IMG/VR virus record: IMGVR_UViG_3300010413_000014
Coordinates: 1 to 64,000 of that record
DNA length: 64,000 nucleotides
Origin: a virus
Reading direction: 5' to 3' (one strand)
Shown here: positions 1-64,000 of the stretch, in pieces
Position numbering within the stretch: the stretch's first letter is position 1
How the letters are laid out: every line of letters starts with the position of its first letter
Notes under the pieces: model-generated
What the model saw: only the letters and a program-made list of their open reading frames with translations
What the model was told of the DNA's origin: nothing
The model's database searches: none
Made by a program: the position numbers and the translations under genes

Positions 1-503
1 ATTGAATCTACTTGAATACCATTATCAAATACAATCATAGATTCCCCATCACCAATGAATTTATAAAAATGAAATTCATTATCTGTTGAAAATGTGTAAT
101 CACTTATAGCTATATTTGCTGTACTTACTATAAAAGACCTCAATGCAGATCCTACAACTCCAATATATACCCCCGTATTGCCAACATTAACTGCGGTTGA
201 AAATATTGCAGCTGCTGGAGAATAAGATTGTAATTTAGCTTCAAATGATACCTCAAATATTCCTGTTTGGTGTATAAAATTTGTTAATAATTTCGATCCT
301 ATATCTACATAAGCACTTCCATCCCCTTTATAACACCATCCATTTTTAGGTTCTCTTTCAGTACCAAGATTAGCAGACAGGTTCCCCCCGTCTGCTTTAG
401 TTCTTGCCTCTGTCATCGCAATAGGAATACTGTTTGAATCACGCACTATCTTATTCAGAACTCCTACCGGATTTTTATGTCTTTTCCCTTGATTTAATCC
501 CAT
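1..503 (-). CDS. Partial virion/tail protein, probable LamG/concanavalin-like domain; runs off the window edge
   Basis: Manual translation from ATG at 503 (MGLNQGKRHKNPVG...YKGDGSAYVDIG...FHFYKFIGDGESMIVFDNG) is open to position 1; directly follows the tail-fibre gene. Confidence 0.6.
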   Translation of the reverse strand, partial: MGLNQGKRHKNPVGVLNKIVRDSNSIPIAMTEARTKADGGNLSANLGTEREPKNGWCYKGDGSAYVDIGSKLLTNFIHQTGIFEVSFEAKLQSYSPAAAIFSTAVNVGNTGVYIGVVGSALRSFIVSTANIAISDYTFSTDNEFHFYKFIGDGESMIVFDNGIQVDS

Positions 504-505
504 AA

Positions 506-3500
506 CTAATCTTCAACATCTGTTAATGCTTTTACAAGAGTGTTACTTCGATTTCTCACTTCAATCTCCACTATTGCGCCAGCAGCTATACTATTAATTG
601 GGTCACCTACTGACCAAGCCCAAGTTCCACCTATATAAGAGATCGACTCTATGGCTGATGAGTTTCCTGAATTATCAATCACTAAGTAAGTAGTCCTTGA
701 GACAGTTGCAGAGTCATCTTGGAAGTCTAATCCGACGATTAATGTAGTGACTGCATTATTTACTGTTTTTGTGTACTGTTTACCATCTAGTGGTAAATTG
801 TATTGACTACCATCCCACGATGTTGGTGCTACGATCTCTCTTTCAGCAGCGCCACCTCCACCGCCTACGAGATTAATAACCTTCCATTCTCCAGCTAATG
901 CATTATAAACAAATTCATATACACCTCCATTCGCATCAGCTCCTGCTATGAATGTTGATGATCCTTCAATATTCTTACCATTACCATTGAAAGTTACACT
1001 GAAGGTTGCTGTTGAATCAAAGTAAGCCCTAAATCTCACACCTGTAGTTGGTGCCGCTGGCATTGAAACAGCAAATGCTGCAATTGCATTAAAAGTATAA
1101 GACTTTCCTGAAGTTAGGATTAATCCGTTATTTGCATTTGTTAGTGGAGTGTAATTTTGGATACCTAAATCAGCTAAATGTGCTAGTGTTCCACTCTTAT
1201 CTTGCATCGTATAAGTTCTATCTGCCGTTAAGGAAGATAGATTAAAACCCATTTGATACAGATTCAAATAGTCGTATATGCGAAAAGTGTCATTAGCAAA
1301 TACAGTACTAGCTGGAATTAATCCTCCACCAGCTCCAACATTAGCTACTTTTCCTCTCAGATCAATTACTTGCTGACCTAAAACACTTGCAGCTAAATTA
1401 GTATAAGTTCCATTATTGAGAGTCCTATGTCTAAAGGGAAGTCTTGCATTCAACAACCCAACACCTCTGAAACTTTTTGGAATAGTGGTGACTGCTGTAT
1501 TGTTAGGATCAGCAATAGCATCTGCATCTGATCCATAACTACCATTCGGTAAAGCTAGATATAACTTGCATTCATCTGTAGTTTTATTTACAGCAACCCA
1601 AATAACCCAATTAAACCAGCGACCAGAAAGACTCTCTCCGCTTGCTGTCTGTAAGGCTTCAGGATCATTCAGATTATTGATCTTGATATATGGATCGGTT
1701 GGATGGTTGATGATATAAATTCCATCAACACTAACCTTCAAAGCAGGAGTGTTTTGTAAATGTTTTTGCCAGGCTTTTCCTGATGTAAATTCAAAATCCA
1801 CACTATCTGGATCAGGAAGAGTTGTTACTGTCACAGTTTGAAGCATTCCTTCCTCAAACTCAGCAGGCAGTACTCTTAATCGTTCACTAGATCTTTGTAC
1901 GGCTGAGCGTCCATCAAACGATTTAGCATCAGTAAACTCCTGGCTCTTATATGCGCCTGTCGTTAGAAAGGTTGTTGCATCTGGAACGAGATAGTTCCCA
2001 ATATATGCAAATTGTCCAGTTGGTCTAGTTGTTGAGGATTGAAGAATAGCTACATCTCCAGACCTAATCACATAAACATAATTATCAACAGGAGCCTTTG
2101 AGCTTGCTCCAGCAGTCAAGGCTACCCTAGCCTTTCCATCTACACCAGCTCCAGTTCTACAATCCAATACATATTCTCTTTGACCAAATACATAGATCAT
2201 ATCACCTCCACCTAATCTTTCAACATCAACATAGATAACTCCACCTGTAGATAGTAGGGTAGTATTTTGTTTATCGTAACTTAATCCATTTATTAATTCA
2301 ACTGATTCGCCATATCGAGAATACTCAGTAACAGGAGAAACTCCTTTAATCCCCAGCATCGTTGGCTTTATGAACTTGGCTTGTTCTTGGTTCGATAGAT
2401 CTGTTGCTCCTGCTTCGAACGCAAGTACCCCCATTAATGCAACTTCTCTCAATTGAGGTACCACATTATAATCTTCAAACTGCCAACTTTGAACAGCTTT
2501 CTTTAAACTGTCGTATAAAAATTGTCCGTAATGAACAAAAGTTAAGCCGGTTGTTGGGCTATAGAAGATTCCATGAGTAGTACAATATCCTGTGGGAATT
2601 GGAACTAATACTCCTAATCCACCTGGATCATAATAGCTTGTATCGATATCGTTAGTTGGAGTTAATGTTGAACCTCCTTTTACAGCTAAAAATGTTAAGT
2701 CATCCTCTGCTTCTGATGTGAGATAGTTAGGAGTCTTAGTATCATTAACTCGATTATGGTTTAATGATAAAGAGACACCTTCCGTTCTACTTATCTTTAA
2801 TCCTCCATTAGAGAAGAATCGATTTCCTGAAACAGATGTTGTACCAAAAGCATTGAAGATATCATTAATCTTCAGATCAACATCTGCACTCCAATTTGAC
2901 AATGATCCAACTTTTGATATGCTGGTGTTATTTTCATGAACTATAACACCTATTTGAACTTTATCTCTAGTTTCTGAGGAAGATATCAAATCTGAATCTT
3001 GATTAAAAATAACCCCACCATTCCCATCATATTCCATAGATATAAAGGTGACGGGTTCGGTTGCGAGATTTTCAATAGTTACAGATTCTTGCTTTTCCCA
3101 AACTGCTATTCGATAAGTAGGATTTGCTTGATCAGAATATGCATTAATAAAATGCGCCTCTCCAGCTTCGATATCAAACTTTGAATTATCGAGTGGATTG
3201 ATAGTTAATGTTCCACCCCACACTATTCCTGTTGAAGTATTTTCTTTTCGAAAGGCTTCACCTGGACTCATAAACAATGAACTTAGATAATGTCCATTAA
3301 TAAAGATTTCGCCTGTACTACTTCGAAAGTTTACTGGAATAGAGTAAATGTTTCCATTTAAAGAGTATTCTGAAGCAACCTGAAAAACTACAGATTGAGT
3401 TGGATAATTAGTATCATAAAGCTCAATAGCTGCACCAACTGTGAGTTGAGATATGAAATCAGATAAATCTAATCCATTCAAATTCAGCTTATTGATCTTT

Positions 3501-3976
3501 ATGGTGGCGGTGTCTTCGTATGTAGCTGCATCAAAGCTCAAATAGCCCTGATTAGGATCTATTCCTGGCGATCCATTAAATTTATAGTCAGAAAATAAGG
3601 ACAGGGGAACTGGTACACCTTCTGATCCAGCACTTCCTGTTATATCATTTTGAAACAAGATAGTTCCACGATAAATGGTCCGCGTATCTTCTCCTTCAAT
3701 CTCTTGCTCTACATCAAAAAACCATTTGCCAGCTATTGCTGAGACTAATTCAGTTGGATTAATCTCGTCATAATAATCGCTAGCCTTTTCTTTTGAAAGA
3801 TATAGATACCTTCCGTCTTGCACCTCAAATTCTCTATACTCGAGATCATTTGGGTCGCGTTTCATCCAAGCTGTCAAGATTCCCTCGAAAGTCTTTCCGA
3901 GATCAATCTTGAGAGACTCTCCCCTCTGCGCCTTTATTGTGCGTACATTGGGAATACTATTTGATCTATAACTCAT
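506..3976 (-). CDS. Tail fibre / receptor-binding-type structural protein (1156 aa)
   Basis: Long, beta-rich, G/S/T-rich modular protein with glycine linkers, at the distal end of the structural module. Confidence 0.65.
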   Translation of the reverse strand: MSYRSNSIPNVRTIKAQRGESLKIDLGKTFEGILTAWMKRDPNDLEYREFEVQDGRYLYLSKEKASDYYDEINPTELVSAIAGKWFFDVEQEIEGEDTRTIYRGTILFQNDITGSAGSEGVPVPLSLFSDYKFNGSPGIDPNQGYLSFDAATYEDTATIKINKLNLNGLDLSDFISQLTVGAAIELYDTNYPTQSVVFQVASEYSLNGNIYSIPVNFRSSTGEIFINGHYLSSLFMSPGEAFRKENTSTGIVWGGTLTINPLDNSKFDIEAGEAHFINAYSDQANPTYRIAVWEKQESVTIENLATEPVTFISMEYDGNGGVIFNQDSDLISSSETRDKVQIGVIVHENNTSISKVGSLSNWSADVDLKINDIFNAFGTTSVSGNRFFSNGGLKISRTEGVSLSLNHNRVNDTKTPNYLTSEAEDDLTFLAVKGGSTLTPTNDIDTSYYDPGGLGVLVPIPTGYCTTHGIFYSPTTGLTFVHYGQFLYDSLKKAVQSWQFEDYNVVPQLREVALMGVLAFEAGATDLSNQEQAKFIKPTMLGIKGVSPVTEYSRYGESVELINGLSYDKQNTTLLSTGGVIYVDVERLGGGDMIYVFGQREYVLDCRTGAGVDGKARVALTAGASSKAPVDNYVYVIRSGDVAILQSSTTRPTGQFAYIGNYLVPDATTFLTTGAYKSQEFTDAKSFDGRSAVQRSSERLRVLPAEFEEGMLQTVTVTTLPDPDSVDFEFTSGKAWQKHLQNTPALKVSVDGIYIINHPTDPYIKINNLNDPEALQTASGESLSGRWFNWVIWVAVNKTTDECKLYLALPNGSYGSDADAIADPNNTAVTTIPKSFRGVGLLNARLPFRHRTLNNGTYTNLAASVLGQQVIDLRGKVANVGAGGGLIPASTVFANDTFRIYDYLNLYQMGFNLSSLTADRTYTMQDKSGTLAHLADLGIQNYTPLTNANNGLILTSGKSYTFNAIAAFAVSMPAAPTTGVRFRAYFDSTATFSVTFNGNGKNIEGSSTFIAGADANGGVYEFVYNALAGEWKVINLVGGGGGAAEREIVAPTSWDGSQYNLPLDGKQYTKTVNNAVTTLIVGLDFQDDSATVSRTTYLVIDNSGNSSAIESISYIGGTWAWSVGDPINSIAAGAIVEIEVRNRSNTLVKALTDVED

Positions 3977-4054
3977 ATTATTAAATTAATAAGTGACCAG
4001 CTGTTTACTCTAGCTGACGATTAGTTGGATTTGATTTATTTTGAATATGGGTTT

Positions 4055-4083
4055 AGTAGATAGGTTTTTGTAACCTATCTACT
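4055..4083. terminator. 12-bp perfect hairpin; possible terminator or processing site
   Basis: agtagataggtt / aacctatctact; no clear U-tract on the minus strand. Confidence 0.4.
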
Positions 4084-4089
4084 GAATCC

Positions 4090-5151
4090 TTATGCTATCG
4101 AATATAGTTCACTATACTTCCCTTCTGTTATAAGCTCATAAGTAGAGTCATATAGATTAATAGTGATTGGTGATGAGAATAGTCGGAATCTAACTCTATG
4201 AGTTGATCCCTCTGGAGCCACATCAACAATAAACCCTGAAACTCCAGACTTATCTTCCCAAGAGATTCCTCCACCTAAAATAAACTGTAGATTTTCACCT
4301 AATGTTTTACTTACAAGTATTTCTTCAACAGATCCACAAGTCACCTTAAAAGTAAGTGGTTCGTTATACCCTACTGTAAGTATTGGATTACCTTCACTTA
4401 TGATTGTTTTAGCGAATCCGTACCAGTTATTGATTGTAAGTGTATTATAGCTTGCACCAGAAGATGCATGAATTATCATTCTAATGATATCTCCAGGATT
4501 AGTTGTAAAGTTAACAGTCTTAGAGACATTTCCTTCCAAAGAATCATGATCTCTCAACACTATATCCTGTGTGACATTATAAACGCTAAAAGTGAGACCT
4601 GTCGCTGTATTAGAAGTGATTCCTATATCGCCACTAGTTATCTCATCAACATCAAAATCTACAGTATAAGATTGCAAGGCAACAATTTGTGGAGGAATTG
4701 ATTCCCGAGCTTCTCTGTGGTAATGTTGACATGTTATTGCTGTGTACTCTGACTCTTGACCATAATAGAGATTTGTTGCCAATACCTTAGCTCCAGCTTC
4801 TGGAAACATAGTCATTATCTCACCGCTCTCAAGTTCAAGTTCTATGATGAGTGGGATATTTGTCCATTTAGCTAATGATAGAGCAACATCATCAGACATA
4901 TTCTTAACACTAAAAGATAGCTTGTGTATATAAACAGTCAGATTATCCTCCCTCACTTCTGGAGTTGATTCTGGTTTAATAGAAGTAGGATTCGCTTCTA
5001 TGGATACTGTATCCAAATAACTACTATCTGGATTAAAACTGTTAAAACCTCGCCAATCTTTTATCGTTATATTGCCAGTGAAGCCCCGAAGAATATTCTG
5101 GGGGCATTTCACTTTAGCAATATCTCCAAGGAGTTTATCTGAACAAAACAT
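4090..5151 (-). CDS. Tail-tube-like paralogue with C-terminal extension
   Basis: N-terminal ~150 aa align by eye with the adjacent 190-aa protein. Confidence 0.5.
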   Translation of the reverse strand: MFCSDKLLGDIAKVKCPQNILRGFTGNITIKDWRGFNSFNPDSSYLDTVSIEANPTSIKPESTPEVREDNLTVYIHKLSFSVKNMSDDVALSLAKWTNIPLIIELELESGEIMTMFPEAGAKVLATNLYYGQESEYTAITCQHYHREARESIPPQIVALQSYTVDFDVDEITSGDIGITSNTATGLTFSVYNVTQDIVLRDHDSLEGNVSKTVNFTTNPGDIIRMIIHASSGASYNTLTINNWYGFAKTIISEGNPILTVGYNEPLTFKVTCGSVEEILVSKTLGENLQFILGGGISWEDKSGVSGFIVDVAPEGSTHRVRFRLFSSPITINLYDSTYELITEGKYSELYSIA

Positions 5152-5153
5152 AA

Positions 5154-5726
5154 TTAAGCAGCTACCTCTACACTTACTGCTAATTCAGCAATTTGCGATT
5201 CTCTCACTACAGCTACATCCGGCGTCTGAATAGTGATGCTATAGAAATTCGAATTCTGAGCACCGGTATATACACGCTCCAGAGCACCCATCTTCAATCC
5301 TTGTTCTGCGCCGAATAATTCGTACAATCCAGTTGAACGATCAACTGCGATAGCAATTACTTTTGATGCAGCAAGATCTTCTAATACCTTACGATCAGCC
5401 GCTTTCTTTGAATACACAGTAAAAGCAATACTATGTACAAACCAAGAGTCACCATCATCTTTCACCTCTCCAGTTACCGTTGGAATGACTGAATAATCAG
5501 TTCCTTCGAAAGTGTATTGGGATGCTCCAGTCTTCAACTTTATGGCGGTGAGTCCACCTATGTTATTGTTGGTGTCATCAGCTTCTCGGTTAGCAGCGTC
5601 AAAAGTTGCTGCGAAATCAAAGTCTTCATAATTGACCAAGATTAAATCTTTTTCTACCCCAACAGGAGCAGCAATAGTGGTACAGTCTTTCAAGATACCT
5701 CCACTAATCACATCATTACAGCTCAT
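5154..5726 (-). CDS. Major tail (tube) protein, putative
   Basis: Size, position downstream of the capsid gene and acidic beta-rich composition. Confidence 0.6.
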   Translation of the reverse strand: MSCNDVISGGILKDCTTIAAPVGVEKDLILVNYEDFDFAATFDAANREADDTNNNIGGLTAIKLKTGASQYTFEGTDYSVIPTVTGEVKDDGDSWFVHSIAFTVYSKKAADRKVLEDLAASKVIAIAVDRSTGLYELFGAEQGLKMGALERVYTGAQNSNFYSITIQTPDVAVVRESQIAELAVSVEVAA

Positions 5727-5760
5727 ATAGCAATTTTATTTTATCGGTTTCAAAAATCTT

Positions 5761-5792
5761 AAAAAAAAGGGACTCTGTATTAGAGTCCCTTT
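5761..5792 (-). terminator. Rho-independent terminator after the major capsid gene
   Basis: AAAGGGACTCT-AATAC-AGAGTCCCTTT stem running into a T8 tract on the minus strand. Confidence 0.85.
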
Positions 5793-5826
5793 CCGGTTAG
5801 TTTAATTTATTCTTAGTTTGATGCAA

Positions 5827-7176
5827 TTACGCGATCACATTGGTGGTGTAATAGCAACACTCTTCCGGACGAACCACAAAGATATCCAATGCAAAGGTCA
5901 AACACATACCCCACTGACGGTTGAACTCATTCAAACGAGCAACTGCCAAATTGTTGAAATCAGAGCTGCGAGAAGTGCCAAGCTGGATAGCATCAGTCTT
6001 CATATCACCTGTCATAGAGCAGAACAAGATAGTATTGTCTGGGAATGATGGGTTGGCAATAATATCGTAACCAGCATATCTTGCGATACCTTCTTCAGTT
6101 ACATCCACACCTTTGAAGTTCAACTGCAGACGTTGTGCTTCCATCACTAAATCGCGAGTTGCATTGGAAACCATAAACTTGCGACCTGGACGACGACGCA
6201 TAGCGCGAGTCTGACGCTTGATCAATAGTTCCAATTTATCGAAGATGTTGCTAGTGGTCAGAATTTCACCATAAGCTTCTCCGGTACCGCCACCGTGCGC
6301 ACGGAATGCGATGGTAGTATTATTTACCACCTGAGTAGGAGTAGCATCAGTAACTGAAGCCTCAACTCCATCTTCCAAAGTAGCAGCAGAAACAGCAAGA
6401 CGAGTTCCATTAGAACTTGCTAAATCAATACCGTTTCCAACAACACCTAAAGTGGAAGCTGTGATAGTAACTACTCCTAAAGCACTAACTGCAGTCACAT
6501 CAACAGATGGAACAGTTACTCCTGGACGAGCATCATTCAAGATTGAATCAGCCAAGTCAGCAGCAGCAGCGGTATCAGAAGTATCAATACTAAACTGAGT
6601 GTTATTTGCTTTTGCTCCAGAAACTGCAGTATAAACCAAACCATTAACAGTAACGGTATCGTCAGCTACAGCAGATGCACAAGTTACAGTTCCACTAGCT
6701 GCAACGGCAGGAGATGTTAATGAGGTTAATGAAGTAGATTCCAATTGAGGAATCAAACCGGTGATCGCAGGATCTGCGCTACCATTAGTTAAGATATCTT
6801 CAACGGCTTCAGCAGATGTTCCTAAGAACAATTCCTCCAAAGTAGCTTGCACTTCAGCAGGAAGACCTTCCCATTGGAAATCACCTTCTGGCTGATACTC
6901 TCTCCAATGAGTATGATAATCAACCGGATCAAAAGTTTCGAAAGATTCAACTACTACTAGGTTTCTTTTGAACGCCTGCTTTTGACTAGTGTTTGATACA
7001 CTAGCAGAAGGATCTGTAGAACGGGCACGAAGCACGTTCTTGATATCGTGCTTATAAGCATTGTATCCGTCGCGATCGCCCTCATTCATGAAAGCCAGAT
7101 CCATCTCTACAAAAATGTTATCAGTTAGTGCTCTCGCTAAAATTCCTTGGGGAGCTGCGCCTACATTAAATGCCAT
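5827..7176 (-). CDS. Major capsid protein (HK97-like, putative) with ~117-aa insertion
   Basis: Directly downstream of the ClpP protease/scaffold gene and followed by a strong terminator; C-terminal pattern (ARYAGYDIIANPSFPDNTILF...IFVVRPEE) typical of HK97-fold capsid proteins. Confidence 0.75.
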   Translation of the reverse strand: MAFNVGAAPQGILARALTDNIFVEMDLAFMNEGDRDGYNAYKHDIKNVLRARSTDPSASVSNTSQKQAFKRNLVVVESFETFDPVDYHTHWREYQPEGDFQWEGLPAEVQATLEELFLGTSAEAVEDILTNGSADPAITGLIPQLESTSLTSLTSPAVAASGTVTCASAVADDTVTVNGLVYTAVSGAKANNTQFSIDTSDTAAAADLADSILNDARPGVTVPSVDVTAVSALGVVTITASTLGVVGNGIDLASSNGTRLAVSAATLEDGVEASVTDATPTQVVNNTTIAFRAHGGGTGEAYGEILTTSNIFDKLELLIKRQTRAMRRRPGRKFMVSNATRDLVMEAQRLQLNFKGVDVTEEGIARYAGYDIIANPSFPDNTILFCSMTGDMKTDAIQLGTSRSSDFNNLAVARLNEFNRQWGMCLTFALDIFVVRPEECCYYTTNVIA

Positions 7177-7243
7177 AATAATAAAGTGTTAAAATTTTAA
7201 TTTCTTGTTGTTGTTATTTTATTCGCTTGCTTTATGAGAGTGC

Positions 7244-9085
7244 TTATTTGTTGTTGCTCTTTCCTTCCAGCATTCTAGCCTTCGCTTGTTGAAAGATAGA
7301 TTTTCCTGAATATGGATTAGCTTTAGCTACTACTCTGGGCTTAGTATCCCATACAGATTGAGTGTGAGTAGCCACCATCTCGATTGCCTCTGCCGCTATC
7401 TCGCCTGACTCTTCAAGTTTACTGATCTTTTGAGATATTGCTGCCATCTGAGATCCAAACTCTTCCATTCTGGAATTGATTTTCTCAGCCTCCAATTCAT
7501 TCACTTGCTTTTGTAGCTTCGCAATCTCATCAGAAAGAGCTTTGATTGTTCCGAGCATTTCTTTCCGAATCATCTCTTCTTCTTGTTTAGCTTTCAAGTC
7601 GGCAGCCATCTTCTCTTCTTCTGTCATAGGAGTTGCTGCAGTAGGCTTCATAGGTTCTTGTGGAGCTGGTCCTTCATTAAATTCTGCTGCAGGTTCTGTA
7701 GGCATTGCAGGTTCTGCAGGTTCTGCTGGCTCTGCAGGTTCTGCTGGCTCTGCTGGTTCAATCACCGGTTTGATATCAGTGATAACCCAATCTTCAATAA
7801 CTAGAGTCATTCCATCAGCCAATTTTACTTCACCTTGCTCAAAATTCGTGCGATCTCCGATCGCATATTGAGAAGGATCGTTTTGATAGATCTCAACCTC
7901 CCCCCCTTCTGAAGTACTATAGAGTTGATTGATGACATCTTTGTACTGAAGCATCGCTATCACTCTACTCAGAATGTTTAATGTTTTCTTCATATTACTT
8001 AACTTGTGTTTGGTGGCAACTGCTGCCGTTACATATTCTTTTTTCTCGAAATCGATTACCTCGTCAGCAAAGCCTAATTTTACAGCTTCTTCTGGCTTAA
8101 TAAAGGTTTCTTTTTCCATCAATTGCTTGATCGTATCTTCTGGTAATCCTGTGAAAGCCATATACAACTCTCGCATATGAGCTTCAAGCTCTCGCAATTG
8201 ACTTGCATACTCCTCTAACTCATTCGCATTCACGTATTCCAGATTAGGAACCATCGGATCATGAACCATCACTTCACCATACTTTGATATTAGCCGCTTA
8301 TTTGCAACTAACATGATCATCGAAGCAATACTATAAGCATTTGCTGTAACGATCGTTATAACGAATTTTCCCTTCATAGAAAGCTCATTTAACCATCGCA
8401 TGATCTTCATTCCTTCATCAACACTTCCTCCTGGGCTACCGATCTCGAGTCTTAGAATATCAAAACTATCAATATCTCCTGCTTGCTCTTGAAGATTCTT
8501 TAAAGTTACATCCTCAATCACCTCACACTCCATCTTAATGGTAATTGCTCTTGGTTGTGCTACATTCACTGGTTTCGATTTATTCTTAAAACGGTTGAAT
8601 GGATGTCTGGTCATTTTAGAGTTATATAACCATAATCGAAACACTTCTACTTGCACTTCGCTTATGTATCCACATCCAGACCACCCTTCTTCATAATTAC
8701 TTAAATATGCCTGCTTTGCTTCATCGATCGAGCTAAACCCAAACATAACCTTATGTTCATCGAATGCTCTTGTTGTTGGGTTTACTTGATCAATCACATA
8801 GAGATTATCGTTCGAAAAATCAGTACCTAAAAAGACATCGATTGGATCTCCATCTTTACCAACAGTTCCACAAAAGAAGCCATAAGAATGCTGCATTTGT
8901 GTTTCCCAAGATTTGCCATCTAGATCAACACCTCTCCTGATTGAGCCTAATGGATTCTCGATTGCAATCTTAAATCCATTAATTGTAACCTTTCCTTTGG
9001 AATAGTTACCAAACTCTTTCTGCTTTTCTGTTGGATTGATATTCGTTCGCTCTTCTGCAGCTTTAATTCTCTCTTCTAGTTTCAT
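7244..9085 (-). CDS. InPase-like domain + ClpP-type prohead protease + scaffold fusion
   Basis: N-terminal GNYSKGKV..IENPLGSIR..HSYG..GKDGDPIDVF..FDEHKVMFGF; central ClpP motifs SPGGSV, AYSIAS, VMVHDP, ETFIKPEEAVKLGFAD; acidic coiled-coil C-terminus. Confidence 0.8.
   Translation of the reverse strand: MKLEERIKAAEERTNINPTEKQKEFGNYSKGKVTINGFKIAIENPLGSIRRGVDLDGKSWETQMQHSYGFFCGTVGKDGDPIDVFLGTDFSNDNLYVIDQVNPTTRAFDEHKVMFGFSSIDEAKQAYLSNYEEGWSGCGYISEVQVEVFRLWLYNSKMTRHPFNRFKNKSKPVNVAQPRAITIKMECEVIEDVTLKNLQEQAGDIDSFDILRLEIGSPGGSVDEGMKIMRWLNELSMKGKFVITIVTANAYSIASMIMLVANKRLISKYGEVMVHDPMVPNLEYVNANELEEYASQLRELEAHMRELYMAFTGLPEDTIKQLMEKETFIKPEEAVKLGFADEVIDFEKKEYVTAAVATKHKLSNMKKTLNILSRVIAMLQYKDVINQLYSTSEGGEVEIYQNDPSQYAIGDRTNFEQGEVKLADGMTLVIEDWVITDIKPVIEPAEPAEPAEPAEPAEPAMPTEPAAEFNEGPAPQEPMKPTAATPMTEEEKMAADLKAKQEEEMIRKEMLGTIKALSDEIAKLQKQVNELEAEKINSRMEEFGSQMAAISQKISKLEESGEIAAEAIEMVATHTQSVWDTKPRVVAKANPYSGKSIFQQAKARMLEGKSNNK
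7706..7759 (-). repeat. Six 9-bp tandem repeats encoding an (EPA)6 linker
   Basis: tgcaggttc/tgctggctc units in tandem. Confidence 0.9.
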
Positions 9086-11214
9086 TAGAAAGTTGTTTTA
9101 TCTTCTTTAAATTGTACCTGATTTTTGAAATCTCGATAATTATCTTCAGAGAATACAACTTCCCCTCTCACTCCTCCTTGAACGCTAGCAGAAGCGATTT
9201 GTGTTGATGCTTGCGTCAAACTGGGATCTTGAGCTAGTCGTGCTGCATTATTGGCACCTATATCAGTAACGGCTGCGATAGCAGGTGGTGACTTTATTGC
9301 TGCATTAACATTAGGAGCTGTTCCTCCACTACTCGGCGGCGCTCCCTTTACTTTAGCTTTTTTGATATCAGATATTCCTTTGATGATTGGAATAACTGTG
9401 CCAGCAGCACCTGCTGCACCCATTGCTAATGATAATGGAAAAGGATATGTCTCAGCTGCCTTTGCAAATGAGCTTCCAATCGCTTTTGGAGCAGCCATGA
9501 TCATTTCAGCTAAAGCTAATTGTTGAGACATACCAAAGACCTCTGCAGCAGCTCCTAAAGCACTTTTTGTATACTGTTTATCTGAAGCTATCTTCGCCTC
9601 ATCAGCCTTTTGCTTGAGATTGGTTTCTTGTAACTTATACCGCTCTATGATAGCTGTTCGTTCACTTTCTAATAACTCAGTATTAGAAAGCTCTTGCTCC
9701 ATCTTACGATTCAAAAGCTCAAGTTCAAGATTCAATACATTCTCACCCTTCTGCCTTCGTCTTTCTAAATCAATCTCATCAATCTCAAGCTGAGTTTTAT
9801 ATTCTCGCTGAGCAAGCTCTTTATCTTTTGCTAACTTCTCCTCTTTTCGCTTTTCCTCTTCATCGATCGCCTTTTGTTTTTCAGCTTGAAGCTTTGCTTC
9901 TGCACCAAGCTGTTCACTTATCAAAGTTTTGCGAGCTTTGATAATCTCTCTTTCCTTATCAGCGATTAGTGCATCTAGATTAATTCGCTCTATGAGGAGG
10001 TTGTTGTACTTTTCTTCATCCTCCTTTGTATTGCCTCCAAGACCTCGTCTTCGTTCTAATAAGGCAATCTCATCATCAAGAACTTTCTTAGCATTTGCAT
10101 TGCGCTCAGCTTCTAAGGCTGCATAATCTTGCAAAGCCTTTGTTCGTCTTTCAAACGATAACTCAAAATCCTTCGAATCTCGCAAAGCGTTCTTCGCTTG
10201 AACATTTAGCTCAGCATCAAGCTTTTGTTGCTCTCTTTTTGATTTGTTGAGAGTATTTTGAGCGAGCTCAATTTGAGCAGCAGATGATATGAGAGATGTA
10301 GCGGCTCCGTCAGCTTCTGTAAATGCTTTTGTTGTTTCTTCGAATGCTTCAACCGCGACTTGCCCAACCTCCTTAAAAGAATCAACCATCGACTCAGCAG
10401 CTTCGACTGTCGAGTTCGTAAAATCGATCATCACCTGCTTTGCTCCTGCAAAGTCACCTTCCAGAGCTAATGCTGCCGCTTGTACTCCAGCAATTATCGC
10501 TTTGATTGGAGTAAGCATTAGATTCACAACATCCAACCAAGCTTTAAATCCAGCTATCACTACATCAACCGCTCCACCTAAAGCAACGAACACCGGATTC
10601 AAATATTTGGACAAAGCATCAACTAACCAATCTAAGATAGGTTGCAATGCATCTGAAAGAATCGTTACGATATTTGTGAATACCTGACCAAGTGCTCCTG
10701 TTATAGCAGCGAGCTTAGCTTGACCATCCTCTGTACTATTGATAGCTTTCTTGAATAATGTAAAGAGTCCAACTAAAGCTGTAATCACAACTCCGATTGG
10801 ATTTGCAATGAAGGCTTGCATCTTTCCAAGCAAACCTCCTGTTGCACTATCCAACTGCTTGATCGGATTTCTAGAATCCTTGTAGGCTTCTGTTAGTTTT
10901 CTTTGAGCCTTATCATTATTCTCGGTTGTACGAGTTTGTTTTATGCGCTCACCATTAAGCTTCTTCTTTGCTTTTTCGATATCCTTCTCAGTAGCACCGG
11001 TCGCCTCTAGAAGCTTAACTTCCTCTTCATACAGCTCAATGGTTTGCTCCATGAGTTGATTCTGGATCTTTACAGCTTCATTCTTTGCTACTAATCTCTC
11101 TTTTAGACTTTTTGTTGAATCTGTAGCTGCAGCATTCAACCTTATGATCTCTTGTTGAGCTTGAGTAACATCTAACTCGACTCTCGTCTTAATTGTATTT
11201 TGTGTATCTGCCAT
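9085..11214 (-). CDS. Tape measure protein
   Basis: Ala/Leu-rich helical and coiled-coil protein with an NPIGVVITALVGL motif and hydrophobic segments. Confidence 0.8.
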   Translation of the reverse strand: MADTQNTIKTRVELDVTQAQQEIIRLNAAATDSTKSLKERLVAKNEAVKIQNQLMEQTIELYEEEVKLLEATGATEKDIEKAKKKLNGERIKQTRTTENNDKAQRKLTEAYKDSRNPIKQLDSATGGLLGKMQAFIANPIGVVITALVGLFTLFKKAINSTEDGQAKLAAITGALGQVFTNIVTILSDALQPILDWLVDALSKYLNPVFVALGGAVDVVIAGFKAWLDVVNLMLTPIKAIIAGVQAAALALEGDFAGAKQVMIDFTNSTVEAAESMVDSFKEVGQVAVEAFEETTKAFTEADGAATSLISSAAQIELAQNTLNKSKREQQKLDAELNVQAKNALRDSKDFELSFERRTKALQDYAALEAERNANAKKVLDDEIALLERRRGLGGNTKEDEEKYNNLLIERINLDALIADKEREIIKARKTLISEQLGAEAKLQAEKQKAIDEEEKRKEEKLAKDKELAQREYKTQLEIDEIDLERRRQKGENVLNLELELLNRKMEQELSNTELLESERTAIIERYKLQETNLKQKADEAKIASDKQYTKSALGAAAEVFGMSQQLALAEMIMAAPKAIGSSFAKAAETYPFPLSLAMGAAGAAGTVIPIIKGISDIKKAKVKGAPPSSGGTAPNVNAAIKSPPAIAAVTDIGANNAARLAQDPSLTQASTQIASASVQGGVRGEVVFSEDNYRDFKNQVQFKEDKTTF

Positions 11215-11219
11215 AATTG

Positions 11220-13634
11220 TTAAGGATGAAAGGGTCCCATTTCTACTAAATCATAAACATCTCCGATCGATCCAGACCAATATACAACAAGACCACTTGA
11301 CGCAACAATTTGAATGTTATTTGTGAGAGAATAATAATCCACAGGAGGTCTTGGAATCCTAGAATTATCAATATCACCTACCGATCCAGGCACTGCATTT
11401 GCAGTAGCTGTTCCATTTACGTAATACTTACCTGTATCTGCATCATATAAGATTGAGAATCCAGCTGTTGTCTGATATGAGTAATATCTTGAGCTTAATG
11501 ACGGAGCTCTTAATAAATACAAATCTACCGGTACAGTAGAATTAATATACTCTTTGACTTCTTCTATTATACAGAACCCTAATAGATCATTCACATATAC
11601 AGGCTTCTTGATATCGAGTGTCTTTATGGTGGATTCTGGGATTGTGAATTGAACCTTAACTCGAAGTCCTATATCAATTAGATTATACCACTCCTCTATT
11701 CCGCGAGGAAGGGATAAATAATTGATATTCTGCACATGAGCATAATTATTAGAACTTCCTTCTGTTCCGTTTGCTCTGGTTGGAATTAATCCATTGATAT
11801 CATACTCCGAATTCACTAACCCTAATCCTAGATTCTTATACTCGAAATAAGGATGAGATCCTAGAAAATTAACAGATTGTACGGCAGATATGTCTTTGAA
11901 TTCTTTTGAATAGTATTCAACCAAAGAATCTAATTTACTCTCAATTCCTCCGGTTGTTAGTACTCTATCGTAAGAGTTTCCACGATAAGGCTCCTTGAGA
12001 CCGATTCTATTAATCTTTCCATAATTCAATCCAAAATCTGTATCATAGACCGCCAATCTCTCACTAACTAGATGATTGCTCCAGTCATAAAAATCTCCAA
12101 CTGCAATCTTTCGAGAATATGTTCCATATGTAAAGAAAACGACCTCCTTATTTTTTTCATCGATATCACAAAGAAGACCTTGTTGAGATAAGATTCCTAC
12201 TAGTAGAGTACTGATCGAATTCTTGGGGAATTCGCTTGTTAAATTTACAGTTGTGTTTATGAAGTATTCATCATTCTCATTGTACACGATCTCTTCTGCT
12301 GCTGGATTAATATATGTTTCTACTATATAGGAATCTAGCAGCTGTTGATCAAAGGCATTGATTCCACCTTTACTCTTAACATCAACAAAGATACCAAGAA
12401 AAGTTCCTCCTCCTGCGGGAGGAATCTCCATCTCTGCCTTATCTACTTCGCAATCAATACTTGTAATCTCTGCATAGACAGAGAGGTCGGGATCAGTTGT
12501 TAAGGTTTTGAAAACCACATTACCTCCAGGAGTTACATTCTCATAAGCTGCAAATACACTCACTCGAGCATTCAATGGTTCAAGAGCTGCTCCATATGGA
12601 GATACGATTGCTAAATTGCCATGAATATTGATCGTTCCTACATACCCCTTACTTACATCCGGCATATACCCACAAGTTCGAAGTCTATACGAATAGTCCG
12701 GATACATATCAGCAGGTTTACCCCAGTTTGGAATATCGATTGGTCTAAAATACGGCCCAATCCCCACAAACTCCATCACATTATAACAATAGTTTGTGGG
12801 AGGTGGAGTTGAAAAAGATGTTCCATATGGATTGCTTGATGCATTGGTGTCTGAGGTAAATTGCAACAATGAATTCTTTGCTTCATTATTATTTTTACCT
12901 TTATCTGAGACGATATAGGATACAGATAGATCATTGATATCGACCTCTTTCTCATATATTGGCATGTATCCATATGCATAGCAAATTGAATCCAAAAAAG
13001 CCTTAACATTTAATAGAGGTCTTGTTTGCCAGGGATTGATTCTATCAGGAGGAACTCGCTCATCAGTATCTAGCTTGTTGAATTTGTCGCCTATCGAATT
13101 TAAGGTATTAGGAAAGAGGGATAATGGATAAGTCTTCCCTGAAATTGTCGATAATCTTGCTAAATCGCCTGAAGTGATATTGTACGATGTCATCTCATCA
13201 ACTACACTCTGATAAGTAATCGGGAGATTTGAGTAAAGCTCACTTGTATTAAAAAGATTGTATAAGTTATCCTTTTTCCACAAATCAATTAAAGCTAGCG
13301 CTCCATCTATATAATTTACATTTATCTGGCCACCATCTGTATTATTGATGACCAAATAACCTTTCAATATACTATCATCATCAATCAACACCTTGCACTC
13401 CCACTTCTTATTCAATTGATTTGATAAAGAGGTATGATTAAATCGATTCAACTCCAATGCAGCTATATTGTAACTAGTGTACGGTAAACTAAGTGTATTG
13501 CTGTGCTTTATTTCTCTTGAATAAGGGTTACCTATTCGATTGACTACAGCATTATACTTCACACTCTCTCTATCAAATGTTTCTAGAGCTATCCAACTAG
13601 TGTTTTTCTTTATGTAGAGTTCTTGCTTGATCAT
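11220..13634 (-). CDS. Tail tip / baseplate hub protein, putative
   Basis: 804 aa, adjacent to the tape measure gene; HSNTLSLPYT..N-type N-terminus seen in siphovirus tail proteins. Confidence 0.6.
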   Translation of the reverse strand: MIKQELYIKKNTSWIALETFDRESVKYNAVVNRIGNPYSREIKHSNTLSLPYTSYNIAALELNRFNHTSLSNQLNKKWECKVLIDDDSILKGYLVINNTDGGQINVNYIDGALALIDLWKKDNLYNLFNTSELYSNLPITYQSVVDEMTSYNITSGDLARLSTISGKTYPLSLFPNTLNSIGDKFNKLDTDERVPPDRINPWQTRPLLNVKAFLDSICYAYGYMPIYEKEVDINDLSVSYIVSDKGKNNNEAKNSLLQFTSDTNASSNPYGTSFSTPPPTNYCYNVMEFVGIGPYFRPIDIPNWGKPADMYPDYSYRLRTCGYMPDVSKGYVGTINIHGNLAIVSPYGAALEPLNARVSVFAAYENVTPGGNVVFKTLTTDPDLSVYAEITSIDCEVDKAEMEIPPAGGGTFLGIFVDVKSKGGINAFDQQLLDSYIVETYINPAAEEIVYNENDEYFINTTVNLTSEFPKNSISTLLVGILSQQGLLCDIDEKNKEVVFFTYGTYSRKIAVGDFYDWSNHLVSERLAVYDTDFGLNYGKINRIGLKEPYRGNSYDRVLTTGGIESKLDSLVEYYSKEFKDISAVQSVNFLGSHPYFEYKNLGLGLVNSEYDINGLIPTRANGTEGSSNNYAHVQNINYLSLPRGIEEWYNLIDIGLRVKVQFTIPESTIKTLDIKKPVYVNDLLGFCIIEEVKEYINSTVPVDLYLLRAPSLSSRYYSYQTTAGFSILYDADTGKYYVNGTATANAVPGSVGDIDNSRIPRPPVDYYSLTNNIQIVASSGLVVYWSGSIGDVYDLVEMGPFHP

Positions 13635-14611
13635 CGCACATCCATTTCAGTAGATGATATACTTTCTAGAGATATCGTCACATCTGCACCATTGGTTAGA
13701 TTTGAGGTAGGAATAGCTATCGAACTTACTCTCATTAGCTCTAGGGGAGCTTGTTCGCTTGTCATAAAATATAATGCTGGAGAATAAGCGATACTTTTCA
13801 AAGCCTCTGCTTCTTTCTGAGTGACTCCTATAGAGCGGACAGTGATTGATTCTTTGAAAGCTACTTTCGTATAATTAGTTTCTACGTAAGGACTTCCTCC
13901 TGTTGTAGCTGTACTTTTAAACATATCAACATCCAATGTTTCACTATAAGATTGAGTAGGAGTAACTGTTAAGATATCGAAGCCGTAACTCATCCAACCT
14001 CCATATCGACTCTTCCAAATCAGATATCCTCCACATACAATTCTTCCTTGAGTTGGTTGATCAAAGTATACAGTAGGCCTTGAATCAGTCAAAGTTGGAT
14101 CCTTTAAGGTTATCTCGAAAAATGGATAACTATCAAATTCTGGTTGACTTATTCCTTGAACACTCCATTCATTCAAATGCTGTGTTGAATAGACAGTTGA
14201 TGTAAAGTTTCTGAAGCTTCTTCCTCCTATCAATGGAAGCTTTGCTATTATTGAAGGAGTTGTGGTTACATCTGTCGTGATCAGAAAATCATACTTATAT
14301 TGGGTAACAATTGTTTTCCAATCAATATGTGATCCTGATGCGATCTTATAAACATTTGCTGCGTGATGCTGCCTGGTTAATTTCATAAGATCGATAGTGA
14401 TCTCTCCACTAGCATTTAAATCAGCTTCCAAATAATTGGGCAACGTTTCTATTATCGCATCTGTTTGCATATCTCTTATCCTAAGGTTAACTCGAACAAC
14501 AAAGGATCCTGATTCAATTATTCGTACTCTTAGAGGTTCGTATAGGTAGCAATATGTTCTTGTTGATGTTGCTACTTGCCCTAATATCTCTGGTGTAATT
14601 GTTATAGCCAT
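13631..14611 (-). CDS. Distal tail protein, putative
   Basis: C-terminal LIWKSRYGGWMSYGF motif typical of Bacteroidota phage tail proteins; ATGA overlap with the next gene. Confidence 0.55.
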   Translation of the reverse strand: MAITITPEILGQVATSTRTYCYLYEPLRVRIIESGSFVVRVNLRIRDMQTDAIIETLPNYLEADLNASGEITIDLMKLTRQHHAANVYKIASGSHIDWKTIVTQYKYDFLITTDVTTTPSIIAKLPLIGGRSFRNFTSTVYSTQHLNEWSVQGISQPEFDSYPFFEITLKDPTLTDSRPTVYFDQPTQGRIVCGGYLIWKSRYGGWMSYGFDILTVTPTQSYSETLDVDMFKSTATTGGSPYVETNYTKVAFKESITVRSIGVTQKEAEALKSIAYSPALYFMTSEQAPLELMRVSSIAIPTSNLTNGADVTISLESISSTEMDVR

Positions 14612-14806
14612 TATTTATATGTTTTTGACGTTGTATTTGAAGGATCATTCCTTCTTCTGATATATAACGCCACTTGCATTTAGATCGTGGCTTATTCTCT
14701 TTATTTTTAACAAAAGGAAGCTCTCTGCTTTTTCATCATCACTTACAGATAAGCTTCCTTTCAACCTTGTCGGGATTTTCCGAACTATAACTAAACGTCC
14801 GGTATG

Positions 14807-14942
14807 CGCCTCATCGGAGATTCGAACTCCTTCAATCGGAACTGTGCACAGCTCTACGATTACTAGTCATAAAGAAGCATTCTATTGATATAGCTAGCTT
14901 ATATCTGAATACTTCCCATCGCCACGATGTAATGACAGAGGC
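14807..14942 (-). ncRNA. Enlarged tRNA-like structured RNA (136 nt)
   Basis: 5' GCCTC pairs with 3' GAGGC; T-arm GGAG-TTCGAAT-CTCC; three further internal stems. Confidence 0.65.
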
Positions 14943-14943
14943 A

Positions 14944-15186
14944 TTATCTTTGTGAATGGTTCTCTTTCAACCACACCTTCGCTATTGTGAATGCATTTGC
15001 TAACATTTCCGTCTTTGCAGCATACATCATCGGAAAGAATGGATCCTTCCTATTTAATCCTCTAAAGGGATTACAGACAATTGTTTGCTGCTTCTTAACC
15101 TCAACATAATGCTCTATCACTCGACACATCTCTTCTATTGAGAATACTTCTGTATCACTTCGGTTAATGATCTCATTTGTATCCAT
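14944..15186 (-). CDS. Hypothetical protein (80 aa)
   Basis: ORF with ATG start on the coding strand. Confidence 0.6.
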   Translation of the reverse strand: MDTNEIINRSDTEVFSIEEMCRVIEHYVEVKKQQTIVCNPFRGLNRKDPFFPMMYAAKTEMLANAFTIAKVWLKENHSQR

Positions 15187-15193
15187 ATTCTAG

Positions 15194-15565
15194 TTTGCTT
15201 CAATTCTTCGTTTCACTTTGCGCCTTTATGAGGAGTCTTGAATCTCGCATCGATTGTGGATTGGTGATTTTTAGCTCCATTAGCTTCTTAGCTTCTCGTT
15301 TCATTTCTTTTTGCGCTGAAGCTAAATTTTTGAAAGCTGCATTTTCTGCATATCATTTTCAATTAGCTTCTTGCGTCTTTCTCGTTTCGTTTCTTTTGCG
15401 TAAGACGCAAAATGAAAGCTGCATTTTCTGCAGAGTTTTGATTTTAGCTTCCTCTTAGCTTCATCGTTTCGTTTCTTAACTTCCTGAAGTAAATTAAACT
15501 CTGCACTTTTTGCGATACTTTGATTTTAGCTTCTCTTTACTTCGTTGAGTTCGCTTCACTTCTTC
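15194..15565. repeat. Degenerate tandem array of ~82-bp units (4-5 copies)
   Basis: ttagcttc at 15280, 15363, 15444, 15526; tcgtttc at 15208, 15296, 15382, 15464; gctgcattttctgca twice. Confidence 0.75.
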
Positions 15566-15809
15566 ATTGGAGTAGCAAGCAAACCAGACGATGCATCCAT
15601 AGCATGTTGCGAACGGGCAATCTGAACCTACTCTTGAATTTGCTTTCATATGTCACTTGGCTTGGTGTTTGTTGTTGGTATTTGAGATTCTGAAGCATCC
15701 TTAATCACCTTCAACCTTTCTATCAAAACAAATGACAAATACCACCTACAAACCTAATTAGGTATTTTCTTACACCACTCCTTATTTCTTATCATTGTAG
15801 GATAATTGA

Positions 15810-16460
15810 GCTTGATTGAGAAAGTTTGATCATTTTCTCAGAAAGGTCTCCAAAATTTGTTTATCTAAGTTTGAAATATTTTTTCTCACACCGAGTGGTA
15901 TTTCTCATACGTTAAGATAGAAATTCCACAAATAAGAAAAATCCTTAATTTGTCAAATTTTTTGCAAGAAGTTAGTTAAACTTTTTAAAGTCAGAATTTC
16001 TCACAAACTTTCTAATTTGTTACTAATTCTATAGAAAATCAATTCTCAAAGGTGCACTATTTGCAGAGAAGCTAGCCTTCATTTTAGAAATCAGAATTTC
16101 TCACAAACCTTGGTATTTCTCATACAAAGATCTACAAATCTTTCAGATAACAAAATCCTCTAATTTCTATAAAAGTTGGACAGAAATTAGACCAACAAAA
16201 CTAATCACCGATTTTCTCACACCAACTGGTATTTGTTATTTATTTGTGAGAAATTCTAAGACGATAGAAAAATCTTAACTTTGTGTCATTATATATGAGA
16301 AACTAGCTTTGGTAATTGTTTGACCATTTTCTCATACGAGCTCTAGTTTCTATCGAATTCGGACACAAAATTCCTCACATGAGAAATCGTCCATCTTTCT
16401 ATTCTCAATAACAAGAAATACGATCTCTAAACTGATCTTTAAATTTCTCACTTGAGAGCT
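15810..16460. repeat. Non-coding field of TTCTCA/TGAGAA iteron-like motifs
   Basis: About 15 copies in both orientations; tcagaatttctcacaaac duplicated at 15991 and 16091. Confidence 0.7.
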
Positions 16461-16469
16461 TATTTGTTG

Positions 16470-16554
16470 CAGAGAGTGAGAGATTCGAACTCTCGAGACT
16501 TTTACATCTGACGCCTTAGCGGGGCGCTGCTTTCAACCACTCAGCCAACTCTCT
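16470..16554 (-). tRNA. tRNA-Ser(GCT)
   Basis: AGAGAGT/ACTCTCT acceptor stem, G discriminator, long variable arm, GAGAG-TTCGAAT-CTCTC T-arm, anticodon loop CC-GCT-AA; CCA not encoded. Confidence 0.9.
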
Positions 16555-16773
16555 AAAGGCTCACCCTGAGCGCGCTGTTCTATGGGAAGCGGGATGAGCT
16601 CTATGAATGATAGGCTTCCTCAACCTATCGTGTCCCTGAATTTCTCTCCAATGGGCTTCTTTCTCTTTCGAGGCGGAGATGAGGATTATGATAATGTCCG
16701 TTTTATTATTAGAAGCGATGTGGACATCAGTGAACATCTGCTTATTTCAAAGATCGTTTGCCTGATACAGGAC
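16555..16773 (-). ncRNA. Candidate structured RNA between the neck gene and tRNA-Ser
   Basis: GC-enriched intergenic stretch with several hairpins (GATAGGTT/AGCCTATC, TGATGTCC/GGACATTA, CTC-GAAA-GAG, GCTCA/TGAGC). Confidence 0.35.
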
Positions 16774-17229
16774 TTAGCAATCGAAGCGCTTATGAATGCT
16801 CATCGCTTCGGTAGTTAGATTTGTGATCTGATCATCAATAGCGATTATGAAAGCACGCGACATCTTTTGCTGGTAGTCTTCAAAGTTCTTCTTTAATGAT
16901 TCTTCTAAAGCGTTAGGTGCATTAGGTACCCAATTCTTCGTTCCATTCTTAGCTATGCTTTTAATCACTGCCCAAGCAGTTCCTTTTTCACTTAGATTTC
17001 CGATTCGGACACCTTTTCTTTGAACCCATTCTAATATAGGATCCAATGGTGGTTGCTTTCCTGGACCACGTCCATACCTAGCGAATTGAATATGAGACGG
17101 GGTTAATAAGATAGCTCCTGATTGTGTCGGTTGCACTTCACCCTTTCTTGTTGTATAAGGATCAAGCTCTTCTTTAACCGCCATAAGGAACTCTACCGCG
17201 ATCGCAATCAATTCATCACTCATGAGCAA
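16774..17229 (-). CDS. Neck/tail completion protein (HK97 gp10-like, putative)
   Basis: GRGPGKQPP..I.EWV..KG..AWAV.KSIAKNGT motif typical of this family. Confidence 0.6.
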   Translation of the reverse strand: MLMSDELIAIAVEFLMAVKEELDPYTTRKGEVQPTQSGAILLTPSHIQFARYGRGPGKQPPLDPILEWVQRKGVRIGNLSEKGTAWAVIKSIAKNGTKNWVPNAPNALEESLKKNFEDYQQKMSRAFIIAIDDQITNLTTEAMSIHKRFDC

Positions 17230-17675
17230 CTTACTTCATGTGGATATCGGAGTGTAAATTTGCCTAAGATACCTGAATGGTGTCCAGAACCATGTTTCGG
17301 AACCAATTGATAATTCACATTGAATACAGCTCGAGTTTCAGAACCTCTTAGCCGGATACGAATTGTGTTGTTGAGATGTTGAAGGAAGTTTATGTATAAA
17401 GTAGCCATCGAAGCTGCTGCTTCCTCCATATCATCCTTCACAGGCTCATCTGTCTTTGTTAACAGTAAACAAACTACATCAAAGGGTGGATCCATTACAA
17501 ATCCATTATTATCAAACTCAACTGTAGCTCTCAGATCCCAACTGATAAGCATAATCGGTAAATCCTCTTCCCGCGTTAGCCGGTTGAGTTGTATATCAAT
17601 CTTCTCATCACTGTTGGTTATAAATGCGCTTATACCTACCGCTTCAGCAGCTTCTTTTAGACTTGCTATAATCAT
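17220..17675 (-). CDS. Tail terminator-like protein, putative
   Basis: Size and position in the morphogenesis cluster. Confidence 0.4.
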   Translation of the reverse strand: MIIASLKEAAEAVGISAFITNSDEKIDIQLNRLTREEDLPIMLISWDLRATVEFDNNGFVMDPPFDVVCLLLTKTDEPVKDDMEEAAASMATLYINFLQHLNNTIRIRLRGSETRAVFNVNYQLVPKHGSGHHSGILGKFTLRYPHEVSCS

Positions 17676-17687
17676 ATACCGGTTGAT

Positions 17688-18428
17688 TTATCGTTTTACT
17701 GCTCTCTCTTGACGCATCTTTTTCTCTTTGATCTTGGACATCCTATCTTGGATAGTAGATTTTGTTGCACTTTCCAATGCATTTGTTTGTACAATCAGGT
17801 AAGGAATTTGCCAGGCTCGATAATAGTCAAGATTGAAGTCACTACAAACCATCTTAACTGAATTGATCACATTGAAACGCTCCATCATATGTCCGCCTGC
17901 TTGGAGGTAATCTGGATCGACTGTGTTCACTGGTCTGAATTGCTCTTCCCAATACTTTTGTGATTCCTTTATCGAGGTTTTAATCCAATTAAACACTCCC
18001 ATCACACTCTCTATTGAACTATTCAAGATAACTTCCTTAAACCTTCTAAAATCATTGGTTTCGGAATCAAAATCTCGATTTCGAGTTTGGTGATAACATA
18101 CAGTTGCAACAATTGTAGCTATCTCATCAATTGTGTCACCATTGCCCAGGTTGGTAAGTTGAGCTTCAAGCTCCATACGAGCTATGAAGGGAATGTAATC
18201 GATGGATGGTGGTATGAGGAAGTTGCTATACTTTGGCAACTCTAATTTACTTGGATCAATCCTCACGATCTGCTTTATGAGAAGATCGGCTTCTTTAAAG
18301 GCACGACGGAAGCGGAAGAATTTTAGCAATCCTTTCGCTTCAAAGTTCAGTACCTCTTTCATGATCATTACATGATCCACCGACTTTCTATCAATAAAAT
18401 GCTTTAGATGTCGGAACTGCAATATCAT
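17688..18428 (-). CDS. Hypothetical protein (possible tail assembly chaperone)
   Basis: Helical 246-aa ORF in the morphogenesis cluster. Confidence 0.4.
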   Translation of the reverse strand: MILQFRHLKHFIDRKSVDHVMIMKEVLNFEAKGLLKFFRFRRAFKEADLLIKQIVRIDPSKLELPKYSNFLIPPSIDYIPFIARMELEAQLTNLGNGDTIDEIATIVATVCYHQTRNRDFDSETNDFRRFKEVILNSSIESVMGVFNWIKTSIKESQKYWEEQFRPVNTVDPDYLQAGGHMMERFNVINSVKMVCSDFNLDYYRAWQIPYLIVQTNALESATKSTIQDRMSKIKEKKMRQERAVKR

Positions 18429-18946
18429 TTCAACTTAACCAACTTCGCTTCAAGTTCTCGCTGCTTTTCCAACAAGATCTTCCTCTGCATCTCTGTAGCC
18501 TGAAAGAGATTCAGCTTGATATTTTCAAGTGTCCTTTCGATATCCTCTCGCCTCAATCGAGGCTTAGCTGGCTGCTGGATCTTAGGTCGAACCTTGATCG
18601 GCGCCTTCTTAACGATAGGTGACTGCGGCTTTGGCTCCGGCAACTTTGGAGTCTCCAGCTTTATGATTAATTCCGGACTTCGAGTAGGCTCTTCGATATC
18701 ATCCTCCTGATGGTACTCCGGATCTTCATCATCAAAATCCTCCTCTGATTCCTCCGGCTCTTCGTTCTTTATCTTCATCTTGGCACGCGCTTCCTCTACT
18801 GCCTTAATCCCCTTCTCGATCAACTCGGCTTTCGGACCTCCAGCTTTGAATGCATCGGCCACCTGATACCTCTCAAAGATACCTTTCAACTCGTGATACT
18901 TCGCGGCTTCAAACTCTTCTCTTACTTGCTCAATAGTCTGCTCCAT
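18425..18946 (-). CDS. Hypothetical charged protein (acidic centre, basic/Pro-rich segment, coiled-coil end)
   Basis: ORF coupled to the next gene by an ATGA overlap. Confidence 0.6.
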   Translation of the reverse strand: MEQTIEQVREEFEAAKYHELKGIFERYQVADAFKAGGPKAELIEKGIKAVEEARAKMKIKNEEPEESEEDFDDEDPEYHQEDDIEEPTRSPELIIKLETPKLPEPKPQSPIVKKAPIKVRPKIQQPAKPRLRREDIERTLENIKLNLFQATEMQRKILLEKQRELEAKLVKLK

Positions 18947-19059
18947 ATTGTTAAAATTTTATAAATAGTTAATGCTCAAGTTACTAAGATTTCACCCTAC
19001 TCCAAGATACTCTCACAGCTCAATAGCGCTTACTGCCATGTTGATTGTATCTTGGATTC

Positions 19060-20298
19060 TTAGATGTATCCTTTCGATCTCACAGCTCTCGCTCCTGGCT
19101 TCACTGGCGCACCATCTGACTTTGTATTCTTGTAGGTTAATCCATATCGTAGTGCTGCTAATGTATCAGGCTCGTGTGGATAGTTATCCTTCTGATCCTT
19201 CTTGAAGGTCATGTATGCGAAATATAGATGTGGGTTATCTCCTATCATCACGATTGGCATATCTTGAACCTTCTTGATGCCTTGATCCTTACTATTCGGA
19301 CCTTTCTTGCAGCCTCGGATCTTTCTAAATCCTGCTTTACGAATCTCGCCTATGAATGCTGGCATTGCTGAGTCAGCTACTATGAGAGCGTTTGATGGGA
19401 CTTGGTGCTGCTTCATCAGTTGGATTGTTTCACTGATTAGCATCTTCGGCCTAGAAAATACTTCGCGCACATAGTATACCTCATCAAAGTAATTGATCTC
19501 TATGAGTGCTGTACTATCCTTTCCTCCGTTTCCAAAGTCTAATCCATACCAGACCTCTCCTTGATCATAGAATATTGGATACTCACCCCACCCATCATAG
19601 ATCCTTCCTTCAACCTCTAATGTCCATTCTGCTAAGATAACGTTCTTGTAGTAGGTTGGATTGGTTCTCTCTAAGTCTCGATACCTCTGTACTGTTGATG
19701 CAGCTAGGTTATCAAGATTATCTAAATAGGTACTATGGATGTAGCATGTATCATGGAATCTCTCTGGATTTGGTTGTCCTTCGATAAACCATTCTTTGTG
19801 AATCCAACTTTTTACGGCTGATCCGGGGTTATAAACAAGAATAATCTTTAAAGGCTTTCCTTTTACTCGAACACCTTCATCGATCTTAGAGAACTCATCA
19901 AAACTCTCGATTTCCTCCGCTTCTTCCATTATTACTATCGTAATTCCGGATAAAGACTTTAACTTTGCGGTTTGGCTTCCTGTTGCTCTAATTCCTTTGA
20001 AAGAAATAGTGCTACCTGTGATCTTATTTGTGTAGAGATTGGTCTTATAGTGAAAATCATCTCTAACTCCCATCATCTTCATGACGAGTTCTACATCTGC
20101 GATCGTCGAATCTTCACTTGAAGTCATCACTTGTCGTAGATATAGAATCTTATGACCAAAATCCGAGTATGTTGCTGTTACTGCAGCTCCTGCTGCAGTG
20201 AAAGACTTTGCAGAACCCCTACCTCCGTAAACTTGATAATACCTCTTATCAGTTAGCTCGTCACTAAACAATGATTCGAAGATAGGTGAAAACTCCAT
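19060..20298 (-). CDS. terL: Terminase large subunit (PBSX/SPP1-like)
   Basis: GGRGSAKS Walker A, MEEAEE Walker B, YNP, HSTYLDN, GLDFG nuclease motif, ADSA, D..AALRY. Confidence 0.95.
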   Translation of the reverse strand: MEFSPIFESLFSDELTDKRYYQVYGGRGSAKSFTAAGAAVTATYSDFGHKILYLRQVMTSSEDSTIADVELVMKMMGVRDDFHYKTNLYTNKITGSTISFKGIRATGSQTAKLKSLSGITIVIMEEAEEIESFDEFSKIDEGVRVKGKPLKIILVYNPGSAVKSWIHKEWFIEGQPNPERFHDTCYIHSTYLDNLDNLAASTVQRYRDLERTNPTYYKNVILAEWTLEVEGRIYDGWGEYPIFYDQGEVWYGLDFGNGGKDSTALIEINYFDEVYYVREVFSRPKMLISETIQLMKQHQVPSNALIVADSAMPAFIGEIRKAGFRKIRGCKKGPNSKDQGIKKVQDMPIVMIGDNPHLYFAYMTFKKDQKDNYPHEPDTLAALRYGLTYKNTKSDGAPVKPGARAVRSKGYI

Positions 20299-20299
20299 A

Positions 20300-20755
20300 T
20301 TAATCCTCCTTGGTTCGTTTGTTTTGAGGAGAGAATGTGATGTTTATTTTTCGTTTAGATTCCCCTTCTTCTTCGATCGATATACCTGTCGATTCAACTG
20401 CATCATCCTGCTTCTCAAACTCCTCATCAAGCTGTCCTTTATAGTGAGTTGCGAACCACTTTGAAGCTTCATAGTGCTTTGGGTTTGTTGGATCACAAAT
20501 AGCATCAATGATGTTACCTGAGGCTATTAACCTTATCTGAGCTACAGCTCTTCGATACTTCTCATGAAGATCTGGGAAATGTTTGAATAGGTTTTGTATT
20601 TGTTGAATCGATAGCTTAGTAACTGTTCTGATCTTAGTATAAGAAAGAGCTCCTTCTTCGATTGCAATTGAAACTTCATCATATCGTCGCTTCAATTCAT
20701 CTGGTGGCGTATTATGTCCCCTCACTCCTTTTCTCTTTTCTTTTTCGGATCTCAT
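20300..20755 (-). CDS. Terminase small subunit, putative
   Basis: HTH-like N-terminus; immediately upstream of terL. Confidence 0.65.
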   Translation of the reverse strand: MRSEKEKRKGVRGHNTPPDELKRRYDEVSIAIEEGALSYTKIRTVTKLSIQQIQNLFKHFPDLHEKYRRAVAQIRLIASGNIIDAICDPTNPKHYEASKWFATHYKGQLDEEFEKQDDAVESTGISIEEEGESKRKINITFSPQNKRTKED

Positions 20756-20921
20756 AATTACTGTTAGTTTCTAAAATGAACTCTTGCTCTATCTGCTCGA
20801 TGAGGAATACTCCTGTGTTAGCAATAATCCTCACACACGCTACTATTGTCTTTGGAATTAATAACAATAGTTTTACAATGATTATTTTTAAAATCAATGC
20901 AAATTGATTAATTACTCTCAT
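20712..20921 (-). CDS. Small hydrophobic hypothetical protein
   Basis: 69-aa ORF with a hydrophobic N-terminal half. Confidence 0.45.
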   Translation of the reverse strand: MRVINQFALILKIIIVKLLLLIPKTIVACVRIIANTGVFLIEQIEQEFILETNSNYEIRKRKEKRSEGT

Positions 20922-21005
20922 ACTTGTTTGCTTTCGTTAAACCTTATGATTTTATCCATTTCGGATTAGTTATCACATAAGTGTCGAAGCTTATGTGATA
21001 ATTTC

Positions 21006-21494
21006 TTAATTGGTGGCGCGATTCTCTTCTCCGCCAAATACTCGTACTCTTGGATTGATATTTTCAGCTGTTACCTCTGTAGCTGGATCTTCCTCTTCCA
21101 AGAATTCAACGACACTTGCTAGATAGACTTCTGCAATCGAACTCATCTCATTCGCAGCCGATTTGGCTGCGTTGCGAGATTCAGCCTCACCTTCAACTAC
21201 ATATCCACCATCTGTCAAAGTACCTTGAAACATTTTCAAACATCTTGCGTAAGTGAAATAACACCAGGCAGGAATAACTAGATCCCTCAACTCTTCATCA
21301 GCCTCTCCATCTGGATTGATGCAGCGATCGAGGTTCTCTTGCTTAATCACCCTCTTGAGATCTAGGTCCTGAGCTACTTTTGCTGCAGATTTGATCTTAG
21401 TTTCATCAATGTCGAGCTGAATTGAACAATGATCAGCCATCAAGCTAACGATATCTGAAGAGATTAGATTATTTTCTAAAGAAGCATTATACAT
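21006..21494 (-). CDS. Head-tail adaptor, putative
   Basis: Helical 162-aa protein directly after the portal gene; AQDLDL..LVIPAWCYFTYAR pattern. Confidence 0.55.
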   Translation of the reverse strand: MYNASLENNLISSDIVSLMADHCSIQLDIDETKIKSAAKVAQDLDLKRVIKQENLDRCINPDGEADEELRDLVIPAWCYFTYARCLKMFQGTLTDGGYVVEGEAESRNAAKSAANEMSSIAEVYLASVVEFLEEEDPATEVTAENINPRVRVFGGEENRATN

Positions 21495-21506
21495 ATTAGC
21501 TAATTT

Positions 21507-22652
21507 TTAGTTTTGTTTCTCTTCATTATCAAACTTCAGCTTATTGATCTGAAGTTTACCGATATCCTTCTGAAAGATTGAGTGCGATAAGATTCGATTG
21601 TATTGTTGCTCCAGAATATCTCTTCCTTTTTGAGTTATTGCATTAAAAATCTTATATGCATCCTCGAGCTCATCTGTAGACCAACCTGAATTCTGAGCTA
21701 CTCCACCAAGGATCGGCGGAATCAAATATGAGCCAAGAATCACCTCTTTTGATAATTCATAACCATCTCTACATGACTGTATGGTGGTGGCTCTGCCTGC
21801 CGATCCTGATCCGATTTCTTCTAGCAACGTCGCTTGAACCTCATCTGGAGATAATCCTGCAAAAGTAACAATCTTCCCATTTCCTCTTGCTCCTTGAGCG
21901 TTTGTTAATGCTCTCTCTAGAGCTATCAGTGATTCATCTTCACTATCCATCGCTGTCTTTAGTATGTAGCTATTAACGAATCCTGTTGCAGTTTCCTTTC
22001 TGACTAATATACTATTCTCGACATCGCTTAAAACATAGTTGATAGATGATTGAAGTGGAGGAATAGGATAAGAGCTGAATCCTGCATTAGAGTAGTAGAG
22101 TATTTGTCCTGAATAATTTCCAATCTTCTCAGATTTTTCGATTTGCTTGAGGACAGCTTTTGGGTTGAAGCGATCGATCCATTTGATTTTGCCTCGCGTT
22201 GGTGTTTGAATGATAGTCTTTTGAATCTCACTATTCATCCCAAAGTTTGGATGATATCCAAACTTGGAAGCATAATTAATCTCATCTAACTGATTGAATC
22301 GTAGATCAGTAAGACTCATCGGTCGCATACTTACAACCTCTCCTTTGATATTGAAGTTGCAATGAACTGCAAATCCTCCAAATTCAGCCAATTCATCTGC
22401 AGAGTAATCAATGCACTCCTTGATAGTTAATCCTGTTGGATGAACAATTGTATCTTCACCTTCAAAACCTGCACCTTTATAGAATTTGGCTGTCCTTGAA
22501 ACCGCAGGCTTTGCTGAGGGTGATTGCTCAATCAAATTTTTCAGCGTTTGTGGAAACGCATTGTTTGTTCCCCATCTCATTATCCCGAGAGCAGAGTCTT
22601 CGAGTGTAGTGATCTGAGTTAATTCTCGGTAAGTGTTTAAGTAGAACGCCAT
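21507..22652 (-). CDS. Portal protein
   Basis: WG..N.FPQ.L..LIEQSP, YPIP, G..GNGKI and IPPILGG motifs typical of Bacteroidota phage portals. Confidence 0.8.
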   Translation of the reverse strand: MAFYLNTYRELTQITTLEDSALGIMRWGTNNAFPQTLKNLIEQSPSAKPAVSRTAKFYKGAGFEGEDTIVHPTGLTIKECIDYSADELAEFGGFAVHCNFNIKGEVVSMRPMSLTDLRFNQLDEINYASKFGYHPNFGMNSEIQKTIIQTPTRGKIKWIDRFNPKAVLKQIEKSEKIGNYSGQILYYSNAGFSSYPIPPLQSSINYVLSDVENSILVRKETATGFVNSYILKTAMDSEDESLIALERALTNAQGARGNGKIVTFAGLSPDEVQATLLEEIGSGSAGRATTIQSCRDGYELSKEVILGSYLIPPILGGVAQNSGWSTDELEDAYKIFNAITQKGRDILEQQYNRILSHSIFQKDIGKLQINKLKFDNEEKQN

Positions 22653-22659
22653 CTCAATC

Positions 22660-22860
22660 TTAATTTAAATCTCTAGGCTCGTAGAATGGATCCTCTAACT
22701 TTCTCAAATAATCAACCGCTGATCTCAATTCAACTCTACGCAATTGTTCATCAGAACATTTACTGTGAGTTTGATATAACTCAAAGATAGCTTTTACGCT
22801 AGGTCGATCAAATGCTGGGCGCCATACATCTACTGCAATAAATCTTGTTCCTGTTCCCAT
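22660..22860 (-). CDS. Hypothetical protein (66 aa)
   Basis: ATG ORF preceding the portal gene. Confidence 0.55.
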   Translation of the reverse strand: MGTGTRFIAVDVWRPAFDRPSVKAIFELYQTHSKCSDEQLRRVELRSAVDYLRKLEDPFYEPRDLN

Positions 22861-22953
22861 TTTATATGTTTAACGGGATTTCTGACACTATTGTCATTGT
22901 GCTTAGTGTAAATATGTACTACATTACAAAAAGCTAAAATAAGCTCATTAAAC

Positions 22954-22986
22954 AAAAGAAAAAGCCTTCATCTTTATGAAGGCTTT
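22954..22986 (-). terminator. Terminator downstream of tRNA-Ala
   Basis: AAAGCCTTCAT-AAAG-ATGAAGGCTTT stem followed by a T-rich run. Confidence 0.75.
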
Positions 22987-23024
22987 GTTCCAAAGTTATG
23001 AAAACAAACGAGCAATAAAATCTG

Positions 23025-23097
23025 TGGAGTTGAAGGGACTTGAACCCTCATCCTCTTCCTTGCAAAAGAAACGCTCAGCCAATTGAGCTACAACCCC
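23025..23097 (-). tRNA. tRNA-Ala(TGC)
   Basis: GGGGTTG/CAACTCC acceptor with G3:U70, A discriminator, loop TT-TGC-AA, GAGGG-TTCAAGT-CCCTT T-arm; CCA not encoded. Confidence 0.92.
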
Positions 23098-23129
23098 ATG
23101 GTGAGGATCAGATTTTCTGATCCTCCTTT

Positions 23130-23223
23130 CTTCAACAAATCGCCTAGCACTATCGATGCTTCCAGCGGCGACTGGCCTCGACTTCTCAATGATCCTATGT
23201 GTGCTTTCCTCTTTATGTTGAAG
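23130..23223 (-). ncRNA. Candidate structured RNA with a possible pseudoknot
   Basis: Closing stem CTTCAACA/TGTTGAAG; hairpins CCAG-TCGCCG-CTGG and AGCA/TGCT; loop TCGCC complementary to downstream GGCGA. Confidence 0.45.
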
Positions 23224-23452
23224 TTGTGTTCGAACTTAATACAATCTCTTCATCTGAAGTATTTTGTTGGTGGTAGAATTTTCAATCAACTACCTTCTTC
23301 AGGGACGGCCGAGTAAAGAGAACTTATTGATAGTGAGATCATTATAACGGTGAGATTTTCACGATATCAAAAACATAAATCACTCACTACCAATAAGATA
23401 GATTTTTAAAAATCGCGTGGGGGTACAAACTTCATTACCCTCTGATTTACAA

Positions 23453-25747
23453 TTAACTAAAGAACCATTCACTCTTCATTAAGCAATTTAATCCATTCCT
23501 AAAATGGAATCCTTTCAACTGTGGATACTGAATTTTATTCAGATCTTTTTCGTGAACCTTACATTGACGAGCTTGATGCTTTAATTGCTCATCGAGAGCT
23601 CGCAAAGGTTGATTCCGAATTAATTTAATGAATTCTCTTTTAGTGATATCGAGCATAATGCTAGTATTGTTGGGTGTTGTTCCGAAAGAGTCGTGAATCC
23701 AACTTGTATTCCTTACTCCTCGCCTCTTCATCTGCAAAGCAACATTCCTCAACAACATTGCATCAAGCGAATGAATATAGTTAGGCGAAACAGCACTTCG
23801 CATCTTTCTCGGTGTCACTTTATCAGTGAAAACGATGCGAGAGATTCTTGAAACTCTTCCCTTCAACTTTACTGATATCTGCGATTTCTTTTCTTCATAC
23901 TTCACGTGTTTCACATAGAATCCATCAGGAGTGATCCATTCGATAGATTGCCCCTTTTTTGCGATCACTGTACACATAGCATGAATATATTTCTCAAAAG
24001 CCTTGCCGCCCACCAGCACTCCATTGATCGATTCTCCGATCACTTTAGCCAATTGACTTGCATATTTGCGAGTGATCCATTTCCGATCTAAATCAAGCTC
24101 ACGAAACATGTTGTAGATAATCTCAGTTCGACCTCCAGCAGTTCCTCCATAATTTGAAACCATTACAGGTCTCTTGCAAATCTTTCTACCCTTCTCTAAA
24201 AGAAGATTATAAAAGAAGATCTGAGCTTCATCTTCACACTTCTCTTCTGGCTTTAATGCTTCAACAGTTGTATTTGCGACTTCTAAATAAGCATCCTCTC
24301 GCTTTCCTTCTGGATGAGGGATTACATTAGTAACTTGACATCCTTTAAGATCACCAGTAATTGCTGATGTAAATTGAGATCCTGAATTGCAAGCATCAAG
24401 ATGAATCCGCGTCTTAACTGGATATAAATGATCCTTTTCGTATCTTTGAAGCTCAATCTGATGAGCTAAAAATTGATACGGTTCATCTGCTTCATGATAA
24501 TCTGTATGAAGAAGCTCTTTACCTCGCTTTACTCGCTCTATGAAAGAGATCTTATCATCTCCATAAAGTGAAGCAAGATAGGCATAGCACCAGTTAGCTC
24601 CATCTTCATTCAAAACTTCACCTTCAGCAAACTCCAACAATGCCTTAACTGCATCACTACCTTGAGGTGAGAGTCCAATTGGAATAGGATAAATTCTTCC
24701 TCTAAAGTCATAGTTATGAGGAAAGTAGATATCTTGATCCAAGTAATCGTAAGCAATGTTAATTGCATTCTTGGTTGCTCTCCACTTTCCTACTGCTGAC
24801 TCATAATCGCCAGCTTCAGCATTATAGAGCGCAATTGCTTCATAATACTCCTCCAATACTTCTTCTGAAGCTGATTCAATATGAATCTTCTCTGGAAACT
24901 TAGTTTTCACATAATCTTCCCACTTAGGTTCCTTCAAATCTCGTTCAACCGCCACTAAAACCTCACGATTAACTCTCCACGGAATGCTTTGAATGTAATT
25001 AACAGTATCGAAGATGTTTTGTGAGTAACGTGAATAATCAACATTCGATCCTTTGATCCGAATCAAAGGCTGTTGAAACTCTCGATAACCTCCAACGATT
25101 CCAGCAACATCATCATAAAACCAATCAAGAGGCTTCTCAGTCATTGGAAGAGGATAGAAGGCATATATCTTCTTCATCCACAATATCTCTGACATCTTTT
25201 CATTGATATTGCAAGTATAAATCTGACGAAGCTGAGTTCCTTCATTCCAAGAGAAAGCTTCAAAGTAACGAGAACTATCAACAATCTGCTCAATGCAACG
25301 CCAGGTTCGATCAAACCCCAACTTCTCACCAAACACGTGACGATCAATTGATGAGATCAAGGTGTGTCGGAATTGAGGTTGAAAGCGTTTTGTTTCAATC
25401 TTTTCCCTTAAATTGATCAAATTATCAGTTACTCGAATACTTCCAAACATAAAGAGGATCACAGAAGTTAAGATGTCGATAGTTTCTTCTCGAGTTGAAA
25501 AAATCGCCTGCAAAACCTTTCGATCAGCCTTAGCTGTATCTTCATTAATCCATCTTATGAAATCATCTGCCAATCGATCAGCCTCATCAATAACCAACTG
25601 TTGAGCTAGTTGCATTGAAGCTAACTTATGCTTATTTCCGTGAGAATTAATGAGCTCCTTCTCAATTCGAAGCTCACCTCTCTCTTTCATCTTTTGCTCA
25701 TTTGTCTGATCTTCACTCATTTCATAACAATAATTTTCATTACTCAT
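23453..25747 (-). CDS. T7-like single-subunit DNA-directed RNA polymerase
   Basis: YFPHNYDFRGRIYP, PQGSD..KALLEFAEG, motif A LDACNSGSQ, motif B RKICKRPVMVSNYG, PNYIHSLDA, motif C IHDSFGT. Confidence 0.95.
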   Translation of the reverse strand: MSNENYCYEMSEDQTNEQKMKERGELRIEKELINSHGNKHKLASMQLAQQLVIDEADRLADDFIRWINEDTAKADRKVLQAIFSTREETIDILTSVILFMFGSIRVTDNLINLREKIETKRFQPQFRHTLISSIDRHVFGEKLGFDRTWRCIEQIVDSSRYFEAFSWNEGTQLRQIYTCNINEKMSEILWMKKIYAFYPLPMTEKPLDWFYDDVAGIVGGYREFQQPLIRIKGSNVDYSRYSQNIFDTVNYIQSIPWRVNREVLVAVERDLKEPKWEDYVKTKFPEKIHIESASEEVLEEYYEAIALYNAEAGDYESAVGKWRATKNAINIAYDYLDQDIYFPHNYDFRGRIYPIPIGLSPQGSDAVKALLEFAEGEVLNEDGANWCYAYLASLYGDDKISFIERVKRGKELLHTDYHEADEPYQFLAHQIELQRYEKDHLYPVKTRIHLDACNSGSQFTSAITGDLKGCQVTNVIPHPEGKREDAYLEVANTTVEALKPEEKCEDEAQIFFYNLLLEKGRKICKRPVMVSNYGGTAGGRTEIIYNMFRELDLDRKWITRKYASQLAKVIGESINGVLVGGKAFEKYIHAMCTVIAKKGQSIEWITPDGFYVKHVKYEEKKSQISVKLKGRVSRISRIVFTDKVTPRKMRSAVSPNYIHSLDAMLLRNVALQMKRRGVRNTSWIHDSFGTTPNNTSIMLDITKREFIKLIRNQPLRALDEQLKHQARQCKVHEKDLNKIQYPQLKGFHFRNGLNCLMKSEWFFS

Positions 25748-25792
25748 GCACTTTATGGTGGCTTGAGTTCACCTTTCAAATTTTTCAGATTG

Positions 25793-25824
25793 CAAAGATA
25801 GCTATTCGATCTCAAATTTGCAAA
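25793..25824 (-). promoter_or_regulatory. Canonical Bacteroidota sigma-A promoter for the RNAP gene
   Basis: TTTG-N20-TATCTTTG. Confidence 0.75.
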
Positions 25825-26319
25825 ATCATCCTCAAAAATCATCCTATCCACCTCACCTATCTATCTACCACCCTAACAAGAGATCCTACCCCTATATATT
25901 ATATAAAAACTACCCTTTCTTTTTTTCTTTCTTCAGATACTAGGGAGTAAAGAGAAAGATTTGATAATGAGATAGTTTGAATGGGTCCAAAAAAAACGGT
26001 AAAATGCGGGGTTGAATATGATTTTTGCGCGATTTTCCGCGTTGGGGTATTTTTTGTATTAATCCTCAAAGTATAAAGTAGATATGAGGCTAATATGCAA
26101 AATTATCTGGATCATCATTATCGGATTCATGTTTGAATTTGATAACCAAAATTACCACAATTGCGAATCCATGAATTGAGAAAATACTCGCTTGTTCTAG
26201 ATCTTGTGAATAAGTAGCGAAAATAGTTGTTATTACTATAGCTATTGCAATTTTAATCCATTTCATGATAAAATACTTTGCGAGGGATTTTGAAGCACAA
26301 ATCCCTCATTAAACATCTA

Positions 26320-26535
26320 TTATTTCAAATTATTATCATACTCGTAATCTTCAATCATGTTATCAAGCAAATCAAGTATTGTTTTTGTTGTTGCTTGTCT
26401 TGTTCTTGCAGCACCACATTCATCTTCCAAAATATACCATTTCTTATCTTCTACACATTTAACTCCTGTTAGAGAATATTCTGTACCATCTACTGCCTTT
26501 TTTGTGATTGTGTAATGTCCTGTTAGAGTTGTCAT
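26320..26535 (-). CDS. Hypothetical protein
   Basis: ORF behind its own promoter cassette. Confidence 0.6.
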   Translation of the reverse strand: MTTLTGHYTITKKAVDGTEYSLTGVKCVEDKKWYILEDECGAARTRQATTKTILDLLDNMIEDYEYDNNLK

Positions 26536-26557
26536 ATCGTTTGTTTTTAATTATAAT

Positions 26558-26590
26558 GTAAATATAGATGTTTTAACAATGCAAGACAAC
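26558..26590 (-). promoter_or_regulatory. Host-type promoter
   Basis: GTTG-N20-TATATTTAC. Confidence 0.6.
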
Positions 26591-26787
26591 AAAAAAGAGC
26601 GAAATCTTTATCAGATATCGCTCTTTACATTTAATTTAAATAAAGCTGCTTATTCCACAATCTTCTTTCCAACTAGGGTACCATCAAGCTTTTCCCAATC
26701 TTTAAAGTAAGATAGAAGTGCATCTTGCTTCGATTAGAGTCATTGACTCTGATTTTAAAATCCTTTAACTCTTTCATTTTCGTATTT

Positions 26788-27120
26788 TTAAATTGTAAAA
26801 TTCAACCAAAACCAACGCTTAATTCTCTTCCACCAACTCTTTGTTTCTTGAGCTCTTGGAGCAGCACAAAAGGTGAATATATCAATATTATCTAACTGGA
26901 TAATCAGAAGACATCCCAGATCATCAATCTTAGCAGGAACTGTATAATCAAGATTACTGTTCTGATGTACAAGTTCATAGTACTCGTGATCGATCGAATT
27001 ATAACCGCTATCTTTACAATATTGAAGATAATCATCATATGACTCAAATACCGGACAAACCGGAATATTTGAAAATGGTTCATACTGAAGAGTAACACTA
27101 AAATCTCTAATAAACTTCAT
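26788..27120 (-). CDS. Hypothetical protein
   Basis: ORF track; tight packing with neighbours. Confidence 0.6.
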   Translation of the reverse strand: MKFIRDFSVTLQYEPFSNIPVCPVFESYDDYLQYCKDSGYNSIDHEYYELVHQNSNLDYTVPAKIDDLGCLLIIQLDNIDIFTFCAAPRAQETKSWWKRIKRWFWLNFTI

Positions 27121-27123
27121 AAC

Positions 27124-27576
27124 TTATTTATTTAACGGTTTTAATTTTCTACCAAGTGATGCAAAACGAGATAAAGTAGCATGCAAACGTTCCTCTGATT
27201 CTCTCTTGAATCGTTCGCGATCCTGAGCAATCTTTTGTTTATGGAACTCATTTATATTCTTCTGGGTATCACTACTTACAATCACACCATTCACCATAGA
27301 GCGAAGATCCAATCGATCAACATTTTTGAACTCATTTACTACTTCATGTTGATCAAATTTAGTGTCGCTCAATTGATATCCAGGAAGATCTAAAATCGAG
27401 CGAAAATTAGCTATCTGCATCGATAAACTGTGAGCCGAAACACCTATCACATACTTTGCGATAACCTCGATCTCTTCAGATAATAACCCGCTTGTTCCAT
27501 AGCAAGCGATATAGTATGCGATCATCAAATCTTCTTTTGACCACATATATCTGTTTTTGAATACTTTCTTAGGCAT
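27124..27576 (-). CDS. Hypothetical protein
   Basis: ORF track; WSKEDL..AYY N-terminus suggests a helical DNA-binding domain. Confidence 0.6.
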   Translation of the reverse strand: MPKKVFKNRYMWSKEDLMIAYYIACYGTSGLLSEEIEVIAKYVIGVSAHSLSMQIANFRSILDLPGYQLSDTKFDQHEVVNEFKNVDRLDLRSMVNGVIVSSDTQKNINEFHKQKIAQDRERFKRESEERLHATLSRFASLGRKLKPLNK

Positions 27577-27598
27577 GGTTATTGAATTTTGGTTTAAA

Positions 27599-28312
27599 TT
27601 ATCTTAATCTTATCTTATTGATTACCTTCCCCATAGACTCAAAGCTACCTTTAACTTTGCAAGTAAGCTGAATAGTCTCACCCTTTTCACCTAAATCCTT
27701 ACCCTCATATTGAAAAATGTTTCCTTTATCATCCATCAATCTAAAAGTAACTCCATAAAAATTTTCCCACTTAGATAATATCTTGAGCTCTCTCTCAACT
27801 TTCTTTGAGTCAATAGGAAGTGCATCATTACTTTTTGATCTATTCTCTTCAAGGATCAGATCCTTAGCGATCTCACCATACTCAGCTAACTCCATCATTA
27901 ACTTCTTACTTTTACAAGTGAAGTTTCTTGCAGCCCAAAAGATGTATTTATAATCCATATCAAACACATCAGCAACTGTTTTACCTGTATATTTCCCACA
28001 AGGAAAAGTGTTATTTTCTCTCCTTGATCCAAAGGTCTCATCTATATCAACATCAATCCGATAATGACCTAATTTCTTCCTTGCGTTTTGAATAGCATCT
28101 TCAAAATCAATTGCCAAGGTCCCTAGGTAAGTATCCTTAATATAAGGATTCATTTTCAATGGACATGAATATAAAACAAACATCACACCTTTAGATGCAC
28201 TTGATTGACCTATAGTTATAACAAAACGTCTAGTTTCATGTTTTACTCCATCTAAGATAGATAAATCATATTGACCTTCTCTAATATCTTGAATTTGCTT
28301 ATTGATATCCAT
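27599..28312 (-). CDS. Hypothetical protein with an FPxGKYxG small domain and OB-like C-terminus
   Basis: FPCGKYTGKTVADV..DYKYIFW motif. Confidence 0.6.
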   Translation of the reverse strand: MDINKQIQDIREGQYDLSILDGVKHETRRFVITIGQSSASKGVMFVLYSCPLKMNPYIKDTYLGTLAIDFEDAIQNARKKLGHYRIDVDIDETFGSRRENNTFPCGKYTGKTVADVFDMDYKYIFWAARNFTCKSKKLMMELAEYGEIAKDLILEENRSKSNDALPIDSKKVERELKILSKWENFYGVTFRLMDDKGNIFQYEGKDLGEKGETIQLTCKVKGSFESMGKVINKIRLR

Positions 28313-28338
28313 GACTTGTGTTTTTGTGTTTTAATAGT

Positions 28339-28371
28339 CTAAAGATACAACCCACTTCAACACAATGCAAC
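28339..28371 (-). promoter_or_regulatory. Host-type promoter
   Basis: GTTG-N20-TATCTTTAG. Confidence 0.75.
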
Positions 28372-28577
28372 AAAAATAGGAGAAATCTTTTCAGAAATCT
28401 CCTATTTACTTAAAAATCAATACAATATTCTTAGTCTCTATCCTCCTCTAAAACCACATTTGCTGCTGCATATCTCGCTGCTCCTTCAGAATATCCGCAA
28501 TACCATTGAAAATCTTCAACCATTGCATTAAAATCCTCATTCACTTCAAAAATTTCCTCCAATTTCTCTCTCATAAT

Positions 28578-30440
28578 TTAACTTTTTGCTTTGTTTAACC
28601 AATCTCTATTGTAATGGTCACCTCTCATTTCATTCAAATCTGCATCAATAGGAATATAGCGACCAGAACTCCTATCATACATAAACCAAACATCTGCTCC
28701 AGCTTCACCTAAGTTATTTTGCTTTACTTTCAAGATACGAACTAAAACTGAATTAGCGCGGCGATAAACAGTGATCCCATGATAACTCATCTCAAAGAAG
28801 GCAGATGATCCTTTCACACTATAAAAGTCAGGAATCTCATATTCACCCGTCTTTTCATCCTTCTTCATCTTGAAGGGGTGAGCAACTAAAATAACCATTA
28901 CACCCATTTGATGAGAAAAATGTGTTAAAAGCCTCAGAATCTCTTCAATCTTTTCATGTCCAAAGAACTTACCTTTAATCGATAGCATGTTAAATGGATC
29001 AATAACGAGATAACGAAAATCGTGCTCAGCTTTAACTTTAGCTGCTAATTTCAATAGCTTTTGAATATTTCCTCCAACGTTACCGGTATTAATATGCTTG
29101 ATCATATTAGTTACATAATCGTGAGCTACTTTGATAGTTTTCAAGTTATCTGGATTAGACCAATATGATTTGCAAGTAATATTGGTCCCAACCATCTTTC
29201 GAATGAGCTTTATGAGATGTTCCTCTGGTGATTGCTCAAACCCTATAACTAGTGATCGCCTACCGTGAAGTCGAGCTAAATCAATCATGATCTGATCAAC
29301 CATCTCCGTCTTTCCGTGCCCTGGAATACCTGTAACTGTTAAGATCCCAGTTCCATCAAAGCGAAATGCATCTGCAAAATTCTTCAGAGATATTTCTTCA
29401 CCAATTCGATCACCTTGATTGATGCGCTGCATTACTCGCTCAATAAGGTTTTCGTAAGATATTAATCCATCCTCATCCTCACCTGAATGCTCTTCAGTAT
29501 TATTTGAATCAGTTGATGTACCCTTTGCATATGCAGTGTAATCGATATCGTCCTCATCCTCATCATCCTCATCTCTAGCTCCCAATCTATAAGGCCACTT
29601 TAATTGAGGTTTATGATTTGCTAATTCAGCAACTTCTGCAAATCGTTGCTCGTTGTCAGCTGACTTCTTGAAATGATATTCTGCTGCATCAATTACAAAA
29701 GAGAGATCTTGTTGTGGATGTTTGAATCCGTATCGAGCTAAATCTAAGACTGAAACCTGGATAAAATGGAAGTTGTTGTTTGTCTTAGCTGCAATATCAT
29801 TCTCTAGCACAGTTTCAAAGAATTCCTGCGGATCATCCCACAATTCTCTCGATTCATCTAATTTCTCAAGCTCACCAACCTCTTCATAATCTTGCGAAAT
29901 CAGTATATATGCAGGCTTAGCTTTCTCATTGATCCTGATATTCGGATCATAAGTCATTATCAAGCAATCGGTTATCGATAAATAATCAACATCACCATAA
30001 AGCTTGAATTGCTGAACTACCTGTTTCCCGATTTGCCTGTAATTATCAGCATTGATTAGATCTGAGTGAACTCGATAGAGCAACTTAATTCCATTTCCAG
30101 AAGGTGATATCATAGCTGCTAATACATGAGGATTCTCGTTCATGATATCCTCTTTCACATCTTCGAGATCATCTTCAACGTCATCGATATCAAGAATAAT
30201 TAATCCACTTGCCTCAATAAAATCAGCTTTCTTTCTGAATCCATCAAAGAGTCCATGGAAAGCAATGGTAGGCAACTTCTTCTTAATATCCTTATTCCCT
30301 GCTCGAACTTTATCAATCTCAGTTTTAAAATCACCGTTTTCAATAAGCTCAAGCGCCTCACCTACTGTTATCGTATCAGAAGCCTCGATTTGATCGGTAG
30401 CGTCAAAATAACTAATCTTTGTCTCTAAAATCATACTCAC
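28578..30440 (-). CDS. Primase-helicase (VirE-N/BT4734-like primase domain + SF4 helicase)
   Basis: KKKLP, SGLIILDIDD, SPSGNGIK, TYDP in the N-terminus; GIPGHGKT Walker A, IDPFN, VAHP and LKVK in the C-terminus. Confidence 0.85.
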   Translation of the reverse strand: MSMILETKISYFDATDQIEASDTITVGEALELIENGDFKTEIDKVRAGNKDIKKKLPTIAFHGLFDGFRKKADFIEASGLIILDIDDVEDDLEDVKEDIMNENPHVLAAMISPSGNGIKLLYRVHSDLINADNYRQIGKQVVQQFKLYGDVDYLSITDCLIMTYDPNIRINEKAKPAYILISQDYEEVGELEKLDESRELWDDPQEFFETVLENDIAAKTNNNFHFIQVSVLDLARYGFKHPQQDLSFVIDAAEYHFKKSADNEQRFAEVAELANHKPQLKWPYRLGARDEDDEDEDDIDYTAYAKGTSTDSNNTEEHSGEDEDGLISYENLIERVMQRINQGDRIGEEISLKNFADAFRFDGTGILTVTGIPGHGKTEMVDQIMIDLARLHGRRSLVIGFEQSPEEHLIKLIRKMVGTNITCKSYWSNPDNLKTIKVAHDYVTNMIKHINTGNVGGNIQKLLKLAAKVKAEHDFRYLVIDPFNMLSIKGKFFGHEKIEEILRLLTHFSHQMGVMVILVAHPFKMKKDEKTGEYEIPDFYSVKGSSAFFEMSYHGITVYRRANSVLVRILKVKQNNLGEAGADVWFMYDRSSGRYIPIDADLNEMRGDHYNRDWLNKAKS

Positions 30441-31205
30441 TTATTCTGTGGGCCAGTAAATCCACTCATATTCTGAAATAGCCCCTCGGTTTCGAATACT
30501 TTCGGTTATTTTGATGATGGTTTTAACATCTCTCCCATACTTCTTTTCATGAGTTGGTAATCCACTTCTCTCTCCATTGCTATTCAGAGAGTATCTTCTC
30601 AAGGAATAGAGATCATTATCAACAATACCACTAAGATGTTTATTTGTAAGTATATCACCCTTTTTCAATTCAAGCTTTGAAGCCTCAACTCTACTCTTAC
30701 CAATCTTGGTTCTTTGAGCTTCTTCAAGATAAAGAGGAAACTTAGATGCTCTGAATACAGTACTATATCGCAAATACTTTGACATCACTTTATCATCCTG
30801 CCAGAGCGCCCATCGATTACTGATTACGAGCTTGCAATCATCTACTGAACAATCTTTCAAGCGAGCACCAATTGCTTCTGCAGCTAATTTTGAATCAGTC
30901 TTAATATTAGTTCCCCAAACCTCGTTCATAAATTCGATCACCTCAACAATAGCTGGAGTAATGAGATCTTTTTTCAAGGTTTCAGCAGCTTTGTTAGCTC
31001 TATCCCACTGAACAAAGCCTTCATTGTGAAGTTTTAATAAAGAGGCTCTAACCTCCTTATTATACTTAACTTTCACCTTAAATTTGGCTTGCAATAACTT
31101 AGGATCCTTTTCTTTAAGAAGCATCAAGGTGATTAGTACACCCCTATCAAAAAGAGTTAACTTCTCATCCAATAATTGATCTATATTATTGATCGTTAAT
31201 TTCAC
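30441..31205 (-). CDS. Replication initiator / replisome organiser-like protein
   Basis: EVIEFMNEV..I.ARL...SVDDCKLVI...W..D..M.KYLR..TVF...KF..YL resembles the conserved phage C-terminal domain. Confidence 0.6.
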   Translation of the reverse strand: MKLTINNIDQLLDEKLTLFDRGVLITLMLLKEKDPKLLQAKFKVKVKYNKEVRASLLKLHNEGFVQWDRANKAAETLKKDLITPAIVEVIEFMNEVWGTNIKTDSKLAAEAIGARLKDCSVDDCKLVISNRWALWQDDKVMSKYLRYSTVFRASKFPLYLEEAQRTKIGKSRVEASKLELKKGDILTNKHLSGIVDNDLYSLRRYSLNSNGERSGLPTHEKKYGRDVKTIIKITESIRNRGAISEYEWIYWPTE

Positions 31206-32199
31206 GTAGTTGGAATTTTATCAAATTAATAATCAAATCAACAGATCCTTCTTCACCTTTGTAATAAAAGTATGGAGTACTAGTTCCTCGAATCAAGCTC
31301 AATATAGCTGAATCAAGAAGTATAGCTTCATCTTTTGATTGAAGTCGACCTTCTTGCCGGAACTCTTTCTTCCTTTCTAAAAAGATATCGATGCGATCAG
31401 TGAAGGATTCATGAGCAGCGATAACCTGCTTGTGAAAATCCGCATCACCACTCTCATCATAAAGAATCTGGTTTAAGAGTGGCGAATCAGTAATGATCAC
31501 ATCCACCTTTCCATCTAAAGTTTGCAACTTTCTCAAGGTCTTTATGAAGAGTGGTCTTTGATTTTGCAATCGAGCAGTATCGCCAGCCCACACATAATCT
31601 TTAGCGATCTCTGGAGCCATTTCACATATGATGTTTTGCCACTTCAATCTAGCAAAAAGATTAGCCATCATTGTCGATTTGCCTGTTCCAGGTCCACCAT
31701 ACAAATTCACAAGAAGTGTTCGCTTCTTAGATTGTTTGATTTCCGGTTCAATGAGTTTGATGCGACTTGCATATGATAGATAATCTTTAGCAAGGAATCC
31801 TATCGCTCCAACGATCATGTTAGGATTAGTCTTACAGACAGTTCTACCATACACTGCAAACTTACGTTCATTAATATGAGGGAAAAATTGAAGTATAAGA
31901 CGACCAAAATTATCGGTGTAACATCCCAAATACTCATAATCACCAGCATCATTGATAGTGTAATGAGCACCTTCGATAAGATTTTTGTACTCTTTCCAAT
32001 CAGCTTCGATATACTCAGTAAAGTATTGAAGCCAATTAGAACCATTCATCGAAATAAGGTGATCTTGGTAAGACTCACTTTTAATAAAAGTGATACTGTT
32101 GTCAGAATCTTGTTTCGATTCATAGATTTTCCCGCTTTTGAAGGCAAGTCTCTCATCCTCCATATAGAGATCCCTGCAGCATAACCATTTCTTTTTCAT
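31186..32199 (-). CDS. P-loop nucleotide kinase/ATPase (NadR/AAA_28-like) with N-terminal extension
   Basis: VNLYGGPGTGKST, E.AKDYVW, ITDSPL, GRLQ. Confidence 0.75.
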   Translation of the reverse strand: MKKKWLCCRDLYMEDERLAFKSGKIYESKQDSDNSITFIKSESYQDHLISMNGSNWLQYFTEYIEADWKEYKNLIEGAHYTINDAGDYEYLGCYTDNFGRLILQFFPHINERKFAVYGRTVCKTNPNMIVGAIGFLAKDYLSYASRIKLIEPEIKQSKKRTLLVNLYGGPGTGKSTMMANLFARLKWQNIICEMAPEIAKDYVWAGDTARLQNQRPLFIKTLRKLQTLDGKVDVIITDSPLLNQILYDESGDADFHKQVIAAHESFTDRIDIFLERKKEFRQEGRLQSKDEAILLDSAILSLIRGTSTPYFYYKGEEGSVDLIINLIKFQLREINDQ

Positions 32200-32221
32200 A
32201 AGCTCTTTGTTTAAAATGTAT

Positions 32222-32254
32222 CTAAAGATAATTCATCATTTTCAAAAATACAAT
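32222..32254 (-). promoter_or_regulatory. Host-type promoter
   Basis: ATTG-N20-TATCTTTAG. Confidence 0.65.
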
Positions 32255-32298
32255 ACCAAACCGATTATTTATTCCAAATTTCATCAATTAAAGATAGA

Positions 32299-32484
32299 TT
32301 ATAAGATGGCGTCGATCTGCTTTGCTTGCAATTCAGTAACCTCACCTGTTCCTTTGCAATATGGACATATAATTGTTATGTAGAGTGCTTTTGTTGAGTC
32401 TGGAGCATGTTTAACTCTACCATCGTTACACATATTAGGACATCTAACCATTTTTGATCCATCTTCAGCTTCTATTATTTTCAT
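32299..32484 (-). CDS. Small DnaJ-type zinc-finger protein
   Basis: CPNMCNDG...CPYCKGTG. Confidence 0.6.
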   Translation of the reverse strand: MKIIEAEDGSKMVRCPNMCNDGRVKHAPDSTKALYITIICPYCKGTGEVTELQAKQIDAIL

Positions 32485-32520
32485 ATTCTTATGATTAATT
32501 GGTAAAAATAGGGTAGGTAA

Positions 32521-32712
32521 TTATTTACCTACCATTCTATTATAAATCTTTACACATTTCTTGCAACAATGTTCTGGATGCTCTTCAAATCTTCTCTCAA
32601 ACTCCTCTACTGTCAAAACTAAACCCTTAACGAAAGGATTGGTAACGCAAGCTAATCTCTTCAACTCGATTCCTTGAACCTGAGTATTTGTCTGTTTTTG
32701 TAAGTGTACCAT
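32521..32712 (-). CDS. Small Cys/His-containing hypothetical protein
   Basis: VH..C...CCKKC; own promoter. Confidence 0.55.
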   Translation of the reverse strand: MVHLQKQTNTQVQGIELKRLACVTNPFVKGLVLTVEEFERRFEEHPEHCCKKCVKIYNRMVGK

Positions 32713-32737
32713 TGTGTTTCTGTTTTATTATTATGTT

Positions 32738-32770
32738 CTAAAGATACAATCAAAAGTAGACCTAGACAAC
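32738..32770 (-). promoter_or_regulatory. Host-type promoter
   Basis: GTTG-N20-TATCTTTAG. Confidence 0.75.
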
Positions 32771-32842
32771 AGTTTGATGAAAATAATAACAAAAACCCCT
32801 CATTAAATTAATAATGAGGGGTTGAACTAGAGCAATAGTTTA

Positions 32843-34081
32843 TTAAATCACAATCTCAAGCACCTTATAACCCTGGTGCAATTTACTGGCAGATTTAGCG
32901 TTATACTCAGCTAATGTACTCTGAATAGGATAACCAGGATAATCATCAACTTGATCTAATTCTACACGGATGTTATTGATATCTCCATCAGCATCGATCA
33001 GATGAATATTTTGAGAGGCTTTGGTAATCAAATTCAAACCAAGGTCCGAATATGTATTGTTTCCCACCAAAGATCCACCTCTCGCATAAAGATCAGTAAT
33101 GTTAGCAAAATGAATATGACCAAAAATCACATAATGAATGTCAATTCCTTTTGCTACATACTTACCGATCACCTGTTGAATTGCTTTTTGAGAATCAGCT
33201 CCGAGCGTTGTTCCATGTATTGCAAGGATGTTTCGACCATTCAAGCTAACGATCATCTCAGAAGGATTACCAACAAGAAACTCAACGTGAGAGTTGCGAT
33301 AAATTCGTCTCAAGATATTGAAGATGATTGAATCATAATTATCAGTTACAACTAGATCAGTAAAACCAAATTCATCAACCCTTGATTCATTACCAGTGAC
33401 ATACATCACTTTCACATTAGGAAAGTCTGCAGCAAAATCATTAATAAAGTATTCAATCAATTGAACAGCTATCATTGTTGCAGACATCCTATTGGTTGCC
33501 ATATTCAGCTTTTCATCTAATCTGCGATCAGAATTGATCATATCGCCTGTCATAGCAATAATCACTGTTTCAACTCCACCTGCTTTCAGGTACATCTTAG
33601 ATTTAGCTGCAAACTTTTGCATCCTTTTTGAAGCTATATCGAAATCATATCGATTATTCTTCAAATCAACCAATTCATTAAAATGAGTATCAGTCAATTG
33701 AATAATAGCGGCATTTCCAACGATATTAACATGAGGACTAATTACTCTTGGAATATCCAAATTAACTTCATCCAATTTGCTCAATACAGCTTCATTCAAA
33801 GCAATTAATGCATTCTCAACTCTTGCATATTCACGAAAAGCCTTTCTCTCAATGCGATTCGCATCTTGAAACCGTTGTTTCTGCTTTGCAAGTCTTACGC
33901 TTTCGATTACAAGCTCCTGATCTCGATCCAACAGAACATCCAAACTCTCATAAAGATCTTTGTAAGATCGAGCAAGATTATTGGAAACTTGCAATAAATC
34001 TTCAATAAATGGAATTGTGATAGCTTTCTCTTTTCCGTGTTCGATCAACAGATCAAGCTTCTCTCTACTTAACTTTGCCAT
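32843..34081 (-). CDS. Calcineurin-like metallophosphoesterase
   Basis: TDTH, GDMI, GNE, HG and GHIH motifs. Confidence 0.85.
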   Translation of the reverse strand: MAKLSREKLDLLIEHGKEKAITIPFIEDLLQVSNNLARSYKDLYESLDVLLDRDQELVIESVRLAKQKQRFQDANRIERKAFREYARVENALIALNEAVLSKLDEVNLDIPRVISPHVNIVGNAAIIQLTDTHFNELVDLKNNRYDFDIASKRMQKFAAKSKMYLKAGGVETVIIAMTGDMINSDRRLDEKLNMATNRMSATMIAVQLIEYFINDFAADFPNVKVMYVTGNESRVDEFGFTDLVVTDNYDSIIFNILRRIYRNSHVEFLVGNPSEMIVSLNGRNILAIHGTTLGADSQKAIQQVIGKYVAKGIDIHYVIFGHIHFANITDLYARGGSLVGNNTYSDLGLNLITKASQNIHLIDADGDINNIRVELDQVDDYPGYPIQSTLAEYNAKSASKLHQGYKVLEIVI

Positions 34082-34108
34082 TAAAAATATTTGAAATAAA
34101 CCACCCTA

Positions 34109-34684
34109 TTAAGGGATCGCTCTATATATATGTTGTTTATAGTATTCTAGAAACTCTTCGTTCAATTGACTCCAATATTCATACTTCTCATAAGTAGCTT
34201 TCCAACGAAATGCTACAAAGATAGAGCGTTCCTTATTCCTCTCAAAGAGATCATCTAAAGATCGTCCAGCTACATGAAGGCCTATTGATTTGAAATTTTT
34301 ATTAAATTTCTTCAAACACTTCTTTTCAGTTAAAAATTTTACAAGTAAATTCTCCGGTTTCTTTATGAGATGTCCATCAGACGTAGCTCCAAGTTTTCGT
34401 TCGATCCACATTGAAATCTTAACACCATAAATCGATCCACTTACACTACCTACACCATATGGAATCATCAACCAATAATCCATATCAGCTAAAACGAGCT
34501 GTCGAAAAGTAAGAAACCAAATCATATTCGAAAAACTGGCTGCAATCAGATGATAACTGATATTGTCGCGATTTCGACTCCTTGATACGATCGAAAAGGA
34601 AACATTTTGAATAAATGCTAATAATAGCACTGTCATCACACTTGCGGCAAATATGCCGATTAAACTGCTTAAAAGATTTGTCAT
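34109..34684 (-). CDS. Membrane protein (3 predicted TM segments) with soluble C-terminal domain
   Basis: Hydrophobic segments in the first ~95 aa. Confidence 0.65.
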   Translation of the reverse strand: MTNLLSSLIGIFAASVMTVLLLAFIQNVSFSIVSRSRNRDNISYHLIAASFSNMIWFLTFRQLVLADMDYWLMIPYGVGSVSGSIYGVKISMWIERKLGATSDGHLIKKPENLLVKFLTEKKCLKKFNKNFKSIGLHVAGRSLDDLFERNKERSIFVAFRWKATYEKYEYWSQLNEEFLEYYKQHIYRAIP

Positions 34685-34686
34685 AG

Positions 34687-35220
34687 TTACTGAATTTTAA
34701 TTCCTTGTTTTGATAGTTTGGACTCAATCTCAGCTAAAAATTCCTCAGCTTCTTCAATCGCACCCTCCTGATCACGAATAGCGAGCTTCAAATCATCGAT
34801 ACGGGTCGAGTAGGTACCAATGATATTGCGCGAATTTTCAATGCCACCTTGAGTTGCTTTATAGATTTCAACCAGATCAGCAATCTCAAGAGCAGTTAGA
34901 GCCTTAGAGACTGGCGTTTCAGTTGAAGTATCCTTATTAATTGGAAAAAGGATCTCTATATGATTGCATCCAAAACATTTAAGATCATAAGAATCACTCT
35001 ACAATGCCCAAGAATAGGAAAATCCTTGATAATCACCATCAAATTCACTAATTCCTTTGGCGTGTGGGTGATCAGTTAAGAGAAAATATGCACCTTTCAA
35101 TTGGCTAATAAAACTTCTCTCGTCACCAAAAGCAATTATTCCCTCCATCACTATTTCACCATCTCTCACACGACACTGTCGTCCGATATGATCCTGTGTG
35201 ATCTCAAAGCATCTCTCCAT
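34687..35220 (-). pseudogene. Hypothetical gene interrupted by an in-frame TAG (34999-35001)
   Basis: Frame stays open for ~103 codons after the TAG (SDSYDLKCFG...AEIESKLSKQGIKIQ*) with no ATG/GTG start and only one late in-frame TTG. Confidence 0.6.
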
Positions 35221-35432
35221 TCACCAACAACTACATATGCGCCAGGGCACGAGGTACGAAAGTATCCTTCAGAATCTTTAAATAGAATATATCCATCCTC
35301 ATTTTCCTTGATAACATCAAATTGACGCCCGAGGAGTCCTCCATTAGGATATCGGCACTCAGCTGTAACATATCCTACCTCCGCAAATTTATCAGAAGTC
35401 CATTGGGACTTTACAATCTCAACTCTTTTCAT
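35166..35432 (-). CDS. Hypothetical protein (probable start MKRVEIVK)
   Basis: ATG at 35432 avoids overlap with the upstream gene. Confidence 0.55.
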   Translation of the reverse strand: MKRVEIVKSQWTSDKFAEVGYVTAECRYPNGGLLGRQFDVIKENEDGYILFKDSEGYFRTSCPGAYVVVGEWRDALRSHRIISDDSVV

Positions 35433-35448
35433 GTTTTTAAGTTTTAGT

Positions 35449-35889
35449 TTAATAATGCTTATTATTTTTCTTAGATCTCGATCCACCCGATTCACACTTA
35501 GGACAAAAGAATCCTTCCCAAGATCCATGATCCTTAATTCTAAGTTGACCTCCACAACAACAAATATCACGATCAATTTTTGTTTTATGTTTTCTTTGAT
35601 TTTGTGGTTTTGGATTCTCCTTTCGGCATTGTTCTCTACCTAATCGAACATATCCTGTAGTTTTTTCTGCTGCAGATTTCAGAAGTTTTAATTCATCGAC
35701 TGTTAGTTCAATTGTATTACTTTGATGATTAGCGCACTTCCAAATGATCTCAGCTTCTTCATCTGAAACTTTATTCATATGCCACTTTGTAATTGTAGCG
35801 CAACCTCCTCTTGGAGATGTAATCATTATACAAGCGCTCTCCAATCCCCACATCCATCTATCATCTATAATGCATTTATATGTTTTCAT
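35449..35889 (-). CDS. Hypothetical protein with C-terminal zinc ribbon (probable start MKTYK)
   Basis: CCCGG...CPKC; ATG follows the conserved leader. Confidence 0.6.
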   Translation of the reverse strand: MKTYKCIIDDRWMWGLESACIMITSPRGGCATITKWHMNKVSDEEAEIIWKCANHQSNTIELTVDELKLLKSAAEKTTGYVRLGREQCRKENPKPQNQRKHKTKIDRDICCCGGQLRIKDHGSWEGFFCPKCESGGSRSKKNNKHY

Positions 35890-35915
35890 AGCTTTGTGTT
35901 TTAAATTTTCAATAC

Positions 35916-35947
35916 CTAAAGATACGCATTTAAAATAAAACGCCAAC
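35916..35947 (-). promoter_or_regulatory. Host-type promoter
   Basis: GTTG-N19-TATCTTTAG. Confidence 0.7.
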
Positions 35948-36003
35948 TATTTTAAAGAAAAAATCCCTATCAAATTAATGATAGGGATTAAGCTGTTATT
36001 TGA

Positions 36004-36426
36004 TCACCTTACCTTCCACTTACCAAACATCCATCCAAATGCTCGAACTGCAAAATAATACACCTTAGACCAATAAAAATCTTCTTCTTTCAACATCTCG
36101 TAAAAGAGTTTATCAGCCTCTTTTCTCGAGATTGGTACTTCACTCTTATATTGGTAGAGTGCATCATGCACCATTGAAGCATAATAAGTCTTTGGTTTTC
36201 CATGCTTACCAATTGCTCCATCAGGTGTTCCAAAGACCAAATCAAGAAATGTGAATTTTGGTGTACATCCATCCCAGGCATAACCTTTTGGAATGATGAT
36301 TGTGCCTCTTATTGAGATTTCAAGATAATCTGAACAGAAAGATCTTCCACGAAATCTTACTACAAACTTGTAATAATCTTCTTCATTTTTAAACTTATAC
36401 ATATCAACCACATTTTGCGTAACCAC
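36004..36426 (-). CDS. DUF1353-family protein
   Basis: IPKGYAWDG, ASMVHDALYQ, R..AD.LF, YFAVRAFG. Confidence 0.8.
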   Translation of the reverse strand: MVTQNVVDMYKFKNEEDYYKFVVRFRGRSFCSDYLEISIRGTIIIPKGYAWDGCTPKFTFLDLVFGTPDGAIGKHGKPKTYYASMVHDALYQYKSEVPISRKEADKLFYEMLKEEDFYWSKVYYFAVRAFGWMFGKWKVR

Positions 36427-38980
36427 AATCTTTACACTTCAAACAGCCTTCGGTCATCAGAATTGAGCCACCACATTCAGGACATCTCTGTTCTCCTTCA
36501 TTCTTCACATATGAATGAATCACCCTTTCGATAACTTTATGAAAGGATGAGATGGTTGCAAACTTCGAGATCACTTCAGCTATATATTTGGGATCAATTC
36601 TATGGCGAAGCATAGCACTTACACTTCGAGTTTCATTTTGCTCTGTTTCAACCATATGAGAACAAAGGTTCTTAATCGTGTTTGAATCTTTTAGACCATC
36701 ACCGGCTTCAAAGTAATATTCACCAGAACCTCTTTTGATGATTTGCCCCTTCTTGATCCGGTGTGAAATGTGTGTTGCATCATTTTCAGGAACAGCAAAG
36801 ATCTCATAAGGCTTACCATCAACAATACCAACGAAGATAATGAAGTTCTCTTTGCGAGCTGATCTAAAAAAGACGTCACACTCAACAACTTTTGGCCTCT
36901 TTAATGCATTGATATATTCAAAGCTTTCTGCATTAGCAACTTTCTTTGATTCAGTTGAAAGTACACCTGCTCGACTTCCATCGCGATAAACAGTAATTCC
37001 TTTGCAGCCACTTCTCCATGCTTCAAAGTACACATCATTTACCATCTTCACATCAACATATGATGGCATATTCACGGTTACTGAGATCGAATGATCAACC
37101 CATTTCTGAACTGCACCTTGCATCCTTACTTTTTCGATGTAATCTACATCTTGAGCAGTTGCTTGATAGTAAGGTGATGCTTCAAAAATCTCTTTAACCT
37201 TCTCTTTTGAAAGATTCTTTAACTGATACTCCGCAATATGAAAGTCAACTTCTCCTTGGATTGCATACCAATCAATAAATGGACGATGAAATACTGGGAA
37301 TTCAACCCACTTGTCACCCATCTCATCTACAAAATCAACATGATCACCCTCTTCGGCTCGCTTCATACGATAATGATAAGGTGAAAATACTGGCTCAATA
37401 CCTGAAGTAGTCTGAGTCATCAAACTGGTGGTTCCTGTTGGAGCAATCGTTAATACACCAATATTTCGACGGCCAGATGCACAATACTCATCAATCCACC
37501 CTCGTGTCATCAGCTCATTTTGCGTAAACATGCGCATAAGAAAATCGCCCGATTCATTTTCTGGGTCATAAGCAGGAAAGGCACCTCTCTCTTTAGCAAG
37601 TAAGATGCTAGCTTGATAAGCTGAAGTTGCGATTAATTGATGCAGCTTTTCGGAGAATTCAGTAGCTTCAGGAGTTCCGTATCTATATCCCAAAGCAGCA
37701 ATCAAATCTGCTTCACCTAAAACTCCTAATCCGGTACGACGACCTTGTTCTGCTGTATGACGTATCTTCTTCCATAAAGCAATCTCAACTTCTCTGAATT
37801 TATTGTTAGCCTCTTTCTTGATACTTGCAAGAATACCATCAATTCGCTCAATCTCAATATCCACGATATCATCCATCAAACGCATGGCTTTAAAAACATG
37901 ATCAATCAAAAGCTCATCTTCAAGTAATGCTTCTTTGGTGAATGGTTTATAAATATATGAATAAAGATTGAGTGACAATAAGCGACATGAATCATAAGGA
38001 GATAATGGGATCTCACCACAAGGATTTGTGCTCACTTCTCTCCACTCTTCTCCATAACCTGATGCAGGTGATTCGCTCAGTATTTTATCCCAAAATAGGA
38101 TACCAGGCTCAGCGGACTTCCAGGCATTATAGACAATTTTATCCCATAGCCTTTTTGCATTGATCTTTTTGAAGTAAGTCTGCACACCATCGATCACTTT
38201 TCCTGGATACAGTTTATCGAATTCGACCTCATCTTCATCATTACGATCATAGTCTTCAGTAACTTCCCAAATGTCAGCTGTAATTGGAAAGCGCTGATAG
38301 AATGGTTGATTGTGCTCCAAACAGTTCATGAAATCATCAATCACCTTAACTGAAACATTTGCTCCAGTAACTTCACCTTCAGTCATCTTTTTATCGATGA
38401 ATTTTTCAGCATCTGGGTGAATCATTGATATCGAGAGCATCAAAGCACCTCTACGTCCATCTTGTTGAACTTCTCGTGTAGTGGAAGAGAATCGATTCAT
38501 ATATAATGGAGCACCGGCATTCGGTCCAAGTGGAGCGCCATTTGCAAATGCACCTGATGGTCGCAAGAAAGAGATGTCTTGACCAACACCCCCTCGACGT
38601 TTCATTAATTGAGCCTGCTCTTCATCTGCTCTCAAGATTCCTCCATAAGAGTCATCGTGACCTCCAATAACAAAACAGTTAGATATGGAGGTATTGACAA
38701 ATGGATTTCCGATTCCAGCCATTGGGCTTCCTTGAGGAATAATGTACCTAAATCCCCTTATTAGCTCAAAAATCTCTGTAGCTGACATCGGATGATCATA
38801 ACGAGCTTCAATCTCTGCAAATTTATGTGCTAATCGAAGATGCATATCATCTGGAGTAAGTTCATAGTACTCTTTTCCATTCTTCAATGCATATTTGTCG
38901 ACGAATACCTTTGCAGCTAGCTCATCACCCTTAAAATACTTCAATGAGGCTTCGTAAGCCTGTTGTTGTGTGTAACTCAT
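36404..38980 (-). CDS. nrdJ: Class II (B12-dependent) ribonucleotide reductase
   Basis: SNCFV, RGGVG, TNPCGEIPL, TIAPTGT, SGIEP, GITVYRDGSR; C-terminal CPECG..C..CGYAKC; no beta-subunit gene nearby. Confidence 0.92.
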   Translation of the reverse strand: MSYTQQQAYEASLKYFKGDELAAKVFVDKYALKNGKEYYELTPDDMHLRLAHKFAEIEARYDHPMSATEIFELIRGFRYIIPQGSPMAGIGNPFVNTSISNCFVIGGHDDSYGGILRADEEQAQLMKRRGGVGQDISFLRPSGAFANGAPLGPNAGAPLYMNRFSSTTREVQQDGRRGALMLSISMIHPDAEKFIDKKMTEGEVTGANVSVKVIDDFMNCLEHNQPFYQRFPITADIWEVTEDYDRNDEDEVEFDKLYPGKVIDGVQTYFKKINAKRLWDKIVYNAWKSAEPGILFWDKILSESPASGYGEEWREVSTNPCGEIPLSPYDSCRLLSLNLYSYIYKPFTKEALLEDELLIDHVFKAMRLMDDIVDIEIERIDGILASIKKEANNKFREVEIALWKKIRHTAEQGRRTGLGVLGEADLIAALGYRYGTPEATEFSEKLHQLIATSAYQASILLAKERGAFPAYDPENESGDFLMRMFTQNELMTRGWIDEYCASGRRNIGVLTIAPTGTTSLMTQTTSGIEPVFSPYHYRMKRAEEGDHVDFVDEMGDKWVEFPVFHRPFIDWYAIQGEVDFHIAEYQLKNLSKEKVKEIFEASPYYQATAQDVDYIEKVRMQGAVQKWVDHSISVTVNMPSYVDVKMVNDVYFEAWRSGCKGITVYRDGSRAGVLSTESKKVANAESFEYINALKRPKVVECDVFFRSARKENFIIFVGIVDGKPYEIFAVPENDATHISHRIKKGQIIKRGSGEYYFEAGDGLKDSNTIKNLCSHMVETEQNETRSVSAMLRHRIDPKYIAEVISKFATISSFHKVIERVIHSYVKNEGEQRCPECGGSILMTEGCLKCKDCGYAKCG

Positions 38981-39007
38981 ATAAATTAATTGGTTTTAAA
39001 ATTTGAT

Positions 39008-39039
39008 CTAAAGATACAGCTTAATTCAAAGAATCCAAA
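39008..39039 (-). promoter_or_regulatory. Host-type promoter
   Basis: TTTG-N19-TATCTTTAG. Confidence 0.65.
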
Positions 39040-39605
39040 TCTTCATGAAGAGTTTGATGTCTTTTGTAATCTGCAAGTCGGTCAGCAATCACATTCCCTT
39101 TGATAATAGGATCATTCAGCAACTGCTTCTTTTTCTCAGGATCTTTCTCTTTATCGAATTGGTGACCCTTAATATGCTTCATGATGAGGTGGAGTTGGGA
39201 TCGGATTCCTAATGCAGATAAAACTTTCTTCCAAAGATCCTGATTTTTAACAGCGCCTGAAGTATTAGTCCAACCATCAAGCTGCCATCGCATCAATCGA
39301 TCATCAGTGAAGGCTTTAACTACATACTCTGAATCTGAATAAACAGTTAATTTGATACCTTCTTCTGCTTCACAATACTTATCATCAGGAATCGCTAAGA
39401 TCGCATAAAGTAAGGCAGTAATCTCCATCCGACCAGTTTTCGTTAATCGATAACCTTTTGAGAATGCCTTAGCTTCTTCGTTATTTTGAGGAGGGAAGTA
39501 AGTTCCAAATCCACCTCTACCAGCATTTTTTCCACGAACTACAGCACTTCCGTCAGTAAATGCTGTAATGTGTATATAGTTTTCAAAATTTCTCGGTTTG
39601 ATCAT
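39021..39605 (-). CDS. rnhA: Ribonuclease HI
   Basis: FTDGS, RMEITA, SDSEYV, VKNQDLW, HIKGH, GN.IADRLA. Confidence 0.92.
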   Translation of the reverse strand: MIKPRNFENYIHITAFTDGSAVVRGKNAGRGGFGTYFPPQNNEEAKAFSKGYRLTKTGRMEITALLYAILAIPDDKYCEAEEGIKLTVYSDSEYVVKAFTDDRLMRWQLDGWTNTSGAVKNQDLWKKVLSALGIRSQLHLIMKHIKGHQFDKEKDPEKKKQLLNDPIIKGNVIADRLADYKRHQTLHEDLDSLN

Positions 39606-40117
39606 GACTTTACTCCAAATACATTCACATAAAAATTGATCATTCGTCCTCTGAATTCAGCTTGCAGTAAACCTGCTTCTACTAACTTTTCAGCAAGCTC
39701 TCGAGCAGCTATTCCTCTTAGATAATTAGAGGTAATATTAAGTGAGGCAAATGATTCTGGAGATGTCATTTGCTCTAATCTCTCTCCAAAGAGATGAGTT
39801 GGTTCGAATTGCATACCTCTCAGTTCTGGAGCATCTCTTATAAGATCCATTCCTCGAACAGGAAAAGTGATCACATCAAGTTTCTCATTGACAGCAATAC
39901 CTTTGATATCTCTCATTAAAGCTTCCTGATTCATGAACTCAATCTTCTCTTGAAATTCGTTACGGAGTTTAGATTCAATCTCATCCTGCGCAGCTTTAAC
40001 CTGCTTCGCAGTATGATCTTGAATAGCTTGATTAAGAGCTCTTCTCGTAGCTTTAGGCACAAATATCCACGCGATCAGATTTGCCCAATAACCTTTAAAT
40101 TCGATAGTTTTAGTCAT
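39602..40117 (-). CDS. Hypothetical protein
   Basis: ORF behind a promoter, ATGA-coupled to rnhA. Confidence 0.65.
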   Translation of the reverse strand: MTKTIEFKGYWANLIAWIFVPKATRRALNQAIQDHTAKQVKAAQDEIESKLRNEFQEKIEFMNQEALMRDIKGIAVNEKLDVITFPVRGMDLIRDAPELRGMQFEPTHLFGERLEQMTSPESFASLNITSNYLRGIAARELAEKLVEAGLLQAEFRGRMINFYVNVFGVKS

Positions 40118-40149
40118 TGTATTTGTCTTGATATATTAGTTTAATTGTT

Positions 40150-40182
40150 ATAAAGATACGTTGAACCGATATACTCAGCAAC
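40150..40182 (-). promoter_or_regulatory. Host-type promoter
   Basis: GTTG-N20-TATCTTTAT. Confidence 0.7.
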
Positions 40183-40201
40183 AATAAAAGATGATTTTAT
40201 C

Positions 40202-40257
40202 ATCAAATCGTTGTCTATCTTTATCGGAATGGTGATCTTTCTGGGTTAAAGTGACTA
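40202..40257 (+). repeat. Copy 1 of the promoter-like palindromic element; left arm of a 56-bp inverted repeat with 42233-42288
   Basis: 47/56 ungapped identity to the reverse complement of 42233-42288. Confidence 0.85.
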
Positions 40258-40287
40258 TAAATGATCTAAAAATTTTTTTCGATATCT

Positions 40288-40328
40288 ATTGCATAATAAT
40301 ATCGGAATGGTGACCTTTCTGGGTTCGA
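40288..40328 (+). repeat. Copy 2 of the promoter-like palindromic element
   Basis: ATTG-N20-GACCTTTCT with CGGAATGGTGACCTTTCTGGGTT core. Confidence 0.8.
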
Positions 40329-40384
40329 TCAACCATTCCGCAAGAGAACAAGAGAGGAGGAGATCTTCTTCTCCTCCTTATTTA

Positions 40385-40719
40385 CTACCAATTAATTCCA
40401 TCTATATGAAGGAGTTTTAAGAGAGCTTCTTCTTTAGTGAAAGCTAAAACAACAGATTTTTCACAATCTGAAGACATAGTAGGTCTTTCGCAAGAAACAT
40501 CCAACATAGCATGGATTATTGCTTCATTATCCTCTAATCCCCAGAAAAATCAGCCAATCGAGGATTTTTTTCAGAGATTTCTTCCATCTCTTCTTCATCA
40601 CCTCTCGTAAAGATAGCAACGAATTCTAGAAATTCCATACGATTTGTTCGTCCTAAATAAGTGTGCACCTCACCTCTTCCAGCGATTTGCTCAACAATGT
40701 AAATTACTTGATTTTTCAT
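40385..40719 (-). pseudogene. Small gene with probable -1 frameshift near 40545
   Basis: ORF 40534-40719 continues in the -1 frame (WGLEDNEAII...INW*) up to the terminator. Confidence 0.4.
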
Positions 40720-40746
40720 GTTCTTGTTTGTTTGAATTAATAATAC

Positions 40747-40779
40747 CTAAATATCATCACTATATTTCAATCTAACAAC
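40747..40779 (-). promoter_or_regulatory. Host-type promoter (variant)
   Basis: GTTG-N20-GATATTTAG. Confidence 0.6.
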
Positions 40780-40804
40780 AAAAGAGGGAAAATCCCCCCT
40801 TTTT

Positions 40805-41029
40805 TTAACCTTTTGGTTTTTCTCTCTGAATCTCCACCATCATCATAGTGATTGGAATCTCGTCAGCCTCAGTAATGATTTCAAAATTAAAGGAGTATTC
40901 ATCAGGCTGATCACTATATCCACCCATACCAATCACTGAGCAAATAGGTTTAGCTAAATTTTCCTCGCTCATTTCGCTCAATTGAGCAAGTACTTTTTCC
41001 AACTCTTGTTTAAAATCGTTTCCTGTCAT
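40805..41029 (-). CDS. Small acidic hypothetical protein
   Basis: Single-gene cassette between promoter and terminator. Confidence 0.65.
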   Translation of the reverse strand: MTGNDFKQELEKVLAQLSEMSEENLAKPICSVIGMGGYSDQPDEYSFNFEIITEADEIPITMMMVEIQREKPKG

Positions 41030-41057
41030 GTTTTTGCTTGTTTTAAATTAAACATAT

Positions 41058-41090
41058 CTAAAGGTCGACTTTTCTATCGAAGATAGCAAC
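41058..41090 (-). promoter_or_regulatory. Host-type promoter (variant)
   Basis: GTTG-N20-GACCTTTAG. Confidence 0.6.
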
Positions 41091-41127
41091 AAAAGAGGGG
41101 AAAAACTTCATTTTCCCCTCTATTTTA

Positions 41128-41325
41128 TTAATTATATAATTCTTCACCTGACACATTGATCACCACATCTTCACCCTCAACAATATCTTCACTCTGTTGG
41201 ATTGAAAAATCATAGGAACAACTTCCAGAACCACCTCTTCCACGTTCGATGTAGAATTCGATTCTCACCTTCTTGTCTTGATCAAGCTTTGAAAGCTCTT
41301 CGATCATTTGTCTAACTGTCATCAT
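41128..41325 (-). CDS. Small acidic hypothetical protein (MTVxELIExL type)
   Basis: Single-gene cassette. Confidence 0.65.
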   Translation of the reverse strand: MMTVRQMIEELSKLDQDKKVRIEFYIERGRGGSGSCSYDFSIQQSEDIVEGEDVVINVSGEELYN

Positions 41326-41347
41326 ATCTCTGTGTTTTAATTACATT

Positions 41348-41380
41348 ATAAAGATCACCACAGTAGACCAATAAAACAAT
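41348..41380 (-). promoter_or_regulatory. Host-type promoter (variant)
   Basis: ATTG-N20-GATCTTTAT. Confidence 0.55.
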
Positions 41381-41455
41381 GAAAAAGGGGATTTTTTCAA
41401 ATCCCCTCTCTTCTTTATTTGATGAAAAGTTTAAAATATTTTTGGACATAGAAAA

Positions 41456-41501
41456 TCCACTCGAACCTGGAAAGGTTACCCTTCCGGATCAAGTGGACAA
41501 C
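41456..41501 (-). repeat. Copy 3 of the promoter-like palindromic element
   Basis: GTTG-N20-AACCTTTCC; long imperfect palindrome TCCAC...GTGGA. Confidence 0.8.
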
Positions 41502-41543
41502 AAAAGAGGAGGAATTTTTGGTCCTCCTCTCTATTTAGATTCA

Positions 41544-42125
41544 TTACATATAGAGATCAATCACTCGTTTCACTTGAGAGTAATATACATTCATCTCCTT
41601 TTGGATTTGACTAGATTTTTGACCTTTCTTTAATCGAGTTAAGATCTCTTCTGTTTTAGATCCAGATTTCGGAGCTTTTTCAGCAGTTTTTTCAATCTTC
41701 TTTTCTTCGCTTTTGTTTTCGTTTTTCTTGGAAGTAACTTTCTTTAATGTGATAACTATATCGATCGAGATATGACCTTTTTCTCCATATTCAATATGAC
41801 TCTCTTTCAAATTGAATCCACGTCTAGCTAAGGCTTCTTTCATCTTAACAACTTCTGGCTTCCATCTTTTTTCAGCAGCTTTCTGCAATCTTTGTACTTG
41901 TGAATGATCCATCCAACCATCACCATCTTCACCACCACCGTGATCTGTTCTTGGACCTCTTTCTCCTGTGTAGATAGATAACTGAATACCTTTTCTAGTA
42001 TTGATTTCGATCTGCTTTTGCTCTTCTCTCTTGCCAGCCCAAGTGCATTCATTTACTGTTTCAATACTTTCTAATCTTGATACTGAACGAAGAATTGATC
42101 TGATTTCTGATAATTGAATTTTCAT
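41544..42125 (-). CDS. Hypothetical protein with C-terminal HTH
   Basis: GSKTEEILTRLKKGQKSSQIQKEMNVYYSQVKRV. Confidence 0.7.
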   Translation of the reverse strand: MKIQLSEIRSILRSVSRLESIETVNECTWAGKREEQKQIEINTRKGIQLSIYTGERGPRTDHGGGEDGDGWMDHSQVQRLQKAAEKRWKPEVVKMKEALARRGFNLKESHIEYGEKGHISIDIVITLKKVTSKKNENKSEEKKIEKTAEKAPKSGSKTEEILTRLKKGQKSSQIQKEMNVYYSQVKRVIDLYM

Positions 42126-42159
42126 AACTCTGTGTTTTTATTTGTTTGTTTTCAATGCT

Positions 42160-42192
42160 CTAAAGATACGACCAGTAGACCAAAGTAGCAAC
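42160..42192 (-). promoter_or_regulatory. Host-type promoter
   Basis: GTTG-N20-TATCTTTAG. Confidence 0.75.
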
Positions 42193-42232
42193 AAAAAAGC
42201 AGAAAACTTTTCAGAATTCTGCTTTTTAAAAT

Positions 42233-42288
42233 TAGTCACTTTAACCTGGAAAGGTCACTATTCCGGTTTAATTAGACAACGATTTGAT
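42233..42288 (-). repeat. Copy 4 of the promoter-like palindromic element; right arm of the inverted repeat
   Basis: GTTG-N20-GACCTTTCC; matches 40202-40257 in inverted orientation. Confidence 0.85.
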
Positions 42289-42293
42289 AAAAA

Positions 42294-42461
42294 TTATTTG
42301 TCACTCAATCGATTTTTCAAATCCTCTAAGCGACGTGATCGTTCGATTGCTCTACCTTGCTTTTCAGCATTCTCCTTAGCATTAGGACCTACATAACAGG
42401 TACCTTCATCGCCCCATTTCCATCCTAATTTTTTGTCCTTTTGGCATCGTTTTAATGGCAT
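42294..42461 (-). CDS. Small basic phage protein (MP..RC...GWKWG..G.CY type)
   Basis: ATG at 42461 immediately after the SNF2 stop. Confidence 0.6.
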   Translation of the reverse strand: MPLKRCQKDKKLGWKWGDEGTCYVGPNAKENAEKQGRAIERSRRLEDLKNRLSDK

Positions 42462-42462
42462 A

Positions 42463-44172
42463 TCAATTCCTATTAGAGTTAACAATTCTCTTTAAAACTG
42501 CTTTAAGTCCACTATCACTCTTCAAGATATCTTTCCCTTTATTGATCGCTTCAGTTATAGCTTCCTTCTCTTGAAGCATCAAATACATATCCCAATCAAT
42601 CGTCTCATCATTCAACATAAATGTTGCTGTCATAGACGACTTTTGTCCAGATCTTTCAATTCGACCAATTGCTTGAGCTAAATCTGAGGGACGCCAGGGT
42701 AATTCGAGAATCAATTCATTTGAACAAACCTCTTGCAATCCATCAACTCCTGTACCAGCCGACTGCATATTTGCAAAAAGAAAGATGTCGTCAGATTCAA
42801 TGAATTCGCGAACTATTTTCTGCTTTTTCTTAGGAGCGACTCCACCAGCAATCAACGGACTTTTGAAGTGTGCTGAAAGCTCTTCTAAGGGAGCAGTATG
42901 AAGTGCAAAGATGAGTAACTTTCCTTTATCCGCTTCCTTCCAATCTTTCAGATACTGCTTGATAGCTTTCATCTTTCCTTCGATTGCTAGAGTTCGCAAA
43001 ACATTCATCATAACCAGATGCTCTGCTTCCATTGCCTTCTCAGCTTTATCATCACCCTTCGTTTGTCTAACGAACTCAATCAGATCATTTGTTGCTGCTT
43101 GGTATGCCTTTTTGTTGGAGATTGGAACCTTAATCACTTGTTTTGTGATCTCAGGCAACTCATCCATCACATCACGTTTTTCTCGACGGATATAACAAGT
43201 TTCTCGAAGCTTTTTGTTGAGTTCAAATATATTCGTCGCTCCACTTGTAACCCATCCAAACTTCCCTTTATATCCACCGCAATAACGCATCACAAATTGC
43301 TTCCAATCGTTAGCTATCAACTTCTCCTTACCAATCAACACTAAGAGATTCCAAAGCTCAATAGGCTTGTTCATGATAGCAGTTCCAGTCAACAGTTGAA
43401 TTCGATCAATCTTCTTGACGATTTTTGCTGCAGCCTTTGCTCTTTGAGATTTCTTTTCCTTCAAAAAATGAGCTTCATCGAAGATGACCATCTTCCAATC
43501 AATATCGGCCAATTCAGAGAAATTCACAGTAGCTCCAGTTCCCTGCTTTTTAGCAATGATATCGTAGTTGATGATGATGATATCAGCTGACCAATCGTTC
43601 TGTTTATTTGACTCTATGACTGAGATTGATCGCTTGTTTTTGGTAATCTCAGCCCACTTTTCTGCCCAGTTATATTTCACTGATCCAGGCTCAATAACTA
43701 AGCATGGAAAAGAATTCGTAACCTCAGCATAAAGTATCGATTCAAAGGTTTTTCCGAGTCCAACATCATCTCCATTAATCAAACACTTTTTCTCAAGAGC
43801 AAAGGCTAATGCTTCAAGTTGATATCTTCGAGGAGTATATGCAAAATCCTTCGAATCACACAAGCCTTTTAAATAAGCATAATCAACCTCTGTTCTTTGA
43901 TAATCGTATTCAACCTCTTTAATCTCAGCTTTAACTTTTTGTTGAAAATTATTAGCTTTAATTAGTTGAATGATCCTCGCTTTACTGTAACTATTAACAG
44001 GAATTATCCACGTTTTTAACTCAGGATTCCATCGTGCATTGTAATCACAGTTCTTGATCTGTTTGATGATATCCTCATCATAATCAAAGAAGAGGTTGAT
44101 TGACTTATTTATCGCATCTACTTCATAGAGCCTCAAGCTACCAGAATTTAATGAAGTTAACAAATCTCTCAC
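42463..44172 (-). CDS. SNF2-family helicase / annealing helicase
   Basis: DDVGLGKT, DEAH, LTGTA, QAIGRIERSGQ. Confidence 0.92.
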   Translation of the reverse strand: MRDLLTSLNSGSLRLYEVDAINKSINLFFDYDEDIIKQIKNCDYNARWNPELKTWIIPVNSYSKARIIQLIKANNFQQKVKAEIKEVEYDYQRTEVDYAYLKGLCDSKDFAYTPRRYQLEALAFALEKKCLINGDDVGLGKTFESILYAEVTNSFPCLVIEPGSVKYNWAEKWAEITKNKRSISVIESNKQNDWSADIIIINYDIIAKKQGTGATVNFSELADIDWKMVIFDEAHFLKEKKSQRAKAAAKIVKKIDRIQLLTGTAIMNKPIELWNLLVLIGKEKLIANDWKQFVMRYCGGYKGKFGWVTSGATNIFELNKKLRETCYIRREKRDVMDELPEITKQVIKVPISNKKAYQAATNDLIEFVRQTKGDDKAEKAMEAEHLVMMNVLRTLAIEGKMKAIKQYLKDWKEADKGKLLIFALHTAPLEELSAHFKSPLIAGGVAPKKKQKIVREFIESDDIFLFANMQSAGTGVDGLQEVCSNELILELPWRPSDLAQAIGRIERSGQKSSMTATFMLNDETIDWDMYLMLQEKEAITEAINKGKDILKSDSGLKAVLKRIVNSNRN

Positions 44173-44416
44173 GCCAAGTAAGAATTCTTACCTCACTTGC
44201 GAAAAAATAAAGAGCTGTATGTTTCTTCTTAGAACTCTTCACAAAGAATCCAGGATGATGCCAAGCTGCTGGATGAATCTCTCCAACTTTAAATGTATCA
44301 TAATCACTCTTGAGAATCTCTATTCTTAATGGATATCGTCTCTTATACCCATACAAACGTTGTTTTGATCGTTTCATATTATTGCTTATTAAATTGATTT
44401 TGAGAAAAATTTGCAA
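44138..44416 (-). CDS. Hypothetical protein
   Basis: ORF track; true start probably MKRSK. Confidence 0.5.
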   Translation of the reverse strand: MQIFLKINLISNNMKRSKQRLYGYKRRYPLRIEILKSDYDTFKVGEIHPAAWHHPGFFVKSSKKKHTALYFFASEVRILTWRERFVNFIKFW

Positions 44417-45071
44417 GATAGACCTCCAATTCTCTTTTGAATTTTAAGGTACGATTAAATCCGCAAGGTTGAGATTCTCCACAAATCCCATTACGATATA
44501 TACACGAGCGCACTAGCATATTGGCTAGTTCTAGATCAATCTCTCCAACCTCATCTTTAATTCTATTAAAAATCTTTCGAGTGTGATCGGAAGCCTTGTG
44601 ACACAATCTCGATTTAGCCATATCTATTAATGATTGTGCATTAATCAAAAGACTGAGATTAGTTGGAGTGTTGCGACCGCCTCTTGTTTCGATTGCATTA
44701 ATCAATTGATCAAGATCATGATGAAGAGCGATTTCATCATCACTATCTTTTTCTATATGCGATAGATCCTTAATCATATCGCGCAACTCTCTCGCTACCT
44801 CTTCAAGGTTTAAGCCGCCTCCATTACGATCAACTCTATGAGTGAGAGCGAAGGGTTGTGATCCTACATGATGTCTCAATAAATGAGTACTTACATAGAG
44901 CGGAATATTGATACATTCAATCCAAAAGAGTTGAGTGCGAGTTGGTGAATGTTCACTTTTATACATAGATAATAGTGATTGATTACTGCGACCAGCAAAT
45001 GTTGATTCACAAGCTTTGAGCATTAATTCTCTAGTTGTAATCTTAGTTACTTTAACTTCTTCTATATTCAT
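44379..45071 (-). CDS. thyX: Flavin-dependent thymidylate synthase (divergent)
   Basis: EHSP, HLLRHHVG..THR (variant of RHRx7SxR), RLC.KA. Confidence 0.75.
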   Translation of the reverse strand: MNIEEVKVTKITTRELMLKACESTFAGRSNQSLLSMYKSEHSPTRTQLFWIECINIPLYVSTHLLRHHVGSQPFALTHRVDRNGGGLNLEEVARELRDMIKDLSHIEKDSDDEIALHHDLDQLINAIETRGGRNTPTNLSLLINAQSLIDMAKSRLCHKASDHTRKIFNRIKDEVGEIDLELANMLVRSCIYRNGICGESQPCGFNRTLKFKRELEVYLANFSQNQFNKQ

Positions 45072-45082
45072 AATCTCTAATT

Positions 45083-45682
45083 TTAGTCTAATCCAAAATA
45101 TAATGCATTACTCAAATCGTTTGTATTTGCATTCTGAAGCTCTTCAATCAAGATTGCTTTAGATTCTTTACAAAGACCGTATCCATATCGAGTATATCGA
45201 TAAGATCGCTCGAATGTTGAAACTGGAAGCACTAAGGGTTTCTCTAGCACTAACTTCTTCAGATGCAAATGCTCAAAGAATAGTGGATGGTATAAACATT
45301 TGTACTCATAACCTCCTTCCTGATTCTCCACTTTGATATATGCGAACTTAGTGATCGAGAAATCAAACTTCTTCAATATCTCTTCAGGTTCTCCGTAAGT
45401 ATTCCGAATCAATTCAACACGAACCTTAGTCTTTGTGTTTAAAAAAGCTTTGGTATTCATATTCTCGTAACTGAATTCGTAGTCATCATGATCCTCATAA
45501 TACTTGACAGCTTCATCAAAATGATCCTCACTCTTGAAGAAGATATCAATATCTTTCATCTTCTCTTGGTTGAAAATATTTTTGAAGCAACCGCCTGCTA
45601 TAAATCCATCATGACCTACCATATAAGTATCTAAGAATCTTATTTGAACGATCTCTAATGGTGACTTTTCAATGAAATCCAT
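45083..45682 (-). CDS. Pol-beta-superfamily nucleotidyltransferase (tRNA NTase/poly(A) polymerase head-like)
   Basis: FIAGGC...KDIDIFF, VELI, FDFSI. Confidence 0.75.
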   Translation of the reverse strand: MDFIEKSPLEIVQIRFLDTYMVGHDGFIAGGCFKNIFNQEKMKDIDIFFKSEDHFDEAVKYYEDHDDYEFSYENMNTKAFLNTKTKVRVELIRNTYGEPEEILKKFDFSITKFAYIKVENQEGGYEYKCLYHPLFFEHLHLKKLVLEKPLVLPVSTFERSYRYTRYGYGLCKESKAILIEELQNANTNDLSNALYFGLD

Positions 45683-45877
45683 TTATATGCTCATAAAATG
45701 ATTAATAATCCATGCAACCTCAATCTCAAATTCTTTCCAGGTAATTGGAGTTATAATAGCACTCCAAATGAGCGCCACGATAGATAAGATCAGAATTAAA
45801 CTGATCCCCATTATAACTGATATTACCCAAGGAACAAGAAACACTGCATACAACTTTATACTTTCGAGCTTTTTCAT
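45683..45877 (-). CDS. Small membrane protein
   Basis: Long hydrophobic segment. Confidence 0.55.
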   Translation of the reverse strand: MKKLESIKLYAVFLVPWVISVIMGISLILILSIVALIWSAIITPITWKEFEIEVAWIINHFMSI

Positions 45878-45902
45878 AGCTAGGTTTGATTTTATGTTAA
45901 TA

Positions 45903-46280
45903 TTAAATTAATTTAAGAGCTTTATATAATCCTTCTTCCAATGCTTCTTCATAAGTATCCCAATGTCCACCTTCATTCGGGCCACTATAATCTGACCAAC
46001 AAATATGAGTTCCTCCACTTATCGTATCTTTTGTATGAGCTTTATTCAACTCCCACATCCACCCAGAAGCATTACAATATACCAGTACTTCAATTTTATA
46101 TATTTCTCGCAATATTTTTTGAAGAAGTGGCTGCTTACATATCCAAGCATAATCATTATCATCAACGCTTCTTATATTAGCCTTATCTATTATTACCCCA
46201 GAACTACTAAACTCTTTTAAACTAATACCTTTCTCTCCAGCTAATCTTGCTGTCTTAAATGAGATTGAAGTCTCTTGCAT
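45903..46280 (-). CDS. Conserved Bacteroidota phage hypothetical protein
   Basis: SFKTARLA.EKG...LQK.LRE...TYEEALEEGL..ALKLI pattern. Confidence 0.65.
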   Translation of the reverse strand: MQETSISFKTARLAGEKGISLKEFSSSGVIIDKANIRSVDDNDYAWICKQPLLQKILREIYKIEVLVYCNASGWMWELNKAHTKDTISGGTHICWSDYSGPNEGGHWDTYEEALEEGLYKALKLI

Positions 46281-46290
46281 AATCTTAATA

Positions 46291-46794
46291 TTAAATCCTG
46301 AAAGTCGGTATCTCAGGAAGATTGTTTAAATTGCTCTTCACCTTACTCCAATAGATCAATGTTGAGAATTTTCGATCACCATAATAGCCTCCATTCCAAC
46401 AACGAGCTGCTTTTTCAAAATTCCACGAAGGATTGATTGCATTCTGATAATCAATAAACATCTGAACAGACCGATCACAATCCCACCGATCCTTCATAGA
46501 GTACTTTTGATATCCAAGTAATCGATTGACCTCTCTAACCATAATAGGTCTAATTTGCAATTGGCCTGCAGCCTCTTCTGAACTATTGTAAGCAATACAA
46601 CTTCCATTACTCTCAACTTGAATTATGGCCTCTATGAGGAGTTATCGTCGTTGTGATTCGATTCTCCAAGCTCGATCCTCAATAACTTTTCTAAGCTGTT
46701 GAATTGATGTGGTCATATTATTAACATGATCATTAACGACAGCTCTTATGGGGATCAATATGACCAATGCAGCCATAAGCATCAACTTCTTCAT
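46291..46794 (-). pseudogene. Lytic transglycosylase (SLT/lysozyme-like) with N-terminal signal, interrupted by an in-frame TAA (46642-46644)
   Basis: MKKLMLMAALVILIP...QRR*LLIEAIIQVESNG...AAGQLQI...AARCWNGG, all in one frame. Confidence 0.75.
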
Positions 46795-46817
46795 CTTTAT
46801 TAGTTTGAATTATGACT

Positions 46818-46850
46818 GTAAAAATACGAAAGGCTTACCAAATTAGCAAG
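46818..46850 (-). promoter_or_regulatory. Host-type promoter (weak match)
   Basis: CTTG-N20-TATTTTTAC. Confidence 0.45.
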
Positions 46851-46879
46851 CCTTTCATCAATTATTTTCAAAAATATTA

Positions 46880-47461
46880 TCAATATCTATAACTTCGCCT
46901 CAGATATTCACAAATCAACAAACTGTCAACCTTATTATCATCAGGAATAGAGCTTCGTTTACTAGTAGGATCTTTTCTTAAATCAATCCCTGGGAATAGT
47001 GACTGCGCTACTTTTAGTGACGTTGCTTTTGCATCATTCACCATAGTTTTTCCTGTTGACGATGGCACTTTTACGATATCATGTCCACGATAAATTGCAG
47101 ATTGCCACTTTTGTGGACGCACCATTACAATCTCAGCATTCAACATAACTGCAACCATCTTCTGCATACCTGCTGTATATCCAAATGAAAAGTTGTTTTG
47201 AGCAGACCACCCCTCTCGACCATGCACATCCTCAATAGCAGCGACAAATTGGCGTCCCTTATATTTAGAATTGATCTTAAATACTAGATCACGCAGTCCA
47301 GATTCTGAGAATTGAGTCTTCATTTTTGGTTTACCGGTCTTCGAGAGCTCTCCAGTTTCAATCTTCTCTTGAGGCATCGGATAAAAGTCCCAATTTCCAT
47401 CATGATAGATTGTTATGAATCCTTTGGATCCAGGATCAATACCCATTAACACTTTATTCAT
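46880..47461 (-). CDS. RuvC-like Holliday junction resolvase
   Basis: GIDPG, IEDV, FSFG, V.PQKWQ, DN.VDSLLI. Confidence 0.85.
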   Translation of the reverse strand: MNKVLMGIDPGSKGFITIYHDGNWDFYPMPQEKIETGELSKTGKPKMKTQFSESGLRDLVFKINSKYKGRQFVAAIEDVHGREGWSAQNNFSFGYTAGMQKMVAVMLNAEIVMVRPQKWQSAIYRGHDIVKVPSSTGKTMVNDAKATSLKVAQSLFPGIDLRKDPTSKRSSIPDDNKVDSLLICEYLRRSYRY

Positions 47462-47462
47462 A

Positions 47463-49460
47463 TCATTGATTTAAGATGAAGCTCATATCATTCTCTTTAA
47501 CGATCTTCAAGACATCACTCCTTACTTCTTCATCTGTGACATGAGTGATAAGTAGTACTGTAAGATCAAAATCAGCGATTGATTTCATCAAGTTTTTCAA
47601 TCCTAATGAATCAACCCCCTCAAATACTTCATCGATACCTAAGAAATTAAGGCCACCATAAGGATGAGTGAGATCAATCATATACTTATTCGCAAGAATA
47701 GATGCAAATAAGATTCGACCACGCTCTCCTCCAGAGAATGAGTTGAAAGATCGCTCTACACCATTACGAATGATACGCGGAGTAATCTCTTCTTTAATAC
47801 TTCCGTCAGCCTTTTGCTTGAATCCTTCGATCTTAATACGGATGTCGCTTTGCATTCTTTCTAATGAGCTGTTACAATGGTACTCAATCGCTCCAAGTGA
47901 TTTGTTTGCAATATACATCTTGAATCGTTTGAAGTTTTCTTTCCATTGGTTCGCTTTATAGATCTCATCGCTCGCGATTCTCACATTTTCTTCATCACTT
48001 GCGATCTCAAGATCTAATTCCTCAATCTCTTCTTCAAGCTCTTTAATGCGGTCATCGTTAGGTTGGACACTTGGTTTCTTTATTGCTTCTTCATCTTCCT
48101 TGATTCTCGCATTCTTGCGCTCAATTAACCTATCGAGCTCAAGCATATCAGATTCATAGTCCTTAATCTCCTTTTTAATTTCCTCAATACCGTCGAGTAC
48201 AGTTTGTTTAGCTCTTTTTAATTCGCGTTGCTTGATATCTTGATCAGATTCTTTTTTAGAGATAGCTCTGGCTTCAGATTCTAAGGTCTTTAGTATGGTA
48301 TTAAGTGTGTTTTTTTCAGCCTTTTCATTCTTCAGCTGCAATTCATATACGGGAAGAAGATCTTTTGCTTTAGCTAATTTTTCCAATCTTTCCTCTCGAG
48401 ATATATCATCATTCTGAATAAACTCATGCTTGCATTTTGGGCACTCAATCGAACCGGCGAGCTTGTTTGAGTGTGTGCGAATAGCGAGATTGATAGTATC
48501 TATTCCACTTTGAGTCTTTTTGATCTTTTCTTCGATCTTTTCAATCTCTTCTTCTTTGCTTTTTATCGCTTTTAGTGACTCTTTGCGCTCCTTATTAAAG
48601 TCAATCACCTCAAAATTTGCCAGATTTTCCTCTGCAGTCTTGAGGGTTTCTTTTAATTTCAATAAATCCTTTTCACTTTCTCTGATCTCGGCGCGCACTT
48701 CCTCCTTGTCACTTTCAGCTTCCTGAATTGCAGATTGATATTCAGCAATGTTATCTTTGATCTGCTTAATAGCCTTCTCCTGCTCTTCACCAATATTGCG
48801 AGCTCTCTCATAAAGCAGAGTTTTTTCTACATTTTCCTTTGTTGCTTTATGAGAAGTGAGATCCTCTTTATAGGTTTCAAGCTTTGCTTCCCAATCTTTG
48901 ATGTCGATCTCATCAATCTTATCGATGATACTGGCATCTGAAAAGCGATTGATCAACTCAACCTTTTCGCGATTACTTGACTTGAAGAAAGATTTAAACT
49001 TTTCTGCACTAATAAAGTAGTAATTGTAAAGATCTTCCTTAGCAATTGCAAACCAACTGTCGATGAAGCGCTTCTTGTCATCAACATTAGAGACTTCAAC
49101 ATCTTTAAATTCATCAGAATCATAGCTACGAGTCTTAATCTCAAGACCATTGCTGCTTTTTCGTTTTAGAATCCAATGAATCCAAAGTATCTCTTTACGA
49201 ATGTCGCAAGAAGCGAATACTTGAATATGCGCTTCATCGTGATTGAAGTTAATTAGCTCTTTATCTAGAACACCCTTGCTGTTAGATGCAGTGATTGCTC
49301 TCTCAACAGCTGTTAATATTCCAGATTTTCCAACTCCATTGGTCTTCTGATCATCATCTGTTCGATTCTCACCCTGTATTTGAAGCGGTTTACGAACAAA
49401 AGTATAATCAAGATCAATGAAGGTCATAAAATTCTTCAAGATTACTCGATCAATTCTCAT
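47463..49460 (-). CDS. SbcC/Rad50-like ATPase
   Basis: NGVGKS, central coiled coil with CPKC hook, FSGGE signature, IDEVF, ITH. Confidence 0.92.
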   Translation of the reverse strand: MRIDRVILKNFMTFIDLDYTFVRKPLQIQGENRTDDDQKTNGVGKSGILTAVERAITASNSKGVLDKELINFNHDEAHIQVFASCDIRKEILWIHWILKRKSSNGLEIKTRSYDSDEFKDVEVSNVDDKKRFIDSWFAIAKEDLYNYYFISAEKFKSFFKSSNREKVELINRFSDASIIDKIDEIDIKDWEAKLETYKEDLTSHKATKENVEKTLLYERARNIGEEQEKAIKQIKDNIAEYQSAIQEAESDKEEVRAEIRESEKDLLKLKETLKTAEENLANFEVIDFNKERKESLKAIKSKEEEIEKIEEKIKKTQSGIDTINLAIRTHSNKLAGSIECPKCKHEFIQNDDISREERLEKLAKAKDLLPVYELQLKNEKAEKNTLNTILKTLESEARAISKKESDQDIKQRELKRAKQTVLDGIEEIKKEIKDYESDMLELDRLIERKNARIKEDEEAIKKPSVQPNDDRIKELEEEIEELDLEIASDEENVRIASDEIYKANQWKENFKRFKMYIANKSLGAIEYHCNSSLERMQSDIRIKIEGFKQKADGSIKEEITPRIIRNGVERSFNSFSGGERGRILFASILANKYMIDLTHPYGGLNFLGIDEVFEGVDSLGLKNLMKSIADFDLTVLLITHVTDEEVRSDVLKIVKENDMSFILNQ

Positions 49461-49815
49461 ATCATATATGCTTGTTTATATAAAATTTCAACAGTATCAT
49501 AAGCCTCCTGCATCAAAGCTGAGTTAGGGGCTTTGGGATTGGTTTTTCTAAGACCATTATAGATCCGCATAACTTGTCTTCTCCATAGATCTTTCATAGG
49601 TTTGGTTTTTGATGATTATATAATATCTTTGATATTGATAATCGGCTTCATACCATTGATTCCTCCGAAAGCAACTCTATCCTTAATAGAAGGTTTTATC
49701 TGTATTTGATCGTCATCGATACTTAGGATAATTCCAGAGTGAATGTTTCCTGAAAATCTGAATCTAACCTTGATGCCTTTTTTAAGAGTTTTCATAACTT
49801 TGTGTTTTTAATGAT

Positions 49816-49849
49816 CTAAAGATACGGCTAAAACCTCATTCAGTGCAAC
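49816..49849 (-). promoter_or_regulatory. Host-type promoter
   Basis: GTTG-N21-TATCTTTAG. Confidence 0.7.
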
Positions 49850-49912
49850 TATTTATAAAGAAAAATCCCAATTAAATTAATAATTGGGATTCCTCAGCTA
49901 TATTAAGCGATA

Positions 49913-50890
49913 TTATTTCTTGGATACTTTCTCCACTTTTGCTTTGATCTCTTCAACAAGCTCCGGATTATCCTCTAAAAGCACCCTTAGCTTCGCTGCA
50001 CCTTGAGCAAGATTCTCTCCTTCATATGCGATCCAGGATCCCTTCTTTTGAAAAACTCCAAGTTGTACAGCCACTTCAAATAACACCCCAAGCTCATCAA
50101 TCCCTTTACCATAAACAATATCGTTATCGATGGTTTTAAAAGGAACTCCGATCTTATTTTTAACGATCTTAACATGCTGCTTGAAACCGATCACCTGTTC
50201 ACCTTCACGGATCCACCCCTTACTCTTTATCTCTGCTCTTTGTGAAGCATAGAATTTAAGAGCCTTTCCTCCGGAGGTTATTTTTGTTGGTACGTGAGCG
50301 TTGATTACTTCGCGCAACTGGTTAATGAAGATTACTGTGCATTTATTGTCATTAGCGGGACCAGCAATCAACTTCATTCCTTTTGACATCATGCGAGCTT
50401 GCATAGCCATCTTGGTTTCACCAATCTCACCTTCAAGCTCTGCAAGAGGTACCATAGCTGAGACTGAATCTACGACAATCAGATTCACTTCACCGGTATT
50501 AATCAGAGCTCTGATTGTTTCAAATGCTTGTTCGCCATCTGATGGTTGAGAAATGTACAATTCATCAATATCAACACCTATCTGCTCCGCATACTCTGTA
50601 TTTAAAGCATGTTCTGCATCAATGATCGCTGCAGTTCCTCCTGCTTTTTGAATTGATGCAATTGCTTCCAATGCAAGACCAGTCTTTCCGCAACCAGATT
50701 CAGCATAAAGTTCGATAATCTTACCGACACCCCAACCTCCACCGAGAGCTTCATCCAGGTCCAATCTACCAGAACTGAATGTTTCAGCATTCGTGTGAGC
50801 GTCGCTCATCTTCATTACAACTGGTTCTTTGTAACGTTTTTCTAATGCAGCCATAGCTGCTTCAATTGCTTTGTTTGTTTTCTTTGCCAT
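49913..50890 (-). CDS. recA: RecA recombinase
   Basis: ESGCGKT, IDAEHAL, SQPSDGEQA, VVDSV, QARMMS, FINQLRE, GGKALKFYAS. Confidence 0.96.
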   Translation of the reverse strand: MAKKTNKAIEAAMAALEKRYKEPVVMKMSDAHTNAETFSSGRLDLDEALGGGWGVGKIIELYAESGCGKTGLALEAIASIQKAGGTAAIIDAEHALNTEYAEQIGVDIDELYISQPSDGEQAFETIRALINTGEVNLIVVDSVSAMVPLAELEGEIGETKMAMQARMMSKGMKLIAGPANDNKCTVIFINQLREVINAHVPTKITSGGKALKFYASQRAEIKSKGWIREGEQVIGFKQHVKIVKNKIGVPFKTIDNDIVYGKGIDELGVLFEVAVQLGVFQKKGSWIAYEGENLAQGAAKLRVLLEDNPELVEEIKAKVEKVSKK

Positions 50891-50891
50891 C

Positions 50892-51998
50892 TTACTTCTT
50901 CTTTAAAAAATCGTTCAAATATTGCAATCCTTGCTCATAATTCAGATCCTTCTCCTTACAATAAGCTTTGAAATCTTCTCGAATGGTCGCTTCAGTGTGC
51001 TCCTTTATGACGATGGGCGCAACTTGATATCCTTCAACTGTTGATGAGGAGGCTTGTTCGAATACTTTATCGTATTTTACCTTCACATCAATACCGGCTT
51101 CAGTAAACATCTTCTTTGAAACTGCTTTCAATTTATCTTCACTACCAGTTAATTCAAAGCGTACTGCATTATCGGAATCTCGATACTTCTCAACTTCCTT
51201 TTTGAGATCCTTGTTTGAAATTTCATCCAGATCAATAGTCACTTTTTCAAACTCACGAAACTTACCTCTAACAATCTCATAAGACAAATCATCATAAAGT
51301 ACTGTAAATCCTTTATTAGCATCCTCTCCAAAGCCATTTTGTCTTAAAGATGGAAGATGAATGATATCTTCAGTTACTTCATGAGTGTTGTGGAAGTGTC
51401 CAAGGTAAACCTTTTTGAATTTCTTTAACATCTTTCGGTCAATAGTTCTTCCCTCACTCACTTTTCCTAAGTAGATCGAACCATTCAATTCGAAGTGACC
51501 AATCAATAGATCTGCAGGAGCAGCTTCTTCGAGCATTTGAGCTTGAATCTTATCCTCAAAGAAAGGCATCATAAGAATATCAATACCTTTCAAGTGACCA
51601 TAAGTCGGTTTCTTAAAATATCTCATTGCTGGATGTCCATCAAAAACCTCAACGAATGACTCTTCTGCTTCATATACCGGTTTGTCGTGATTACCTGGAA
51701 TAAACCAGTACTCCATATCACTTCCCCAAAGCTTATCTAAGATTCGCTTGAAGGTTAACAAGGTCTTCAAGCGTTGCTGGCTTCTTGAGTGAAAGAAATC
51801 ACCCGCACCAATCAAAATCTTAATATCATGCTTCTTTGCGAAGTTGATCATATGATCAATTGACTCGAGCACTTGATCCTCATTTCCACTTTTCAAATGC
51901 CAATCATTACTAACGATAGCGATTGGAGATCTATTTATAGCTGATTTCATGTCCAGACCAGAATTTTCGATAGTTTTGTAACTTATTGCATTGATCAA
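50892..51998 (-). CDS. SbcD/Mre11-like nuclease
   Basis: DWH, GDFFH, GNHD, GHFH. Confidence 0.9.
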   Translation of the reverse strand: MINAISYKTIENSGLDMKSAINRSPIAIVSNDWHLKSGNEDQVLESIDHMINFAKKHDIKILIGAGDFFHSRSQQRLKTLLTFKRILDKLWGSDMEYWFIPGNHDKPVYEAEESFVEVFDGHPAMRYFKKPTYGHLKGIDILMMPFFEDKIQAQMLEEAAPADLLIGHFELNGSIYLGKVSEGRTIDRKMLKKFKKVYLGHFHNTHEVTEDIIHLPSLRQNGFGEDANKGFTVLYDDLSYEIVRGKFREFEKVTIDLDEISNKDLKKEVEKYRDSDNAVRFELTGSEDKLKAVSKKMFTEAGIDVKVKYDKVFEQASSSTVEGYQVAPIVIKEHTEATIREDFKAYCKEKDLNYEQGLQYLNDFLKKK

Positions 51999-52218
51999 CG
52001 CTCACATGTACATATTCGTCTGCCTGAAATTTCCTAGCAAGTGTTCGAATACTGTTCACATACTTAGCGATGATAGCGCGATCGCCGACCAACATCAAAT
52101 AACATTTACGTTGTTTGAATCCAGGTTGATGTTGCTGAGAGCGATTGTCAAACTCAGTGATGTAGCGAGCCCTTCTGATAATAGATCTCGCTTTCTCAAT
52201 TTTTTGATCCTTTTCCAT
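51931..52218 (-). CDS. Hypothetical protein
   Basis: ORF track. Confidence 0.55.
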   Translation of the reverse strand: MEKDQKIEKARSIIRRARYITEFDNRSQQHQPGFKQRKCYLMLVGDRAIIAKYVNSIRTLARKFQADEYVHVSVDQCNKLQNYRKFWSGHEISYK

Positions 52219-52471
52219 GATACCACTTTTTGGGTTTATATTTCAATTGGATAATGGCAGTTTTGAGGATTGCTTCAGGAAAGAAGATTTTATCACTCTT
52301 TCTCTTTATCGAGAGATGTCTCAGCTCATCATTAGCCGCTCTTTCGATCCATTCTAACGTTGAATCAAGTTGATCTTGATTGTAGATCTGTTTCGATCCT
52401 TTGAAGGTCCCGTAATCAGTTTGAATTACGAATCTTGATACGTACAATTTTTCTTTACTCATCTTGAACAA
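52196..52471 (-). CDS. Hypothetical protein
   Basis: ORF track. Confidence 0.55.
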   Translation of the reverse strand: MFKMSKEKLYVSRFVIQTDYGTFKGSKQIYNQDQLDSTLEWIERAANDELRHLSIKRKSDKIFFPEAILKTAIIQLKYKPKKWYHGKGSKN

Positions 52472-52589
52472 TTAAATAATGAATACCATTCTTAGTTTTC
52501 TTGACCTCTCCGACGATATGATTAATATCCATCTTTAGATCATGATACATGTATTGCAAGGTCACTTGCATAAAAATCTTTTTCATAGT

Positions 52590-52790
52590 CTATTTGATTT
52601 GTTTATAGATCACTTGTTTTGCAGAATCAACAATTCTCATCGATTCGACAGTATTATCTAATAAACTTTCCGCCATCTCTTCACATTCCTTAAGATTGCT
52701 GAGCGGTTCATTTATATCCCAAGCCTTCATGAAGGATGGATCGCCATTATCTTTAAATCTGATTTGAAGCCACCATCTAAATTGTTTCAT
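52590..52790 (-). CDS. Hypothetical protein
   Basis: ORF track. Confidence 0.55.
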   Translation of the reverse strand: MKQFRWWLQIRFKDNGDPSFMKAWDINEPLSNLKECEEMAESLLDNTVESMRIVDSAKQVIYKQIK

Positions 52791-52793
52791 AGT

Positions 52794-52994
52794 CTATTTT
52801 ATAAAATGATACTGTCTTACTCTTGCTCCTGCTGAATTAGTCAACTTCAAAGATATACATCCCATGCTGCGACCAATATTGCGATACTGTTCATAGAGGT
52901 TCATCGCGTTTTGAATTCCTTCCAACTCAATCGTTTCGATTGAACAGTCGCAATGTGTGATAAATAGTCTGAATGATTCATTTTCGCCTCTCAT
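52794..52994 (-). CDS. Hypothetical protein
   Basis: First gene behind the promoter at 53022. Confidence 0.55.
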   Translation of the reverse strand: MRGENESFRLFITHCDCSIETIELEGIQNAMNLYEQYRNIGRSMGCISLKLTNSAGARVRQYHFIK

Positions 52995-53021
52995 GATACT
53001 GTGTTTTTATTTGTTTGTGAT

Positions 53022-53054
53022 CTAAAGATACAGCTTTGACTAATTCGAGGCAAC
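53022..53054 (-). promoter_or_regulatory. Host-type promoter
   Basis: GTTG-N20-TATCTTTAG. Confidence 0.75.
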
Positions 53055-53111
53055 AAAAAGAGGAAAAATCTTTTCAGAAATTTCCTCTTTTCATCATTCT
53101 TTTAAAAACGA

Positions 53112-53990
53112 CTACAATAGATTGTCCAATTGACTTTCAAGATCACCTGAAGATACCTCAGCGTCACCTAAATCTGATTCCTCAGATTCTTCGGGAAATG
53201 GAAGCTCTTCCATCTGGCGAACCAAATCATACCACTCAAGCACCTGCTCTTTGTTAAGCTTCGGCATCTCTTTATCCGGGTAATTTTCTTTGATGTAGGC
53301 CTGGATCTCCTTTTTCATTTTCAATGGAGTGATCTGAGTAGCTTCCTTCTCTTTTGGAGCTTCAGTTTTTGTCGGCTTTTGAGCTTTGGTTGAAGCTGGA
53401 GGTGTATCACTCTCTTCTTTTTTAAATTGAGAGCAAATCTCATTCTTCACACGCTTCGCCAGGTGTTCCGCAATATCTTCAAAATATCGCTTCATCTCCT
53501 TTTTGCTCGCAGTACCGAACCAAGCAACCTCTTTGTTCAATTCACTCGGAAACTCAACTTCTCTCAGATCAATCTTTTTACCATCCTGACGACACGAAAG
53601 ACCAGCTTTTCGCTTTTTGGATTTATCGATGAAGTCGTACGGCTTTATGAAGAGTGGTTTGGAGAGATCTGCGAGCAATAGAGCTCTCATCAAATCAGTT
53701 GCATTCCGGTTCTCAACTGAGATTGATATGATATCGCGATCACCTTCATCTTCAATCGTCACATTAATGCTTTCACCATACTCATCATGAGTTCTGAATT
53801 GAACATCAACAACCATCCCCATTAAATCTGCGTAACGGGCACCTTTTCTTACTGCAGTACTCTTATCTGCTTTAGTGTACTCTTGTTCTGCATAATCTGG
53901 ATCAGATTCATCTGCTTTACGATTCCAGAAGAAACCACCAGCTACACCCAAGAATGTACCATTGTTGTCATTAACACTACCTTTTGCCAT
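53112..53990 (-). CDS. Single-stranded DNA-binding protein, putative
   Basis: Beta-rich N-terminus and very acidic C-terminal tail (EESEESDLGD...LDNLL); replication context. Confidence 0.5.
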   Translation of the reverse strand: MAKGSVNDNNGTFLGVAGGFFWNRKADESDPDYAEQEYTKADKSTAVRKGARYADLMGMVVDVQFRTHDEYGESINVTIEDEGDRDIISISVENRNATDLMRALLLADLSKPLFIKPYDFIDKSKKRKAGLSCRQDGKKIDLREVEFPSELNKEVAWFGTASKKEMKRYFEDIAEHLAKRVKNEICSQFKKEESDTPPASTKAQKPTKTEAPKEKEATQITPLKMKKEIQAYIKENYPDKEMPKLNKEQVLEWYDLVRQMEELPFPEESEESDLGDAEVSSGDLESQLDNLL

Positions 53991-54033
53991 AATATAATTT
54001 TAATTGATTATTGATTGGAAAATTACGCTTATT

Positions 54034-54315
54034 TTATCGTGCAAGCAACACCTCTCGCAATTCTTTCAAAGTATTCGCTGAAACCTCTTGATATCTCTCA
54101 AGGAATCCATCCAAATCTTGAACACTCTCATTGTCCGAAAGTCTCTTTTCAATGATGCGCTGCACACATCTCTCTAAAGAAACCCCATAAGCAATAGATC
54201 TTTCAAGTATCTTACCCTTCATCTTCTCTCCTTGCATTACAGTTGTCGAGAAGAGATTGAATTGACCTGACTGTTCACACACTTTAATAATAAATCCGTT
54301 TAGCTTGATCGTCAT
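54034..54315 (-). CDS. Hypothetical protein
   Basis: ORF track. Confidence 0.6.
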   Translation of the reverse strand: MTIKLNGFIIKVCEQSGQFNLFSTTVMQGEKMKGKILERSIAYGVSLERCVQRIIEKRLSDNESVQDLDGFLERYQEVSANTLKELREVLLAR

Positions 54316-54878
54316 TACTTCTTGATTAAGATTCCGTTTATTTTTCCTTCAATTAACTCCGCCACAAATTCCTCAGGAGTAACTCCACTGGTCAGTCCAT
54401 TCAACTTTCGACACTTATCTTGAGTTGACCAGTGCAATGATGTCAATGCTCCAACATTCCGCTCAGCTTTGATTGTAGCTTTCTTTAATTTAATCCATTC
54501 GGGATCTGCTTCAAAGCAGGTTTCTAATGCTTTTTCAGAGGACTTAACCTTAACCTCCTCACCACCTACCTTTATGATGTAGCATCCGTTATTGGCTGGG
54601 TTAGCTGCCTCTTTTCGACGATCAGCTCTAAATTCAGCTTCGTAGATTTTCAGCTCTAATTTAGCGTCGGCAAGGATCTTTTCAACCTCAGCCTTCAATA
54701 ACCCTATTCGATTTGCAGATGCAGATGCTGTGACAGCCTCTCCAAAAAGATTAGAGGTATTAATGGTTGTCAACTCGTCAACATTGATTGTTGAATCGAT
54801 ATTGTCATGCTCGAGAGCTATCGGCTGATCGCCGATGTGAATTGTGTATTTCATACGTTTAGTGATTATATATTCCAA
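54315..54878 (-). CDS. UvsY-like recombination mediator, putative
   Basis: All-helical protein of UvsY-like layout near the putative SSB and RecA. Confidence 0.4.
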   Translation of the reverse strand: MEYIITKRMKYTIHIGDQPIALEHDNIDSTINVDELTTINTSNLFGEAVTASASANRIGLLKAEVEKILADAKLELKIYEAEFRADRRKEAANPANNGCYIIKVGGEEVKVKSSEKALETCFEADPEWIKLKKATIKAERNVGALTSLHWSTQDKCRKLNGLTSGVTPEEFVAELIEGKINGILIKK

Positions 54879-55072
54879 ATTTTATTCTTAGACATAATCC
54901 AACCAGATCTCAAATAATATAGAGTAGATCCATCTTCAGAAATATAATGTTCTGATCCTTTCTCTGATATAAAGCGAGTAGCATAAGGTTGCTTCATATA
55001 AATTTCTTTAGCAAGTTTTGCGGAGATTTTCTTTCCTACAAATGATCCGTTTTTAGTCTCTATCGTTTTCAT
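54866..55072 (-). CDS. Hypothetical protein
   Basis: MKT start behind a promoter cassette. Confidence 0.6.
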   Translation of the reverse strand: MKTIETKNGSFVGKKISAKLAKEIYMKQPYATRFISEKGSEHYISEDGSTLYYLRSGWIMSKNKIWNI

Positions 55073-55095
55073 ATCCTTGTGTTTTTAATTATGAT

Positions 55096-55128
55096 CTAAA
55101 GATACGGCCAAAGTACATATGATGCAAC
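55096..55128 (-). promoter_or_regulatory. Host-type promoter
   Basis: GTTG-N20-TATCTTTAG. Confidence 0.75.
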
Positions 55129-55278
55129 AGTTAGATAAAAATATATGTGACAATTGCTAAAGAAATCACTCCAAGTATCGATATAACTCCAATTAATACA
55201 AGGAATAGTGATTGAGGATATATGCGATCAGGTATAATTTCATGTGTTATACTTTTCTTTATACCTGATCACATATAA

Positions 55279-56337
55279 TTACTTCGTATCTCTCCATGAT
55301 TCAAAGTACACACTGCGCGGAAAATCTTTCACTGGAGGCATCCCCTTATAGCGAAAGTGGCGCCCAATATACTTCTCCTTATTCTGCAGCAGCTCTCGTT
55401 TGGCTTCATTGTCGAATCCACTCAAACCAACCGGAAAAGTACCAACCTCTTCATATTGTACCAGGAATCCTTTTGCTAATCCAGATGGAATTCGATCTGC
55501 CTTCTTTTTCGAGGTTACCGATCGACCAAGTTCATTGGTAGTGCGCTCTACATCATCCTTCACCATATCACCTTCCAATACATCAAGAATCACACCATCA
55601 TACTCAATTGAGTCATCTTTCATTTTTAGTATGGTTCCTACATTATTCGAATTGCGACCAAACTTGTACTGATGGTCTTTATGAACGAGTACAAGACCTT
55701 CATAACCAAGCTCCAAAGCATACTCATAAAGATCCATTAACTCCTGTCGATTCTTAACGTGATGGATTTGCGGAAAGGTAATAAAGCGCTTCAAATCTTC
55801 ATCAGCTTGAGAGATACGTCGCATTATTTCAAAGATACGATCCTCGAAGCGAACCATATCAGGACGATCTAATATCAATCCGTCAAACAACCAAAATTTC
55901 AAATCTTCGTGAAATGTTGTGAGCCATTCTACTGAGCGTCCTGGAAAGAGGTCACTTCCTTTTGCTTTAGCTTTTGTCCATTTTACGACTTCTTTATCGA
56001 TTGTTACATCTTCACACTTCCAGAAGCGCATGATCTCATTGAACTTCATTTCGTGTGAGTAAAATTCTCCGTCGGCTGTGATATTCAATTGAGCACATAG
56101 GTCAGTGAGAGGTTGGAATCGATCGATGATCAATTTGCTCTGTGGTAGCTTCAAAGATCTTCCTAAAACTTGTTGCTTTAGCAATTGTAAGCGAGCACCA
56201 TCCTTCTTAAAGAAGATCATATAATTTTCGATCCCATTAGCTACTGCAATATCAGCAGCAGCTTCAGCAGAATTCTCCGTCACCTTCTTATCGAAGTTAT
56301 CGATGAGATCCGGTTTGAATTTTGTTAAATCAATCAT
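55279..56337 (-). CDS. ATP-dependent DNA ligase
   Basis: KKDGAR (KxDG), DGEFY, FWLFD, YEGLV, YKFGR, LKMK, PR..YF..WRD. Confidence 0.9.
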   Translation of the reverse strand: MIDLTKFKPDLIDNFDKKVTENSAEAAADIAVANGIENYMIFFKKDGARLQLLKQQVLGRSLKLPQSKLIIDRFQPLTDLCAQLNITADGEFYSHEMKFNEIMRFWKCEDVTIDKEVVKWTKAKAKGSDLFPGRSVEWLTTFHEDLKFWLFDGLILDRPDMVRFEDRIFEIMRRISQADEDLKRFITFPQIHHVKNRQELMDLYEYALELGYEGLVLVHKDHQYKFGRNSNNVGTILKMKDDSIEYDGVILDVLEGDMVKDDVERTTNELGRSVTSKKKADRIPSGLAKGFLVQYEEVGTFPVGLSGFDNEAKRELLQNKEKYIGRHFRYKGMPPVKDFPRSVYFESWRDTK

Positions 56338-56353
56338 TCTAGTTTATTTAAGA

Positions 56354-56590
56354 TTATCTAATGTATTTTAAGCCAGCTTTCATCAAACGACCCATATCAG
56401 CCAAACATACAACCCAAACATAACCATCATCTCCTTTGATCATTGCTCTACATCTTTGACGATTCATATAGTCACGAGCACTTTCTTCTCTCGAGAAACG
56501 AGTTGGAGTTCTTTTCAAACCATACTGTTCTTTGATTTGATATTCTCTTGACATTTCTGATTTGATCTGTTGTGCTGTTATCGTTTTCAT
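56354..56590 (-). CDS. Hypothetical protein
   Basis: MKT start behind a promoter cassette. Confidence 0.6.
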   Translation of the reverse strand: MKTITAQQIKSEMSREYQIKEQYGLKRTPTRFSREESARDYMNRQRCRAMIKGDDGYVWVVCLADMGRLMKAGLKYIR

Positions 56591-56622
56591 AACTTTGTGT
56601 TTTTATCTGTTATTATTATACC

Positions 56623-56655
56623 CTAAAGATACGATCAAAAGTGGTACCAAGCAAC
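56623..56655 (-). promoter_or_regulatory. Host-type promoter
   Basis: GTTG-N20-TATCTTTAG. Confidence 0.75.
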
Positions 56656-56697
56656 AGCTGATCGATAAAAGTCACTTTTATATCAAAAAATTTAATC

Positions 56698-57441
56698 TTA
56701 TTTCTTTAAGTTTTTAAGTGCGTTATACGCTGGCTGCAAATCTTCTTCAGTATGAATCGCTCCTCCAGTATTCATACCTAGATACCACCTAATAACATCC
56801 TTTGGATCTTCGAGATCGTTCACATTAAAATAAATATCCAGGTTTTCGCGATCACTCCAAGTTAGATCTGAATAGTTTGCTGCAGCAAACACCTCAAACT
56901 CACCCTTCATGAAGGAGATGATGGCATTTAGTCGTTGCTTCCCATCAACTAAAACCATTGGCTCATCAGCGTTACCTTTTCCCCAACCAGGAGCATTAAA
57001 ATAAATCTCACGACCAGTAGTTCCACCTGATAATAAGAATTCGATATAAGCAATCTTTTGCATATCACTCCAAATATACCCTCTTTGAAAATCAGGGTCC
57101 ATATTAAGATTCCATTGTTCCTTATATCTATCTAAATTAGAGATAATCCTTCGATGCTCTATGATGACTCGATAATAACTTTGTCGTTGAACGAAAGCAA
57201 AATCTTGCACTCTGAAGATTGGTGTACGCTCATCTATTTCAAGAAAGACATTTTTCGTCTCAAAGTAGTTGATAATTGTATCCACATACTTATCTAAAAC
57301 CGAAATCTCAATCGGATTACTATATTGATGCCAAGTGAATCCGATCTCTTTCTTAAATTTCAGAGCTCGTCTATCGATTTGCTCTTGTATTTTAGGAGCT
57401 GATTCGGTATTAAAGATTAATCTCGTTGCTTTTGTTTTCAT
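56698..57441 (-). CDS. DUF262 (ParB/Srx-like, GmrS-type) domain protein
   Basis: PDFQRGYIW, IEFLLSG, LVDGKQRL, MNTGG. Confidence 0.85.
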   Translation of the reverse strand: MKTKATRLIFNTESAPKIQEQIDRRALKFKKEIGFTWHQYSNPIEISVLDKYVDTIINYFETKNVFLEIDERTPIFRVQDFAFVQRQSYYRVIIEHRRIISNLDRYKEQWNLNMDPDFQRGYIWSDMQKIAYIEFLLSGGTTGREIYFNAPGWGKGNADEPMVLVDGKQRLNAIISFMKGEFEVFAAANYSDLTWSDRENLDIYFNVNDLEDPKDVIRWYLGMNTGGAIHTEEDLQPAYNALKNLKK

Positions 57442-57464
57442 AACTTTGTGTTTGAAATTATGTT

Positions 57465-57497
57465 CTAAAGATAGCTCTAATTAAAGCATAAGACAAC
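57465..57497 (-). promoter_or_regulatory. Host-type promoter
   Basis: GTTG-N20-TATCTTTAG. Confidence 0.75.
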
Positions 57498-57587
57498 ATC
57501 TAGTAAAAGAAAAGAGCAGAAATCCAAAAATTTCTGCTCTTCTAAAAATTAACCGGGAATAATTTATTTTGCTGATTCTTCAGCAGG

Positions 57588-58106
57588 CTACTCATCTGCC
57601 TTCTCCTGATTAAGAGATTCGGGAAGATACCTCTTCATTACAGTTTGAACTTGGGAATAATAAACCTTCATCTCTTTTTGGATTTCACCAGGCTTTTGAC
57701 CTTTTTTCAGGCGCTCAAGGATTTCAGCGGATTTGGACCCCTCACGCGGAACATCTTGAGCCACTCGAACCTTTTCTTTTGGTGATTGAGGTTCTTTAGA
57801 TATCTTCTTTTCTTTGGGTACCTTGGGCTCTTTTTCTTTCTTGGGTTGCTTAGGTGTCTTTTCAAACTTCTCTTTCTTATTGGAAGGGATCTCGGTACTT
57901 CCAAGCTTCTCAAGTAATTCGTGAATCTGGTCACCAATCTCTGATATTCGCTCATCAGCTTGCTCCTGCGTTGCTTGCAATTCTTCACCTTCGTGAGACT
58001 CTGAGTATTCAGCTATCTCTTTTTCAATGATACTCATCTCTGCCTGGAGATCTTTAATTTGGGTTTTAATTTTAGCCTTGGCTGCTACACTTAACATAAT
58101 AATCAA
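57588..58106 (-). CDS. Coiled-coil protein with C-terminal HTH (paralogous to 41544-42125)
   Basis: GSKSAEILERLKKGQKPGEIQKEMKVYYSQVQTV. Confidence 0.7.
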   Translation of the reverse strand: MIIMLSVAAKAKIKTQIKDLQAEMSIIEKEIAEYSESHEGEELQATQEQADERISEIGDQIHELLEKLGSTEIPSNKKEKFEKTPKQPKKEKEPKVPKEKKISKEPQSPKEKVRVAQDVPREGSKSAEILERLKKGQKPGEIQKEMKVYYSQVQTVMKRYLPESLNQEKADE

Positions 58107-58143
58107 TTTTAAATGAATACTATTTTATTAATATTTCAGAGCT

Positions 58144-58176
58144 CTAAAAATAAGTGACAAATTTCGCTTTTGCAAC
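58144..58176 (-). promoter_or_regulatory. Host-type promoter
   Basis: GTTG-N20-TATTTTTAG. Confidence 0.65.
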
Positions 58177-58188
58177 AGTTGAGATAAA

Positions 58189-60234
58189 TTATTTCAAGAT
58201 TTTGATTCTCGATGATTTATTCAAGGTGAATTGATTGCCTTTTGCCCACTTTACATCATAAGCAAGCTCACCATTGAAAAGGATGATTGATCCTTCACAA
58301 TCTTTCAGATCCTTCTTGAATCGAGCATACTCTTCAGACCATATCATTACATTAAAAAGATTATAATTGGCTTCGATTATCAATCGCATGAACTTACCTT
58401 TGGCGCTCGATCTCTCGACAGCTTGAACAATATAACCTCCAAAACTTCTTATTATTCGATTATGTTGAGGTTGCGATGCTATTTCGATTGAGCAAAATTC
58501 AGATGGAATATCAGTCAGCTCTTCGACCATTTGCTTGTAATCAATAAAAACTAATCCAGTTAATTCCTTTTGCTTCATTTGCCACCACCATCGTTCTTCC
58601 ATTGAGCCTACAGTAAATTGATCGCGATCCGGTTTAGTAACCTTAACCTTTTTATATTCTCTGAATTGCTTTATGAGATTGTTTCGCTTTTCTTCTGCTC
58701 CTTCAATATTCATCAATCGATCAAATGCACCACAAGCTATTAATGCTTCATATGTTTGCTTCTTGACTGCTGATCCCTTATAATTGAAACGATCAATAAA
58801 TTCAATCAGATCTTTGAAGGGACCGTTCTCATTGCGCTCTTCGATTATTTGCTTTGCTGTTTCGAGACCAATGCCTTTGATAGAAGATAGTCCCCAATAG
58901 ATTGTTTTCGATTGTAGATCAGAAGACATCTCCATATCTGATCCGTTGATATCAGCTGATACAATCGATATCTCTTTAGTGTTGAAGATTTCAGAAAGAA
59001 ATTTCAATCCTTTTTCTTTCTTAGCATAATCAAGAGCTACAGTCCAATATTCAATCGGATAATGCACCTTCAAATACTGTGAGGCATATCCAGTCTTTGC
59101 GTAAGCTGCAGCGTGACTACGGTTAAAAGAATACTTAGCAAATTCAAGCAATACATTCCAGATTTCATTGAAGGTTTCTTGTGGACATCCACGAGATAAA
59201 AATCCTTCTTCAACTCGATCTCTCCACGCTTTCAACACCTTCTCCTTCTTTTTACCCATCGCTCGACGCACATCATCTGCCTCCATATCTGACAATCCTC
59301 CGATCTGCGAGCAAACCTGCATTATCTGTTCCTGATAACACAAAATTCCATATGTATCTTTCGTGATATTCTCCATGCCCCACAGATACTCAACAGGTCG
59401 TCCTTCATTCTTACATTTTACATAGATCTCGTGATAATGATTCTCCATTGGACCAGGACGACACAATGCAACTGCAGCAATCAAATCTTCAATTGACTTC
59501 GGCTTTAGTGACCGAGTATATCCTACTTGAGTATCTGTTCCGAATTGGAATACATCTCCACTCCATCCATTTGAAAAGTAACGATACACTTCAGGATCTT
59601 CAGGAAGGTTGTAAATATCGGGTTTTTCTTTACCATTCTTCTCAATCAGATTCAAGATATCAGTAAATTTATCCAACTGCTTGATCCCAAGGATATCCTC
59701 CTTTAAGAATCCTGCATCATCCATCTCACCTCCACCCCACTCACTAACAATTAAAGGAGTGCTTTGTCCTTTAGGTCGAACCTTTCGAAGTGGACACCAC
59801 TCTTCACCTTTCAAAGTATCAGGAAAGATGATCATCGCACATGAGTGTATTGATCGGGTTTTTGGTTGCTCTAGAATTGAAGGCATCATACGAAAGATTT
59901 GAGATTGTTGCTTGATATAGCGTTTCAATCTCGGCTCTTTCGCAGCTCTTTTAAAGAGATCTTTCATAGAGATATCTTCATTATCAATGATCGCAGTCAT
60001 TAAATTAGCCATTGCGAAATCATTGTCGAACTGCTTATCGAGATCTTTCAATACACCCTTCAATTGTAGTGTTGTAAAGGTTCCAACACTACATACTTGA
60101 GTTTCGCCAAATCTACGTTCCATATAAGCCTTAACTGCTGGACGATCGCGTCCTGCAAAATCAGTATCAACGTCTGGCAATGTACCGTTAATCAGCTTTT
60201 TACCGACAACTTGTTTGATTTCTAATACTTTCAT
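58189..60234 (-). CDS. dnaE: DNA polymerase III alpha (DnaE), C-terminal part
   Basis: PDVDTDF, KEDILG, VFQF, RPGPM, YQEQIM, YSFNRSHA, IKGIG (HhH), C-terminal OB fold. Confidence 0.93.
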   Translation of the reverse strand: MKVLEIKQVVGKKLINGTLPDVDTDFAGRDRPAVKAYMERRFGETQVCSVGTFTTLQLKGVLKDLDKQFDNDFAMANLMTAIIDNEDISMKDLFKRAAKEPRLKRYIKQQSQIFRMMPSILEQPKTRSIHSCAMIIFPDTLKGEEWCPLRKVRPKGQSTPLIVSEWGGGEMDDAGFLKEDILGIKQLDKFTDILNLIEKNGKEKPDIYNLPEDPEVYRYFSNGWSGDVFQFGTDTQVGYTRSLKPKSIEDLIAAVALCRPGPMENHYHEIYVKCKNEGRPVEYLWGMENITKDTYGILCYQEQIMQVCSQIGGLSDMEADDVRRAMGKKKEKVLKAWRDRVEEGFLSRGCPQETFNEIWNVLLEFAKYSFNRSHAAAYAKTGYASQYLKVHYPIEYWTVALDYAKKEKGLKFLSEIFNTKEISIVSADINGSDMEMSSDLQSKTIYWGLSSIKGIGLETAKQIIEERNENGPFKDLIEFIDRFNYKGSAVKKQTYEALIACGAFDRLMNIEGAEEKRNNLIKQFREYKKVKVTKPDRDQFTVGSMEERWWWQMKQKELTGLVFIDYKQMVEELTDIPSEFCSIEIASQPQHNRIIRSFGGYIVQAVERSSAKGKFMRLIIEANYNLFNVMIWSEEYARFKKDLKDCEGSIILFNGELAYDVKWAKGNQFTLNKSSRIKILK

Positions 60235-61115
60235 CTATAATCAACGTTAATATAGTCTAATACAGCTCCACAACCTAATTTATTGATACAGTAATTATAG
60301 AGTGCGGGGTGAGTGATCTTCATTTTTTGAAATTTATTTACTTCTGTCTCTAAATGAATTCCGAACATACAAAAAATACATCCCGTTCGATCATATCCTT
60401 TATCGTATATTGTAGAGTATTGAATACTAAATTTATCAATATATTCCCAAATATCCTCTTCCTTCCAAATTGCTAAAGGATTACTCACCGCCCTCTTTCC
60501 TTCAAATGAATTACACCCCTGTCTCATCCAAGTAGATCGTCGCAAAAAAGATTCTGAAGCCATTGTTCCTATAAAAGGTTTTAGTCCTGTTTCTTTTTCA
60601 TATTTTTTAGCTGGATCTTTTTTGAGATATTGGCAACATTTGTGTGATATAGGAAAAGGGGCTTGAATTAAATATTGCCACTTTTTCGATATTCTGCCTA
60701 AAGAAGAGTTATTAACTCCACTTAAACGTAATTCTCTTAATTTATCGCTATGTGTTGTGCGATACTCATAAATAAATTGAGATTGTTCTTTTGAGATGAC
60801 TGGATAACCATACTTTTCAATAACTTGTTTGAAGTTTTTTTTAGGCTTTAACCAAGTAACATTATCAATAGTTTTGATAAATTCTCTAATCTCAGGAAAC
60901 TCTAATCCTGTATCTACAAATACTGCTGGAATATCAGGATTAATTCTCCTAACTAAATCCAATAAAACCAAACTATCTTTCCCTCCGGAAAAGGAGATAT
61001 ACATTTGATCTTCAAAGTGCGATAACGCTGCACTGATAACATTTAAAGAATGAGCTACTTTATATTCCAAAGATTCATCTTGAAGCTCTTTTAATAATTT
61101 TAAGTTTCGATCCAT
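60231..61115 (-). CDS. Phosphoadenosine phosphosulfate (PAPS) reductase-family protein
   Basis: SFSGGKDS, DTGLEFPE, CC..LKK.P, RTGCIFC. Confidence 0.88.
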   Translation of the reverse strand: MDRNLKLLKELQDESLEYKVAHSLNVISAALSHFEDQMYISFSGGKDSLVLLDLVRRINPDIPAVFVDTGLEFPEIREFIKTIDNVTWLKPKKNFKQVIEKYGYPVISKEQSQFIYEYRTTHSDKLRELRLSGVNNSSLGRISKKWQYLIQAPFPISHKCCQYLKKDPAKKYEKETGLKPFIGTMASESFLRRSTWMRQGCNSFEGKRAVSNPLAIWKEEDIWEYIDKFSIQYSTIYDKGYDRTGCIFCMFGIHLETEVNKFQKMKITHPALYNYCINKLGCGAVLDYINVDYR

Positions 61116-61116
61116 T

Positions 61117-62742
61117 TCAATATTTTAAAATTTTATCACTCTCTTGTAAATCCTGAATGAAGGTAATCCATTCTTCTCCCTTTCGCAACACCCTTAAAAG
61201 AGATCCTTCATTTAAAATAATCACCTTTTCGTCGGTTACGATCTCATATGCTTTACAATCCACCAGCTCACCCATACGTCCTTCATTCAAGAACCTTGAA
61301 AACAGTAGATCGAACTCAAGTGGATCGATTTGAATCAAGCCTAACAAATACGATACAAGTGATCCTCCTGCAGATCCACGTCCAATACCAGTAAGCAGCT
61401 TCTCTCTTTTTGCAAATCCAATGATATCATGCAGCACTAGAAAGTAATCGATAACATCACCTCGTTTCAATACACTGATCTCAGTCTTTAATCGATCAAC
61501 ATATCTCTGTGGATCTTGAATATTACGTTCTTTGAACCCCTTTTTGATCAGATGTAAGAACAGCTCTTCGTTTGATTTGAACTGCTCCGCTTCTTCTGGT
61601 GTCATCTTGTATTTAGGGAGTCGTCGACTAGTAGTATCATAGACAAAATTACACTCTTGAACTACTTGATCCAAGTTCTGATGAGCTCTTTTGAACAAAG
61701 GAATCCAGCTCTTACAATCATCTTCGAACATCTGAATAAGTTCTTTAGCATATTCATCAGAACTTCGCATGTATTGATTCTTTGACCTAAAGTCAAATGC
61801 CTTCCCAATCTTCCATAATGCTTCTCGAGCCTCCCAATCCGATTGCTCTGGATAGTATGCATCATAGATAGCAATCGGTTCTAAGTTACTCGTAAGGAAT
61901 TGCTCATAATTATTAACGAACTCTTCATCCTTATCAGAACTTTCAAAGCGAACTGTCTCTAGTTGATAGTATGCTCCTGGAATATTCGGTCGATCTTTCC
62001 ACATCATTGTCTTGGGATCATACACAATTACCAGATCTCTAGAGTTTTCAATCAAGAATTCTGGAGATATAGCTACCTCTTCATCCACATTAAGTTTTGT
62101 ACTAAACTTCAGTAGGTTTAACCAACCTTGAAATCCTTTAGCATAGCACTTTATGAGGTAGAATGGTCCATTGTCGATTCGAATTGGAACTGTCATGCCG
62201 ATAATCGACTTAATATCATTAGCTTGACATTGATTCTGAAAATCAATAACGCCTGCTAATGTCGATTTTTCGCAAATTCCAAGTGCTTCGATACCAAGAA
62301 ACTTTGCCTTCTTGATCCAATCTGCATATAATCCCAATCCGTTAAGCAATTCATATCCAGAATGAACACCCAAAAATGCCTTAGTTGGAAGTTTTTGAAC
62401 AGCTTTCCCAATGTTCTTTAGTTCTGTCAATTCAGCTTCCTCTACTTCTTTGTGCTGCAGATACCATCGACCTCCAAATTCATACACCCAACCATCTTCA
62501 GGTATTGAGGTACCTGAATCAACTTCATATTCAAGCATCCTTCCAAATCCTTCAGAGTACTCTCTTTCGACTTTTGGAAGTAAAGATTGAGCTGGCAAAA
62601 AATTGAAATCCTCATCAAATAAAAGACGATCATCTGTTATAATGAGATACTCTTTCTCATCTAAACAGAGCACATCGTCTTTAATAGAGAAGTTGAGCAG
62701 TATTTTTCTACAATACTGTTCTAATTTTTTAATTTGATTCAT
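61117..62742 (-). CDS. dnaE: DNA polymerase III alpha (DnaE), N-terminal part (PHP + start of palm)
   Basis: VHSGYELL.G, YFLV..D, GRGSAGGSLV.YLLG...IDPL..DLLFSRFLN. Confidence 0.9.
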   Translation of the reverse strand: MNQIKKLEQYCRKILLNFSIKDDVLCLDEKEYLIITDDRLLFDEDFNFLPAQSLLPKVEREYSEGFGRMLEYEVDSGTSIPEDGWVYEFGGRWYLQHKEVEEAELTELKNIGKAVQKLPTKAFLGVHSGYELLNGLGLYADWIKKAKFLGIEALGICEKSTLAGVIDFQNQCQANDIKSIIGMTVPIRIDNGPFYLIKCYAKGFQGWLNLLKFSTKLNVDEEVAISPEFLIENSRDLVIVYDPKTMMWKDRPNIPGAYYQLETVRFESSDKDEEFVNNYEQFLTSNLEPIAIYDAYYPEQSDWEAREALWKIGKAFDFRSKNQYMRSSDEYAKELIQMFEDDCKSWIPLFKRAHQNLDQVVQECNFVYDTTSRRLPKYKMTPEEAEQFKSNEELFLHLIKKGFKERNIQDPQRYVDRLKTEISVLKRGDVIDYFLVLHDIIGFAKREKLLTGIGRGSAGGSLVSYLLGLIQIDPLEFDLLFSRFLNEGRMGELVDCKAYEIVTDEKVIILNEGSLLRVLRKGEEWITFIQDLQESDKILKY

Positions 62743-62745
62743 ATT

Positions 62746-62961
62746 TTATCTTTCGATTAATAATCCTTTTTTAACTCGATCAACTAATCCGATAACTAGA
62801 TCCATACTTACATTATGCTTCTTAGAAACCTTATAAGTGTCAGAATCAATCTTCCAAGAATTCCAAATAGCTTGTTGCTTTTCAGACATTCTCTTGGGAG
62901 AGGCACTTTTCTTTTCTTTTCTGATAATCATATTTCTAGTTGAATTGCTCATTGCTCTCAT
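62746..62961 (-). CDS. Small HTH-like protein
   Basis: SEKQQAIW..W...YKVSKKHNVS; own promoter. Confidence 0.55.
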   Translation of the reverse strand: MRAMSNSTRNMIIRKEKKSASPKRMSEKQQAIWNSWKIDSDTYKVSKKHNVSMDLVIGLVDRVKKGLLIER

Positions 62962-62989
62962 AACTTTGTGTTTTATTTGTTTTCAATAT

Positions 62990-63022
62990 TTAAAGATACG
63001 GCCATTTGATATATCTAGTAAC
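62990..63022 (-). promoter_or_regulatory. Host-type promoter (weak match)
   Basis: GTTA-N20-TATCTTTAA. Confidence 0.5.
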
Positions 63023-63082
63023 AGGTAGAGGAAAAATTTCGTTAAATTTTTCCTTTACCAACAAACAAAAACACAAAAACTA

Positions 63083-63916
63083 TTATTTGACAGCTTTCAA
63101 AGCGTGGCGGATGCATGCATCTGTAAAGCCAAGCGCCTCTTTAATTTCTTTCACTGAAGGTGTTGCCTCAAAGCTCTTGATATACTCCAAGATCTGTTCC
63201 TTTTTGCTTCCCTTCTTCTCAGTGTCATCAGAAGTTTGTTTTTCAGACTTCTGCTTAGGCTTCTTTTCGATGTAGACTTTAGTTGGAGCTTTAGGTTCAA
63301 CGATTGGATCGGGACGATCTCCAAACAAACTATCAATAGCTTGCTCTACATCTGGATTGATATCTTCAACTTCACTCACAGACTCATCAACTTTGATTAA
63401 TGTTTCGAGATCTGGATGAATGAATGTGTTCTTGATAGTAAGGTTGGAGTAAAAAGCTTTCTGATACTCGGTAATGTTAGATGCATTTTGTAATGAATAT
63501 AAAGCAACAATCAACTTAAGCCGATCTTCACACATCAAAAAGAACATCATCTGACCAACAATTGAATCGTAATCTTTGCGATCCAGTTTCATCATCTCTA
63601 CTCTCATCAAAGCTGCATCGTAGATTTGATCTAAAGTGAATTCAGTCTTTTGAGCCTTTGAAGCTTTTGGAGCCTCGTTATCGATAATGAGTGGTCCTGT
63701 TGGAGCTTCAAAGACTACTTCTTTAACTTCTGTCTCCTCAACCTTCGATCCATCACAATTCAAAACTAATGATGCTTTTCCAATAACTTCAATCTTATCA
63801 ACTCCTAACAGAGTGCCAGATAAACTGCATCGTGAACATTTATAAACATCTCCTTCAGGAGATTCTTGTTTTTGGAAAGAGTGACGATTATCACTCAGCT
63901 CGAATACTTTTTTCAT
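63083..63916 (-). CDS. Hypothetical protein with N-terminal Zn-binding motif and C-terminal winged HTH
   Basis: H..YKCSRC; GSKKEQILEYI...PSVKEIKEALG. Confidence 0.65.
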   Translation of the reverse strand: MKKVFELSDNRHSFQKQESPEGDVYKCSRCSLSGTLLGVDKIEVIGKASLVLNCDGSKVEETEVKEVVFEAPTGPLIIDNEAPKASKAQKTEFTLDQIYDAALMRVEMMKLDRKDYDSIVGQMMFFLMCEDRLKLIVALYSLQNASNITEYQKAFYSNLTIKNTFIHPDLETLIKVDESVSEVEDINPDVEQAIDSLFGDRPDPIVEPKAPTKVYIEKKPKQKSEKQTSDDTEKKGSKKEQILEYIKSFEATPSVKEIKEALGFTDACIRHALKAVK

Positions 63917-64000
63917 GATTAAATTTCTTCGTATGTAAATTTACATTTAACTTCAAGTTTATTCAACTCATCCTCCAACATCTCTTGCTCCTCATCATCT

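Follow-up and report, generated by a model that had tools for sequence, protein, structure and literature searches.

A probable non-decoding tRNA-like RNA in a conserved tRNA slot upstream of a virion structural gene of a Cbastvirus-like phage

A 136-nt element on the minus strand of a phage contig (positions 14807-14942 of the window, the whole 64-kb stretch of DNA that was analysed) very probably encodes a genuine tRNA-like RNA that does not decode. Most likely, it is a cutting signal or a stable RNA and not a translator. The best reading overall, which we put at close to an even chance, is that of a non-decoding mimic of the tRNA top half that would be cut by host RNase P/Z and would thereby punctuate the late transcript, a mechanism that we infer. 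Processing or punctuation as the main role of the element is a tentative assignment, held somewhat short of an even chance.

The window makes up most of a 75.8-kb (~76-kb) IMG/VR viral contig with an estimated completeness of 94%. Nearly all of its genes lie on the minus strand, with the large terminase at 19060-20298 and several PHROG 'virion structural' genes near the element. Downstream of the element is a virion structural gene of 326 aa (13631-14611, minus strand; phrog_12067), which serves as the anchor of the conserved slot. Its product showed 33-36% identity to structural proteins of the Cellulophaga phages phiST, phi13:1 and phi19:2 and the Tenacibaculum phage Larrie, all of the genus Cbastvirus, which makes this a distant Cbastvirus-like phage; the host is presumably a member of the marine Flavobacteriia. 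The closest relatives of the protein were P0002, P0003 and P0004, at 51, 47 and 45% identity, respectively. A profile search found no PDB relative and Pfam was empty, leaving the PHROG 'virion structural protein' as the sole label. On the upstream side, an 80-aa ORF with no Pfam or PHROG match (14944-15186, minus strand) ends in a TAA stop at 14944-14946, 1 nt before the first nucleotide (G1) of the element. The element sits on the gene strand inside a 330-nt non-coding gap, and no ORF of at least 40 aa overlaps it. A k-mer search for a late promoter gave no candidate near the element. Non-coding repeats of 1.3 kb adjoin it. The only sequencing run with the whole stretch was a marine sediment metagenome; a second DNA run covered 14962-15112 and 15150-15300, leaving out the element itself.

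To describe the fold, the nucleotides were numbered from 1 (window position 14942) to 136 (14807). The preliminary description had placed five helices in the element, beginning 1 nt past the stop codon, and all five were recovered in the unconstrained minimum free energy (MFE) fold. The minus strand folded to -44 kcal/mol, compared with -31.8 ± 3.5 for shuffled sequences (z -3.5), and one of 200 shuffles was as stable. The opposite (plus) strand reached only -31.7 (z -1.9). Such a strand asymmetry is what transcription from the gene strand would predict for an RNA with several G-U pairs.

The acceptor consists of the 5' strand GCCUC-U-GUC (14934-14942, minus strand, as for all parts of the element) and the 3' strand GAUGAGGC (14808-14815). 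These strands form 8 bp (nucleotides 1-5 and 7-9 against 128-135) around a bulged U6 (14937), and U(-1) at 14943 lies between the TAA stop and G1. Four nucleotides after the 5' acceptor strand is a 5-bp D-like hairpin, CAUCG-UGG-CGAUG (14917-14929; 14-18/22-26 of the element), whose unusually small loop (3 nt) contains a GG matching G18/G19 of tRNA. The anticodon position is taken by a long arm (14873-14916; 27-70) of 10 bp, an internal loop and a further 6 bp, capped by the 7-nt loop AGCUAGC. A second long arm occupies the variable-arm position (14833-14862; 81-110; 6 + 6 bp, loop UGCA). Between the two long arms, the MFE fold leaves a 10-nt spacer, UUAUGACUAG (14863-14872), unpaired; class II tRNAs have 1-2 nt at this position. 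Pairing of the apical CUAG with a spacer CUAG was considered and set aside as sterically doubtful. The T arm, GGAG-UUCGAAU-CUCC (14816-14830; 113-127), has 4 bp, a canonical T loop and a closing pair of the G53-C61 type, and the acceptor is stacked directly on its stem to form an 8/4 branch of 12 bp in total. An identical 13-nt stretch is present in the T arm of the tRNA-Ser of the window (family D16). G136 is in the discriminator position and is followed by CA. As tRNA-Ser(GCU) also has a G discriminator and CA, the G-C-A end earlier said to be common to both was upheld. So was the view that the RNA is cloverleaf-ordered yet too large for a tRNA, at 136 nt with a bulged acceptor and no anticodon loop.

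The 195-nt spacer that follows (14612-14806) folded to -48.3 kcal/mol (z -5.0). About 45 nt downstream of the element it includes a long terminator-like hairpin, AAAGGAAGCUU...AGCUUCCUUUUGUU (14712-14762, minus strand), with an A-tract/hairpin/U-tract layout. A simple terminator scan missed this hairpin because its loop is large.

Related loci were fetched through the 326-aa protein and its homologues (5 distinct IMG/VR and 77 metagenome loci), and the region upstream was inspected. Counts are based on the 65 loci, some of them near-duplicates, in which the sequence available before the 326-aa homologue came to 250 nt or more. A tRNA or tRNA-like element was present 60-370 nt upstream of the homologue in approximately 40 of these, while about 25 (e.g. 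L067) had no recognisable element, indicating that the slot element is dispensable. The elements usually start a few nt past the preceding stop, and there is usually a small ORF before the virion gene. Ordinary tRNAs were called by ARAGORN in seven slot loci (Gln, Met, Ile+Met, Ser+Met, Leu and Ser). The slot tRNA of L089 was visibly degenerate.

The remodelled elements fell into several groups. Group A (five loci) has an 8-bp acceptor, a 5-bp hairpin with a GG loop, a linker of 7-12 nt and a 5-bp T arm with a UUCGANY loop; the anticodon arm is absent. In this group 96.9% of cells were paired and 10 pairs were doubly compensated; none of 500 shuffles was as good, and slid controls came nowhere near the observed pairing either. 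A covariance model built from four members (R1) found the held-out fifth, L005, at E = 4e-12. Group B (seven loci) scores as a tRNA, at 39.7 bits. Four of its acceptor pairs are doubly compensated, and broken pairs were seen in the anticodon stem only, the loop of which is free to vary. The closing stem covaries in both families tested, A and B, and these compensatory changes argue that the remodelled slot elements are under selection. The slot elements without an anticodon arm and the confinement of broken pairs to the anticodon stem of group B point to a function of the top half rather than to anticodon mimicry.

The elements of L071 and L065 are cut down to an acceptor, a GG segment or mini-hairpin, and a T arm. 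The mini-hairpin of L065 has a TGG loop like that of the D-like hairpin in the window. Group C (six loci and L058) forms a three-way junction with an invariant TCGA-AGCRAAA-TCGA hairpin beside the 3' strand, and its closing stem exists in three wholly different versions, each fully paired. A canonical T loop is absent from group C, which weakens tRNA mimicry as the common denominator. L058 corresponds to a group C element with an extra arm inserted mid-element, so that arms evidently come and go in this place; the difference between group A and the window element is of the same kind. Group D (six loci) is a cloverleaf with the T loop UGCAAUU and, in five members, a conserved CUGUACA loop. Common to the slot elements is a closing stem stacked on a 3'-proximal hairpin with a 7-nt loop; most of them also have a GG hairpin downstream of the 5' strand. 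The slot elements keep the tRNA top half while the middle shrinks, varies or grows, and the top half is the only feature common to the real tRNAs and all of the remodelled elements.

The window element, placed between morphogenesis genes, has the same slot and orientation as group A, upstream of the 326-aa virion gene, and shares with it the strings CUC..CAUU-CAUCG..GG..GAUGG and UUCGAAU..AUGAG. In place of the group A linker of 7-12 nt, the window element carries two hairpins within 82 nt; the 5' extension of group A is absent from it. In the relatives, a small GLGD/CxxC ORF follows the element, whereas the window has the 195-nt structured spacer instead. Model R1 did not match the window element at E <= 10; position and architecture are what link it to the covarying families, a homology that is not demonstrated. 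Homologues of the element were found neither by blastn against 50,697 phage records, nor by blastn/nhmmer against the related loci, nor in three pattern scans of IMG/VR (exact or degenerate), one of which gave no relative of the second long arm. Given this lack of homologues, the two long arms are predicted on thermodynamic grounds only, as is the acceptor. The window element appears to be an independent singleton variant of the slot element, with a top half that is credible by analogy, and is the most elaborate form of slot element seen.

The chance of such a pattern was estimated with a 'tRNA top half' descriptor, comprising a T arm with a TTCRANN loop, an adjacent 8-bp closing stem (one bulge allowed) and a GG hairpin. 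In the window, it matched the two real tRNAs, the element and one AT-rich intragenic site; by chance, 0.38 matches were obtained per simulated 64-kb window. By itself the pattern is not rare. What goes far beyond chance is a match that falls in the syntenic tRNA slot, within this non-coding gap of 330 nt, and has the orientation of the genes.

The preliminary description had predicted no full match to known RNA families, and this was borne out. At its default threshold ARAGORN (default, introns and tmRNA mode) made no call on the element. Rfam gave no match to it at the gathering score, at E <= 10 (local region) or at E <= 5 (whole window); neither the tRNA-Sec model RF01852 nor the tRNA model RF00005 matched at E <= 10, and there was no group I intron match at the element. 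Weak Rfam matches in the region (Transposase-1 RNA, E 8.5; snoR79, E 0.095; and others) were judged to be chance.

A working decoder, in the form of a suppressor tRNA (CUA for UAG, or UCA via an alternative fold) or a tRNA with intron-like hairpins, is exceedingly improbable. Its attraction lies in the 7-nt apical loop centred on CUA, in an alternative 5-bp stem (GAAGU/GCUUC) that would expose AUUCAGA with U33 and UCA, and in a tRNA-Cys(GCA) with a 62-nt 'intron' that ARAGORN called when its threshold was lowered to 80%. Of the marks of a canonical tRNA, the 12-bp acceptor/T branch with a UUCRANY-type loop and the D arm with G18 G19 are present; the 5-bp anticodon stem with its 7-nt loop, U33 and purine 37, recognition by tRNA models and a length of 70-95 nt are not. 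The arm at the anticodon position is an interrupted helix of 16 bp, which would hold the loop far from the place that the ribosome requires, and the loop AGCUAGC has a G at position 33. Long ORFs cover 53.4 of the 64 kb under the standard code, and little is gained when any one of the stops is read as sense; stop-codon recoding was rejected, as no reassignment improved the ORF coverage much. With the standard code in use, a suppressor would be without a task and the element is not a decoder, in keeping with the doubts already voiced about a suppressor role. Introns fare no better. The tRNA introns known from bacteria belong to the self-splicing group I and measure ~200 nt or more; the inserts here are hairpins of 44 and 30 nt, and the phage encodes neither RtcB nor an RNA ligase. 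Every internal segment whose removal leaves 66-96 nt was deleted in turn (1147 variants, ARAGORN at default threshold). Four deletions gave a call, a poor tRNA-Thr(AGU) with a mismatched acceptor in which the real second hairpin was ignored. An intron-containing tRNA was rejected, since no deletion restored a credible tRNA. A tmRNA, previously discounted for want of Ala identity and a tag ORF, was rejected as well: pair 3-70 is C-G rather than G-U, ARAGORN -m was empty, and there are no pseudoknots and no tmRNA-type tag frame. A 12-codon ORF inside the element (AUG ACU ... UGA) was dismissed as a tag, having no Ala identity or tmRNA features and lying mostly within a helix. The decoder and tmRNA readings are close to excluded, and the same applies to a DNA-level site.

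Such a site, very improbable in our view, would be either an attP-type site duplicating the 3' end of a host tRNA or a set of protein-binding palindromes belonging to the repeat region, a possible origin or packaging site. The adjoining 1.3 kb of non-coding repeats and the two palindromes inside the element would suit this. However, the 5' strand pairs with the 3' strand in a strand-asymmetric fold that is unexpected of a DNA site, the genome is 94% complete with no integrase, and no host tRNA with the 3' end of the element was found in ~186,000 species' genomes, where a scan with the T-arm-acceptor string returned only unrelated tRNA-Thr/Asp and chance coding matches. The same palindromes (GCTAGC and CTGTGCACAG, making up both apical regions) can also be taken as insertions into a decaying tRNA gene, perhaps of class II, whose hairpins are the inserted palindromes and which drifts without function. 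We consider such a relic unlikely. The slot holds ordinary and visibly degenerate tRNAs in relatives (L089), many relatives dispense with the element, the window element is without a detectable homologue, and its acceptor is bulged and its T stem 4 bp long, all of which agree with decay. Arguing against decay are the five intact helices, with G-U pairs that work on the gene strand only and a canonical T loop and D-loop GG, the failure to restore a credible tRNA on removing the 'insertions' and the compensatory changes by which both of the slot families tested retain this top half. A stable trans-acting mimic is likewise an unlikely explanation. Here the top half or the long variable-type arm would bind a tRNA-recognising protein, and the RNA would be a decoy or sponge for a host defence nuclease or toxin directed at acceptor ends or for a synthetase (e.g. 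SerRS), or a carrier of an amino acid for non-ribosomal use. SerRS reads the long variable arm and G73 and ignores the anticodon. The discriminator G, the long arm in the variable position, the 8/4 branch and the long D stem with its tiny loop recall allo-tRNAs and tRNA-Sec-like RNAs, and the terminator-like hairpin after the element would suit a small RNA gene. On the other hand, the loops AGCUAGC and UGCA offer no anticodon-loop mimicry, 10 unpaired nt precede the variable-type arm, unlike in class II tRNAs, no tRNA-Sec or tRNA model matched at E <= 10, and no defence or tRNA-modifying gene adjoins the element in the Pfam/PHROG annotation. The original proposal of a tRNA mimic acting as a decoy for anticodon nucleases or synthetases holds for the tRNA-shaped RNA; for the decoy no support was found, and that idea is neither supported nor excluded. 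By analogy, a chargeable or protein-sponging RNA is conceivable.

Cutting of the late transcript is the reading that we prefer. RNase P, RNase Z and the CCA-adding enzyme recognise the tRNA top half, and a real tRNA in a polycistronic transcript is necessarily excised by RNase P/Z, so that phages with slot tRNAs have their transcript severed there. Selection may keep this severing of the transcript, or its stable RNA end, once decoding has been lost. The window element would be co-transcribed with the upstream 80-aa gene from the minus strand. It has a U at -1, a G1-C72 type pair and an acceptor placed directly on the T stem, features that suit bacterial RNase P. An elbow could form between the GG of the D hairpin and the T loop, and the hairpins of the bottom half would be unable to present an anticodon. 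Host RNase P would recognise the top half and cut between U14943 and G14942, and the 3' end would be trimmed by RNase Z, or by exonucleases backing from the terminator-like hairpin at 14712-14762. Since the phage encodes no CCA-adding enzyme, RtcB or RNA ligase, any processing would be via host enzymes. The predicted outcome is a punctuated late transcript in which the 3' end of the upstream mRNA is set; with the terminator-like hairpin following after ~45 nt, the element would close the transcription unit and be freed as a stable RNA of ~136 nt. RNase P substrates that are tRNA-like but not tRNAs are known (PMC4919922). Against this role, the acceptor pairs only with a bulge and the T stem is limited to 4 bp. 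In addition, after a cut 1 nt past the stop the upstream mRNA would have almost no 3' UTR, a strange arrangement for a stabilising function. Extended to the Cbastvirus-like phages at large, the proposal becomes rather doubtful: a polymorphic family of top-half RNAs (real tRNAs, anticodon-less three-way junctions, minihelices and the 136-nt five-armed form) would provide punctuation of late polycistronic transcripts by host RNase P/Z, with excised mimics that are possibly stable and perhaps seryl-chargeable.

The pattern of the slot at the family level is more interesting than the singleton element. Phage tRNA genes are, as a rule, viewed in just two ways, as aids to codon usage or as substitutes for tRNAs that host defence has destroyed. 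In this one slot, a series extends from ordinary tRNAs to elements keeping only the part that is recognised by processing enzymes, and this series, together with the compensatory changes in two families, argues for a second, non-decoding use of the tRNA shape in phages. tRNA-like processing signals and mimics are well known from plant RNA viruses, organelles and mammalian lncRNAs. In the literature searched, neither a conserved phage slot with anticodon-less tRNA top halves nor a five-armed 136-nt form was described. To our knowledge, both the ribosome-binding rules and the RNA processing of Bacteroidota phages are poorly known; cleavage, if confirmed, would provide a simple testable model for the cutting of late transcripts in these phages and would explain the 'pseudo-tRNAs' reported by tRNA finders in phage genomes. 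If the element is a drifting relic, the finding is ordinary.

Several known RNAs can be compared with the element. The tRNA-Ser(GCU) of the window (16470-16554) has the same helix order, 13-nt T-arm core, discriminator G plus CA and strand, and neither RNA has an encoded CCA; the tRNA is 85 nt long, whereas the element has 136 nt, a bulged 8-bp acceptor, a 4-bp T stem and a 3-nt D loop. Mimicry of the acceptor, T and D parts without an anticodon is shared with the tRNA-like domain of tmRNA and with that of the bacterial Y RNA YrlA. The element differs from tmRNA in being without G3-U70, a tmRNA-type tag frame and pseudoknots, and from YrlA in that YrlA RNA ends at the foot of a long Ro-binding helix and the element at its acceptor. 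Species 1 and 2 of phage T4 are stable RNAs of ~120-140 nt, of unknown function, that are linked to tRNA genes and tRNA-type processing; they are likened to the element by description, not by sequence or structure, and are a lead only.

Odd phage tRNAs are increasingly noticed, as for example by Mukai et al. (PMC5389517). Like the element, the allo-tRNAs and (8/4) tRNA-Sec-like RNAs of that study have a 12-bp branch split 8/4, a D stem that is long and ends in a very small loop, a long arm at the variable position and the discriminator G, and they occur in phages (PMC5389517). These RNAs are mostly thought to be substrates of SerRS, with the anticodon disregarded, although some were proposed to be regulatory RNAs, and their genes are often near toxin-antitoxin systems (PMC5389517). 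They decode, presenting U33 in a 7-nt anticodon loop of the normal kind on a stem of 5-6 bp; their bulge, if any, is at 51a in the T stem and not in the acceptor, and they are found by tRNA-Sec-derived models (PMC5389517). In the element, the arm at the anticodon position has 16 bp, 10 unpaired nt precede the V-type arm, and the tRNA-Sec and tRNA models of Rfam gave no match at E <= 10. The element thus resembles these RNAs in branch (8/4 or 9/3 in this class), V arm and D stem, and departs from them in the functional anticodon arm and in detection by the tRNA-Sec model.

Plant-mitochondrial t-elements and the MALAT1 mascRNA are tRNA-like structures at which RNase P and RNase Z cleave to generate mRNA or lncRNA ends (PMC4919922). 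They are eukaryotic or organellar, with cleavage demonstrated and release of a small tRNA-like RNA known, whereas the element is in a dsDNA phage and both its cleavage and its release are proposed; it also has two long extra hairpins, followed by the terminator-like hairpin. As would be expected of a t-element, the tRNA-like acceptor, T and elbow parts lie between genes, 1 nt past a stop and in the orientation of the genes. All three are non-decoding tRNA shapes that immediately follow a functional RNA within a longer transcript, a predicted one in the case of the phage, and that keep the acceptor, T arm and elbow.

The slot upstream of the 326-aa virion structural gene was occupied in a subset of related phage loci by four recurrent types of element, groups A to D. 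Group A, found at L005:3675-3828, L053:430-576, L056:2680-2814, L072:2680-2825 and L027:1-120, consisted of an 8-bp acceptor, a GG hairpin and a T arm, corresponding to anticodon-less tRNA top halves. About 90 nt preceded this top half, starting directly after the stop codon of a 76-aa ORF; this 5' stretch included another helix that covaries (ACC.UAC/GUA.GGU). After cleavage by RNase P, the upstream mRNA would retain the 5' hairpins of group A at its 3' end.

A separate observation was made in L099, an unrelated, GC-rich viral contig. On the reverse strand of this locus, at ~8400-8460, a perfectly paired 10-bp hairpin carrying a T-loop sequence (CUCCGUGUGG-UUCGACU-CCACACGGAG) was present directly 3' of a stop codon, with UUACUAA after it. 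The structure resembles an acceptor/T minihelix that lacks any junction.

Group B comprised L028:2743-2813, L023:234-305, L031, L041, L044, L048 and L084. These were near-canonical tRNAs in which the acceptor, T arm and D arm were compensated or conserved and the anticodon arm had shrunk to a 3-4-bp stem whose loop varied; one copy was called as tRNA-Stop(UUA) by ARAGORN. Group D (L024:2735-2805, L026, L029, L032, L086:2734-2817 and L051:730-800) was cloverleaf-like, with an AT-rich D region and the T loop UGCAAUU, and gave no ARAGORN call. A 7-nt loop, CUGUACA, was conserved in five of the six members, with L051 having UUAUUUG instead. This loop matches to UGU/GUA, a Tyr-like anticodon context, and the group D elements may be guanine transglycosylase substrates.

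The sequence between the slot element and the 326-aa gene was also compared. Most relatives carried a conserved ORF of 47-55 aa 3' of the slot element (e.g. L005:3840-3995), with an N-terminal GLGD motif and a CxxC pair. No GLGD/CxxC ORF was found at this position in the window, where a 195-nt structured spacer (14612-14806, minus strand) was present instead. Its predicted fold was very stable (-48.3 kcal/mol, z -5.0) and included, on the same strand, a terminator-like long hairpin at 14712-14762 and two smaller hairpins, GCCAC..GUGGC and GAAGGA..UCCUUC.

When window 14612-16770 was compared with L002 (phiST) and L005, the structural proteins gp021 (623 aa) and gp022 (350 aa) that precede the 326-aa gene in phiST had no counterparts in the window; their place was taken by ~2.1 kb of mostly non-coding DNA together with tRNA-Ser and the tRNA-like element. 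Immediately after tRNA-Ser, 770 nt (15700-16470) lacked an ORF in any frame and formed a TTCTCA array, with a high density of TGAGAAA/TTTCTCA motifs running in either direction and additional repeat families of 28-52 nt. The interval from this array to the 80-aa ORF contained, at 15194-15570, non-coding repeats of ~82-86 nt with cores TGAAAGCTGCATTTTCTGCA and TTCTCGTTTCGTTTCTT. Elsewhere, the 11-mer TCTCATAAAGC occurred five times on the gene strand (58678, 48854, 29217, 18282 and 7239, minus strand), and two of these copies lay within the virion module. The repeat could belong to a promoter or processing site specific to the phage.

Group C (L004:3735-3785, L037, L081, L060, L082, L087 and L058:780-855) occupied the same slot and formed a three-way junction. 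The closing stem existed in three versions that were completely different in sequence, each fully paired, and L058 had one additional arm together with a compensated TCGG/CCGA stem. The hairpin TCGA-AGCRAAA-TCGA was invariant. Since its loop departs from the canonical T loop, tRNA mimicry is perhaps not the whole story.
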